A stretch of 64,000 nt of DNA, taken from contig OZ365113.1 in assembly GCA_977030845.1 (NCBI GenBank), positions 17,856,001 to 17,920,000 of the forward strand. Reading direction: 5' to 3'. The notes below the pieces were generated by a model. It worked only from the letters and a program-made list of their open reading frames with translations, ran no database searches and was not told where the DNA came from. Positions 1 through 64,000 of this stretch are shown here, piece by piece. A program made the translations under genes and the position numbers. This DNA is from Fimbriosthenelais zetlandica. Its lineage: Eukaryota. How positions within the stretch are numbered: the first letter of the stretch is position 1; each line of letters starts with the position of its first letter.

Positions 1-1633
1 TTTGTGTCCATAAAACAATTCCAAAAGACCCATTAGTATTATGAAGGATGTGTCATAGACCATGGTGTTAATGTAATGGCAAGCAATTCCCTGTCCCTTT
101 GGGCTGCACGTTCAACTCTTCTCCTCTCCCAATCAATCTATTACCACCCCAGTGCCTGTAGTTAAAGAAATCACTCGTTCAATCCCAAGCGACTCGGCCT
201 GAGGGAAGGCTCACAAGTGCTATGTGAGATATTTACACTGTGTTATTCAAGTGTACCTAATACTTGACAACATCTGCCAAGGCATAGGTTTACTGCATGT
301 CTGTGTGTATAGAGATATGTGGACCGGACAAATGATGAGTCTATTTGAGATAGTAATGCCTCCAGGCCCGATGGTAAACAAATGGGGGAAAGCGATGGTC
401 TCAGTAACAGCATGGAACAAACGAATTGTCTTGAATTGTTTGAGGCGCTCTTTTTCTCTGTTTGTCGTGCTAATATTGGTTCCCCAGTATCCACTCAATA
501 GTATGAACTGGCAAAGGTAGATTCCATAAGACCGATAGGGAGGGAGGGGTTGGAAAATGATATTTTGCTGTCCTAAAAATCAATATTGATTTGTTCAGCC
601 AGTTGTTGGCATGTCTCTGCCGTTGCTATCCTCTCGTTGGCCTCGAGTCAAGTATTTTATCATCAAAATTCAGAAAGTACCCAAAATTGGGAGATTCAGA
701 CAGGAGGATCTCAGATTTAGAACTGTTTCAAACTGATAAAACCTCCGATAAAAGATACTTTCTCTCTTAAAGAGGCTAACAGATTCACCTTATTGCGCCA
801 CACCCAGTAAATTGGTTGCCGTTGACAGCATTCTTCTGAAAGGCGGCGATGCTGTAGTGGTCCACTGAGTGAGGCAATATGACTTCCACAATCAAGATAC
901 GTTAAAACGAATTTGCTTCATTTGTTAACATTGTGTCTGATTGTATTCAATAAGGGATGTGAATGAAACGTGACCTAAATAAAGAAATTTGACCAGTATC
1001 CTGTTTCGAATCCTTTTCAGTCAGGGGAAGCCACATCTCCTTGCAACCAATGCTCTCGTCTAATACCAATCATGTAAATGGGCCCTTGTAAATCTCTATG
1101 GTAATCAAGGTCAAGTATGACTGTCTAAGGTCAAGTGTTGGTGTGCTGATGGGCAGCACAACTGGGTCATAAGGGCTAGTATGGAGACTACAAGAACATT
1201 GGCCATAATCCTACCTCCCTTAACCCCTAATAGGCAGCTTGATATCTGTAAGAATTAAAGGGTTTATATAATTGGACGCACAGAAACTGTCTGTCGAAGT
1301 GATTATGATGTCAGACACTGCTGTATTTCTTTAAATTGTATTTTCATCAGTGCGTCATGAAAATTATAGATTTTTCAAAGATATTTGGGGAAAGATGCAA
1401 AGGGTGAATGGTCCAGTTTGATATGTCAGAGAAAACGGTCCAGCTGCCAATCAGACACACACTATTTAACTCTCCAACAAGAAGTGGCTATTCAGAAGCG
1501 ATGAAAGGTGTCAGGGTCATTCCACGGGGGTGTCTAGAATCGATCTGCTCTTCCTGCCATTTTCGTCCCTCTATTCACTATTCAACACGGAGAGCAATTT
1601 GCCTTTTCACCAGGATCCTTAGGTCTTCTCTGT

Positions 1634-1668
1634 CGCCATTTTGCTGGTGCTTTAAACGACCCGGAAGT
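1634..1668. promoter_or_regulatory. Promoter-like motif pair: YY1-type CGCCATTTTG and ETS-type CCGGAAGT
   Basis: CGCCATTTTG at 1634-1643 and CCGGAAGT at 1661-1668. These motifs commonly co-occur at animal housekeeping promoters. No gene could be assigned. Confidence 0.3.
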
Positions 1669-4512
1669 CTGAGAAATGATGACGATCTTACACCTCGATG
1701 GTGGAAATGGCTGCTTTGACAAGATCTGAAAATTGTCTGCAACACGAATGCATGTAAGCTGATCACGGCAGCCAAATGCATGTCTTGGTTCTCATATTCT
1801 ACCAGTACCAAGGTGAGGAAGACATCATGTGGTTTGGTTTTCCACTTGCATTCCTCTGGCAGATTAAAAGATGGTGAATATTGCATGGGTTGGTTTACAA
1901 AAGCACAAGATTGACCCTTCCCCAACCATGCTGCGTCTACATTACCTGCCAAGTAATCTCCTGTAACAATATCAGATTCATCACTGCAGTGATGAATCTC
2001 AACGATGATACTTATGGATTCGGGCTGTTGCTTGCTAAAGAGGATAACATCAATATTGATATCTACCAAAATGAATGGAATGTGAATGAATGACCAATGT
2101 TGGCTGCCCTAAATCTATAACAGTCATTCCAAAGAGCCATCATCTCTTTGATCTTTCCCTATTAGGGAAATAGTACAGGTAGGCTACGCTAAGAGAATGA
2201 TGTACACCAAAGGGTTGGCGGGGTTTCTTCCAGTATTTACATCGGTTCGATAGCCTATTTTCACTAAGAGTCGGTTCAAAGAGTACAAGGCATTTATATG
2301 TGACAAACACAGTCTTAGAAATCATGAACATTGCTTTACTTTACATGGATGATAAAAAATAGCCTTGGCAACTGCGGTCTCTAACTCAGGTATCCTATAT
2401 ACAAGACGTTAATCAATATATATAGCTTTAGTATAGCAGATGAAATCCAAATATCAAATGCTGCCAATCATGACTACCTTTTGATACCATTACCAACAAT
2501 CAGATACGCTGCTTTGACTATTTACCATTGGCAGATACATGTAACATAAGAACAGCTTGCATGATAGATGCGCTTACAGGGCGATTCAATGTTATCTTCA
2601 ACAAATAAATGTCTCTCCTTACAAGGACAGTGACTTTAGCATGGATTCATCTCGCCATCTTCCCTGCAACATCCCTTGCCAATGTAGTGATTTTATTGAA
2701 TTGCTCAATCAAGGAGCCTGAAAATTATGGTGATTTCCTAAAACAAAGCTTCCTACAGTTTCATAATTGATGCCTGGGAGCGGCAATCGGTCCCAGTGGA
2801 GCAGAAAAATAGAAACTTGAGTAGAACAAGAGCCTTGAGTCATTATCTGTGTCATTAATTCCCATGGTAGAGGAGACTTAATGGTTTTGACATTTGTTCT
2901 CTCTGCCTCACACATTGCTCCCCGGGTAAGTATTTGTCAAACAAATTAAGCAAGTCCTGCTCTGATGATTAAAGAGATTATGATCATTAGTAAAGACGTC
3001 CACCATTGGGATTATTGACGACAATTGCCTGTCATCTTTAATGGAATGAACCACACACTGAGGAAATCATTAGCTTTATTACGCCGAACATATCTAAACA
3101 AAGAGAATGAATGAAAATATCGAGAATTTTCAAAAATGATCTTAATGGTAGTCACATAGGAATTGCTTGGCGACTACCTATATTTCTTCTGAGAAATAAT
3201 ATGAACTATTTTGTATACTTCTTTCCTATAACTGTTGTATAAGGTTTGTTATGACAATCAGAAGAGGCCACCAATTGTATAGGAAACAGTAATATGGCCT
3301 TGCAGTGTCAAGCGTTCTAAGTGTGTGTTTATGTGTGGGTGTGGAAGGAGCCTTGGGGGTTGCGAGGATTAGGACCATTTAATAATAAAGGCACTACTGA
3401 GATTAGGTTTCATCTACTTCTCATGCAAAAGGAAACAGGTGTAGGAGGCCAGCTCAGCAGAAATCACCAATTCTATGTCAACCAAAAGGCTCCCTGTCTT
3501 ACGGTATCCAATAAATTGTGTCAATTCATACACATGAGGCAGAGAAGCCATAGATAATGATAACTGTCGAATTCGCATGATTTCCCAAATCATTGAATTC
3601 CCAAATCAGTGAATTCCCATATATATATACAAGCACATATTGCAAAAATCCCCTCCATTTCGGACTTGCTCATCCTTCAAACAGTAGATTTCAGAAATAT
3701 GTCATTATTAACCATGATTGACAGATCTGACGTTTTTTAGGCTATATTATATTTGGGATATCTGTCAGCGATGGTATAGATATATGTATTTTTAGCTGAT
3801 TAAACAGGCAAACACGCTCATGAAATAGGCCAGGTTGGAGCAATGCCAGAATATGGGAGACTCTCCACTGGCATTACCTCAAAGGCTTCAGGTTGCACCA
3901 TGACAATTGTCAATATTGCGGGGCCTGTAAGATATATAAGTAGCAGGAAGTCAATGGCCGGGCAGAATTGCATAGATAAAGCACACCATTTGACATTTTG
4001 TCGTGCAGGTAAGTGTTTGGGATGGACATAGGTTGAGCGGTTAAATCTGTGACGTGCATATATGGACTAAATTTGATAGAACGTACTCTCTTGTGGTGGC
4101 CTCGCCCTTCTATGCCAATGATAGACTCGAGGGTTTGCTGTCCACTATTAGGTGGATAAGACCCTCACATGGCCAACCCTAAACAGGTCATAAGGGTTTA
4201 ACTCTGTTAACTCTTTTAAGAGTTAAATCACTTACTAGCATGATTTCCCCCCGCTTTGACCAAGGGAAATCATTGAAATAATAACTTTGCATGCTATATC
4301 CTTATAATGCTTTTCCCAGGGAGGACCCCATTATATTCTACTTAATCTTGTATTACTCTAGCATCCAATCAGGTTATCCCTTACTACTACAGTGGAATCA
4401 TTGTCCCCATGGAAAATAAGTATCGGGGGAGTAGGGTCTGAGAGAAGTGGGCCATAGGGAGAGCCTCCCCATATAGAACTATAGGCCTATGCCTTATTTT
4501 ATTTGTTTTAAA

Positions 4513-4570
4513 AGCTCAGTTGGTTAGAGCGCCAGCTCACTCAGTGGGGTTCAATCCTTCGACCTGGCCG
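4513..4570 (+). mobile_element. Degenerate tRNA-derived (SINE-head-like) fragment
   Basis: Pol III A-box-like AGCTCAGTTGGTTAGAGC (4513-4530) and B-box-like GGTTCAATCC (4548-4557). The anticodon arm is shortened and there is no acceptor stem, so it is not an intact tRNA. Confidence 0.5.
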
Positions 4571-7500
4571 AGGCATTTGCTATGCCTGCCTCCACGGGTA
4601 TTGGTATGTTGTAGGCATATTATGTTCTATAGAGCACCTGCACTGGTCAGAGAAATATCCATTGGACATTAGAAGAAAAAGACCCATAAGCTAGTGAACT
4701 TGAGAAATCAAGTGTGAGCTGGCTTTCACCCATACAATGCTCTATAATGGAGGCCCTTCTGATATCTGTAGTGCATGGGTGGATGAATCAAATTTAGTAG
4801 AATATTTAATATTAACACAACATGCACGGAATATTTGATTTTTATCACGTCTCAAGTATGTGATAAATAAAGACACTAGGGCAATTTGTAAGGGGAGAGT
4901 AGGGAGAAGTGGGCCATAGAGGGAAGGGAGCCACCCCAATTTGATTTTTTTTAAATGTTTTAAATCAGCCATTATTGATAGCCTACATTAATTTCTTTCC
5001 TAACCAAGCTCCACTAACCCTACACCCGTTGTTTGCCCGCATTGGAAACGGGGCCTGCTAGTGGGGTATTATATGCCTCACCAATATTCATTGATTGTCC
5101 TGCAGAAGTTGAAGGAATAGCACTGTAAGAAAATGTGAATGTTATTGCTCAAAATGTCTCTCGTACTATACATCCCTGTGTTAGCCACGGGCTATTGGAA
5201 TGCTAGAGGGCCATTTCTAAAATAGGAATATTTCATCACATAGCATTGCGAGAACTCATAAAGCTAGTACTGCTATAAAGTGCATCCGAAATGGAATATT
5301 TCTGGGTGGCAGGTCAGCATTGAAGATAATCTGATTAGGTATTTAGTCTTCATCAGCAAAGTGTCCAAATCTTGACTCAGCTCTGCCCCCAAGTGGCGGA
5401 TCTCATGATCAATCATGAACAATCTGGACTTGGCAAAGACTGTTTCAGCAAAGGGAGGGTCCTTGTATATCATCTATCACGATGTTAGATTTTTGCATTT
5501 CACGTCCAATACCCTCATTACTTCATAAGTCAAAGTATGGATAAAGTTTGAGCCATCCAACAAGTACCATACATACACCGAAATGAGATGAGTTCCCCAA
5601 ATGGGATTGTGCACATGGGGAAGTCCTGTTTATGCATTAGTGAAATACTGATTCCTCTGGTGGTGGACCTGTCATAATACAATAAATGCCACTAGTTGAA
5701 GTGGATAGAGATCGTATCTGAAAGGTGGCCAGCCTGGATCACTGGTGTGGGATCACACGCCAGATCACTCAGCCAATCATTACTTATTGATCGTGAACTT
5801 TGCAGCTGCTTGCCAGGACTGTCCTTCCACTTCAATGTTGGCAGGACATAACTGACCTGCAGACAATGCACTAATCAGCTTAAACTGATGCAAGACAGCT
5901 TAACAAATCCATATATTAACCATGCCCGAGACACACTTGTCACGAGACAATACAGTATAGGTTGAATGACCTGGTGGAAGCCTAAGAGGCAAGAACACAA
6001 AATTTAATTGGTTACAACTGAACTATTGTATTGCTGAAGAAGAAATTATTGAAAAAAGCACCATCAAAGATGAACAACATTTAAGGGGTCCGGCAGCTGG
6101 TTTCCAAGTAATTCCGATCAATCTTTAATGAGAAGGCAAGAAGCTAATCTTTGATTTCCCATGACAAAAAGTCTTTTGCTTTTGCACTGGTTTACCCATC
6201 GTGTATTCCCACAAAGGGACCGAGGTTCGACCTTATGTACTTTATTTGTTCAGTCTGTTTCTCCAGGGTAATTGCAGCGACAAGCTTCCATTCATATAAT
6301 AAGTTGGTACCCAATACTCTGCCGCTCACGCCCCTCTGGCTGCCTGTGTGATTTAGGTATTTCATATATGTTTGTCTGGACAAACAATTTTTTCTCATAA
6401 GACAGGTAGAAATTTAGATGTAATTTGCATTTTATGGATGGCAATTCATTATCAGTCAGAATAAACAAGCCACCAAATCAAATGACAAATATTGTGGTTT
6501 CCACAGGTTTCCTTTGCTCATACCAACAATGCCACCTCACAAATGGGCATGAATAATGTGTCTTCACAAGCAGCAAAGAACAAAAGGAGGTATCCTTGCC
6601 AAAAGAGACTAATTCCTGTATTGGTAATGATATCCCCTTTATCCTAAGCAAGGGATAACATCAAAAGATTGACAAAGGGACAGTAATCTACCCATTCTAA
6701 TGGAAGGGAAATATATTCAGTGCCAAACCCTTACATCAGGACATAGGTTTCATTCATCAGTGATAATCGCACCCCTTGATGCAGTTTCCTTTATTGTTTA
6801 TTGAAGTGTACATTCCGTGCTCAGAAGTCTACCAATTAATTACAAAAAGGAAGTAATCTATATGCCGATGATATGTAAAGAAAAAGCAGGAACAATAAAG
6901 TACGTGTAGAAATAAGAAATTTCAGGGGCTCTGTTCTAGAAAGGTTCAGCCCAGAGGGATTGGTGTACATAACACTCAAATTTTGAAGAATTTCACTTTC
7001 CATTGGAACAAATTCACTGGCTCTCTCCAAGGCAAGGAAATCACAGAGAACAGAGAACTACAAACGATACAAGGTCCTAACAAATTAGCACCCTTAAAGG
7101 CGCGTGTAAGCAGTGTATCAAAGTAAGGACTGCTCTGTAGATTCCTGTTGAATGCTTTGCATGTGTCACATGACCTAAGCCGTTGCTCCACTGTACATTT
7201 CGGATCTAAGCTTGTTTCATCCTGCGCTCACTTTTCAGCCCAGGAAGGACCGCCATGAGATTGAGTGAAGATAATAGAAGAGAAATTGGGGGTAGATGAC
7301 TTTTAATTATCAGTAGACAAGGTATTCAAGGGAATGGAGAGAATAGGCGAACGCATGCAATCAAGGGGTAGGGGGACAGGAAGGACGGATGCTGTTGGGT
7401 GTTTGGTGGAGAACACCAATTCCCAAAGGAATAGGATAGGGAAAAGGCAGGGAAAATGAGATGCAGGAGGAGGTGGAGAGGAGTTGTTACAAGGCCTTGT

Positions 7501-10500
7501 TAAGGATGAAGGAGAGAGAAAAAGTCAAGGAAGCCTTTTGTGACAAGCGGCTGCAATGTTTGATGTCCTTTTCTGATGCGGTACCACTTTTAAACAGTCA
7601 ACTTTCAACTGTGATTAAACCAAAAACTCTTTTCAGAATATCTGAAAACTTCGATTGAAATCTTGAAAACTTTTAATGAGATCAGGTGAATAACATGAGC
7701 TGCATCAGCATCTGATGGATTTAAAAGAATTAAAGATGGCAGGGGATGATTTGTTTTGAAGAAAATAATAGCTGTTATGTGATAGCCCTTATTAAAGCTG
7801 AAGACCAGATGCCATTTTCCTTTTAGTGAGGCAAAGGGACGAGCTGCAAATGTCTCGGGCAGAAATGGGACACTGCATGGGCTAACAATTTAAAAGGCCA
7901 TTGGGACCTTATTTGCATCCATATACACAAAGGTGCATTGATAAGATAAATAATGCTTTTATGTGAATGTTTTTTCCATTCGGTAAGGTCTATAACTTAC
8001 CGGGAATGGTGGGAAAGTGTTTGGAAACCAATGCATGAAAGCCAAGTTAAAATATTTGATGTTGTCAGCCACAAAAAGGGATTTGCGTGTGAAAGGAATA
8101 CGTCCTCAGCAAACCTTTCCACGCATTTGAAAAGGATCAGTAGAGAAAGGCCCATATGGGTGTCCCCCTAGTGCAAACAGGGCTTATTGTATATCTGCCA
8201 GAGGTAGTGGTGTATATGTACAGAAGCCACCGAAGGATGAAGAGAAGCTCATGATGTGACAGTTGTTTGCAGAAGCCATTACACAAGGCATTGTTTATAT
8301 CTGGGGGAATATACTAGTCTCGTACTATTCAATAGACTCCACTAGCTGTATGCGATACTTTGCATCTTCCAGTTGACTACATGGTTCTCAAAACAGTTTA
8401 TGCCCTTTCAGGCTTTATAGTAATAATAGTTAACCGTACATGTTATAAATCATTTAATATTGTGTGTCTTCCCATTATTGCACTTTTAAACATAAATCCC
8501 CGGTATAAATCTTGACCCATGCATGTCAGAAATAAGTCAATTAGAGTTCTCATCCATCCAAGATCAATCTATGAACTCCGGTAAGTGAATAATTTGCATT
8601 GTGAGCCCGGTAGCTGCCCGGGAAATCAAACCTTTATGGATGCAGTACGTTATTGGCCATAAATGTTGAGCAGTTGCCTTGCCTGTTGCTGAATGGAGAT
8701 TCAGATCTGAATAGGACCTGGAGCCATTGGCTGCGGAACACAATACATTGTTATCTCGGCACCAAGCCTACAGCTATTGTTTGCGCTGGCTTTATTTCAA
8801 GATGGATGAGTTATTGTTTCCGAAACTGTGCAGTATACAACATCATGATCTCATATTCCATCTTCTTTTTAGTGACCAAGTCATTTCTGTACAGCATCTT
8901 GATTCAGATTTTGCTTTATTTCATAAATATTTCATATAGTTTCTTCCCTAATGACAGTCTTTATGAGGCGTCCAGTGAGATAGTGGCCTGGTACATCACC
9001 ATAAAAACAACAAGACGAACTTATAAACCTCTTTTATCCGGATAGTAAATTTTATGTTATTAAATTGACGGGGGCATATTGAGTATACACTTGGTCAAAC
9101 AAGCTGCTGAAGGAATAATAATGTAACAGGAGTGTCTTTGCTGTCTATGACCTAGACAGCCGAGACAGCTACATTAATGTAAAATCAATGCTGTCCTCTA
9201 AATTTTTGAGTCAAAAAGTGATATCTGGTTGTCCAATTAACTATGACTTTACTCCATTCAAACCCTTTGAACTTTTTGTCAGACTGAACCTATCTCTTAC
9301 CAGTTCTGTTTATTAACAGATTAGGCTGGGGGTGGGGGTGGATGGGATGGAGGGTAATTTCGAACTTTACTATAGATGCTCAGAAAAGGAAACACATGTA
9401 TCATTGTGACACTGAAGGATATTCCTTTATCCGCGTGTGCAAGGGATGGCAGACCTGATGGTGGAATGCTCCTGCAGCTAATAGGGTTCTTATCACCTTG
9501 ACATCAGTAGGTAATGAGGCCAGAGGAGGCCCAGGCGGAGACTAATTGGTGAGGTAAACACCATGGAAACACCATGGACGATCCTCTGGGAGGATGCACT
9601 ACAAGTGGCTCGACAAAACTGGTGAGGCCCTGAGGCGACAAGGCCTGAATTGCTATCCTCATAAAGAGCAAGCCTACTTACTCCAGGGTGCAGTCTCATC
9701 AGTAAATGTTGATGTTTTTATTAGGCCACTGGATTGGGCTCTTATCTCTGCTGGAGTAACTCTTGAGCCGCTCAGATTAGACCTGTTCCCCGACCCATAT
9801 TGGTAATGGTAGCTGTTTCTCAGGGGTTCCTCTTCAGAAAACGGCTTAAAGTTTCTTAAAATCACACAACAATGTCTTGTCATGTAACAGTTCGGTAAGC
9901 AATGGAATCTGAATGACAGCCATAGCCTTTCGATATGACCATACTCTTTCATTTCAAGTACAATGGTATATCAGCTACCCATACCAAATACTCCTTAAAA
10001 GAAAGTCAGTACCCTTCCGAATCCCCAAGATGCTACATTCCTTTCCAAACGTTCCTAATATTTGAGCAGCTGAGAAGAGGATCCTAAGGTTATAAAAAAG
10101 ACATCGGTGCCACCTCAGAGGCACCGCCCAATATTATTCATATGGCATCCCTGTGGACTGAAGGCAATAGATTTACCACACAAATATACCACCAGGGACC
10201 TAATCAATGACATCAATAAAGAAGCCATAGGGCCAGCTACTGGGGGAAATAGCACCACATTGTTTTGATATTCAAAGCTTGCCCCCCAGTTTCGGTGCAG
10301 AGAATTCCCAGCCTAATTTGCTTTGACCAAATACAACAACAGGGATATATCCATAAATCTATAGAACATGGCTTGCCGACTGATACAAGCGATCAACGTT
10401 TGCAGAGTGCATTATTACAGGGTCAATGCATTTAGTGGGTGACAGTGAAAAACAATACTGACCCAAGGCCATTGATACAGTGTATAGTGAGGCAACAGGC

Positions 10501-12165
10501 CGAATTCATGAAGCATTGTCATGCATGTGTACGAGATGTACATTAACAGCATGTAGGAAGCATATCTATGACAAAAAGCAATCAATTCTTGTATGGTACT
10601 CTTGCCCTATAACTGTTGATTGCTGTTTGATTATTGTATCGAGTGTTATTTTTAATCTCTCAGTGGCTGCCCCTTGGGCTTTGCTGTCAATCAAGAATTA
10701 TGACACTGTCGGAGATATAACAATATTAATACAACTCCCTCAAGGATCTGCATTTATCATGCTCCATTTGTTGAAGAATGACTGATGAGGGTTTTTCACA
10801 TTAGCTTAGACTATTGATCTGAACATTCAATGAACAACGAGTAGGTCGTTTATTTATGCATATCTGTCAATTGAATATTCCATCAGGGACCCAAGAGATT
10901 TGCTAACAGTCCTCGTCTAGCACAAAGTAATGAACCAAACGTCACTTTAAACGAGGACATTTTTGTACTTAAGATGGTAAATCTAGTTGTGGCATAAATC
11001 TAAATTGTTGCATAAATATTTCTACAACAGGGCTCAATCAGGGATAAACTTGGTTCAAGGTCGGACAATCTGGCCATCGTCTTCAGAATGTATGTTCTAG
11101 AGACCCACTCTGGCGTGTGGATTCTGCCCTTAAAGAAAAAGAAGACAAGAAGTCTCTGAGAGAATCATCTCTGGCAGGAAACCATCTCGCCCACTGCCAC
11201 GGCATCAGCCTAGTGTAATCGATGTCAGACGCTGGGGTTACCATGGCAATGATATCAAGCGGGACCCACCTTTATCAGCAGTCACTCCTGATTGCACCAC
11301 CTTATCAGGGGCAGACCGTTTGACTGGAAGTTCCCTAAGACACTTCCGCTATACCAAGGGTTATATTGCCCAATTTCTCCTCTGATATATCAACACTATC
11401 GACTGTCCTGCGGGAAGGTTTATGCGTTCGGAGAAGACGAACCGCATAATAAAAAACATCCCTGTCCTATTCGTAAGATATAAACCTGAAAATGCATACC
11501 TGAATATTTAACAAAAGTCATCTTGGGGCGTGACCTGGTCCCATAACAATATCCTGCAGAGGCAGAACAAGGACGAGTTCAATCAGAAGGGGCTGAGATG
11601 TATATGGCACTGATAAATGGTTGGGTATTCATCCCTAAGGCCTGTATTGTACCAGGCAAGATTTGTCATCCATCACATTGGGTTAGGCACCATATATATT
11701 GTATGCAGGCTTGTCGGTTCTTTATCCCAACTTGATGTATTAATGAACGATGGTTAGTGAATTGAATTAGGTCAGGGTTTTTCTGAAGCCTATCCCTCAA
11801 CAGTATTTTATTTTTTTATAATTAAACTTAAAGCTGCTCTAACTGAAGTCTTGGGTAAAATATATCGATTCCATTTTGTTGGCTAATATCCACCATCAAC
11901 ATAAAAGGAAACGATATGGGTGAATAAAACAGTGATGTATTGCTTACCTATTGGAGTATTTGACTGATAAAAGTTAGACGAGATGGTGTTTGTTTACATG
12001 AAAACAGCATACAAAACAAAACACCATGGTGGCCTTCATAGCCCCTATTACAGTCCCACACCAGATATGGCATGAATATAATCAGTAAATTCATCACTGT
12101 TCAATCAGGTACGTTCAGTCTCACTTATCATTAATTTTGTATGATTTTAGATAATTGCTTATATC

Positions 12166-13430
12166 TCAATTAAATTGACTCAATGTGGGGCAGCATCGGA
12201 TGGTTTCAGATTTCAGAAACTTTAAAATGGCGGAAACGCATTGCTCAAGGCGGGCTTGCGACAACCCTAAGAGTGTCTCATCTGAGGGCAAATTTAAGAT
12301 AGAAATAGAAATAGGCCCAGATTTAGAAAAAAAAGTGCGCGTCCAGTTGAGACTGCGAAATCCATCGAAGTACTTAAGATTTAACACATATACAATGCAA
12401 AGATTTACAACACTATTAATCAACAAGGGCCTGCCACAGATCAGATACGAGATATGATGCGAGAACCTGGCCTCGACTGAATTCTTAAAACTATATAATA
12501 CAAAAGTCCTGTAAAAAAACATCTTAATTCTACACGTAGAAATAAAATACAATTGAACAAAAGGCAGGCCCTCAAAATAATCTTATACAAATAAATAACA
12601 GATAAAATACATTAGATGCCTCTCTCCACTTACCCACGTCGTATCTCCCGCTCTTCATCCAGCGATGAGCCATCCACACTATGAGTCATTCATGAGCTAA
12701 TGAAGAGCAGTAACTAGTTCATTCATGACCAAGTCATGAGTATTAGTCCATTCACAATGTGAGAACTTAGAGGGTGAGAGGAGTCGCTGGTATCTCAGGT
12801 GGGGTATAGGTGGGGTGGAGGTGTACATCAAGGCAACGACCAAGCCCAGGTGTGAAGATAGAGGCAGATGTGGATAGGTCTGAACTGATGTGAAGGTGGG
12901 GTCAGGTGTAGTGTAGTTTTTCTCTGGTAAGGCGATATGAAGTCCACACAACACACCAACACCCTGAGGAGGGACGTTCTGAAAATACCATGGACAGCTT
13001 GGGGATTGAGCCGCCGACCCTCTGATCAGGTTATGCCTATAGCTCACTCCATCTGAAAAAAAAGAAATAATGACAATTATTGCGCAATATTTCTGGGTGG
13101 TTAATTAAAATTTATATTTACTGAATAGGCCTACTGTAGGCCTAAATGGGTAAGAAGAAATCTAATATTTCTAAATTTAAAATCACTGAATTAGTCTACT
13201 GAAGGCTTACATGGTTCGAAGAATTCTAAGTGATGGCCAAAACACAAGAGCTGAATGATCGCCATTGCCAAGACAGGAAATTGAACCCTGGTCTCTCACA
13301 TGCTAGGCAAGCGTTCCAACCACTAGGGCCATATAGGCCTATTGTCACCGTAGAGGCCTATTGTCTCACGTTTCAAATTCTAAAAACATCAGCTACCTGT
13401 ACCTGCTGTCACAATGAAGTATTTGCTCAT
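12166..13430 (-). other. Candidate spliced transcript carrying two consecutive small ORFs (127 aa and 132 aa), product unknown
   Basis: ATG at 13430 (aacATGa); donor CAG|GTACAG after 13403; strong acceptor TTATTTCTTTTTTTTCAG before 13052; stop at 12697-12699; second ATG at 12689; donor GG|GTAAGT after 12634; acceptor GTTTTTTTACAG before 12508; stop at 12166-12168. Phases are compatible. No recognisable domain. Confidence 0.3.
13266..13331 (-). mobile_element. tRNA-Ala-like SINE head or tRNA pseudogene
   Basis: Minus strand reads TGGCCCTAGTGGTTGGAACGCTTGCCTAGCATGTGAGAGACCAGGGTTCAATTTCCTGTCTTGGCA: A-box-like start, CTAGCAT loop (AGC anticodon-like), B-box-like GGTTCAATT. Stems are imperfect. 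Confidence 0.55.
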
Positions 13431-13683
13431 GTTGTGACAGAAGCTCCTCTCTACACAACCCACAACCTGCGCCAAGTCGTTTGTTTACAAACATTCCTGT
13501 CAACTCGTGGATGATGTAGCTTCCATTCTGGTACAACACTTGTGAACTTGCACCTTGCTGACTACGTGCCCTATGAATACAGACTATCCAAGGCAATTTT
13601 CAGCGCTTTACATTTATATTTAGATGTGTTTTTTGCATATTTCGTGTCAGCAATGTGAGGCGTGACTCGATCCCGTGCAGAGC

Positions 13684-13695
13684 GCCGCCATTTTG
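13684..13695. promoter_or_regulatory. YY1 consensus site GCCGCCATTTTG, candidate (possibly bidirectional) promoter
   Basis: Exact YY1-type 12-mer in a locally CpG-containing patch. It lies upstream of the candidate minus-strand transcript and of the plus-strand membrane-protein gene. Confidence 0.35.
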
Positions 13696-16600
13696 GTTCT
13701 GTACTTTTCTCTAATTTGTTCTAGTACGTATTTTACCTTGTCATCCGCATCCGAGTGTTACCACAGACAACCTAACAATGTTAACTAACATAATTATGTT
13801 AGAATACGACAGTACTGACCTATTATGATGGATATTTTGATGTTTTGGAGTGAATCAGTGGTCGGGCGTGTGTCATGTTTAGTTCCTGCGCTGCTCACGA
13901 TCACGTGGTGGCAGCACCGAACATTTTGATATAGATCGTAACTAAAATTGCACTTGTATGGTGATTGATAGGACAAAATTAATCATAGTAGGCGTATATT
14001 TTTGATGAGGTAGGTAGGCACATTTGATAATTTCACCCAAGACACTAAAGCAGCTTCAAAAATTGAAAAAAATACAGTTGCCTAAGTGTAAGAGACCGTG
14101 CCTCAAGAGTTAAGCCTGAAAAAGGCTACATGATGATGTGGAATTCCAGTATAGGCCTACTACATTCCACGGTCAGTATCACATTAAGGTGATAGGAGGA
14201 CCTGAAGGTGATAGGAGGACCTACTATTCGTATCTATTGCAGCTAAATATTTTCCTCAAATAGTTCTACTATAATAACCAATCCATTGCTAACGGTTGGT
14301 TGCAATGAAATAGGAGTGTACTTAAAATCTTATTATTTACCCCACTTCAACAAGAATAAATGCATTAGCAATCTTTGAAATCCTCTATCCCCAACACTGG
14401 ATGCATATGCAGAGTGTAAGCAAACAAGGTCTGTTCATTCCAGTCTTAATTGAGCAGTAATTAAACACCACAACCTCCAGTAGCTTTAATTAATCCCAGA
14501 ATTGCAATCCCTTCTAAAACACAAGCTGAGACTTTGATTGTATGAAATCAAGCCTGCAGCAGTTTGCGCTGTTCCTGTTTCCCCATGACGTAGTGCATGA
14601 TTAGTAAGGCAATCCCACCCTAGTTGAAGGAAGGACTCCTCTCTCTCAAACCTCTTTAAGCAGTTTTTGGACTGAGGACTGAGCATGGTTATTCGATAAA
14701 TTGAGCAGTACAATAGATGTGAGTAAATGATCTGATCCATTGGCATCAGATCGACTATAGAAGCTACTAAAGTACCATTAAAAATTAACCATATCGGCAT
14801 AACAAATTATAATACGTCAAAAGTAAGATGCAACAGGTTCCATTTATCCATCACATCAACTCCTTTTTAGGCCTCTATTATAAATTTTTCCTCCTCTTTC
14901 TTACTCTCTCTCAGTGAGAGGTTGGAGAGGTGTCTCGAAAATGATTAGGGGATCCCCTGAGGGTGTCCTGGCTAATTAAGAAACCCAGTTCACGTATTAG
15001 TTCCACTAGGCCCTTGACATATGGGGAGAAAAATAATGCATTGTCACACCCGGAGGTTGGAAAATTATGACAGGATACTGTGTCAAATCTGTCATGATCA
15101 GTTTCCCCAACCAATACAAGAACTAAAGATGATCTTAAAGATGTGCACCACACTATAGACAGCCCCAAAAAGCCATTGGATATTCAAGCACATTTGGCGA
15201 GATGGAGGGCGGCAGGATAGATGGTTGCACCCATGGGTGATAGGGAGAGAGGGTGGGAGCGAGGGACCTTTTACAGGATCAGTAGTGCTGTAGTATAGTA
15301 CTTGTACCAGCGGATAGATCTTTATAGCCTGGCATTGAAATACTGTGCATGGGCCAATCTGCTACTGGAAAATGGTTGTTATTAGGTTGCGGGCAGCGAC
15401 ACCCAATAAATAAATCGGACAGAAAAAGCTTGTGTGAGATGCAAGCTAACTAGACCTTAATTTGTGATTAATTTAGCAAATGGATGTTAACATAGTCCAT
15501 CAGAAATTAAACCCTGCAGGACCAACTGTCTTTTGCTAAGATTTGTTATTTTTATCGCCAGTTTTAATTAGGATAGCAAGAACAAGAGCCATAATGATGT
15601 CCGCTTGCGGGGGCGATATCGCACACTCGGAAGTGGCCAATCTCCATTGATTAGTCCATGATCAAGGTCGATGATGGATGGTTTAGCTTTTTTCTTTGTT
15701 AAAAGGATGTGAGTTTTAAAAGGATGTGTTCCAGCAGTTGATTACTTTGAGTACCATGTCTCTGGTAATGAATCTTGCCTTGGGAAGTATTAAAGGCGAT
15801 TTTTTAATTCCGAACATGATGTTTTATCATTTATATCACAAATCGAGGGGACACGAAAATTACTCACAATAGCCTATTGCTTATCAGAATTGCCTCCCTC
15901 TACTATTTCTTTCCCTAGATTCTTTGGTACTAACTGCACTTTAAGTTCTCTTCATATTTTAAAAATCATTAAGACAATAGGCCTAGATGCATATATGGGG
16001 TGTCATAGTACATGCGATCCAATTGCCATATACCCAGCTATATAGTGAGCAGATTACATTTGACAGCACTCTTATATGAATGCAGGCGATTCAGCTATGT
16101 CACACTATGACTGAGGATCACCTACATTTCAAGGCACTCTATGAGAATTATTCCCAGTATATAATATTATATGAAACTCATACTATCCTTTTGGACATGT
16201 AAGTAAATTGTCAATCTAGGTCAAACATCCATCATCATTAGCATCTTCTCTCTTTTCTTCCTTAGAAGACTATGATGTAAATTGTATAGCATACATAATC
16301 CCTAGTCCCTCAACTCCCTGAGGTATTCCTTGTCAACTCAATTTGCTATCAAATATTCCTGTGGCAAGCTGAGATTATTATCACCAGTCAGTATCCAGTA
16401 TACAGGCCTGCAATATAAGACAGTAAGACCATCAGGCAATGTCTGATTACATTGCTTCAAGCATGAATTTACTGTCGCATTAGATGCAGTGATAAGAGCC
16501 TTTCTTTATGGGAATTATACTGTCTGGCAAATAATGTTCAATAGAATTCAATAACGTTATCTTAAGGAAGGGAAACCTTTGTTGAGACATAATTAATAGG

Positions 16601-17232
16601 ACTATTAATTGAAACGGACACTATACAAATAAGGTTATGTAGACCTGTTAATTATAAGAATTTGTTTCTAACAAATGTGCAATGTCTTTAGAAACACCAT
16701 GAAAGGATAAAATAAGCCTTCTTTTTGGCATTACTCACACTTTCCCCTCCATTTCTAGCCTTGTCTAGATGAAGGTGAAATGAAGGTCGGGGAGGGGGTG
16801 AATTAGCCACGGCAAGATATATAGAACCAGATTAGACAATTACGAGAAAACCTCGAGCCACCTTGGATATCCTGGTACAATGGTTAAAAGACAATGCTTT
16901 TAGATGCAGACATCTCCAATAATAGAATCTAATACCATGTCTTGACCTTCTGTTCACTTCTTGCAGGATCTGGAGAATATACCCTCTGAAAACTGAAGCT
17001 GCCTTCAAAGGAAATCAAAGAAGCCAGATTCAGCCCAGTGTCACTGAACCCAATCATCAATATGTCATCAACACCCTTGGAATCGCCTGTTACGGACAGT
17101 GAAGAAGTCTACAGAATAACTACATTGATGCCCTGGTGATCTCACCTCCATTTTCCTCACTTCGATCCCTCACCCAGGCAATATTACCTTGTCAACCCAT
17201 CACCATGGATACATTCAAACTGAGATGATCAC

Positions 17233-17718
17233 ATGACAGGATGTACTCTGACCAGACACTTCCTTTGCGACATAGGTGACGTGCCGTGTAACACAGTGGA
17301 AAAGAGTACCATGCCACATCACATGCCCCAAGGAGCGGCAAATCACTCCGCCCCGGCGAATGATCCATTCGCAAACTCTTTACTGGCATCCTTGCAGTCA
17401 GTGCCCTCCCACCAGGGGGCTGCATGGACGTTAACGTCAGACACCCACTTCCGGATAGCAGTCCTTGTCTGTTCGAGTGTTCTTGCAGTTATGTTGGTGC
17501 TACGATTGTTATATCTAAGGAAAAGGGCCAAAGAGGGCCGTTTGTACCACAGACTTGATTCTGAAGTTGAAGGACAAAAAGACAGAGAATCCTTATTGCG
17601 AACACGATTGGATGGGTTTGAGGAGGAGGATTTTGAGACCCACATAGGGGGGTTGGATGTACCATTACTTCAAGAGGTTTGTATAGAAGTAAGTGATCAT
17701 ACATTTTATGTTTCCTGA
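17233..17718 (+). CDS. Small single-pass membrane protein of unknown family (161 aa, or 135 aa from ATG 17311)
   Basis: Open frame with one hydrophobic helix IAVLVCSSVLAVMLVLRLLYL, a basic stop-transfer RKRAK and an acidic tail. The exon starts at acceptor TTCACTTCTTGCAG|16967, with an in-frame stop just upstream of the ATG. accATG at 17311; AATAAA at 18409-18414. Confidence 0.7.
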   Translation: MTGCTLTRHFLCDIGDVPCNTVEKSTMPHHMPQGAANHSAPANDPFANSLLASLQSVPSHQGAAWTLTSDTHFRIAVLVCSSVLAVMLVLRLLYLRKRAKEGRLYHRLDSEVEGQKDRESLLRTRLDGFEEEDFETHIGGLDVPLLQEVCIEVSDHTFYVS

Positions 17719-20700
17719 TTCAAACCCTAATCTCAAAGTGACCTTGCAAGCCATCAAAATTTGCGATTTCTCATTGACTTGGCCTACATTCATGATTTCC
17801 TGACTATAATTATCCACTGTCTCTATAGGGCTTTTAACATGCAATAAGGATATCTGGAGGTCAGCTTAGTGAGACACCCAAATAATCATTGCATTCATCA
17901 TGCAAATATTCAACACTCTAACCAACCTGCCTTGACTCCAATTACCTCCCAATGATCATTATTCCCACTATATATGTGACCTGTACTTCACCTTTCAGCA
18001 AATCAACGAGATGGAACCTCGACCGCAATTCCTACTCCGGAAACCCATGCAAATAACTCGGATCTAGTCATGGAACGCCAACGGAATGAAATGAAGACAC
18101 CATTACTTAACACATGGTATCACTTATGTCAATGATCATTAACTTTTTACTTGATAAGATTCATTTACATTCTGTGTTTGGACATATCAGTGGAAAGAAT
18201 GGTAAAGTGAGTGGTAAGCCTGTGACAATGTACCATATATTAAATATTGGGTCATAATTATATTGTTCTCGGTCATTGCATGACTAAAATGTATAATGGG
18301 TTTCTTGGGGGGCTCTTTGTATGTCCATGTCTGTATAGATTTCTTATATAATCGCCACCCAACTCTGTACATAATATAAATGAGGTTGCTATTTTATAAA
18401 TATTTATTAATAAAATATTTTCATCAACGTATTTTTGAATTTATATTATGCTAGAGTAATAAGAGGGAGTATACTCATCTTTTTTAAATAAATATTTGGT
18501 AAGATATTATATATATCAAATGATAAACTATGAGACCTGTTTGTCGATAAAGGAAGTAAGGTGCTCCAAGCTCAGCACTCAGACCAATTCTATTGATTAG
18601 ATAATCAATGTATATTGCGACATCTGTGGTCAAGCATGTATTGACAAAGACGTGTGTAATGCAATATCTGAGAACGCTGATCAGATAAACATAATCATAC
18701 AGGAGTAAGACACCAAACCAAGCTGCAACAGTTGTACAGCAAACAAGGAAACAAGTCTCTCTTCAGGATATGATTTTGTATACAGTAATGAAACGAACAT
18801 GTATAGAAAAAAGGTCATCCTGCTCGAAAGACAACAATAACTGGCAGTTCTATTTCCCTCCCTAAGTGAAAAACACGTGAAATGACAAGGAAAGGCCACC
18901 ACTATATGTGCCTTCAGATATTAGTTTGCGCTGTAGATAATATAAGCATAACTTATGTCACTTCCCCACTGATATCTAGCCCAGTCAAACGATAGGAAGC
19001 AACATTAACTTGCTTTCTACGTACGTCAAAGATTCTACAAATACTATCTATAATTATAAGTACCGTATGCATATTGCTTTCCATTCCAACTTGCATTTCA
19101 TTGATAGGAGAAAATAGAAAGCATTAAGCACTGCCAATACTTATCCATAAATCTACCAGAGATGCTAAAATCTATCTGATAAGAAACTTTTGGCCCTGCA
19201 GTAAGGAGGAAACCAGTGCTTGAGGAATCTCCTTAAGTGAAGCATTAAGAAACCTAAGACCTCCTTAATCCCTGAGCCAATGCTGAGACGCAGTCGAGGG
19301 CCAAGGCCATGGTTTCAGTGTAGTCTTAATAGCTAGAGGCTAATGCTCCATATCTCAGGACTATGAAGGGCTGGGAAGAAACTTTCATTTGTTAAATCAG
19401 CTTGCTAAGTATGGAACCACTCAAGGGTAAGCCCCTACATGGATTTATTATCAAGGGGATGTAGGCTAATGTATGTACATACTTATTCATGTACATACGT
19501 TAATGGATGCCTTGAGCCTGGCTACTATATGTCCAATATGTTGAGGTTGGACACTGTTTAGAGTCTTATATACATGCATTTATCATTGCATGTATATCCA
19601 GAGGCCGCTTTAAAAGAGGCATTATCAGATAAGCACCTCGAGGATGTTCCTCGAGACTCTAACAGTGTTAGGTATACGTTTCTCAGGGCACCTGCTTAAA
19701 AGGGGCAGGTCGAAGATAGCTCAAGCTCCATTTGAAAAAAGATGAGCAATTCGTTTCTTCCACCTGTCCCACATTAAGAAGATGGAATGGTGCGACAACA
19801 TACTCATGGATCATTGAGGGATCAAGCAGCCTGTTTCAAAAGGAGTATGAGCCATAGATTAAGCATTGCAAATATTCCTTTTGAAACAGGGCAGATGGCA
19901 GAAATGTATAAGGAACGAACTATAAGGACTTTTATGGGGTTTAAAAATATTGGAAGTCTTTTAATGACTCATGAGAACCGTGTCCTGGAACAGATCTATT
20001 GAGGGGCAGCATATTAGGAATAGTCTAGCTGTCTCCAGAACACAGGACTGCATGTAATCTGCACACGCACAAAAATACTGGAAGAACCTCCGGCAGGTAT
20101 AAGACGGTTCCTTATCTTTGCTCGACCAGCTGTGGGTTTGTGTGCCAATCACTGAAATGTTTCCAGATGGAAGGAAGTGATTAGCTCCAAACAATATAAC
20201 GCCAATGAAGATAAGCTATCTCTCTTATTCCCTTCTTCACTACAATCTCTCCCTAGCATCACACACCTCTCTCTTCCTCCTGTCTCCATCCCATTGCCAC
20301 CTTTGTAGGGTATGGAATAGACACACAAAAAATAGGAACGCCAGTCGATAATTCAGTCAATGAGCTATATAGGAGGCAATAAATCAAATGGCGAATATTC
20401 TATGTAAGCTATAACAAGATGTGAAATAAAGTACGACAGAAACATGGTTTACAAGAGCTTGTTCAGCACCTTATCACCTGTCAAGGTTGTCCTTTTCCTG
20501 GCCACGTTCCTGCCTGTTCCCCAGCCACTGTTGAGGGAAGAACACAAGAAACAGCCAGCACGTGAGGGTCCATGATTTAGTCAATTTAAAAAGCTGCAGC
20601 TTTTCCAACAGAAGACAAAACCAACCACATCAGTCAATGCCTCAGTATTCAGTGTAGTTAAAAGGTAATTAAAGAAATTTGCTCTCATTTTAGGCTCACG

Positions 20701-23700
20701 TACACTCCTTTATTCAGTGCTCGGGTTTAAACCATTGGCTGTGATTTCCCTGAATTTCTAAAAAGGTACTCTAACCCCAATACTGATTTTGAGAGCTATT
20801 TTTAGGAACCATTTTAGATCCGAAAAAATAAATTCACGGTTTTTTGCAGGGTGTCACTTGACTCCTTTATTAGATGCTCACAAATTGCTATCAGTATTAA
20901 AATCCTTATTGAAATCACGCCACATTTGGAAGGTCAAACCTCTGATGAACTTTATTCCTATCAGAACATCCGATTGTCTGTTGCACGGCACCTGAACGTA
21001 CAAATATGCATTTTCAGCTTGCCATAAGCCTAGATCCGAACTGTTACCCAGGTCCTACTTCAAAAGAATTATGTGTTAGTGTAGGCCATAAAAGTTCCAT
21101 TGCCTAATATCGTATCTTTCTTATCAAGCAGGCTCCCAGCACCCAGTAATATGACACTCATCATTCTGAGGGACAAGATCACATACTCCTTTACCCTCTG
21201 TACCTCCATGTTTTTCCTTTCCCTGTTTGAAATGTCACAGACAGTTTCGTGAAGGAATGTGTCTATACTTTGGACGGGTTTCTTTAATTAGAATCAATAC
21301 CATCCCTGTCCTTTTCTGAAGCAGTTGCAAGATATTCAGAAAAAAAGATTTAAAATGAAACATCAAAGCGCCGTTCATGACAATCTGGGATAATTGGCAC
21401 ACCGATAAAGGGAGGAACGTCCACAGAAGAGATCCTTTTAGTGAGGCTCCTTTTAAATCTTCCTTCTTACATGCAATCTGCTTTGAGAACATTCTGTGCC
21501 ACAAAATCGAAAGCAAATCTTTTAGTGCATAACGACATCGTTTTGTCCTACAAAAGAAGTGGATTGGCTTTGGGGGACTGAATGTATAATCCCAAATACA
21601 TCAAATGGTAAGTAATTATTGTGTTATACCTTTAAAGGGCAGAGTAGTGTGCCCTACTCTAAGTATTTTGTTTTCAGGTGTATTCACATTTTGGCATATT
21701 ACTAGATAAATCATAGGCTGAAAACATTAGATTGTCATCGACTTTCTAAAAAGAAATCCCAATAATGATGATGATGCATATATGTAAAATAGGCCTTTCT
21801 CGCCGTCCTTTCCTGAGCTCTTTTCCCTCCTCTTACATTCTAAGCACTCATTAGCTGCCATTTTAGATGTCATTGCCTCAGACTCCAGACTGGCGAGGAG
21901 ACAATTTGGAGCCCGTTGCTCAGTCCCTTCTCTATCATTAGGGAGTGAGCCTTAAAGAGGGCTTTCTTAGATGAAGAACACTAGTCAGGTTCATCTGCTG
22001 GTATGGTTCTCATGCCACTTAATATGTGGGGCACTTACTAGAATTCTGGGGCCCATTATCAGATGACATAACAAACTTGGATATGCAGTATTACCCACCC
22101 TCCAACGAGAAGAAAATTGTAAAAGATCCTTGCATTTTTGGAGATCAACATGCCAAAATTTGTAGGATAAAATGAATACCCCAAGCTGCTGCGGTGAAAG
22201 AGTATCCTCGACCTAAAACAGGCGACATGAGGATAAGTGCAGCAATCAATGGAGGTGAAGAGTAAGAACCGTGTATTATGATTACATAGAGGATGAACCA
22301 TACGGAGGGAATTTCTCCTGCATGGTTAATGTGAGAAAACAGCATATATCCTCTGTACAGACTGCCGGGTTTGTTTTATATCATGCTATACACTGCCTCA
22401 TACATCATGTACGATAAGGCATTATATCTCTCTACATTTTAGAGAGTCTGTATGGATCGAGCAATGCTGTTATGCTCAATAATCAAAACTATGAGTTTGG
22501 CCCAATAATTTTGTGTACTCCATATGCATGAAAAGCATACTTATCAACTCTGATACCCATTTGTCCAAACGATAATATTTATCAAAATTCATAATGATCG
22601 TTATATCAGTTAATGACATTCAATTTATCTTCGGCCACAAATCAATGCTTTTCGATCAAATGATTTTCGATCAAATGAAAATCGCGATAAAAATCATTCA
22701 TAAAAAGTTGATGACTAAGAATTATAACATTGGCAGCTGGTATCGACAAAATGTCAAATCCTAAGCTGCAATGTAATGTTTGTGTTTAGTCCCACAATGC
22801 AGTTCTTTCTTTGTTCCAACTGAAACGGTCAGCTAATGCATCTTCTGTCTGCCATGTGGTAACAGGATAGCTTAGAAATTCCGTTCTCAGGCTGTGTGCC
22901 ATTACACAATGGCATCAGATTCTTTTGTCAGATTTAAGGCGAGTTTAAGGGTTATACGGAGCCAAGTTTAACGACTGCCTTCACCCTTCATCCCCCATCC
23001 CCACACCTTGAATGTGGGATACTGAAAGTGTAATAAATACTGAACAGGTACCTTTTTTAAGTGGCAACGGGTGATAATTATGTTTTGCCAATTTAATGAA
23101 AGAAACTTGTCGAGTAATCTCGGTGTGCTATATTCCTACGTTGTATTTCTTTCCGTCCCATAATAATGAAATATCAGCAAGTTATCTTTACAATCTACCA
23201 TAAATAATAAGTCGGTAGATGTACCGTATAGGAACTGAGATATTATGACAACATTCTCGTTTCCCAACGCCCCCATTCTTGCTTGACAATTAATTGGTTT
23301 CCACAGTCTATTAGATTGGTGATGAGATGTAATGCTGGGAGAGGAGAAATTGCCAGATCCCAGCTGCGCCAGATATAGTGATCATGATGAGAATTCCCAT
23401 CAGCCTATGGAAACTTAGGAAGGCCCTGGTTATTAGGTAGAAACTTTAAAATGTAGGTGGAACACTATAGGGGGTTATATTTAGGTTTCTTACAGACCTA
23501 CTTAATTACCCTCAGCTATAGGATATAATATTAGAGACAGCCACAGAACCACAAAACCACTGAGTTTTCTAATATCAACAAATTCAATCAAATACAAAAT
23601 TCATATTCCTTTATTTGGACAGTCATTGCATGGTTTCCAATGCCAATGCTTAACTTGTTCCAGCTAAGCCTCTACAAAGAAGCATTGCCAATGTGATTTG

Positions 23701-26700
23701 AAATTGAATATTGTTTGCCAAATACTGTTATCCATGTCCACATCCGGCTATTGCACACAGTGAGAATGCTCATAGCCTCTTTGCCGCGTCATGACATGAC
23801 AGTTTTTCAAATGACAAATACATCAACAAGATGTCAGATTAAATTATAGAGCCTGTCTAGCACGACACACAACCACCATTTGTTCTTCCTGAGTGGCAGA
23901 AACTCTATAAGATTATGCCACTGATATTTTCATTCATATTCATAGGACGTCGGATCATAAATAAATCTATAATACTGGCCGAAAACGAGGGTCCTTAATT
24001 AGATGGGAGGGGTGTTTAAAGAATAGTATTTTCAGTATCAGATGGCATGTTACAATAATTATACTGACCATTCTGTGTGAATACCACAGGCTATTTTTAA
24101 CTGCATGGGGTGTCAGTAATTTCTTCTCTAGTGAAAATGTGGATGTGTTATTGGCTTGCAGCCATGCCCCTAAAATAATTATTGACTAAGCCCTAAAAAT
24201 GATGGATGATATTTGAGATGTGGCCGTCTGATGACCCTCATTACACCTGGACATGTGTTGCGACATGGGCAGCAGGGCTTTAACACACGCCTATACGGAT
24301 TCTGGTGTTTCGGAGGCATTACTCTTCTACAAAGTTGTCTTTGGTCTGTTATATTCTTCATCACCCAGCGTCGAGATGAATTTATAGCTCAAAGGGCTGT
24401 GAACAAGATAAATTTTCTTACTGTAGTCCTATATGGATTACCCGAAAGAGAAAATGGCCACTTTATTTCCCAAAAGAGGTTATAAATATTGTCTGATGGC
24501 AATATAGTGTCAAACATTCACACAGGATCTGTGTTGTTGCATTTTTTGTCATTTGCAGAGCAATTTAACATTACAAGGCAAAAAGAAATGGGGAACTCCC
24601 CAACATCGCTTCTAAAGATCAGATGATGTTAGGGCAGGAAGAAATATCTCAGAGGAATATTCGAGCCCAATATTGATAAGCGAGGGCAGATCTCGAAATC
24701 TCATTTTAAATTCTGTGAAATACGCCTCACACAAAAGTCAGTTTAGTGCATTGTCCCAGAAGAGGCATTTCAGAGAACTTCAAAAATCCAGTGCACTAAC
24801 TGGTAACCATTTCATATCGATTGGGCAATTCAAAATGTTGCCTCGGTAACTGAATCTTTTGTCATGCTGCCGACATCGATCTCTGCAATAATTATGGTAT
24901 TACGATGCTAGCATGTCATGAAAAATAATTTACAGGTCCATACTTTAGACAATAAAAAGTAAAACCCTCGAGATTTTCAACTGCTCTTGCAAACGTCTCT
25001 GGTAGAACTCGTCGAAATGTTCACTAACAGTTTAATTTCAATTGAAAAGTTACTTGGGAGGCTTAGGTTTTACTGATCATTGACTGATTTGTGACAAACA
25101 TGCCATCAACTAATCAATTTATAATTGATTGGTGTCTAGGCAATGGAACAAAACCATGCAGTAGAAAGCTTTATTTGGTATTTACCACATTAGAGTCGCT
25201 ACTCCACAGCTTGGTGGCTTTTAATCATTTCTCAGGAATAATCTATACTTTATTTAATATTTATCAAGGATTTCTAGGTATAATTATAACATAAATGTAT
25301 GCAAGGAAGAAAATTAGGGTGAGAGCAATATGAGATCACAAATATAAAGCATTCTGTACTAGACCTCATGATCATTATCTTTCATAAGATTTCTGATAAT
25401 TATTTTGTCCATGCTTACAGGATAAGTCTTCCACTGCACATTTCTAAACAATTCACACATGAAATCGCGATGGGAAGAAGGCTGGGCAGCTGATAGCTGG
25501 GAAACTGGCGCAAGGAAGGCTGTCCATTCAAATTAGAACCAGCGTCATCACATACTGAGTGAAACCCTGGGCGATAATTGAGCATTTGACGTCGTTACCT
25601 CAGGCTGATTTCAATACAAACAAGTACTGACAGTCTCCTCTGATTGGGGAAAAGAGCAAACATGAGAGAAAATAATACCCGATACACATTTATTTATACC
25701 TGTTTTTTGCATAATTCTTAAAGGTGTTCTATTAAGGTACATTTAAGGACCTTTATTCATAGTGGGTGTCCTAATGGGACATTGCGTGGAGTCATGTTTG
25801 AATTCGAGTTGACCAAAACAGAAATTGAGAGCAAAGAAGCAGTACACATCTAGTGTAAAGCTGGGACTAAAGTTTAATACCAGCAGCAAGAAAGAACAAG
25901 AGCACAATGCAGTTAATTATGTTAGACTGTCAATTCATGCATCAGTGTCATTGACAAAGATGGAGGGAGGGATTCTAATAAAGCTCATAGGCTCAATGAT
26001 TTTCTTCCTACTCCTTCAGCGAAATAATGGAGATGGCAAGAGAAGTGATTGATTTTAATTTTTGAAGTGGATCCAGTTTCATTTCAATTAAGGCAGACGG
26101 GAAGTTCATTAATTTCATCGCTATTTTTAGACTAGGTGGGATTGGATATTTACATGGCACAATTCATACCTCAGGATATAATACCGGATTTTACCAACAG
26201 AAAGTAATTCAGATTTCAACAATTTCACTTGAGAGATAAATCCTCACCTAATGAATTGAACAACACGTTTTGCATTACCATCATATGTATATATATATGT
26301 AGAATCGGTTTATGGAAGGCTCAGAATTTATTATTTGATGTCGTACAAACAAACCAAAAACATAAGCAGGTTATTTAATATTTAATGAATTATGACTAAT
26401 AAAAAAAGGTGAAGGCAATCATTTCACAGTTTCCTTCTGACATGCAAAACATAGGATGTTTAAAACCGACCTAGTCATAAAAGCTTATTGGAACTGCCTA
26501 TACCCTATGATGACAGGAAAATAGTTCCCTCGGGCTTCGGGTGCTGGTCAGCAGAAAAAAACACGTGAATATCACCAGTCCTTTGCGCCTCGGGCATAAT
26601 AATAGTCCCAATTCTTTGTGGCCTTAAAGCATGGAATGCCCATCCATTTAGACGGGGGCAAACCCTTTTATCCCGAAAGGGGATTTCTATGGAGTGCCAT

Positions 26701-29700
26701 TTTGAAGGACTGAAGCAAATGATGAATAAGAACATTCATGCTAGAGACCCTTTTTCACAAATGCTTTTTTCTTGCATGTACTTCCATTAAAATGATTACG
26801 GGTCAATCAGTATGGATCCATGCCCAGGGCTGAATATTGCCCAATACTTACGATAGACTTCATATTTGGATAATATATTTAGTTGTCAAAGCATCCAACT
26901 ATAACAAAGCCCCTTTTAAGGGATTTTAGATTGCAGTAGAAAATGCGCGGAGAGTTCTAAGCCTACACCTTGTAACAAACGCCTTTTAGTGAATGATTAC
27001 AATTAGTTTCTGTGCAGAACAGAATGCTCTGGATAACATGTTGTAAAGACATTTAAAAAAAGTGGAAGCTGACAAAACTGCAAACCCGTAAAAAGAATAA
27101 ATATATGCCATGCAGCACAGGCAATATTTTCAAGATCAATATATTTCTAAACCCTTGCCCTGTAAGTAGTAAAGCGAGCAGCTGTAGGGACCCACTGATT
27201 TCAGTCTTTCTATAAAGGTAACTTTCTCTGAGCCTATAAATCATTGCCAATGGCTGAGGGATGGCCGAGGCCTCCACAGTCATTTACCAGTTAATGCAGA
27301 TGCCAATGGCATCTCACTTTGGCTCGGGCTATTTCAATAGTAAACCAATGAGACTGTGATGGACCGACGATTCCTTCAGCAAACTTCAATACAGACAGCC
27401 AAGGGGAGAACTTTATGGAGAGGCAAATGTACAGACTTGTAAAGGCAAGAAATAAATCAGTTTTACTCCATTAAAGCTGAATGGGATTTTGATTTGATTG
27501 CAAAAGTCTTCCGTCGGCGGATTGATTTATTTTGCATTTTAGTAATCAGCAATCTCGTCGGGCGCTTGCTCCTGCTTTATCATCTTTTAACAGGTCATAG
27601 CACATACCTGAATAGTAATTACTTTATCTTCAAGAAAAAATCACAAGAATTTAAACACTGGCTCATCCCTTTGTCAGGATTTGACTTCTCATAGAATGGG
27701 CAGGCCCTGAGATTGGTCATTTCCTAATTTGGCCGCCGTTCCTACATTGGCCAATAACTCAGCGGGGTGGCTCTGGATATTGACATTTTGTTGCCTTACC
27801 AGTGCTATGATAGGAAGGGGGTTGGCTAAGCGAAACCATGACTTCCATTCTAACCATACTAATTGTCGTGATCAATCGATGTTGGCATGGCAGGCCCAGC
27901 AGTCTATGGCCCGGCGGATAAAAAGCATTAGGAGGCCTACTTGTGTGGAATTGAAAAACAAGGAAGGAATTAATTGAATCGAGACACAGCAGTAAAACAC
28001 CTTCAAGAGAAATATCTTGGGTAAAAGGATGCAATGGAGAGTAGGAGCCAAACAAAAAACACAATAATTTATTTCCATTTATCATTTCATAAACCACTTG
28101 AAGTTCAAAATAGAGCGTCTTCTATTTGGAGAATTAACGATTAAATAATTCAGACAAATAATTTTGGTCTGAAAAATAAACAACCTTTACAAAACAGTCG
28201 CCAGGATGAATGACATCCCTCGGAGTAAAAAGTCTTACAGAAATATTCAAAGGGCAGTACAGATCACATATCTCTTTCATCTAAATGAAGTCAATTATTA
28301 GGGAAATCACCTTCCAAATGATTCATTCGAAAATGAAGTCATTCTCAATTGGTTTCTCCGAGAAGAACATTCATTGGTTCATAAAATATTGCAAAGCCTT
28401 CCAAAAGAGTCCTGAAGGAATCAATGGACAAAGACCAAAATGTTGAGATCACAGAACTTCCTAACTGGCAAAAGGAGAGATGATTATGAAAAGAAACCGG
28501 TAGTTTGGCCCCCAAAAGTTAATAGGCGGGAATACACTGACAAGAAACATAAAATAGTGTAGGGGACTAGTGATGGAAACCCAATGGTCGTTCGCCTTTG
28601 ACCTGCGTCTTTTTGGCCTAATGGAACTTCACTGAAATTTGTCTTATTTTTCGAAATGTGATTACACCGTTTCCAAAATGCACCTAAAACCAATCTATCA
28701 TTCTAGAATGTACGATGTCTTCTACCAAAATTTATAAAATCTATAGGAGGGTTGGTAGATATATGACCCTGTCTATGCAGGCCTATATTTTAAAGGCTGT
28801 TCGGGATTCCCTTTCCTGGCACCACTTACCAATATAAAAGCAATACCTCATGAAACTAAGCAAATCTCAAGACTTGCCTCGTGGGAACCCTTCTACCAAG
28901 ACCTCCCTGAAGATGCCATCTTTTTGGTGCCACCTCAGTGAATTTGATTGCGCAATTCCTGTTCCATGGAGACCCGGTGATGGATGGGACTTGAGGGAAG
29001 ATGGCGGTAATCAGATTGTATGCTTTAGTTTTTAACAAGAAATATATATAGGTGATGTTATTAAACTTTCCTGCTCCCAGCTGTATTTGACATTTCTTGC
29101 ACTTGACCACAAAACGATACGCAGCAAAACTGAAAGTTTTTGCTGAAGTTTCCTAAATGGCATCCTAAGCAACAACCTAGTTTAAGTACTGCCTGGAAAT
29201 CAGCTCTATGTTATCCCTACTTTCCTGTTTGGTGGCTTCCTGAACTTGCATAACCCAGCTGATCTCTTGGTCACTGTGGCAATTCAATTGCCGGTGTGTC
29301 GTCAAACTCAGTGCTTTCACTGCCAAGGATTTTATCACAGGCTTTAAGGCAAGCCAGCCAGCCAGCCTCTATGAGAGGGCTTCCTGAAGGGTTATTCATG
29401 ATTCTGATGCAGCCTCTTCTCTGTAAATGGGCTGGAAAAAGCGGTCACTGACTCCTACAGAGGTTCTTTATATTAAGTATATCTTATGCCATTAGTTGCG
29501 TCAGTGAATAACAACTATAGGAATGGATTTGGCATGGCAGATGTTTTTTACAACATGCAGATGCTCTGTGTATGTGAATTGCATGAAAGAATACGCATTT
29601 TACTCTTTTATGGATTAAGAATATATGTTGAACCTGGGACGTTATTTGGATTTGTGCTCCAAAAGTCAGCTCTTACATCAATTTTCTTGTAAAGTGTATT

Positions 29701-32700
29701 ATTTTGGAGGGATGAGAAAAGGAATCATTGTTGGCAAATGGAACATCGGTAGTCCTTAATGCGCTTATAACATTTCACAGCAGCCACCTTTGCCTTTAAA
29801 AGCGAGGCAATCAGACCTCAACATGATTCTATTCATGTACATGTCAGGGTTTGGCATTTCAAGGCATTTGAACGTGTCGAGGTACACAGCAGTCATTAGC
29901 TAGTTATGAGGGAAAACAAACATATACAGAGATGGTGAATGTGAGCTTATTTTACACCGATTCAATTTGCTGATGTCATGTATGAGAGGAATGTATATTT
30001 AAGGCATTTTAAGTTTCTTCCTTCAATACGCATAAAGAGTATTCAGTAGAGTACTTGCATAATTGAGGATGATCGTGTTCATATGAACTATAGTCTATAG
30101 ATCCGATTGAAAGGAAAGGCTGAAAATCTATGGATATATTGCGTCTACAGAACACTAAAAGGCCCGTGGAACTAATGTTCATTTTCTGCAAGAAAAACTT
30201 CCTTGGTTGACTCAGAAGGGGAAACGAGACTTTTAGAAGAAAAAAAGATAGCTGTCTAAGTCACACAGGCAAGCTGTTGCAACGCCAGCGAGACGCTTCA
30301 AATTACATCCAGAAAACGGGGAGGATGTTGATTGCTCTATGCAAATTAGACCTGGATCCTAATAGGAATCTGTATGGATTAGTGAGCCTGAGCCCCCCTG
30401 CCTAGCAATGGATCTAAAGTACCGTAGATTAGGTATTAATTCTACTTCAGTCCCGTCTAGGTATTAAAAAGAAGGGAAAGGCTCCAAGGCAGGATCACAT
30501 GAATATTGCATACAAGGTATAATGATTCATGTTAGGGAGGCAATACTGACTATGATTTCAGGGTTTAGGTAGAATACTGGGTGATTTGGCTGAGAATCCA
30601 GGATGAAAGACTCTGATTACAGTCATTGAACTCTTAAAACTTCATTGCTTGATAAAGGAGCAAATTACTACATTGGCATTGTGCCAAAAGAGTTGTCCTA
30701 GCCCTGATATTTTGTACCAACAAATAATATAATCTCAGATCGCCCAAGTCGACAGCCACATTACAAGACAAGAAATTGAAGAACTTATGTACATACATGT
30801 GAGCCTTGCAATTATCGAGTCCATATTATCTTAGAATTTTCTCAGTCGCCACTCAGACCGAGCCTGCGTCTAAAACCGTTTAGTTATATATAGTTGATGG
30901 AGAATTGCTTGAATTGAAATTATTATGTGAGGTTGGAATAATTGAATAATGGCTTTTCAGATTTCAACTAAAGTGGTTCAAGTTGACCGGGTCTACATAA
31001 TATTATTATATTAAAAATAAGATGAGAAGGGAATGACAGGAACATGATTCTGATTAAATCCTGTTCAGCTACAGAGCAGCTAGGCTGTCAATGGATCTAG
31101 ATGATAAATGTGGGAATGGCATGTTTCAATTCCATGAAGGGGAAAGGAAAAGAAGAAGGGTCCCCTCAGCAGTATCTACTTCAAGGAAGAGATCCTTGTA
31201 ATGTTTGACTAAAACATACGCACGAAGAAATGAGCGGGTGTCTTTTAAAAGACTTCAGTCCAGGAATATATACCAACCAAATTCTCATTTGGGCAATTGG
31301 CCTCGTATCAACAGAAGATATAGGCAGAAGATGCGAAACCTCCATACGAAGATATTTGAAAAGTGAAATCAATGACAGAAATCAGGATGACAGACAGGGC
31401 CCTCGATTCAGATTTCAGGATTGTAAAATATTATAGACCTACAATGGTGTCATAGAAATGGTGTGAAGAATTCCAGCTGCATCTCTCAAGTCAAGCTCGA
31501 GAATGCTAGTGCCCGTCCTGTCAGATTCCCCTCTTCAGCTTTATTCATAGTCCAAGCAGCACATCCAAGTGTCACTAAACATGTACATTGAGCTTCCGGC
31601 GGTGTGTATAAATGAGTAAAACATGAGGCATTAGCACCCCGTCCTCACGACTGAGTGTTAGGATGGGTGGAAGAGGTGTTGATCATGTGGAATGGACTGC
31701 TTAAATCAGTATTTTTTTCTATCACTTATAGCACACCTAGTCCAGAGTGGCTTTGTGGGATGCACACTAACCTCCTTTTCTATGGGACAAGGGGACAGAA
31801 CACAATACTAAGGGGCACAAGAGTACGGTTCAATGGTATCTCCATGCATAAACAAGAAGCTGGCATAAAGTCTTACATTCCTCATCATCCAATATACTTG
31901 AGGTGAGGAAATTTACAGCAAAAGATTTGGCTATACATGGATAGTGGTTCGGCGTTTTGAAATTCAAACCGAAGTAGGTTATTGATGCTTGTAGACCAGT
32001 GAAAGCGAGGTGATAAAGGCTTCTTGGTTCTTTATATAGATTATTTCTGAATTAACTAACCTGTAGCCTACTTTATGAAGATCATGTCGTGCATTTCAGA
32101 ACACCAATGCTGTTCACGGTTTTCCATCCACTATCCTCTTTATTTAATGTTTGCCAATCACAATTTTAATGAATTTTTAAAAAATGGCGGACACATGCAA
32201 TGTCAACATAAGAATCCAATGACATGGGTTCGCTGAAGAGATTTTCACTTCTTAAACCACCAATGCGTGTGCTGTTAGAACTGTGTTGAATTAGTCAATA
32301 TTTTCAAGTTCCCCAGTTGGAAACACCTGGAGATCTTATTATAGATATAATCCGTGTTTTAACTGACTCAGCCTTTCATCTATTAAAAGTTTCGCATTGA
32401 TCTTTAAGAGACGAGCCTACTACGGTTATGTGCATATTTTATGTAGATCTTTACTTAACTTTAAAACGCTCTGCCTCCATTAAGTTGAAATAAATGCTTG
32501 GATGTTCTTTTCACACTTAATAACTCAATCAATCAACCATTTCCTTACTTGTCCATCCGGGAAGGAAGCATTGATGTATTGAAGCACATCTTTTACACAT
32601 TCGAAGCTGATCTCTACACGACATTTGGAACTTTGATATTAACCCAGACGCTATTTATATTTAAGTGACTGATACTTGCTTGAGACATGATGAGCACGAA

Positions 32701-33138
32701 GTCACGCTGTCCACCGTAATTGGCCTTATTATATTTTTTTGTGTAAAGTAGTTCTAAACGAATAAACAAATTAATGAGCCTCTTCGATCCATGCTATGCA
32801 AAAGCACATATTATGACTATATGTGAGACGGATATACAAGCAAAATAAATGGGGTATATTTTCTTAAATATATGCACATGGCTCCACTTCTTTGACGTAA
32901 TTAGATACATCACAGCCTTGTACATGTATTCTGAGACTTGAATTAATTTCTTCACAGCCATATTATTCTGATAAGACTGAGTACGCCAAATTGTAGCTCT
33001 TCTGCGATTGTGTTACATACTTAGAAAAACAGCTTTCCATCCATCATACAAACTCATGTCGATAAGGGAGTATGCAAAAAGCAGAGCATTAAAACTGTCC
33101 CTCTATATATATGCCTGTTTCAGCTGCCAGATTTGATT

Positions 33139-33175
33139 ATATGCTAGAGAGATGATTATCATCTCTCTAGCATAT
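33139..33175. repeat. Perfect inverted repeat, 18-bp arms with 1-nt spacer
   Basis: ATATGCTAGAGAGATGAT-T-ATCATCTCTCTAGCATAT read directly from the sequence. Confidence 0.9.
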
Positions 33176-36100
33176 CATCATGATACGTTTTGCACTAGTA
33201 TATCTGCTTCATTTAGGATCTTCTCAACGAAATGCCATGATGCTAATCACAGGCCTTTAATACAATAGAAATGAAGGCTTGAGGTTGAAGTATCACAAAG
33301 CATTGGACTTGTTTTTATTCAACTCATATGACGACTTCCTCCGTACAAGTACTTCGATTTATACAGATTTTTTGGTAGAGTTGGTTATGAAACAAGATCT
33401 CGACCTTCTGAATTTATTTCGAAGTATTTATCAGTAGCCCTCTGCTCCCAGAGGAAATCAGGGCCACCTACCTGGGAGTCAGAGACACCTACAAGCGTCA
33501 ATATTCCATCAAATTCACTGTAGCTGCGGGGAATGGAACAGAACATGCCACCGGCCAAAAGAACTATACAAATCTCTTACATAAATTTCATTGCCAATCT
33601 ATTAGTTGCCCGTACTATTTCTTCCGTAATGTACTACTTTACACAAAAAGATCATGGCAAGTGAAACAGGGAGTCTATAGATTCTAGAATGTAATGCGAA
33701 ATTATGGTCTTTATATTGGATTTATTGGGTCATAATTTTCAGTCATTTTGTTCAAGGACTATTTGTCTAGCACAAGAGATGACAAGAGGTGAATGGTGGT
33801 AGCATTTGTCAGTGGTAAAGTAATTATTGCAGCAGAAATCAGAGCAACTGTGAGAGCCTGATTAGCCTGGCCCACAAAATGACAACTCAAAGGCCTCACC
33901 TTCCTTTCATAGAAGCCTGACCTTTACCATCGGTCCATGGAGGTTGTTATTGAACAGCTCCAAATGACCAGAGCATAGGTTAGACTACTCTGAGTGGGCT
34001 GAAATAACCTTCATAACCTCCCTGACATCACCACGCAGATGACTTAATATCCTCTAATAAGTTGTAACTATAGACTGAACTTTTTTTTCTGAGAGATTAA
34101 TCCTCAACACACAGTCCATTAAGACAATGTACGCACATATTACTGTTGTTGAAAGCGTTTCTTATTATTATTAAGAATTATTAAACAATTGCTTCTGCAT
34201 TTCACATTTGATTCATTTTTCATTATTTATATTTCAACATCTTCTCATGTGAAAATCGATTAGCCTTCCTTATTCCGACAGGTAGCCTATATATGTATGC
34301 GATGTATATATCTGTAAACAACCTACATATACGGACATAGATCTGTTCCTGGTGGGAACAGAACACCTGTTCTTGGTTTGAGCTTCCCTATTCACCTACA
34401 GAAGTAGCCATTTCCTTGAAACCTTGTGCATGACCTCAGGCATGCCTTGTGTAGGATTCCCACCTCTCAGCTCTGTGTGAGCCTCGAGACCTGAACAAAA
34501 CATCTTAAGCCATGGATCCACATATCTATTCCCGCATCCCATTTGTCAAATAGATCAATAATAAACATCAAAACCTGTCTAATATACACTATATATATAT
34601 AAAGAGAAGTTACATCACATAGAATGTACTAATATGTAGATATCTATTCGGACATGGATTGTAATAGATATCATTCACAATAATAGCAAAGTGAACTTCT
34701 GTTTACATTGTACAAAACCATAATGTCCTAATGGAAAGCAGTCCTGCCAGTATTGTCTTACAAAAGGTTTTATATCATATACAGCTGAGTTATCAGGTAT
34801 CCACAGCATTGTGTGTGTCGCCCTTAATAATCAGCAGGGACCTTTCCCTTGAGAAATTCCATTTAGTTCATATAGTTTGCCATTGTACATTCACTATGGA
34901 GCGGGAATATATCCTACATTGCACAGGTTGAATCAACTGTTGTACAAGGTGGGTCATGAAGGCTGAGAGCGCCACCATGCAGTATTTTTGATTCTATATG
35001 AACTATGTGACATCGTTACGCATGGTAGGCAAATGGATTGTCTTGCATATGGAACAATTGGGAAGAAGTCTACAAGTAATTGAAAGCAATTACAATCCGG
35101 CCTCGTGCCTGTACGTAGGCCTATGTCAATTGTCATGGAACTAACGCAAAATTGCCCTTCATGACAATATAATGGAAATCCTACAGATAGGCAATATCAT
35201 CTCTATTCTTCAAGCTTTCATTTAAGTCTTGTGCCTAGACTCTATCCTCAATAACGTCTGTACATACTATACTAGTGATTTTTCACTGTTTTAAGCCTGG
35301 GCCCTTTACTTACCAACGTTATAGCCAAACCAAGCACCAACACCCACTCGTAAATTCCCTATGCCACGCAAACACCGACAGCCATGCACATTGCCATCAC
35401 TACTGCCAAATCCTATTATCCTCATCTCATCTATTATCGCCCTGCCTTGTGGGGAGAACAATAAATTTGATTACCAAATCTTCGTCTTGTGGCGCACTAC
35501 CAGAATGTAACGCATCTCGTGAGACGCTGCCAGTCTCGTGCTAATTGAGATGTGTTTAGGCCGGAGTCAGCAACGTGCCCCAAACAGTGTTGTATATCAA
35601 GATCATGTTATGCATTACTTATAACCTCAGGGCTAAGTCAGGAAACGATACTTCTACTCAACTGAACAGTTTTATTACATGTGTACCTGATGTAGCTAGA
35701 AATATTTCATCCTAACATGAAAGTGATATACATAATTATTTTCTAGAGGGTGAAACATCCAGAGCTATTTGCAAATCTTGCAGAAAACCAAGTGCTGCTG
35801 CTTAAACTTTTTGTTGTTTGGTTCCTTTGCAAAGGAGAAAGCTGAGCTATGTAATCGGTCTTTTGGGGGCATTGTCCCCTAGCCTCAATGGCTGGAGACT
35901 GGTAGGATTCTAACAGGGAGGGCCCACATCCCTGCAGTATATGCTCTGTTTCTCTAAAAGTAGAGACAGGTTGCATTCACCAGGCCTCCCAGGGTAATAA
36001 GCAATGACCTTTATTGATTTGTATAGGACCTTCGACTAAATTACCCAAGTGGCAAGTGAGGCATGGCCTGAATGCAAGCTTAAGTATCACATTTTTCACT

Positions 36101-39100
36101 TTGATATAGAAGATTTGTGTGGCAAAATGGTATCCTCCAGAGGGGTAAGAAGGAATACTTGAGTTATTGGAAAGTGACCTATGCCTCGGATTTGACTTGT
36201 ATGGACATTTTGCATCCACGACCACATGGATGGGGACTTTGCATCATTGCTTGACATGAGCCAGTGTTACATGATCGATGTCACCTGCAGATTTGACGCA
36301 TGTAGTATATGGCACCACAAGAAGTACATGCAAGAATCTATGAACTAAAGCCTCAAGGAATGAGACCTGTATGTTTGATGGCGTTTTTTAAAGTTCTGAG
36401 TTAACTTCTAATCTGAATGACATTTTGTAAGATCCATCCAAATTTTTTACATGATCAAACATCAAGCGAAATTTTACTAGATAGATTAGCATTCAGGAAC
36501 AAAATGTCGAAAAACTGGGATATCATTTTTCCGTATAGGCAAAAATTAATAGTGAAACGGGTATCTAGATTTGTAAACCTGCCTAGGGTGGCCTTATGCT
36601 CTTGTGTCCTCCTAAGATGAGGATGAGATTGCCAAATGATCCTATTCTGAATGGGCCAATCAATATTATTCTGTTTTCTGTTCCCTTTGACAGGTCCCAG
36701 ACGTCTGACTGCCGGCTTTAATAGACATAACAGAAAGTTGTCTGTAGACCACTGAATATGGTGCCCCCAATGCTCACTATTGCTATCATTTCTGAGAAAT
36801 GAGAGGGTATCTGCTTACATGTATGCGCTTACATGCCATCACTCAAGTACATCATGATGTCTTTTGTTCTGAGGAAAAAAAATTGCATGAATTCTTTCTT
36901 ATTCAAGACAATAAACGCTTAAGGCCATTGCAATGAATATCATACATGTACATGTATATATATGTTTTACATTTTTTAAATCTTATCTGTTTCAAAAGTT
37001 GAATATTGCTGAGTGGAAAGTTCAGGAGGTAAGTTTTTGAAGCAGCTATACGTACAATGCGATACATACAGGAAATGATAGAGAACGACCTTTATGTGGC
37101 TCTGGCCTTGTATTTATCTATGTAGCCCTTCTGCTGCAGTGAAAGCACGAAAATATTTTTATACATCCGTCACTTTCTCTCCTTCCATATGTTGATTACA
37201 TTCAGAGAGAATGTCTCTTCAGACAGCTGGCAAATCCTACCCCATGTGGAGGTTCTCCATTAACGCCCTACACTTCCTATTTTACGAGCGCACAGTTACA
37301 TTGTATGCGCCCATAACATAAAAACGCTTCATGTGGTTTGAATACCAAAATCTGGGCAGATGTTTTATTATGCAGCACCAACTCCATATGACAAAAGGTG
37401 TCGTATTCACTTACAGCAGTGACATCAGTTGTACATATATAGAGCAAACATTTTGCTGGCTGTGGCGATACAAAATATTAAACTCATGGATGGCCATGCA
37501 TACATCTCATTGTAAAACTGCAAATAATTGAGCAAAGCTATACCTTGTGACAAACTTAGTATCAACTAGATGTATTAAGTTTATTTTGTTTTTGAGGGCA
37601 ACTAATTATATTGGCCTTCAGGTTCCATTGAGGTGTATTGTCCACCAACATATTCCAGAGATAATATAATGAAGTCATAGTACAACTAGTATGGGTGCTA
37701 TCTAAGATAAATGTGATCATCCACCTAGAAACAACCCTTGGTCATGGTTATTCTGTTTTCCATTTTCTACCCTCTACTAACTCCAATTTCCTGATTTGTC
37801 TTTCTCTGCTGACCGTGGATTCGTTATTCCTTCTATTCCGCGGTTGCAGATACCATTTTCGGGAAGGCCACAGCCTTGATGGAGTTAACCACTCGAGAAA
37901 CAGCAACAGGGCCATATCTCAGGAGAAGGGGGGAGTAAGCAGAGAACGAGGACCCTACAGAAAATGTTACAAGTAAAGGCAAGCTAGCTGATGCAGGTTG
38001 GACCTCTTTCAACAAATTGGACATCCTTGCCATTGCTGTTTACTGGCTTAAATGAATGAATGGTGATTTAACGCCATGCTAGCGGTTAAGGCTATATTAT
38101 GGCGAGATTTCCTGGGTTAAGTTTCCAAAATTGCTCTTAAGACATGCTGATGAGCAGACCATGAAAGCCATATAAATTTTCTGTAGACATCTGCCTAGCG
38201 AAGCTTATTCCCCAACACCTCATGATCTCATAAAATTTTCATTTGCATCTTGATCAACAAAAAAGGCCTGAGGACATGAATTGAAAATAATGGATTGTTT
38301 TGAATCGCCAAAGAGACTAATGATTGATACTTGGACTGATTTCTTCTAACAGGAAAAAAAATTGGTTTTAATCGAAGTTTGTCAGTGGAGTGCATTTTCA
38401 CATGGACGAACCTGATAGGCGCTGAAACGCTTGTTTATTCAAATTACTGAAGTTCAAGCCAGGACATGCATTGAAAGGCTTCATTTTGCTGAGGAAAATG
38501 TTGACATTGAATAAAAATGGTTGGCAAAGGAAATTAGAATTAGATGAGGCATGAAGACAAGAGAGGATTGACATTTAGGAGAAAAGCATTTCAAATTGAT
38601 AGCCAAGTCAGATAAGGTGGAATGTCAAATCCAATGACATCTTCGATTGGAAATGTTTCAGGCAAGTGTTCTAATACTTGACAAGCAGGATATGGGAAAT
38701 AAATTCCCAAATTCGTAAACAATAGGGTTCTGTAGCTAAGACATGCATATGCCATGATCGAGCACCTCTTGATACAGCCAAATCTAGATTGCAGCATCAC
38801 AAACAGGTACAGGTATTTTTTGGCAAGAGAAAAAATTGCCCAGTAGACAATAATATATGTGACATTCTGTCATCTATTTTTTTCATCGAGGGTGTCTGAT
38901 GCTAGTGCTTAGACCACCAAAGAAGGAACTATCTATAGAGTTGCAAGGGGAATATTATCTGGCACTAAGCAGACAAGTATATCACAGGTTTATTAACTTT
39001 TATAACCTTATCTCACTGGTCTGCATGTGAATTACTGTACCCAAACGCACGAACAAGCACAGGTGGTTGAGCATCAGTATTATCACTCTAAGCCCCTCAA

Positions 39101-42100
39101 AGCCTGCAACCTGCAGTTTTGCTGTAAAATTCTCGGCACTGACATTTGGAAACCCGTGGGACTATTGGGTTTAGTGCAGCAAATGAGTTGGCTTAGTATT
39201 CTAGAAACAAACTACAAGATGGCTTAGGGCTAAAAAGATTGGTTCCTTCGAAAATTGCGAAACTGTGCCGGATTGCAATGACACTGGGGACGGATAATTG
39301 CAGTATTTATCCTGGTGATAAATGCACAATAATACTTGCACCAGAATGTATATATCCATGAACATTTCCTAAAAAAGATTGCCTATTTTTACGCTTTGAA
39401 AAAGTATTGTTTTCCCTTGGACCACGTTCAGTGTAATACATGTTGGCCTCACTGATATGACTGTCGCAGGCCTGTCTTATCGCGGAGTTGACTTCACGGT
39501 GACATTCATTAGATTATGGAATACATATTTGTTCATTTATTGAATGAAATACTTCCACAACTAACGTTGTCATGATCGAAGACAAGTATCTCCTGTATCT
39601 AGACTTCTCTTTCTATCTTGTTAGCAGATACACTAGTCTGAAGGAGATGGATTTTGACTGGATCAAGTTGCTTTATAAAATAGTTTTGGCTGGCTTTATT
39701 TTGCTGGGAAACACTGCAGTCTGGCCACATGTGTGCATCCAGCTGGCAGCATATTGACAGGGTTGGGTTCAGGGGTGGGTAATACATCAGGCCAGTGTTA
39801 GAAAAGCCACTGTCATGCCCCATTTAGTGTTCCTGGAGCAAATCATGGGACGCAAGCGTTCTGCCCATTGTGGCCTTGCGATGCTATCAGACAGCCGTCC
39901 CTAACAAGATTTGCCTCCCCTGTCGTAATGTGACCAATGTAGCCTGGACAGCTGCATCTAACCTCCCAAATCTCTCTACAGACTTTAAAATCGATGTGCC
40001 CAATGAGAAAGAAAACAGCCTGGATAGTAAACGCATTCCACAGACGAGTTAACCTGTAGTGGTTCACGCTGGATTTAGGCAGAGTAGCAGGGTGTGTGGT
40101 ATATACCAACTCCACTACGCTCCACTTGATTTGATCAACACTCTGACAAGAATGGACTTCTTAGGCACTTTGTCATGAGCTCAGGGAACCGAACATAAGT
40201 CAACAAAAGAAAAACCTAGAAGAAAACTTTTCTTTAAGAGTTTGAGTGAGGATTTCGACCTATACGTATTACAAATGTGGCCCCTATCCACGCCATTTAT
40301 TTTCCCAGGGAAGACAAATGCATTTCATCAATGACTAGGTTACAGACGAGAGTGTACCAGGTGGTAGACAGATCCCATCTGATCACTGTTGTATAATTTG
40401 ACCATCTCTCACCAGCGCTGTAACTAGTGTGAATAGCCCAGGAATATTGCTTTCATCCTGTGCTAATCAGTTTTACAAATGAGCATGATTTCAACATTGT
40501 GATTTATACATATGACAGGGATGAAGGGAAAGGAGGCCGGGGCCATGCCCCTCCCACCATTAGAACTTTTATCGCCAGCCAATTTCAAAATTGCAATTCT
40601 GGCCAAATCCTAAGATCGTCGACATCACCTATCCTGCCACCCTCCCACATACTCTCCCACCCACTCAGTCTCCCACTAATCATCCAAGACCACCGACCAA
40701 CACCCTGCCATTTCCCCCATCATAGCGTGTATCGTCAGATTTTTTGTACTTGCTCTGTATAAAATCTATATAATCACGACATCCTCATCCTCCCTGAGTG
40801 TATGCACATCAATGAGGTTTCATTCTGTTTATTTTTTTTGCATATATAAAGAAATTTAATATCGACAACATGCACCATGTCAATTTATCAGACCTTTCCT
40901 GTATACTCGTATTTCAATTACGGTTATGACAAAAGGTGTGCATCAGCTGTCTCTAAAATGGATAAGTTGTAATACTAGAAGATGGCCACATCCATTGTAT
41001 ATGATAAAATAAATTTACCTTCTATGAAATGCAGATGAGGATGAAGTAGCAAGAACCCCATGTGACAAAATGAAAAGATTTTCTTCAATCAACTCCAACA
41101 CAATGCATCACCAACATATGCTGGCTTAATGGCAAGGAGCTGTGCCCCAGGATTCCCATAACATACAGGATGTGGCGAGGTATAGTGAAAAGCCATTACT
41201 GATATATATGCTGCCCCAAGGAGCCACGGACGTGCCTTTGGGCAAGTTGAAATTCCCCATAGATAATAGGCATAGCAGCTTCTATGGAAAAAGCCGGATC
41301 ATTTAGGTACGCTCTATATTATAGAACCTGGATTTATACTAGTTTTAATGTCTAGCCGATTTGAACCTTATCAAAGGATCTAATCAAAAATGTCCACAAT
41401 CGATCTTTACTCTTCAAAAAGACTGCAAGCATTATCTTGCATTCAAGGAAAGATAAATGGACGGGAAATGAACAGAAAATATAGGTTTAAAATATAAATG
41501 AAGGTACGTCTGGTAAGTGTTGTACAGAGCTGAGTTAAGATCCTTATTGATGAGTGGATCCCATGTATTTAGCAAGGCTCATGGCCGGGCCTGGGGCTGG
41601 TGCTACAAAGCAAACAGGGTGTCAGAAAGCTGACATGATAGACAATGGTAAATGCCATGCTCCCATCAAACATTGGTAATTGAATTTAGATGTTGGCGGA
41701 AACAGACGATCAATAATATTTAATTAATTTGTTTTACCTCACAGATCTTCCTCGGGGATTATGAAACCTATTAGGCCTACTACAATGAAACAAGGTCTAT
41801 AATGTGCACCAAATGTCCATAGACTCTATAGCCCTACCCCATTATGTCAGGTTGTATTTATAATATAATCTCAATTGCTCGGGAAGCTTAACAAAATTGT
41901 GAAATATTCCTTAAAGATTCATAACTAATGCCTTCAAGGTCCGTAACCTTTTACAAAGGGCAGACATAGGCCTAGACCGATTAACTTGTTTTATATAAAA
42001 TGGAATAATTATAAAGGGCGATTCATTGCCTTTTAGCATTTAGCCTATAGTAATGTCAATGTGATATTAAGTCATTTCCATAATTCTCTTTCCGTTTTGT

Positions 42101-44319
42101 AATTCTGTTTTTACGGTACAATGATGGAACCAATTTCAAAAAGACTAAGATTGTATGAATTCCCCATCCCATCAATTGCGAGACCAATGTCTCTATGAAG
42201 CCAATTGTGTTGTAGTCCTTCTACACTATAGTGCATCTATTTATCATTAAGTGGGGAATCTGGATCTTGGACTTGATAATTCACCTGCAGTAGTATTGCT
42301 TCAGTAGTGCTTTGCATGTCAGTACGAGTCATTTGCTTCAGGGTGTGAAGCGAGAAAAACAAGTTTTACGTCATTAATAGCATGGTCAAGAATCTATTGT
42401 ATGCAGCTCTGATCCTGCCATAAAATCACAGCCGGTAGGAATCAGTGAACGGTATCCCTCTCATATATCAAACCTTAACATAAGGTCACCTTTGTTATTC
42501 CATATACATTAATAATTATCAGACACTCTCCCTCAGAGCACTAATACAATATTGTTACACATGCAATATCTTTTTACCATTGGATTATTATACCGAAACA
42601 TTCTTTGCTCTTATTCAAGAACAGCCTAACGAGATATGTAATATGCTATAATTTTAACATGTAACCAATGAGAAATGAATATAATTTTCTTCCATCTATA
42701 TGATTGGATTTCGGCAGTCTGTTAAGTAGAAAATCATGAAACCCTGTACAGAGCCTAGGATATATATGCACGATTGCCCTGGGCACGTGCATGGGTATAC
42801 AAGGTGCGGAGTGAGGGATAGGGAGGGGAAACGGGCATAGAGAAATGGTGGAGGAGCAGGGGGAAACAATGTATCCAATAATATATTCAGTTGATTGAGG
42901 TGAAAGGAGAAGGGGCGAGAGTGGAATGCGAAAATAAATTTGTACTAATATGACTGCATAGTACTGCTGGCTAACCTATCATAATTATTCCTCTCATGTT
43001 ATAGATCATGTTTTCATGCAGACGGACATAACATCCGCCCTCCATATCTGTAATTAATTCATGATTCTCCCCCCTCTCTCTCCAGTGCTATGCTATTATC
43101 GATATTTGGCTCTCGACACTGTACAAATGGGCTGGCCTGGGGCCAGCCAAAGGTCTCGCTTTTCTATGTCGATCACATCATGATTAATTGATATCTTCTC
43201 TCTTAAACTTCCAGTTGATAAACTCAGTAGTGAAATGTGAAAACTTTTGACCTGGAGTGCATAGCTACCCCATGATGTTCCCTATTATTTTAACAAGGAA
43301 ATGATCAGTTAATAGGCTAGAAATCGGTAAATTGTAGCTCACAAGCAATTTTTGCAATACGACTGGAAGTACCCCACATTGAAAGAAAAATGTTGAGCAC
43401 AATGTATTGTATAGAAAACATTGACCAGACCTGGATAATAATTCTCAGTTTTGACACTAGGTGGAATATTGACCCTGTTTTGCCCATGATAGCTCCAGCC
43501 TCCAGACTCCTGGGTTTGGTTTATGAAAATGGTACGAGAGGGAGCCACATATACATGGCTACAGGTCTTGGACCACCAAATGATTTCTCTCTGTTTTATT
43601 GTCGCATATACAAACATAAAACTGTTTGACCACTATTTTCGCCTGATTCTGCCTTCTTTGCCACACAACATACCTGAATATAAGATCATATAAAGGTAGA
43701 GTGACCCTGAAAGTTTCGCGTAACGAGTTGGTTTGTTTACCATCCTCCATCTTAAATTGTGGTCTTGGCACTGAATGCACTCGGGTAAAATAGAATCTAA
43801 AACGAGCGCTGCTGGTGGTCGATTAGGTATTCGGGAACCTTTAATTTTTATGCCAAGCAGTTGAGATACACCTGGAGAGTATCTCTGATTTTTGGCATTT
43901 TTTTGCAGATATAATATTTCAGCCACTCACTGCAACGCTAGGCCTTCACTCCGTGACTAAAAATATGAGACAACCTTGGGAGTACTTGCCTCTATAAATT
44001 GGCCAGTGGTCCAAGACCCTACAAGACAAGAACTTGACAAAATAAAACAGGTTTTAGGGTATGCAACAAGTAATATTTATTTTACTTCCAAGTTTTGATT
44101 GATGAGCCTATATTTTATAATAAGAAGGGAATTTATTAAGCTCTTACTGAGCCGGGCACGTTATATACCTCATATGTACTTCCCTATTCTAAGATATAGG
44201 CTTATTCTATCTGACACATTTACAGCTAGAATCAAGTAGTCCAGTTGGTTTACACAATTAATATCTAAGGTATAATGAACCCATGAATATCTTTACTGTT
44301 TATTGCTACATCAGGGAAA

Positions 44320-47300
44320 TCAGTTTTCTGTTGTTCCCTTTGCAGTAAGATTGGTGGCAGGTAGACCGACAGTTCCCACTTTACTGGTGTTACTTGAGGC
44401 AGTACCTTGTACATACCTGAGGAGTCTCTCGTCGTAGAAATAGACTGCATATACTTTAGGAACAAAGAATGAAACCATAGTGATTGCAGCATTCAACAAA
44501 AGGGAACTAACCAGAAGAATCACTCGATAGATGGCATTCTTCACAGTAAGATATGTGGGAATGAATATTAACCACGTAAACACTGTGGTTGATACGGCCA
44601 CAAAGATGTAATAAGATTCGTTGAAGTTCCCTGGCAGGTGGCGAGTAAGGAAGCCGAGGATGGCGCATGACAGAATGATGACCAGGTTGAAGATGAGAGA
44701 GGGGACAAAGCCCATCATAGGAACGTCACAGAAAAGTTCCACCACTTTCTCTATCTGCACAGGCATAGCTACTCTTGCATGGGTTGGGAAAGCCAGTGAC
44801 GAAATCATTGTAACAACCAACTGAAATGACACCAAAAAACACCGTACATCAAGGAGCAGAAGGAAAGAGAGCTAAACAAAAAGTTTAGTAACAAGAAAAA
44901 GTGGAAATTGCTTGAACCAAGAAGATACAAGAAGTAGTTTTTTAACACCTCTCTTGCAAATGTGTCATCTTTAAGAATATTATATTCTTAAAGTTTTATC
45001 TTTATCTTTGAGTTTCATCTTCAAGAATATTATAGGCCTACTCTTAAAGGTGAGACAGAAGTATTAGTATTCCACTAAGACGAAATTGATCTTCTTCATC
45101 TAAAGGTCGCCAAAAGAATGTACCTACCTGTATGAATATTAGAACAGCCGTTAAGGTGTTAACAGACCTGTTGCTTGTTAGAGAAGGCATTGCTACACCT
45201 TTCTTGGAGCCAGTGAAGATCCTATACACACGGGCAGTCTTTGTCAGAAGAGGCACGAAAATCATGGCAACCGAAATATGAAAACCCACAGTTGAGATCA
45301 GACAACTAATTTCTTGAGGCTGGGTCAACATTAGTATGCCTGTAACTAGAGCTAGGGCGATACCAATTAGGATGACAGAACATAGCTGAATGGATGAGGC
45401 TTTAATCAGTTTGATTTCTCTCTTATAAATGATCCAAATGAAGAAGAGGATGGCAGGTATTAGGAGTAGGAATGTAATACCATAGAGGATGAGTGATGCC
45501 ACATCGTTCCATCTGAGAAAGTCGGGCGGTATCACAACACAATCGGACCCTAAAACATGGAAACAAATAATTATTACACATGCATGCATAAAATAGGCCT
45601 ATCAAATGTTATTCATAAACTGAAGGCACAGATATCAGTATTCAAACGATTAACACAATAATGATTAAATTGAGGCATAGAACTAATATTTGCATCATTG
45701 TGATCCTAATTATATCTTTTCAGACTTACCTTCATCGTCATCTGGCCATGTCAGCTCCGGGCATACCTCACACCACTCACTGGTTCCATTGACCACCAGC
45801 TTTTCATTACCTCTGCATGATCGGCATTCCCAACAGCAAGGTAATTCTTCCCTTACAGCAAATTCTCTCGGACCACAAGCTTCACTACAGATAGACTCTA
45901 ACCTTTCCTCCTGCTCACCAACTCCTGTGAACAACCCCCACTCCATAGCTTCATCAAACACGGTGAACACCTCTAAATCCTTATCCAGCTCAGCGACTAC
46001 TTTATGTTGGGGTTTTCGATCAGAATTGTACTGTCTGATTTGCAGTTTTCCCAAACGATCTCCATTCTTATCAAAACTTACGTCAGCACTGTACCCTTTA
46101 AACTTAGTATTGCGAAGATAGGACAGAAGCAAGGGGCCATTGATACACTTAGCAAGTTCTGCTTTGTCAGAGAAAGCAGAAGGGCAATTCTTTCTTATCA
46201 GGGCATCGAGGGCATACGAGAATGCATATACTCCATCAATGTAGAGAGAGACTGAATTGATCACAAATTGATTTCTTGTTTTGAACCTATTACTTATAGG
46301 AGTGTCAACATAGTCTAAGCATGATGTTTTCCCAATGGGAACCCTATCCCAAGAACAGTCAAAAAACACCTGCCAGATGTATTTCATAAAAGGATTATAA
46401 GGCTGCTGTCGTAGAGTTAGACTGAAATAATGCTCATCAAATTCGGGCACTGAATGTGCCTGAGAGTTGCAAATGAATGATCCATCTGCCTCTTTCCCTA
46501 AATCAGCACCTACAAGGGAAGAACCTAAAACCCAAATAAAATTCTTTTCAATGCCCCTAGCCACGAGCTGTTGCTGAATCGAAAGAAGCTGTGAATATTG
46601 AATGAATGCGATGATGATGCGTGCCTTTAAATGTCTGCTTAACTTGTATACAACCTCCTCAGCTTCATCTGCCTTCAAGTCAGGGGAGAGCATATCAGTC
46701 ACCGACAGACAAATATTGTAGCTTTTCCCTGTTTCCTGCACCATTTTTGCTGCATTTTCTCCGTATGCACCTTCCGAGTACAGAAGTGAAACGTAGGTCC
46801 AGTTATAGTGGGCTACAAAATTCAGCATTGTTTCCACCTGTTTGATACCGGGTATGGATTGAAAAATAGAGTTGTAATGTGAATCCCAACAATAAAAGTC
46901 AACTCAATTTCACAATTTCGTTTCTTATGGAAAGTTAAATGCTAACTTCCTTTATAGGCCTACATCCTATTTATATTCTGTCCGACCATATTACATAATA
47001 GAGGTTAAAAGTGATTGTAAAAATGATTACCGTGAATTTATCTGGTGGAACCATACGTGAGAAGTAGCTATATTTCGACTTATCACTGAGGTCATCGTTC
47101 GTGGCGAGGGTAGCCAACATGGGCATGTGGAGAAGGGATGCCAGCCCAGCTACCATAGCTGATTCACCACTGCCTCCAGGTCCAACAATACCAAAAACAT
47201 CCAGATCTATACAACCCCGAGAGCAAGTGAAAAAATTAGGAGAAGATCCCTCCATGAAGCTTTGGTTATAACTTGTAAGTAGATGATTTTGGGGATTCGA

Positions 47301-47696
47301 CTCATTCATCTCCTTAAAGGTCACGTGGCATTCTTCGTTCGAAATGTTTAAAAGTTTAAGAGTCTGTCCCAGGGCTGCCAGAGCCCTCCAGCAGCTATCC
47401 ATGACGATATAACCAAGGCTGATATTGGGTAGAAGGCCTGATTTGTTGTTGATTTCATCAATAGCATACACGAAAGCCTGTTGGAACTGAAATGACACCG
47501 GAAGCCAAGGATTTGGCGTAAGATAGCACAAATCCTCCTCATTTACCGGGTCTCTAGGCAGGTTCGAGAATCCACTCAGCAAGCCGAGGTTAATATCGCC
47601 TGCGACACCATAACAGTCAGCATTTAAATTTGGTATCTGACACGAGGCTCTTCGCATAAAGGAAATCAGGAGTAATAAACAAATTTTGATATCCAT
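44320..47696 (-). CDS. Class C GPCR, metabotropic glutamate receptor-like (Venus flytrap, cysteine-rich domain, 7TM), 898 aa
   Basis: Exons 47696-47031, 46837-45730, 45549-45128, 44820-44320 with GT-AG introns in phases 0,1,0. Signal peptide MDIKICLLLLISF. Flytrap motifs GDINLG, LLPNISLGYIVMDSC, LSDKSKYSYFSRMVPPD, SEGAYGE, VSFDKNGDR. Cys-rich CSEAC...CCWECRSC...CEVC...WPD. 7TM motifs KASS, KTARVYRIF, PGNFNES, FVPKVY. Confidence 0.95.
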
Positions 47697-49300
47697 AGCT
47701 CCTTATAAGACTGTCCTGATAAGGAGTATTTTGCAACATCCATAAGGCATAGGATGAATTGGAACTTGTGAACTCATTTGGAATTGAAGCGGTCTTACAT
47801 TTTATGTAGGAATTCTGGCCAATGAGGGAGCAGCGAAAGTGAGAGATGAGGTTAGACCCCCTCCACACTTATTAGGAATCAGCAAGAATAGCCGAAGAAA
47901 TAGGTGGAGAAATATCGAACAGCATTCAAAGTTTATTCTAAAAGCTCTCTGACTGCTGTTTCGATTCTCCTTAAAATGCGATCAGAATGTTTCAAACGCT
48001 TTTGGAATACTGTAAGAAATGTTTAAAATGAAGTGAGTGTGTATTTATAATACTCTTTCACTGCTGTTCAATATTGTTCCACCGCAAATGCATGGGCAAA
48101 ACATTTGGGTCGGCTACAAGAATGGGCTCGAATAGAATCTTTAGAATGCAGTCAGAATCTTTAGATTCCAGCTCATTCCGACTCTAGTGTGATGGGGGTA
48201 TAAAGAATTAGTGCAGAGTCATATCAAGATATTGCTGCAAGACAACTGAGAAAGCTGATCATCGCCTATTGCTTGGTCAAAGTCTTCAAGCTTTCCATCC
48301 TTTGTATTATAAGTGAGTAATAGGCCTACCTGACATGAATACATCATAAGACCTTTGGTGGCTTCTAAATTATAATTATTTAGAGGACTAAGCGTTGGGC
48401 ACCATATTATTGAAGTGCAGAGAAGCCCCTTTTCCCACTCAATCATTTGCAGCGGTTTTTTTGGTAAATTATTTTCTGTCAGCTTGTTAAGGATAATAAT
48501 GTTTAATCGTTTTTTTGCATGCCTCAAAGACTGTATTTCAGAGATCCTTGAAAAAGATTAGAAAAGCCTCCGAGACTCCTTGTACGTGAGACAACAGAAA
48601 GAAATAATTTCCCAAACTACATCCACACCTAGCTTACTTGGATTGAGGAACAAGTTACAAAATCATTGTAACAACCAACTGTAATGATATGGAAATTCAT
48701 CTCTATTCTTAGATCAAGGAATAGAAATTATAAAAAAAAACTCCCAATGCGAAGCTTTTCATCTCCCAATTACATGGGTGCCTGATGTACATGATTCATC
48801 ATTTCATATGTCATCCCTGTAATTCTTCAATATTCACAGAGGTCTTGATTTAATTCCGTAACAGATCCATGCTAGGAGCATTCAATACATATAGCATCAG
48901 TTTAGTTCATTGCGATGGGAATTATTCCAGATCTGCATGAAGTATCGGGATGTATAGGACATGATCTATATTTTCTGTTCAGTCCTAAAGTATAAGGGGA
49001 AAGCGGTGATTTTGCAAAGTGTCATAAAGTGAAAATAGAATAGAATGAGAGTATAGCCCCAAAATCAGTGATTTCCCCCAAAAAAATGCCGTATATACAT
49101 GCACTGGAGCACAACAGTAAGGTGAAAAGAAGGTATCTGAACACAACCTCTAAGTCATTATGGATTAGGAAGAGGAGGAGGAGGAGGGGCAGAGGTGGAG
49201 GTATGTTCCATGGGCTTAACATAAGTCAGATAAAGATAGAGGAGAGCGTCTGAACCAAGCTACCTCCTGAACAAGGGCACCAATTCGTTTGGCCATCATC

Positions 49301-52300
49301 ATGGCACTTTTGTTAAAGTTACCACCAGTTATCTTTACATTTTTTATGATAATATGCGCCGTTGCACAGGAGAAATCAACTGACGAAATTGTAGCTCAGG
49401 CCTGGTTGGAAGAATATAATATAGAAGCTGAGAGAGCTTATTATGAGTCCACAGAGGCGGCCTGGGACTACAACACAAACATCACGGACTTCAACCAAGA
49501 GAAATCGGTAGGTGTTACATACATATATACATGATGTACAGGAGGAATGGTGCGGAATGGGAAATTATATTCCTACAAAGAAGTACTTCTATATTCGAAG
49601 GTGTGGTAATATTTGTTATTGAGTTCATCATCGTATTTGAACTGATCCAATTTTATTATGATTACGTCAATTTCATATTTTCAAGTAATATTATTATTAA
49701 CTTCAAAACGATGAGCTATAAATACTTTTCGGAAGGGGGATTTTGTCATAATAAGACTTGACAATTGGTCAAATGCTTAATGTGGTGTATCCTTTTTGAG
49801 ACCTACATCTCGTGACAATGCCTAATTATTAGGTCTGATATACAGCCTCAGGCCTGCTCCTATGTATTTGGGTCACACATTCTGGGGAAAAAATCACTCC
49901 TTCCAATGGTTCTAAAGTGTATTTAATATTTAAATAATCATCTCGATCTGATTAACAAGTAGTATTCTGTAAAATAATCCAAAGGTTTAACAAAATAACT
50001 TCCATATTATGTGATGTAATCGGCCCTTGAAATGGAAGTTCCAATTGAGTATACAATTGGCATTATCTCTATCGTTATGCAATCTGCTTGGGAGAAAATC
50101 AAAGGGCATGGTTTGAAGTTGAGTTAATAAAGGACATTAGGTATATTCTGGGTTATTGTTTCTCTATACTTCATGTTAATCTAGCTGAGGATATTTGGGT
50201 GGCATTGGTTGACAGTTGTATCAATTAGGATCATGCGACCTCCTAACAATCGTATAGCCGTTATCAAGGAATGTGATAAAACAACGCAATTAATCATTAA
50301 ATGTATAACGGATCACTGATAACAGTTTCACAATATGTATTTTCCCACAGCTGGATCAGCTCCCCATCTTTTATAAATTTAACAAAATATATACATGGCT
50401 TTTCATATGAAAATAAATCGCCAGTTTATTTTAGACAATATTGCGGCCATATGTTTTTCGACATATCAAACTGCCATATGGTTTTCCTGCTGAACTGGCC
50501 ATGCCGATAACCAGACTTTCAAAGTTTGGGTTCAAAACAGACAGGATTTAGGTTTATGAGTGATTCACCCCAGCCCGCATACCGAGCTGGGTCAATTACT
50601 ATAGCAGCTCTCTGCAGGTCATGTAGCGGACGAGCTGCTCAGGGGCACAAGGTAAAGGCCAAGGAAATGAGGTTATGGTTCGGGTACAGGAGAATTTTTA
50701 TTTTTTAATCTCAGAGAAGTCTGTGGCGTATGGCAATTTGACCCGAAAATGAACTACATGTCCTTTAAACGCTGTGCCCCATCTTACTAAACAGGAGGAA
50801 AGCCATATAGTGGACCCTTCAAGCGTGAAATTGAAGCTTAAGTTTACATATTGTCCTTCGGGGATTTCCTCCGGACAACACAGGTAACACATTTCCATAA
50901 TGTATTTTTACTGCGTATGTTTGCAAGGAAGGAATCTTTTACATTTTCAGGATAATGCCAATGTAGTGCGTGCTAAATTTGATTTAGCAGCTGCACAAAA
51001 TGCATCTTCTTTTGACTGGCGCAGCTTTGAAGATGAATTGACAAAACGTGAGCTGCAAAAAATTGCAATAGCTAATACAGCTATGCTCCCTGATGACAAA
51101 GTAAGAAGGGTAAGTGAGCTTTTCATCAAACTACTTGCTTACACCGGAAGTAGTTTGAACATTTTGGAGAATGAATAGACCGATAAGGGTCATTGATGCA
51201 GAATTTATTTCTATTAAATACTGTCATTCAACCCATTTTATTTACATCTTAAGGTGAGTGAACTTCGCAGCAACTTAAAGAAGATCTACAGCACAGGCAA
51301 GGTGTGTAACAAGCCCGGAGACACATCAGGCAAATGTTATCCCTTAGACCCGGGTAAGTCTGTTCAGTTACTAGTTACTAGTTGGGAGCATTGCTAAACA
51401 GGTTCCAGATCTATCATTTCGCATTGGAATATAAATTCCCATAATTTAACAGAAGGTATTTTATATATATGGTAAAATGAATCAAGCTGTTAAATAACCC
51501 AGATCTGACCCGTATTATGGCCACATCGCGCGACTATGACACTTTGGAATGGGCATGGAAGGGCTGGCGTGATGCCACAGGCAAACACATGAGAGAACAG
51601 TACGAGGAATACGTGGACCTTCAGAATGAGGCAGCCCTACTAGAAGGTGAGGCCTGCATCCATCCCCACAGCTGATGGATCTTGGGACAATGGGTCTTTA
51701 TTAGAATTTCTTCAGAGAAGAGTTTTCATGGAATATATGCCTATCGGAACATGGGACAGCTACTGGTTTATCAAGCCCTAAATATCCACAGTAAAATAAC
51801 TAATTATCTTTAACAATAAAACAAAAACATTTTAAACTATTTAAAAAACGGGAGGGGGTACCTCCTGTTACCTACTATGGAAGGGCTACTATATGCTAGT
51901 ACTAAAATATATAGTTCAAACTGAGGAAATTTTCATCATTGGACTTTGCTGCTTGGTATACATGTATACATACTGTACCACCTTTTTTATAGTGAGATTT
52001 AAATTGTGTACCAAATAATGTGTACCAAATTTTCAAAAGGTTTTACTGACCAGGGGGACTACTGGAGGTCGTGGTATGAGACAGAGGGATTTGAGAAGAT
52101 AGTGGCTGATCTCTGGGAGGAAGTGAAACCACTCTACGAGCAACTTCATGCTTACGTTCGCCGAAAGTTAATGGAACAATACCCCGAAGAGAAGTTCCCA
52201 GAGACACGACAAATGCCAGCACACCTTCTTGGTAATAATCTGACCTATCTTTACATCTCACCTTTAGATTCCTGGAATGAGCCATATATACGTTCACCTT

Positions 52301-55300
52301 ATTTTTGTAACATCTGTTCAATTCGTTGTACATGTAGGCCTACGTTGTAATTTCTAGGCAATATGTGGGCGCAGTCCTGGGATGGACTTGAACCTCTTGT
52401 TCGACCGTACATGAATAAAACAGCTATAGATGTTACCAAAGCTATGGTTGATCAGGTCAGAATAATTATTCACCTTTCATCTATCAATTTTAGTGCTTAA
52501 ATTGAAAACCCGCTCCCTCAAATGATAATGAAAATGTTGTCTGGGTTCTAACTATCATAAGTATTTCCTACTAGGGATATGATGCCACGAAAATGTTTGA
52601 ACTTTCTGAGGATTTCTTCACTTCTCTTGGTCTGGAGCCTATGCCCGAATTGTTCTGGAACAAATCTATGATTGTGAAGCCAGAAGACAGAGAAGTGGTT
52701 TGTCATGCGTCTGCATGGGATTTCTACAACAAGAAGGACTTCAGGTCAGATATAAATTGTTATAATATTATTGTGAGCCAAACCAACTCCTATAACCTCA
52801 CTTCAGCAAGAAAATTGTCAATCCAATGTCAGGCATTATACTCATTGCAACTTGGATTGGGTGGTGGAGGTGACCATTGCCCACTGACAATATTCTTAAT
52901 CTGCATTTACTAACCCTCCACATTTGGCCCAAGGATAAAGAGAAAAGTGTTTATCCCCAAATAGTGTAACTTTGTATAACATGGCAATGACTTGTATGTT
53001 GTCAACAGGATCAAACAATGCACTGATATAACGTCCGAGTATCTATTGACAACCCACCATGAAATGGGCCATGTTCAGTACTTCCTACAATACAAGGATC
53101 TTCCTGTCGAGTTCAGGGATGGAGCAAATCCAGGTACATTCCCATTATCTTAAAAACAATATGTATATTACTTAAGGTCCCTTTTCTTTGTATCAATACC
53201 AATAGGATCAAACAGTGCACAGATATTACAATGGAGTACCTGGTGACAACCCACCATGAAATGGGCCATATTCAGTACTACCTACAATACAAACCGCTAC
53301 CTGTCAAGTTCAGACGAGGAGCCAACCCAGGTAAAAGGGGGTAGTGTGTAGTACACAAAAGCCTTCTTTGACACTTAATCAAATGTGAAAAATATGATAA
53401 TCCTGATGCCAAAAATAGTTAAGGAGAATGCCTCTTATTCCCATGAAATCTCTGCATGCTAGTTTGACTATGTGACAGCTCATTCACTGACGCTTCTCTC
53501 ATCTTTCCCGCACAGGTTTTCATGAGGCTGTCGGCGATGTCATGTCTTTATCTGTTTCTACACCAGAACATCTCCATAAAGTTGGTCTCCTCGAGACAGT
53601 AGAAGATGATGAAGGTATTTTAAGATGCTTAGTTCGGCACTTCTCTCTTCTATACCCAATTGAATGTACAGTGACATTGGGGAAAATGGAGACAATATGT
53701 AGGATAATATGGAAATATGTAGGTTTCTAATAACTAATTTAACCGTATTGTTTCAGAGGCTGATATCAACTTTCTGATGTCACAAGCACTGTCGAAGATA
53801 GCTTTCCTTCCATTTGGCTACCTCATCGACCAATGGCGCTGGTCTGTGTTCAGAGATGAGACCAAATCCACTCATTACAATGAGGGCTGGTGGAAACTAA
53901 GGTATAACACAAAAACCAACTGATAACATGTCAGTTTTAATACTATGAAATTGGTTAAAATAACGTAAAACGACTACTGAGTAGCTGTCCATATGTTATA
54001 TGCTAGTCTCTGTTTTGCTATCTCCTTATCATGAGACTGCTTGTAATATTGGGTTTCAGATTTTAGACCTGTTTGACATTTTATTTTAAGGTGTAATATT
54101 CAGGGAATGTCACCCCCTGTAACAAGATCAGAGTCGGACTTTGATCCTGGGGCGAAATACCATATTCCAGGCAACACACCGTACATCAGGTATGTGAGAG
54201 GGGTATATAGGTCTACAGGGGGATGTAACTGGAATGGGATGTAGTTGATTGGATCATGCAAATGTCTCTCCCAGCAGTAAAATGAAATTATTTCTCAGTA
54301 ATAAAACATCGATCCTATCTTCAATTGAATACCGAGTATCACAACAATAATATATGCCACTAATTTGTATGTGACGTGAGGAGGGATTAGGGACTGGATA
54401 CCACAGGATATTCCACCAAAATATGCTTTAATATAAAGTTATGACAATATTTCCATTTCCCTTATAATATGCGTAGTTCATGGCCCCTTTGATCGTACAG
54501 TAACCTCATTTCCCTTGCTACGCCCCCTTTATAAATACTGCACGTGTGTGAAGATAAGCTATAGGCCCTAGCCCAGGTATCGCATTTATACCAGGGTAGG
54601 CCCGACATGGCTAACAAGGAACATGATTAAATTGGTGTTAAATAAAAGCTTATCACTAAAATTTTACATTAAGTGACTTACCGCCATCTTTATAAAGATG
54701 CTGCCGACATGTTCATCCAGTATTCGGGAGATTATAACGTAATCACTTGGTACAATCCATTAGTAATTTTGTGACGAATTCCTTGCACGCTTGAGGTTCA
54801 ACTTCTCACGGTCAAAAGAATGACCGGCCAATAAGCTATATTGTAGAGAAAGACACAACACTTCCGTTTAGATCTAAAAACAGACCAGGTCAATTGGTTC
54901 TGGCAGCAAAATAAGCTTTTCAATCTGTTATGGTACTATATATAGCTAACAAGCTAGGTAAAATTTGTACTGAATTATCTATGCACAAATCTACAAATTT
55001 CTTTGATTTTGTTTTACATTTCTTTCCCATTTATTCTTTGTATTGTCCTGATGTATTGTATCAATAATGTTATTGATAATAAAATGTATGGTATTATTTC
55101 AGGTATTTTGTGTCCTACATACTTCAGTTCCAGATGCACGAAGCATTGTGTGAGATTGCCGACGGAAATGCCTCCCTTCATCGCTGTGATATATATCAAT
55201 CAAAGGAAGCTGGAGAGAAATTGGGGTAAAATTAATGTTATTATGCCAGGCATCAGTCATTCTCCCTCCCCGATCTCTGCCCTTTAATTGGTTTCTATTA

Positions 55301-55635
55301 TGATTTACCTTAGATTTACATGTATTTGAATGTCCATGCTTGTATTTTGTAGGAACATGTTGAAGCTAGGGTCTTCCAAGATATGGCCGGACGCCCTGGA
55401 GGAAGTGACAGGAACCAGAACAATGTCCGCCACATCACTGCTGAAATATTTCGAAAAGTTACATGATTGGCTGAAAAAAGAGAACGAAGGACATGATGTC
55501 ACTTGGGAGGAGAACTGCCCTGAGGGCAGTATTATAAGCCCTACCAGTTCTGCTACATTGACAAGTCCCTTGTCTTTTACAGTATTAGTTTTCTGCTTTC
55601 TATTTACTCTATTGAAAGGTGCCCGAGGCATCTAA
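49301..55635 (+). CDS. ACE: Angiotensin-converting enzyme-like peptidyl-dipeptidase (peptidase M2), single catalytic domain, 647 aa
   Basis: Exons 49301-49507, 50951-51109, 51254-51353, 51503-51646, 52040-52231, 52358-52455, 52575-52744, [53009-53133 or 53206-53330], 53516-53614, 53757-53901, 54091-54189, 55103-55225, 55353-55635; 1944 nt in frame. Signal peptide plus ACE motifs [74 protein letters not shown]. Confidence 0.97.
53009..53133 (+). CDS. ACE: ACE active-site exon, copy A ([41 protein letters not shown])
   Basis: Acceptor GTCAACAG|G, donor CAG|GTACAT, 125 nt, phase 2 to phase 1, intact HEMGH. Confidence 0.9.
53206..53330 (+). CDS. ACE: ACE active-site exon, copy B ([41 protein letters not shown])
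   Basis: Acceptor after pyrimidine tract TCCCTTTTCTTTG...CAATAG|G, donor CAG|GTAAAA, 125 nt, phase 2 to phase 1, intact HEMGH. Confidence 0.9.
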
Positions 55636-57122
55636 AAAAAGGCGATTTTTTATCCATTCAATTTGGAGAGTTTTTATATTTCTAGTTATGATATCAAGTA
55701 AGAAATATGTCTTCCATGTTCTAAATTCTGCTTGAATTCTCAGGATTACTCTGAAATTTAATGCCGAAATTGGGGTTAAAATGTTGATTGCGTGGATTAT
55801 GTCCAGTCGTATAACTTACAATATATGAGGGCTATAATTAGAGTATTGGAATGTTGTCCCAGTGAAGTATCAGTCTTCACCCCAAAAATGGTACAGAAAT
55901 TAGTTTTGTAAAATCTACCTTTTTATGAGCATTTTGTCCCATATACACGTTAAACCTACCTGCATGCAGTGCTCTACAATTAATGACCGATTTGGCGCGT
56001 CTGACCACAAGGTATTATGATCTCTATAGTTCTATATGAAGACTGTCAAAGAAAATGAAGTCATAAACTGTATCAAGAGATAATAATAGGCAGGTAGATT
56101 TGATTTGTATACACAGGAGACTATACACTATTTTTTTTATATAGATTAGACTAATGATCTCTGACTGGCTCGTTCTAGTAATTTGGCATAGAAAATCGTA
56201 TTTCAGCCATGACCTAATTGGTAAAACAGTTTTAAAAAATCATTTATTTTATTCTGAATGGCGGGTTTTCTATAGTAAAACTCAGGGTTAGACTTATGAC
56301 ATATCACTCAAATAAAATTTTAATCTTCAGAGATGAAACTGACAAATTTATGTATTTTTCTGTCTCGGTCTCGAGACGTTTATTTCTTTTCTACATAACT
56401 GTGCAGTATACTCTGATAAATTACTCCTGCTGATGGGCAATAATAGGAAACTAAGGATGATATTAATGATGGACGAGGACTAGAAATATTGTAAACCGTC
56501 CTATTGCACATTGGACTTAGTACTAAACCCTAATTACCGGTAGGTGAGATTCCAACGAAGATAAATGAATAAGTGTGGATAACACTAACATTCTACGAAG
56601 ACATTCAGCATAATTGGAAGCCCGTTACTTATCACAATGTCAGAGGAAAGAAATGAAAAAAAAACATTCATAATGGTGTATGTCGACCTCGACGTCAATA
56701 GGTATCATTGAAAAATCATTAGCAAAGGCACTAATATCATGAAATAAGCAAGAACTTGAGTGAACAAGATATTGAAGATAAATATAAATCAAAGGTCTCA
56801 TCTATACAAGACAATAATATATAAATGTTTTACTATGACTAGGTGTCGTGAATCCCAGACTTAATCAACTAATTAAGAACAATTTATTCCTTTCGGAAAA
56901 AACTTAAAAGTAAATGAACCACAACGCTATGAAATATAGGCCTATCAGTCATTCGAAAGCTACATTAGATTTGCACATATTAGAGACTGTCATGTGTTAA
57001 TCAGTAGCTCAGTGCTGGCGTGACTAATAGCTCTACCTTTGAAACATTGAACTTAACTTAAGATAATATTTTCTTGAATCTAGATTTACCGGCAGTTTAA
57101 TTTAGTTCAATTTCCTATAGAT

Positions 57123-60100
57123 CTATAGAGGGTAGTTCGTGATGTATGAAGAAGGTTCGGCACTAGAGGAGCGAAGAACTTCCGGTACGTAATTTAACTG
57201 AAATGAAAATGAATAAAATCATCATTGTATTCATTTAGAATACCTGATATTAAGATTCAAGTTATGATATTGGTTGTAATATAATTTTTATAATGCAATT
57301 TTCTATTACCGAGTCCGAAGTTATTGGTGATTCACCAGTTTGCTGAAATATACAAGGGAAATAACTGCATACATGCTTCCGGTAGGAATGAGTTAAAAAA
57401 ATAACTATAGAAAAATCTTCAGAAATGTATAATAAAGGAATGATATATTACAACACATTATAAACTTACAAAGCCATGGAGCTCTACGTCCTCGGTCTGT
57501 GAGGATTAGAAACGAAACATTCATAAAAGAACAACTGTAATCAAACAACTACTATAATTATTGTGTGGGGAGAAATTGGGTGTCCCAGGAGCATTCGAGT
57601 GTAATACGGCCTAAGAAGGAGATGGGAACGGTTGTGACAGTTGTTAAATTTCCTTAATGAGCTTACTCAACCCACATTTAACCACTCATAACAGTTAATA
57701 GTTACCAAGTGATATGATATTTTATTGATGTGAAGGGCTTAGCCATTTATCTAATGACCAAGCATGATATCCACGATAAGGTTGTCCTGATTCTACATAT
57801 TAAAGATACATATAGAATATCTTGTAAACACGACCACTTACAAAGACAATTTTCATCCGCTGAATTTGGTGACGAATCCACTTGTAGACAGCATTTCCAG
57901 TCAGATAAACAAGAGCCAAAATCAATATGGCCAAAGCGAATGCTGACGTAGGTGGTAAGTCATCTAGAAGGCAAAATTGATAGGTTATTTTATTATTTGT
58001 ACTTTCTAATGGTAATCTGGAAATATTGGAATTACTTTTTTCATAAAACCTGAGCTCACCTGATCTTATGGCAGTAAAGATGATCATCCACACCTGTAGT
58101 AGAATGCCTCCAGCCAGAACAAAGTTCACTGCGCGAGCATGCACCTCTCCACCAAGCCGCACCTTCTTAGATACAAAGAAAATATTGTGGCGGTCCACAA
58201 CATGTTTCATGACAAGATATACCAAGCCTGAAAAAGTGAAACAGAATATATTTTAAAAAAATGGATTTATTTACACATGTATACTACGTATAGCATTTTG
58301 TCGGAAATATAGGTCTACGCCACTATTGCATTCAACCAAAATAATGACTTACCAAACGGTACTATGATTGGACATATGATGCTGTAGGACATCACCATTC
58401 CAAAAACAACTCCCACCCATGCATACTGTTGTCCGTATGGAAAAGGTGAGCCTTCAGTCTGAAAAGAAAGACAAATTCTAGGATTCTTAGATCAAATGAT
58501 TGCAGTATGAGATTGAAATAAATACACTATGATGAAGACAGACAACAGACCTTCCTGATGAGCTGTCTTTCAGCTGGAGAACTGGCAAAGAGAAGTTTAA
58601 TGGTGAAGACGAGAAGATCTCCAACTCTCAAAAGCTGTAGACCTGTCCCCATGAAGGCTGACGTTATGACATAATTTACAAAAAAGGCTCCATTATCCGG
58701 TAGGAAGACACAACTAGACAATAAAAAATAATTCCTCTATAGACAGATGTTCTATGTGTGCTGAAGGTTCATGATCACTTTGAAAAGCAGACAACCAAAT
58801 TAAAAAAATAATTATGCGAAAGGAAGTGTAATATTATGCTTACTTCCATCTGAAGTCTTTCACCGTGCCCTTTTGTTCTGAGAGCCACATCAACATTGCC
58901 TTTGCACTGAAAATACAAAGTATATATCCGTTGATCGAATCGAAAGAGAGATTAAAGAAGACAAAGTCCTAAGACAATAGAATCTAATACAGCCATGCTA
59001 AAGCCTTTAATATAATGTTTCTAGAAGAAAAAAATCTAAATCCTGTTGCAACAGGTCTTGACTTTCTTGATACAATGATGATGTAATAACATACCTGGTT
59101 AGACCTAGAGAGGGCAGGACGAGGGCCATGAGGAGGAGTAGGGCATAAGTCTTCTGCATGATGAGCTTCTCCTCAATGGTCCTCCGCCAATGTCCGATGA
59201 GCAGTTCGGAGAAGTAGACTAGGAGGGGCAGTAGACAGGAGAAAACACTGAGCAGGAGGACAGGGATGACATTCACGATGAGTGGACTCTGTAACCAGAC
59301 CAGACAGACATTAATCATTCTCCATCCAAAAGGTGATTATTTTTGTTGTTAAAATCTTTAATGATTCTGCTATAATATTATACCTTCAAGCCGGAGAGAG
59401 CATCTTTGTAGCGCCACTCATCGAGGAGATTCATAAAGACAGCAGGCGTGGTAAAGATGAAGAGGAAGAAGAGGAGGCCTACGTTGAGTAAAGCAGCTTT
59501 GATCCACCACCAAATATCGATAGCTGATAAATTATGCCTGCCGAAAATAAAAATAAAAACTGTCACTACCGATGCCTGCCAACCCCTGGCTCTTTACCTT
59601 TAAAATGAATAAGGCTCAATTGAAACAAATAATATATTTCATGGAAGATTATTGTGAAAGACTTACCAGTAGATATCATCACAGGGAGGAGAATAGTAGA
59701 CAATCCAGTTAGAATCATCTAATTTAGATTGAGGGCAGCATCTGGCTCGACATACGCATCGCATTCTCCACACTTTATTAAAGTAGTTATATACCCTATC
59801 AAATATATCAAAGGCACTTTATCAATATATTATATGGGAAATACGGAATGTGGAATTCATACTATAATTATAGCACCGGATATTACTAGATAATACAGAG
59901 TTATAGTACCTGATTGCCATGTTTTCGGTATAGAATGAAAGGAATACGATGTCTAACGGGGCCTTCAGGGCCTTCTTCACATACTTCTGATAGCGTTCTG
60001 TATGTTCTTCTTCCAGTTTGTTACATTTTACTATTGTGTCCATCTGTAAGGGACAGTACAAGAACTTTAGGTTACATATTCTTCCTACTAGAAATGTGGA

Positions 60101-62756
60101 GCTATCTGTAAATCTACAAAAGGCACTATATAGCATACAGGTATAATTATTTCATAAACAGATTTTAACAGAATCATTCGAGCATGACTAGTTATATACC
60201 ATTTGGCATTGTCTGCAGCAGCAGCAGAAACAAGCACAGGGATAAGGTTTGCTCATGTCGGGCTTCCCAATCCGAGCATTCATTTCCTCAGCTTCCACTC
60301 TCACGAGTCGGACATAATTTCTGAAAGATGAAGACGAACTCATCTATGTATCCCCTCAACATTGAAATAGAAATGTTTAGAGAAATCGAAATAATTACGG
60401 GAAAAAAACATTATTTTATTCACCTTTTTTGGTGAACGCTGTTCAGGTTCTTCACATCATATGCATAGTTAATCGCTTCGACCTTAACTTCGTCAAAATG
60501 CTCTCTGATGGGTAATAAAAATATAGATAATATTCTTGAAATAGTCTTATATTATTCTTGAAATATTATTGATTACTTTAATTTTCTAATGGAAAATAAA
60601 CGATGAAAAACGACCAAATAGCATGGAAAACGTGTAATCTATTACTTTGTTGATAAATTACAAATTTGCAAACTAATTCAGATACATAACCTACCTAAAA
60701 TATTGGTAAATATCATGATGAGTCACTACTTTGGTCGGGACGTGAGAAATTAGCAGGGTTTTATTCGTCTGGAAGGACAAGAGTCATTATTACCAAGATT
60801 AATCATATCTAAATCCGTATGTATATAAGGTAAATCTGTTATTGACGTATTTGATTGACTGATATTGAGGTGAGGTATACATTAAACTTTGATACATTAC
60901 CAATTGTTGCTTTCTGGCTTTGACATAGCGTCTTGTAAATATTTTCATCGCAATCACTATCACAACCAAAAAAATGGCAGCCATGACAACATGCAGCCAT
61001 ATCACATCTGAACTGAAAACCAAAATGATTTTATATATTTTGATAGCATTTATCCATTGTGCATAGAGATACGCTTCAATCAGCCGCTTCCAGGATGCAG
61101 ACTGCAGTCTATCTCAAAGCATTGCAAGGCCATACACAAGTCCATAAATAATTATTATGCACAGAGGATTCTGGCATATTCTGTAAATAAAAGAGAATGA
61201 ATTTTAGTACTTACTCTCCGTCAACATTTGCGATGGTGGTTTTACCAAAATCAGATACTGAAAAAAAAGAGTTCACCAATACATTTATGGGGTAACAGTA
61301 ACATAAAACAAAGGAGAGGCAAGTTATTCAAGGTGTTTCAAAGATCAAAAGGTCATCGATTATACTTGCGTCCTTTAGAACATATTTTTTTCTACTTTTC
61401 TGAGATATGATCTTTACTAAGCAGATTTACTATACATTATGATTACCAATATTGTCCATGTGGTTCACTGGTAGAACCACACAGCATGAGATGATACCAG
61501 CTCCTAATGTTAATAACATCAGGTAGCGCTGAAAGCGGAGGTAGATCACTGCATCCCAGCCACATTGCTGTGAGATATCCTCATCCCTGTAATAGAAAAA
61601 AAAGAAATATCAAAAATAGATCATGTTGAATATAAGTCCAAATTTTGAAGGAACAAATATAGCATTTATTGGAAAATAGAGAAGTAAATACGTAAATTGA
61701 ATTCAAGATTAGAGTTATTCATTTAACCTAATTTAGAGTAGGTAAAGATAAATGGCATCATAATATACTGACGTTTTCATAAATAATTCGGGAATCCATC
61801 CAACAATATCCCGAACGTGATCGAATATTTGATAGACAATCTCGTCTGCGTCTGTAGCATCACTGTAGTGCAATATAGAAATAATATTTATTGAAAAATC
61901 ATTCGGTTCAAATCGATGCGAGTATGTAATATATACACAAGGAAAGCGATACCCCCAAGCTTCTACTTACCGTTTTTCTTGGTAAATTCGAAACCATCGA
62001 ACTACCAGAAATATAGCTAACATAATCTGCAATGATTAAAAAGAAAATTAGAAAGAATTCCCCAATGTTACACTATGAACCATAGGATTAGAGGACTGGA
62101 CGGACGAACAGCATAGTATTTTTCAGGCAATGCCTGTTTACACAGCTGATACAAATAAGCCCCAGGGGGTCCACTTTCCACCAGGTATTTTTTCAACAGT
62201 GTCCCTATTGGGAATAACTTTAGATAAAGCATAGAACCGAGATGAATAGCAATAATAATCCCATATCATTGCTCTTTTCTGTTTCATCCTGGAACATCAC
62301 AAAACAATACATTTCTCTAGAGCTTATTAAAAATATACACGTATTAAAAAAGCATGGGGATTGAGGCACAAATAGATTTTTTTCACTAAACGAAACCTAC
62401 ATGGTCGGGAGCTACAAGCTCAATCTCTTATCTTTGAAAGGTCTATTCAGTAAAAATGAAGAGTTGAAAGAGGCCAACAGAAAGGCACTTATTAATTCCT
62501 GACCCTGGTGACATTTGGGCGTAACACTTAAGACTTTTAATTCCCTTAAGATTAAAGGTAATATAATCCATCGAGAATACGAGAATATTTTGTGGATATT
62601 TATACTCAATATACTTACCAACCATACTATAATATTCAGGACAATGTTCTCGGGAATTCCTCCGAAGCCGCTGTAAAAATACACAGTTTGATTCTGACCA
62701 GAATCTACTGTATACCGCCTCACACATTCCAAATTGTCCTCAGTGCCATTGGCCAT
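57123..62756 (-). CDS. TMEM63: TMEM63/CSC1-like (OSCA family) mechanosensitive or osmosensitive cation channel, 729 aa
   Basis: 20 coding exons: 62756-62619, 62026-61971, 61862-61773, 61586-61447, 61257-61215, 61012-60901, 60768-60695, 60504-60424, 60320-60200, 60043-59910, 59795-59667, 59537-59384, 59288-59095, 58906-58844, 58713-58551, 58458-58353, 58227-58060, 57963-57842, 57496-57470, 57197-57123; 2190 nt, all phases consistent. Motifs [90 protein letters not shown]. Confidence 0.95.
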
Positions 62757-64000
62757 GGTATCTGTAGACTGTATCTTATCTGTATAAAAAGAAAATCATA
62801 AGGCATTTTTTGCAACTTACATACTGCTACTTGCTTGACTATTTGAACTGTACCAGACGCTAGCTAAGTTAGAGCTATTCTCACCCATCCATTAAAAACT
62901 ACACCCAAACATCCGCCATTATTAACCAGGGCAAAGTTTTTTTAGTCAGAAGAAAGAGAAGATTACTGCCGCAGCCTATATACAGAGGCTCTCAGTCTAT
63001 AAATCTACAAGAGCTAAATAGTTTTCTAGCTTATAATATTATACAAATATCTGAGAGATACTTTGCTACTTAATATAATTTTAATTTTTCCCTTTATATA
63101 ATTTAATAAAAAATATTTAAAAAGCACGCTAATAGTATACAGAGCATTTTCTTACTGACAAGCGATATCAATACCTGCCATAACCAAATCCTTGAGTACA
63201 TGCAATTTACCGTTAATCTATGTTACTCCATCAGATCTATAGTCGGCTCATCTATATAGCTCACTACATCTAAGGCCGTATAAAAAGCATCCATAGCAAA
63301 CCAGAAGGTACAACACAGACATTTTAAACCATCTATGATACAAACCTTGAACTGTAATATAGATTCACGGATCACCATCCACTGGTAACATGTGCTGGGT
63401 GGATCATCTCCGACCTATGCATGAGTACAACTATTCCGGCCAGGTATTTGAGGTCAGTATTATAGATATTTACCGTATACTCGTGCCTCATCCATGCACT
63501 CAGTGTGTATGTGCCAGACCACAACCTCCCTCTCCACCTTGGAGTTTCTTTTAACCCCGTTTACACTACCCGTCCTAGATCTGAATACACCCCACTGACA
63601 AACTATGTAGTTTCCATCACAGGCTGCGTGTGTAACATGGCCACAGTGGTTCGTTATATTTCTCATCTATTTTCAGAGTTTTCCTTCTGAGCCTATTATG
63701 AAGATGTATCAATAAATGAACAATGCTAATATGAACATGGTATAAATCCATCCCATAGACCTCCAGGCAGTCCTCCACTCAACTTGTTTTTGTCTCCTCA
63801 GCAATTATTTTTTCATCTCTTCAAGGAAAGGAAAAGATTGGCTAATTTCTTTAGTGTAAATTCTGTATATTTATATGTAGCTCCCATATATTGCATGCCC
63901 AGATTTATACGTGACATTTTGAAAACACCCGATACTGTATTTGTTTGCACCTATATGTGTGTACACTCTCATGAACATAGTTAAAAATGAACCGATCTCT

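What the first reader, a model, noticed from the sequence alone, without database searches (positions are those of the whole stretch)
53009..53330. Duplicated, apparently mutually exclusive exons encode the ACE catalytic zinc motif
Two tandem 125-nt exons each encode the complete HHEMGH segment, with intact splice sites and identical phases (2 to 1). Including both, or neither, shifts the frame, so a functional mRNA must contain exactly one. They differ at 11 synonymous codons and 7 of 41 amino acids with no disabling change, which points to an old duplication with both copies under selection. No other ACE exon is duplicated here. I know of no described case of an ACE-family enzyme swapping its active-site exon, though I could not search the literature.
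Basis: partly seen in the sequence, partly recalled or inferred. Interest (0 to 1): 0.9.

Follow-up and report, generated by a model that had tools for sequence, protein, structure and literature searches.

The report
ACE gene with swappable active-site exon
This invertebrate's one-domain ACE (angiotensin-converting enzyme) gene has two side-by-side versions of the exon that builds its zinc active site, almost certainly used one at a time; they differ at the two pocket residues that set the two halves of human ACE apart, and the same switch is in gene models of molluscs, sea urchins and another annelid but in no paper I could find.

Summary
A 13-exon, 647-aa single-domain ACE gene (49301-55635, + strand) has two tandem 125-nt copies of the HHEMGH exon, 53009-53133 and 53206-53330. 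Both have AG/GT splice sites and the same phase. Using both or neither shifts the frame into early stop codons.

I could not test splicing in this species. No sequencing run was listed and its protein is not in the databases. Mutually exclusive use therefore rests on comparison.

The same exon is tandemly duplicated in Capitella, Ostrea, Pecten, Littorina and Lytechinus. RefSeq isoforms of equal length differ only there, and assembled oyster transcripts carry either copy.

The recurring pattern is the most interesting result. One copy carries Phe plus Asp or Gly, and another Tyr plus Arg. These are the positions of human C-domain Phe391/Glu403 and N-domain Tyr369/Arg381, which shape the S2 pocket and domain selectivity. 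Here exon A is F/D and exon B is Y/R.

With those two sites masked, copies group by lineage. This suggests repeated duplication with convergence, or long-term homogenisation.

No searchable paper describes this.

It is a new member of a known kind (tandem-duplicated alternative exons).

The parts
49301..55635 (+). Single-domain ACE (Peptidase_M2) gene with 13 exon positions, encoding 647 aa with either exon 8 copy. It has an N-terminal hydrophobic leader and a C-terminal hydrophobic tail.
   Evidence: Exon model with GT/AG at every junction and one open frame. Pfam PF01401 hits on the exon pieces. 55-61% identity to invertebrate ACEs.
52575..52744 (+). Exon 7, ending ...[10 protein letters not shown] with a split Arg codon (phase 2). 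It is the shared upstream partner of both alternative exons.
53009..53133 (+). Exon 8A (125 nt), encoding [41 protein letters not shown]. The S2 pocket positions are Phe and Asp, like the human C domain (Phe391/Glu403).
   Evidence: The PDB alignment places F and D opposite F967 and E979 of full-length human ACE.
53134..53205 (+). 72-nt intron between the two copies, the shortest in the gene (all others are at least 119 nt). A candidate branch site, TACTTAAG, lies about 41 nt from the donor of 8A, which could sterically block A-to-B splicing.
   Evidence: Sequence and exon table. The branch site is my reading of the sequence, not a test.
53206..53330 (+). Exon 8B (125 nt), encoding [41 protein letters not shown]. 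The S2 pocket positions are Tyr and Arg, like the human N domain (Tyr369/Arg381).
   Evidence: It scores 59.7 bits against the N domain and 52.0 against the C domain.
53516..53614 (+). Exon 9 (GFHEAVGD...), the shared downstream partner. It carries the Glu that aligns with the third zinc ligand of the HEXXH...E motif.

Best explanation
Exons 8A and 8B are a mutually exclusive pair made by tandem exon duplication. Each mRNA takes exactly one, giving two 647-aa ACE isoforms that are identical except for 7 residues around the zinc-binding helix. Exclusivity is enforced by the reading frame. Each exon is 125 nt, so including both or neither runs into an early stop, and such mRNAs should be removed by nonsense-mediated decay. 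The short 72-nt spacer probably adds steric blocking. The switch appears to retune the S2 substrate pocket. 8A gives Phe plus Asp, like the human C domain. 8B gives Tyr plus Arg, like the human N domain. One single-domain gene would then make two enzymes with different peptide or inhibitor preferences, which vertebrates achieve with two domains in one chain. The gene structure, the frame logic, the residue correspondence and the same switch in other species are shown. Splicing of both copies in this animal, nonsense-mediated decay, steric blocking and the change of specificity are inferred.
For: Structure and frame. Both copies are full matches to Peptidase_M2. Selection: dS 0.78, dN 0.13 and ratio 0.17 for the pair. 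Only the exon and its splice-site bases stay alike. If all 24 differences had fallen at random on one copy, 7 or fewer amino-acid changes with no stop occurred in 0 of 20,000 simulations.

The same exon is tandemly duplicated in five other loci:
- Capitella teleta: Y/R then F/D, 36-nt spacer.
- Ostrea edulis: Y/R then F/G, 45-nt spacer.
- Pecten maximus: 4 copies.
- Littorina saxatilis: 2 copies.
- Lytechinus variegatus: 4 copies.

Equal-length RefSeq isoforms in Pecten, Mizuhopecten, Ostrea, Magallana, Littorina, Biomphalaria, Lytechinus and Strongylocentrotus differ only at this exon. Intronless assembled oyster contigs carry either the F/G or the Y/R exon.

Residue mapping comes from alignment to human ACE chains. 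Tyr369/Arg381 versus Phe391/Glu403 are the S2 determinants of N-domain selectivity (PMC2975193). Five of the eight active-site residues that distinguish the two human domains (D354, S357, T358, Y369, R381) lie in this exon (PMC7148434). A and B differ at three of those five positions.
Against: No RNA from this species could be examined. No sequencing run was listed, and neither this protein nor a close relative is in the protein collections. A milder decay model is not rejected by the window's sequence alone: with half the differences neutral on one copy, P = 0.16. A 72-nt intron is not clearly too short to splice. No convincing selector or docking RNA pairing was found, since the inverted repeats are at chance level. 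Several related ACE genes have a single copy of this exon: Owenia, Lineus, Lamellibrachia, Paralvinella and Helobdella. No enzyme data exist for any such isoform pair.
Confidence: 0.85

Rival explanations
1. Only one copy is spliced, and the other is an unused relic of a tandem duplication that has not yet decayed.
For: There is no transcript evidence in this species. The crude half-neutral simulation is not rejected (P = 0.16). Several relatives manage with one copy.
Against: Both copies keep the open frame, both splice sites, every conserved family residue and equal Pfam scores. The introns beside them have lost all alignable similarity. The ratio dN/dS is 0.17, whereas at least 0.5 is expected if one copy were free. 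The two copies hold the same F/D and Y/R states that recur in alternative exons known to be used in other phyla.
Confidence: 0.1
2. The pair is an assembly artefact, such as a haplotype merge or collapsed paralogues, and the real gene has one exon.
For: No raw reads could be laid on the region.
Against: The copies differ at 24 of 125 bases and at 7 amino acids, and they sit 72 nt apart with unrelated flanks. Haplotype duplications are long and nearly identical. The same architecture is present in independent assemblies of Capitella, Ostrea, Pecten, Littorina and Lytechinus.
Confidence: 0.01
3. Both copies are real alternative exons, but the difference is functionally neutral and there is no specificity switch, for example two regulatory variants that merely allow tissue-specific splicing control.
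For: No kinetic data exist. Outside the two signature sites the copies are no more alike by type than across types. In human ACE, selectivity also needs residues outside this exon (PMC7148434).
Against: The F plus non-basic versus Y plus Arg split recurs in the window, Capitella, oysters, scallops, Littorina and Lytechinus. By rough background frequencies, a two-exon cluster would hold one of each only about 16% of the time. These positions contact the P2 group of N-selective inhibitors in crystal structures.
Confidence: 0.25

Closest known systems
ACE-like genes of scallops (Pecten maximus, Mizuhopecten yessoensis), oysters (Ostrea edulis, Magallana gigas and M. angulata), Littorina saxatilis and sea urchins (Lytechinus, Strongylocentrotus), with RefSeq isoforms X1, X2 and so on
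   Same: The same exon is tandemly duplicated. It has the same position and phase throughout, and is 125 nt in the molluscs and Capitella but fused with the next exon in Lytechinus. Isoforms of equal length differ only there. There is usually one Phe plus Asp/Gly copy and one Tyr plus Arg copy.
   Different: These genes have two to four copies, in a different order (Y/R first in Ostrea and Littorina). Spacers range from 45 nt to over 1 kb. In Lytechinus the exon is fused with the next one. These are automatic gene models, and I found no paper that describes them.
Capitella teleta ACE gene CAPTEDRAFT_175968 (annelid)
   Same: It has two 125-nt copies with intact splice sites, one F/D and one Y/R.
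   Different: The order is reversed (Y/R first) and the spacer is only 36 nt. Only the second copy is in the annotated protein. The gene falls in a different ACE clade from the window's gene.
Human somatic ACE, N and C domains
   Same: The two active sites differ at the same two S2 pocket positions (Tyr369/Arg381 versus Phe391/Glu403), and the same stretch carries 5 of the 8 residues that distinguish the domains.
   Different: Vertebrates obtain the two sites by duplicating the whole domain and expressing both in one chain. Here one domain would be switched by splicing. Exon 8A has Asp where the human C domain has Glu.
Classic mutually exclusive exon pairs in other genes, for example alpha-tropomyosin exons 2/3 and pyruvate kinase M exons 9/10 (from my own knowledge), and the NALCN channel's alternative selectivity-filter exons (PMC3557258, seen)
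   Same: These are tandem duplicated exons of equal length, used one at a time, that swap a functional core while the rest of the protein is unchanged. NALCN's alternative exons mimic the specificity of paralogues, as here.
   Different: They belong to different protein families. Whether this pair relies on steric blocking, nonsense-mediated decay or regulated factors is unknown.

Membership tests
Peptidase family M2 (ACE) | Sequence match to the Peptidase_M2 domain over its whole length | tested here: met
   Exon pieces hit PF01401 from profile position 2 to 581. The assembled 647-aa product is 55-61% identical to invertebrate ACEs over about 600 residues.
Peptidase family M2 (ACE) | HEXXH zinc motif plus a downstream Glu ligand | tested here: met
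   HHEMGH is present in both 8A and 8B. The Glu of GFHEAVGD in exon 9 aligns with the family's conserved HEA.
Peptidase family M2 (ACE) | Dipeptidyl carboxypeptidase activity | not testable with these tools
   This needs a recombinant enzyme assay.
Mutually exclusive exons from tandem exon duplication | Adjacent homologous exons of equal length and phase with intact splice sites | tested here: met
Mutually exclusive exons from tandem exon duplication | Including both or neither destroys the reading frame | tested here: met
   With both exons a stop appears at codon 412. With neither, a stop appears at codon 360.
Mutually exclusive exons from tandem exon duplication | Transcripts of this gene contain exactly one of the two exons, and each is seen | not testable with these tools
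   No run was listed for this genome, and its protein is absent from the collections. In oysters the equivalent test is met by assembled transcripts.
Mutually exclusive exons from tandem exon duplication | Both copies kept under purifying selection, or conserved in relatives | tested here: met
   dN/dS is 0.17 and the flanks cannot be aligned. Equivalent pairs are kept in Capitella, bivalves, Littorina and Lytechinus, with synonymous sites saturated or nearly so in most of them. No close relative of this species was available.
Steric-hindrance type of mutual exclusion | Donor-to-branch-point distance too short for the two exons to be spliced to each other | tested here: inconclusive
   The spacer is 72 nt, against at least 119 nt for every other intron of the gene. 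The candidate branch site about 41 nt from the donor is only my reading. The spacers of 36 nt in Capitella and 45 nt in Ostrea are clearer cases.
N-domain-like versus C-domain-like ACE active sites | Tyr/Arg versus Phe/acidic at the S2 pocket positions (human 369/381 versus 391/403) | tested here: met
   Alignments to human ACE chains. The role of these residues is taken from PMC2975193 and PMC7148434.
N-domain-like versus C-domain-like ACE active sites | Different substrate and inhibitor selectivity of the two forms | not testable with these tools
   This needs kinetics on the two recombinant isoforms.

The most novel reading that the evidence does not exclude
A two-state S2 pocket (Phe plus acidic or small, versus Tyr plus Arg) is a repeatedly selected property of animal ACE. 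Vertebrates fixed it by domain duplication. Many marine invertebrates, including this worm, reach it by alternative splicing of a duplicated zinc-motif exon. This has arisen independently, or been maintained for hundreds of millions of years, in annelids, bivalves, gastropods and echinoids. ACE would then be a textbook case of convergent routes to the same enzymatic dimorphism, and invertebrate 'single-domain' ACEs would in effect be two enzymes.
Probability: 0.4. Interest if true: 0.8.

Novelty: new member of a known kind. Interest (0 to 1): 0.62.

Why it matters
ACE is a major drug target, and the different jobs of its N and C domains are a long-standing topic. Invertebrate ACEs are treated as single-site enzymes that are 'N-like' or 'C-like'. 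If one gene makes both pocket types by swapping one exon, two things follow. Published characterisations of invertebrate ACEs, such as oyster CgACE, describe only one of at least two isoforms. The origin of domain-specific selectivity also becomes directly testable in natural isoform pairs that differ by only 5-14 residues. The recurrence across phyla is also a clean case for studying convergent evolution against long-term maintenance of alternative exons.

Tried and rejected
- **RNA and DNA reads:** both searches for sequencing runs listed nothing, so no reads could be laid on the junctions.
- **This species' own protein or transcripts:** a search of representatives with exon 7 and three word-indexed searches, two of them using alignments that included the window's exon pieces, found nothing closer than 61% overall or 76% in the middle region.
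- **Selector or docking RNA pairings:** six short inverted repeats around the pair are about what chance gives for 771 nt, so I make no claim from them.
- **Ancient orthology of exon types:** same-type identity does not exceed cross-type identity once the two signature sites are masked. A single Y/R clade is rejected (p-AU 5e-13). With only 39 columns, and possible co-evolution with the rest of each protein, this cannot separate independent duplication from homogenisation.
- **JGI annelid-like transcripts:** P0263 (Y/R) and P0354 (F/D) differ at 59 sites spread along the protein, so they are not isoforms of one gene. The differences are enriched in this exon, 10 of 41 against 49 of 571 elsewhere.
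- **Haplotype-merge artefact:** rejected on sequence grounds.
- **Literature:** eight searches found no description of alternative zinc-motif exons in ACE (the oyster paper was read). The library lacks most subscription journals.

Full report
**What is there**

The window holds one ACE gene on the + strand. I built a 13-exon model (49301-55635) in which every junction is GT/AG. With either copy of exon 8, the coding sequence is 1944 nt and encodes 647 aa. The exon pieces match Pfam Peptidase_M2 from profile position 2 to 581. The product is 55-61% identical to single-domain invertebrate ACEs.

Exon 8 occurs twice, at 53009-53133 (A) and 53206-53330 (B). Each copy is 125 nt, follows an AG and precedes a GT. 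The two are separated by a 72-nt intron. They share 101 of 125 bases.

Using both copies gives a stop at codon 412, and using neither gives a stop at codon 360. Sensitive searches found no second copy of any other exon in this gene and no second ACE gene in the window.

**Is it more than a leftover?**

- The repeat covers the exon plus 6 nt upstream and 3 nt downstream only.
- The 72 nt on either side align no better than shuffled sequence.
- For the pair, dS is 0.78, dN is 0.13 and the ratio is 0.17.
- If all 24 in-frame differences had fallen at random on one copy, 7 or fewer amino-acid changes without a stop never occurred in 20,000 trials.
- A milder model, with half the changes neutral on one copy, is not rejected (P = 0.16).

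The window alone therefore argues for selection on both copies but does not prove it.

**Direct test not possible**

Two searches for public sequencing runs listed none. Neither this protein nor any close relative is in the protein collections. Splicing in this animal remains unobserved. Earlier notes of the scan call the genome an annelid. In my tree the protein sits on its own long branch among spiralian and deuterostome ACEs.

**Comparative evidence**

I compared database isoforms of other invertebrates that have equal length. In the following species they differ only in the stretch encoded by this exon:

- Pecten maximus X1-X3
- Mizuhopecten yessoensis X1-X4
- Ostrea edulis X1/X2
- Magallana gigas and M. 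angulata X1/X2
- Littorina saxatilis X1/X2
- Biomphalaria glabrata X1/X2
- Lytechinus variegatus and L. pictus X1-X3
- Strongylocentrotus purpuratus X1-X4

The genomic loci show tandem copies with intact splice sites:

| Species | Copies | Spacer |
|---|---|---|
| Capitella teleta | 2 | 36 nt |
| Ostrea edulis | 2 | 45 nt |
| Pecten maximus | 4 | 139 nt between the last two |
| Littorina saxatilis | 2 | over 1 kb |
| Lytechinus variegatus | 4 | over 500 nt |

In Capitella only the second copy is in the annotated protein. Intronless assembled oyster contigs match M. gigas isoform X1 (F/G exon) or X2 (Y/R exon) to within a few residues, so both forms are spliced into mRNA there.

Within most of these pairs synonymous sites are saturated or nearly so, while dN is 0.06-0.13. 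The copies are therefore old and constrained.

Lineus, Lamellibrachia, Paralvinella, Helobdella and Owenia have one copy of this exon.

**What the switch changes**

Aligned to human ACE, the exon corresponds to N-domain residues 345-385 and to C-domain residues 943-983 of the full-length chain. Exon A has Phe and Asp where the human C domain has Phe391 and Glu403. Exon B has Tyr and Arg where the N domain has Tyr369 and Arg381.

These two residues line the S2 pocket, bond the N-selective inhibitor RXP407 and are replaced in the C domain (PMC2975193). Of the eight active-site residues that distinguish the two human domains, five lie in this stretch: D354, S357, T358, Y369 and R381 (PMC7148434). 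A and B differ at three of those five positions.

The same split recurs. There is one Phe plus Asp/Gly copy and one Tyr plus Arg copy in the window, Capitella, oysters, scallops, Littorina and both Lytechinus species.

A rough estimate uses the frequencies of these residue pairs in 154 ACE sequences. By those, a two-exon cluster would hold one of each about 16% of the time. The recurrence is therefore unlikely to be chance, although the lineages may not be independent.

**One old switch or many?**

With the two signature sites masked, same-type exons of different species are no more alike than cross-type exons. Copies group by lineage, with the window's A and B together (89/85 support). A single Tyr/Arg clade is rejected (p-AU 5e-13). 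The order of the copies also differs: F/D comes first here and in the last two Pecten copies, while Y/R comes first in Capitella, Ostrea and Littorina.

The simplest reading is repeated duplication with convergence on the same two states. An old pair whose copies co-evolve with the rest of each protein cannot be excluded with 39 columns.

**How exclusivity is probably kept**

The frame rule is shown. That such mRNAs are degraded is inference from general knowledge of nonsense-mediated decay.

The 72-nt spacer is the shortest intron in the gene, all others being at least 119 nt. Its pyrimidine tract and a possible branch site, TACTTAAG, put the branch about 41 nt from the donor of exon A. From my own knowledge, that is within the range where steric blocking is known in alpha-tropomyosin. 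This is a reading of the sequence, not a test. Short inverted repeats near the pair are at chance level.

**Novelty**

Eight literature searches and a reading of the oyster CgACE paper found no description of alternative zinc-motif exons in ACE. Human catalogues of tandem-duplicated exon substitutions do not mention ACE.

The phenomenon is visible in RefSeq gene models, so this window adds a new member. The apparently undescribed points are the cross-phylum pattern and its match to the N/C pocket residues of human ACE. The scan's other note on this same stretch (s1-184605) pointed to that match, and I checked it independently.

**Verdict**

- A specificity switch is plausible, at roughly 0.6, but untested.

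Noticed in passing
window 51101-51111: Exon 2 has two in-frame donors 9 nt apart, GTAAGA at 51101 and GTAAGT at 51110. Alignment to relatives favours the distal one, which keeps the residues VRR, but the proximal one could give a 3-residue shorter variant.
   Followed up: partly
L010 (Owenia fusiformis) 3779-3940 and 4180-4335; 16315-16482, 16674-16802 and 17460-17600: The Owenia ACE gene has a single zinc-motif exon but two tandem copies of the exon-2 equivalent and three of the exon-12 equivalent (the YFVS...CDIY helix). Its two database proteins, P0190 and P0499, differ only in the latter.
   Followed up: partly
L001 (Lineus longissimus); proteins P0191 and P0288, residues 122-145: Lineus isoforms X1 and X2 have equal length and differ only in the exon-3 equivalent. 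This gives ACE yet another alternative-exon position in a nemertean.
   Followed up: no
L002 (Capitella teleta) 5130-5254: This is an intact, unannotated Tyr/Arg copy of the zinc-motif exon. It lies 36 nt upstream of the annotated Phe/Asp copy.
   Followed up: yes
protein P0366 (Magallana gigas, UniRef A0A8W8MKK0, 667 aa): This gene model strings both alternative exons together in frame through a different acceptor, giving two HHEMGH motifs. It is probably an annotation error rather than a real double-motif enzyme.
   Followed up: no
window 55560-55632: The protein ends in a hydrophobic stretch ([14 protein letters not shown]) followed by KGARGI. This suggests a membrane anchor (transmembrane or GPI), as in Owenia and Lineus ACE.
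   Followed up: no
L009 (Helobdella robusta) 1-1111, minus strand: A second ACE gene (629-aa product) lies head to head with the first, about 900 nt away.
   Followed up: no

Follow-up and report, generated by a model that had tools for sequence, protein, structure and literature searches.

A tandemly duplicated zinc-site exon with two predicted S2-subsite variants in a single-domain annelid ACE gene

The single-domain ACE gene of Fimbriosthenelais zetlandica present in the DNA analyzed here (a stretch of 64,000 nucleotides, referred to as the window in the following) carries two tandem copies of the exon for its catalytic zinc site, termed 8A and 8B. It is well supported that these copies are mutually exclusive exons: their anatomy, the selection acting on both of them and homologous arrays with RNA evidence in other animals all point in this direction, and on the same basis alternative splicing is predicted for F. 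zetlandica itself. At two positions of the S2 substrate-binding subsite the copies resemble the C and the N domain of human ACE, respectively. The explanation that we consider the best overall, and indeed probable, is that mutually exclusive splicing provides this enzyme with two different S2 pockets, that both have been maintained by selection and that the same solution has been reached repeatedly by convergence.

The ACE gene and its two zinc-site exons

The gene was located by searching the window with ACE proteins, to which about 50-60% identity extends along its whole length (tblastn), and its exons were delimited by a splice-site model. This model comprises 13 exon positions and yields a product of 647 amino acids with either copy of exon 8. 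The product consists of a single domain, preceded by an N-terminal signal-like hydrophobic stretch and followed by a C-terminal hydrophobic tail. Six exon translations score above the threshold of the Pfam profile PF01401 and together span profile positions 178-581, a match taken to extend over the whole peptidase M2 domain. The zinc site typical of this family is complete, with HHEMGH in both copies of exon 8 and the downstream Glu ligand in GFHEA, encoded by exon 9. The features relevant for this work are:

49301..55635, + strand: ACE (peptidase M2) gene, identified by tblastn of ACE proteins against the window and modelled on splice sites with GT-AG introns and an open frame; PF01401
52575..52744, + strand: constitutive exon 7; the AG at its 3' end provides the first two bases of an Arg codon that is completed by either copy of exon 8
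53009..53133, + strand: exon 8A, 125 nt; HHEMGH; Phe aligned with Tyr369/Phe391, Asp aligned with Arg381/Glu403; acidic tail (D,E,D)
53134..53205, + strand: intron between 8A and 8B, 72 nt, the shortest intron of the ACE gene
53206..53330, + strand: exon 8B, 125 nt; HHEMGH; S2 residues Tyr and Arg; basic tail (P,K,R)
53516..53614, + strand: constitutive exon 9; the GT at its 5' end completes a Gly codon; encodes GFHEA with the third zinc ligand Glu

The remaining introns of the gene measure 119-1443 nt, and exon 11 begins at 54091 as read from the sequence. Exon 8 alone is duplicated: no duplication was found for the other exons of the ACE gene, and no further HEMGH-type exon is present outside 8A and 8B within the 64,000-nt window. 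An ACE with two zinc-site exon copies in one single-domain gene had already been proposed in a preliminary description of this DNA, and the sequence, its translations and the 647-aa model now confirm this proposal. The span of 53054-53330 given there ends precisely with exon 8B but starts within exon 8A, which in full runs from 53009. The swing from an acidic (D,E,D) to a basic (P,K,R) tail that had been pointed out between the copies is real and is seen in the translations of 8A and 8B.

The two exons are 80% identical at the DNA level and are surrounded by introns that do not align with each other. Seven of the 41 encoded residues differ between 8A and 8B (S/M, L/V, V/I, F/Y, D/P, E/K and D/R), so that 8A includes FRDGANP where 8B has FRRGANP at the matching place. 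Both are bordered by canonical AG/GT splice sites, with AG followed by G at the acceptors and G followed by GT at the donors, and each opens with the last base of the Arg codon begun in exon 7. In their equal length, equal phase and canonical splice sites 8A and 8B thus correspond to tandem homologous exons. With 8A alone or 8B alone the reading frame is continuous from exon 7 to exon 9. Because each copy is 125 nt long and therefore shifts the frame, transcripts with both or neither of them are non-productive: joining of 8A to 8B leads to a stop 13 codons into 8B, while skipping of both leads to a stop almost immediately. Such non-productive joint inclusion and joint skipping is characteristic of mutually exclusive exons. 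The 72-nt intron may in addition be too short for splicing of 8A to 8B, but it may equally well be spliceable. Inverted repeats, which are potential RNA docking and selector sites, are present, with 52934-52947 and 53181-53194 as a candidate pairing; they are short and could be due to chance.

Comparison of the two copies yielded a dS of 0.78 and a dN of 0.13. The resulting dN/dS of 0.17 argues for long-standing purifying selection on both 8A and 8B, and equivalent pairs elsewhere are likewise old yet conserved. Each copy matches positions 332-372 of the PF01401 profile above threshold. When the reading frame of exon 8B was used as a query, the nearest match in the protein collection was 84% identical at the exon level.

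Residues of the S2 subsite and their coupling

The residues encoded by the two exons were mapped by ungapped phmmer alignments to solved structures of human somatic ACE (7q3y and others). At exon position 25, the counterparts are Tyr369 of the N domain and Phe967 of the C domain, the latter being Phe391 in the numbering of testis ACE. Position 37 corresponds to Arg381 in the N domain and to Glu979, i.e. Glu403 in testis-ACE numbering, in the C domain. Tyr369 and Arg381 are located in the S2 subsite, where the C domain has Phe391 and Glu403 instead (PMC2975193, PMC7148434, PMC11880972). Both Tyr369 and Arg381 bind the P2 carboxylate of the inhibitor RXP407 (PMC2975193). Exon 8A specifies Phe and Asp at the two sites, a C-like state in that Phe is combined with an acidic residue, and exon 8B specifies the N-like state Tyr and Arg. 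The ungapped alignment agrees in this respect with the preliminary description, whose two human ACE strings are reproduced by the phmmer alignments to 7q3y; its naming of Tyr369/Arg381 versus Phe391/Glu403 as S2 determinants for RXP407 is in line with the literature (PMC2975193, PMC7148434, PMC11880972). Among the homologues recovered, the C domains of fish and birds likewise have Asp instead of Glu at the second site. Judged by phmmer scores over the exon, 8B is nearer to the N domain (59.7 bits) than to the C domain (52.0 bits), whereas 8A, with 54.5 versus 53.6 bits, is overall not more C-like than N-like.

Eight residues have been reported to account for the N-selectivity of the inhibitor 33RE (PMC7148434). 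Five of these eight fall in exon 8, and three of the five differ between 8A and 8B, namely 357/379 (Leu versus Val), 369/391 and 381/403; at the remaining two, 8A and 8B agree (Glu at 354/376, Thr at 358/380). Apart from the S2 pair, the selectivity residues are Ser260, Glu262, Asp354, Ser357, Thr358 and Glu431 in the N domain and Thr282, Ser284, Glu376, Val379, Val380 and Asp453 in the C domain. Those outside exon 8 are common to both isoforms, which have Ser at 260 and Asp at 262, both N-like, and Ser at 431, which is found in neither human domain. The other reported selectivity residues do not, in general, switch together with the S2 pair, as only 357/379 changes along with it within the exon. 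Neither isoform is a full copy of a human domain, because the constant part of the protein is N-like at 260 and 262 and unlike either domain at 431. In human ACE, the S2 residues act jointly with distal residues and do not set selectivity on their own (PMC7148434, PMC11880972), and the contacts made by Arg381 are often weak (PMC7148434, PMC11880972).

The two S2 positions were tabulated for 264 distinct ACE exon peptides, with kinship among the peptides ignored in the statistics:

Tyr at the first site: 55 peptides with Arg or Lys and 38 with Asp or Glu at the second site
Phe at the first site: 2 peptides with Arg or Lys and 71 with Asp or Glu at the second site

For this table of Tyr or Phe against a basic or acidic residue, Fisher's test gives p = 3e-16, again with kinship among the 264 peptides ignored. 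In the same set, further partners at the second site are G, S, N, Q, T, H or A for Tyr and G, T, A, I or N for Phe. There is thus coupling between the two sites, Arg or Lys being nearly always accompanied by Tyr. Such coupling makes structural sense since both sites bind the same P2 group (PMC2975193). As a consequence of the coupling, the double match to the human domains on which the preliminary description had built is nearer to one coincidence than to two.

Equivalent exon arrays in other animals and their origin

A profile of both copies was searched against 1.84 billion representative proteins, which led to short open reading frames that read through two tandem copies, and from there to the loci and to annotated isoforms. 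Arrays of two to four alternative copies of exon 8 are present in Capitella, in L008, in scallops, oysters and a periwinkle and in sea urchins. The residues at the two S2 sites, in the one-letter code unless written out, are as follows:

Capitella teleta (annelid; GCA_000328365.1, KB295454.1): Tyr/Arg then Phe/Asp; two 125-nt copies separated by a 36-nt intron
L008 (a relative at about 78% protein identity): Y/R, F/K, Y/R, F/G; four copies
L006 contig: F/D then Y/R
Pecten maximus: Y/K, D/G, F/D, Y/R; four copies, with F/D and Y/R adjacent
Lytechinus variegatus: Y/N, F/D, Y/R, Y/R
L001 contig: F/D and Y/S; 34-nt intron between the copies
Biomphalaria: Y/D and Y/T
Second Lytechinus gene: F/G and Y/G

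In most of the arrays and isoform sets, a copy of the Tyr/Arg type occurs together with one that has Phe and either Asp or Gly. The introns between the copies in Capitella (36 nt), L001 (34 nt) and P0004, an array carried on ERZ25072999 contigs (about 43 nt, judged from the read-through open reading frame), are too short to be removed, and the copies can therefore not be joined to each other. The annotated protein of Capitella contains the Phe/Asp copy only. RefSeq isoforms of equal length that differ solely in exon 8 are available for Pecten, Mizuhopecten yessoensis, Ostrea edulis, Magallana (Crassostrea) gigas and Littorina saxatilis, and for Lytechinus and Strongylocentrotus the difference between equal-length RefSeq isoforms spans a region that begins at exon 8. 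For oysters, public RNA runs furnish full-length spliced mRNA contigs of two kinds, some with the Tyr/Arg exon (among them P0242) and some with the Phe/Gly exon (among them P0236), and in one partly processed contig the Phe/Gly exon is already spliced to exon 9. Spliced mRNA contigs and RefSeq models from oysters agree in containing one copy or the other. Our searches of the literature for alternative or duplicated exons in ACE returned no paper, and isoforms differing in exon 8 are not mentioned in the oyster ACE paper. In amphioxus, clusters that had been considered as alternative exon copies were rejected, as the variants sit in separate genes and are not isoforms.

Six of the ten two-copy arrays pair Y/(R,K) with F/non-basic, compared with an expectation of about 16% based on the peptide frequencies (p ~0.002, kinship ignored), and all three four-copy arrays contain the same pairing. 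It is lacking in the arrays of Biomphalaria, L001 and the second Lytechinus gene. The pairing appears to be selected rather than accidental, because it recurs in arrays of annelids, molluscs and sea urchins as well as in the two-domain ACEs of vertebrates and of Lottia, the latter with Tyr/Arg in the first and Phe/Asp in the second domain.

Two origins had been offered for this recurrence in the preliminary description, convergence or retention of an ancient dimorphism. According to the latter, a single duplication in early bilaterians gave rise to a Phe/acidic and a Tyr/Arg copy, of which the C and N domains of vertebrates would be the direct counterparts. The occurrence of the same two states in annelids, molluscs, echinoderms, vertebrates and the two-domain ACE of Lottia agrees with such a history, as do the 5' exon border and phase, which are identical across all arrays, and the clear orthology of the copy types within scallops, within oysters and within vertebrates. 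Over larger distances, however, the types cannot be traced. With the two diagnostic sites removed, the distances between copies of the same type and between copies of different type were summed for each pairwise combination of taxa. A clearly smaller sum for same-type copies is seen only within scallops (7 versus 13) and within vertebrates (frog-fish, 3 versus 13), whereas for distant pairs the same-type and cross-type sums are equal or nearly so (window-Pecten 27/27, window-Lytechinus 20/21, window-frog 19/19).

A maximum-likelihood tree of 55 exon peptides, which with 41 columns is poorly resolved, likewise groups the copies by lineage. The bivalve copies form a supported clade, in which the oyster Phe/Gly copies come together, the oyster Tyr/Arg copies come together and a scallop Phe/Asp group is supported; the two Littorina copies pair with each other, and 8A and 8B from the window fall among annelid-like sequences. 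The exon-level phylogeny against the chordate domains that had been suggested as a check thus offers no indication that 8A descends with the C domain or 8B with the N domain. The order of the copies varies as well, with F/D first in the window, Pecten, Lytechinus and L006 and Y/R first in Capitella, oysters and copies 3 and 4 of L008. A conserved order of Phe/Asp followed by Tyr/Arg was considered, as it fitted Pecten, Lytechinus, L001 and L006, and was rejected in view of the reverse order in Capitella, oysters and L008. The repeat unit of sea urchins consists of exon 8 fused to exon 9, has borders different from those of the other arrays and is not simply derivable from an array of exon 8 only. 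Retention of an ancient dimorphism would furthermore need complete gene conversion that spared just two sites. In pairs of copies from Capitella, Pecten, Lytechinus and L008, dS is saturated and dN is low; since synonymous sites are saturated, recent gene conversion is unlikely to be the cause of the similarity of copies within a species. Convergence is favoured by all these observations, that is the lack of a type signal without the two sites, the lineage-wise tree, the variable order, the different unit in sea urchins and the saturated dS. We therefore regard a single ancient origin as clearly improbable. A history of several old duplications, each confined to one lineage and leading to the same two states by convergence, is more likely. 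Of the two origins put forward initially, convergence fits the distances, the tree, the copy order and the sea-urchin unit better, and ancient retention fits them less well.

Proposed function and comparison with known systems

In the explanation that we prefer, the 8A/8B pair would have been generated in the lophotrochozoan or annelid lineage by tandem duplication of the exon and would then have been retained by selection. Each mature mRNA would contain either 8A or 8B, with inclusion of both or neither resulting in an early stop, and the two proteins would be the same except for the helix and loop that bear the zinc ligands. The 8A form is predicted to possess a hydrophobic and acidic S2 pocket (Phe and Asp, with a further Asp and a Glu nearby) and the 8B form a hydrogen-bonding and basic one (Tyr and Arg, plus Lys). 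If human ACE is taken as a guide, substrates and inhibitors with acidic or hydrogen-bond-accepting P2 groups would be favored by the Tyr/Arg form, and those with hydrophobic or basic P2 groups by the Phe/Asp form. The two-state solution would have evolved repeatedly, in the form of alternative-exon arrays, two-domain ACEs and gene paralogues. A difference in substrate specificity between the 8A and 8B isoforms is plausible on these grounds; the residues predict its direction only, and the isoforms should not be taken for the N and C domains in miniature.

The same anatomy could also serve regulation. The two copies might be functionally equivalent and the choice between them a means of tissue-specific or quantitative control, for example through unproductive splicing of 8A to 8B, in which case the residue differences would represent tolerated drift. 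Both S2 sites do vary widely among ACE homologues, inclusion of both copies would create a target for nonsense-mediated decay, and changes in S2 alone can have modest or inhibitor-dependent effects in human ACE (PMC7148434, PMC11880972). Drift does not, however, readily account for the over-representation of the Y/R plus F/non-basic combination in the arrays or for the persistence of the copy types across genera in scallops and in oysters. Moreover, most of the amino-acid differences affect residues that are known or suspected to belong to the pocket, and strong purifying selection acts on the remainder of the exon. We consider functional equivalence rather unlikely for these reasons. Still harder to accept is that 8A or 8B is never included in transcripts and represents a dead or decaying duplicate. 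Degenerate copies do exist, as exemplified by the first copy in L002 with its atypical donor and unusual residues, but 8A and 8B both retain an open frame, AG/GT borders, all zinc-site residues, the exact length and phase and a score above the Pfam threshold, and their dN/dS of 0.17 was obtained at a dS of 0.78. A dead copy therefore appears highly improbable, and specificity-determining, mutually exclusive exons remain our preferred reading.

On a wider scale, we tentatively suggest that bilaterians may have evolved two ACE active sites repeatedly, one with Tyr/Arg and one with Phe and an acidic or small residue at the S2 pocket. Three genetic routes could have been taken: alternative zinc-site exons in annelids, molluscs and echinoderms, tandem domains in vertebrates and Lottia, and separate genes in amphioxus. 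If this is true, vertebrate ACE would owe its functional division into N and C domains to a requirement that is general and far more ancient, namely the processing of two peptide classes, and the natural exon swaps would single out the S2 determinants in a protein that is otherwise unchanged. Domain selectivity of ACE is an active problem in drug design, with N-selective inhibitors sought for fibrosis and C-selective ones for hypertension without angioedema. The relative weight of S2 and distal residues as determinants of selectivity is still debated, and isoform pairs from several phyla that differ in about seven zinc-site residues offer a clean comparative test. Invertebrate ACEs have usually been treated as one enzyme per gene, and our findings suggest at least two catalytic flavors. 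This affects the interpretation of earlier biochemistry on cloned leech and oyster ACE, which covered one isoform only. The gene described here may furthermore serve as an example of alternative splicing that rewires the specificity pocket of a protease, and of convergence on a two-residue solution by different genetic routes.

With vertebrate somatic ACE the gene from F. zetlandica shares the same two positions in the same two states and, as predicted for 8A and 8B, two catalytic sites with differing S2 chemistry in one organism. In vertebrates both sites reside in one polypeptide as a result of duplication of the whole domain, whereas here exon choice would swap a single site and leave the protein identical outside 41 residues. 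A signal of orthology linking 8A with the C domain or 8B with the N domain is absent, and two distal selectivity positions in the constant part are N-like.

The ACE isoforms that RefSeq lists for scallops, oysters, Littorina and sea urchins are closer counterparts, as they are of equal length and differ in exon 8 or, in sea urchins, in the region starting there. Their arrays differ from the pair in the window in copy number (two to four), in order, in the length of the introns (34 nt to 2.2 kb) and, in sea urchins, in the exon borders. The ACE of Capitella teleta is likewise an annelid single-domain enzyme with two 125-nt copies, one Tyr/Arg and one Phe/Asp; the order of the copies is opposite to that in the window, and the intron between them has 36 nt instead of 72 nt.

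In classical mutually exclusive pairs such as exons 2 and 3 of alpha-tropomyosin, exclusion is enforced by an intron that is too short or by frame incompatibility. Exons 8A and 8B resemble these pairs in being tandem, homologous, of the same length and phase, of a length that is not a multiple of three and separated by a very short intron. Unlike them, the segment exchanged in the ACE gene comprises the catalytic zinc ligands and the specificity pocket of a protease, and the mechanism of exclusion is a predicted one.

Exon 8 variants departing from the common residue pairing

The coupling of the two diagnostic S2 positions, by which a basic residue at the second site (equivalent to Arg381/Glu403 of human ACE) goes together with Tyr at the first (Tyr369/Phe391), is broken in rare cases. 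Phe combined with Arg or Lys occurs in the homologues P0213, P0234 (Dimorphilus) and P0333 (Branchiostoma lanceolatum) and in copy 2 of L008, the locus of a relative with about 78% protein identity. The Pecten maximus locus L003 carries two additional, more divergent alternative copies of exon 8:

L003:16805-16929, divergent alternative copy of exon 8
L003:17319-17443, divergent alternative copy of exon 8

One of them combines Tyr/Lys at the two sites with HEIGH in place of the HEMGH motif; in the other, the Phe/Tyr position is occupied by Asp and the second site by Gly. An Asp at the first of these sites recurs in Lineus, crinoids and one Strongylocentrotus isoform, as well as in domain 2 of a two-domain ACE from Lingula.

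Sequence surrounding exons 8A and 8B

An inverted repeat of 14 nt, the arms of which are 86% complementary, surrounds exon 8A:

window:52934-52947, first arm, in the intron 5' of exon 8A
window:53181-53194, second arm, on the pyrimidine tract immediately 5' of exon 8B

Pairing of these arms would loop out exon 8A; the repeat is possibly a chance occurrence. In a second repeat, the exon 8A acceptor (52998-53009) pairs with a stretch within each exon 8 copy.

The ACE gene is flanked by open reading frames on the opposite strand:

window:44320-47696 (-), 5' of the ACE gene, long ORFs that on inspection by eye resemble a class C (metabotropic-glutamate-type) receptor, with a putative ligand-binding domain and seven-helix region
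window:57800-59566 (-), 3' of the ACE gene, ORFs resembling fragments of a possible multi-pass membrane protein

Gene architecture and possible further alternative exons

On the Lytechinus variegatus chromosome CM031017.1 one identical ACE protein is encoded twice (L004 and L005), about 600 kb apart and in opposite orientation, with an identical four-copy exon array at both loci. Two explanations fit: recent segmental duplication of the locus, or its duplication in the assembly. The genomic ORFs P0309, P0321 and P0324 contain an annelid-like TTHHEMGH, and their exon 8 continues directly into exon 9 (GANPGFHEA...). Some lophotrochozoans therefore, like sea urchins, lack the intron after exon 8.

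Whereas exon 10 is present as a single copy in the window, L008 contains two equivalents:

L008:12873-13019, exon 10 equivalent, 76% identical to window exon 10
L008:15274-15420, exon 10 equivalent, 67% identical to window exon 10

This doubling could constitute a second alternative-exon pair or the beginning of a tandem gene copy. ACE isoforms of equal length differ solely in residues 122-145 in Lineus longissimus (P0191/P0268) and solely in residues 509-547 in Owenia fusiformis (P0190/P0306), such that further ACE exons appear to exist in alternative copies in some lineages.
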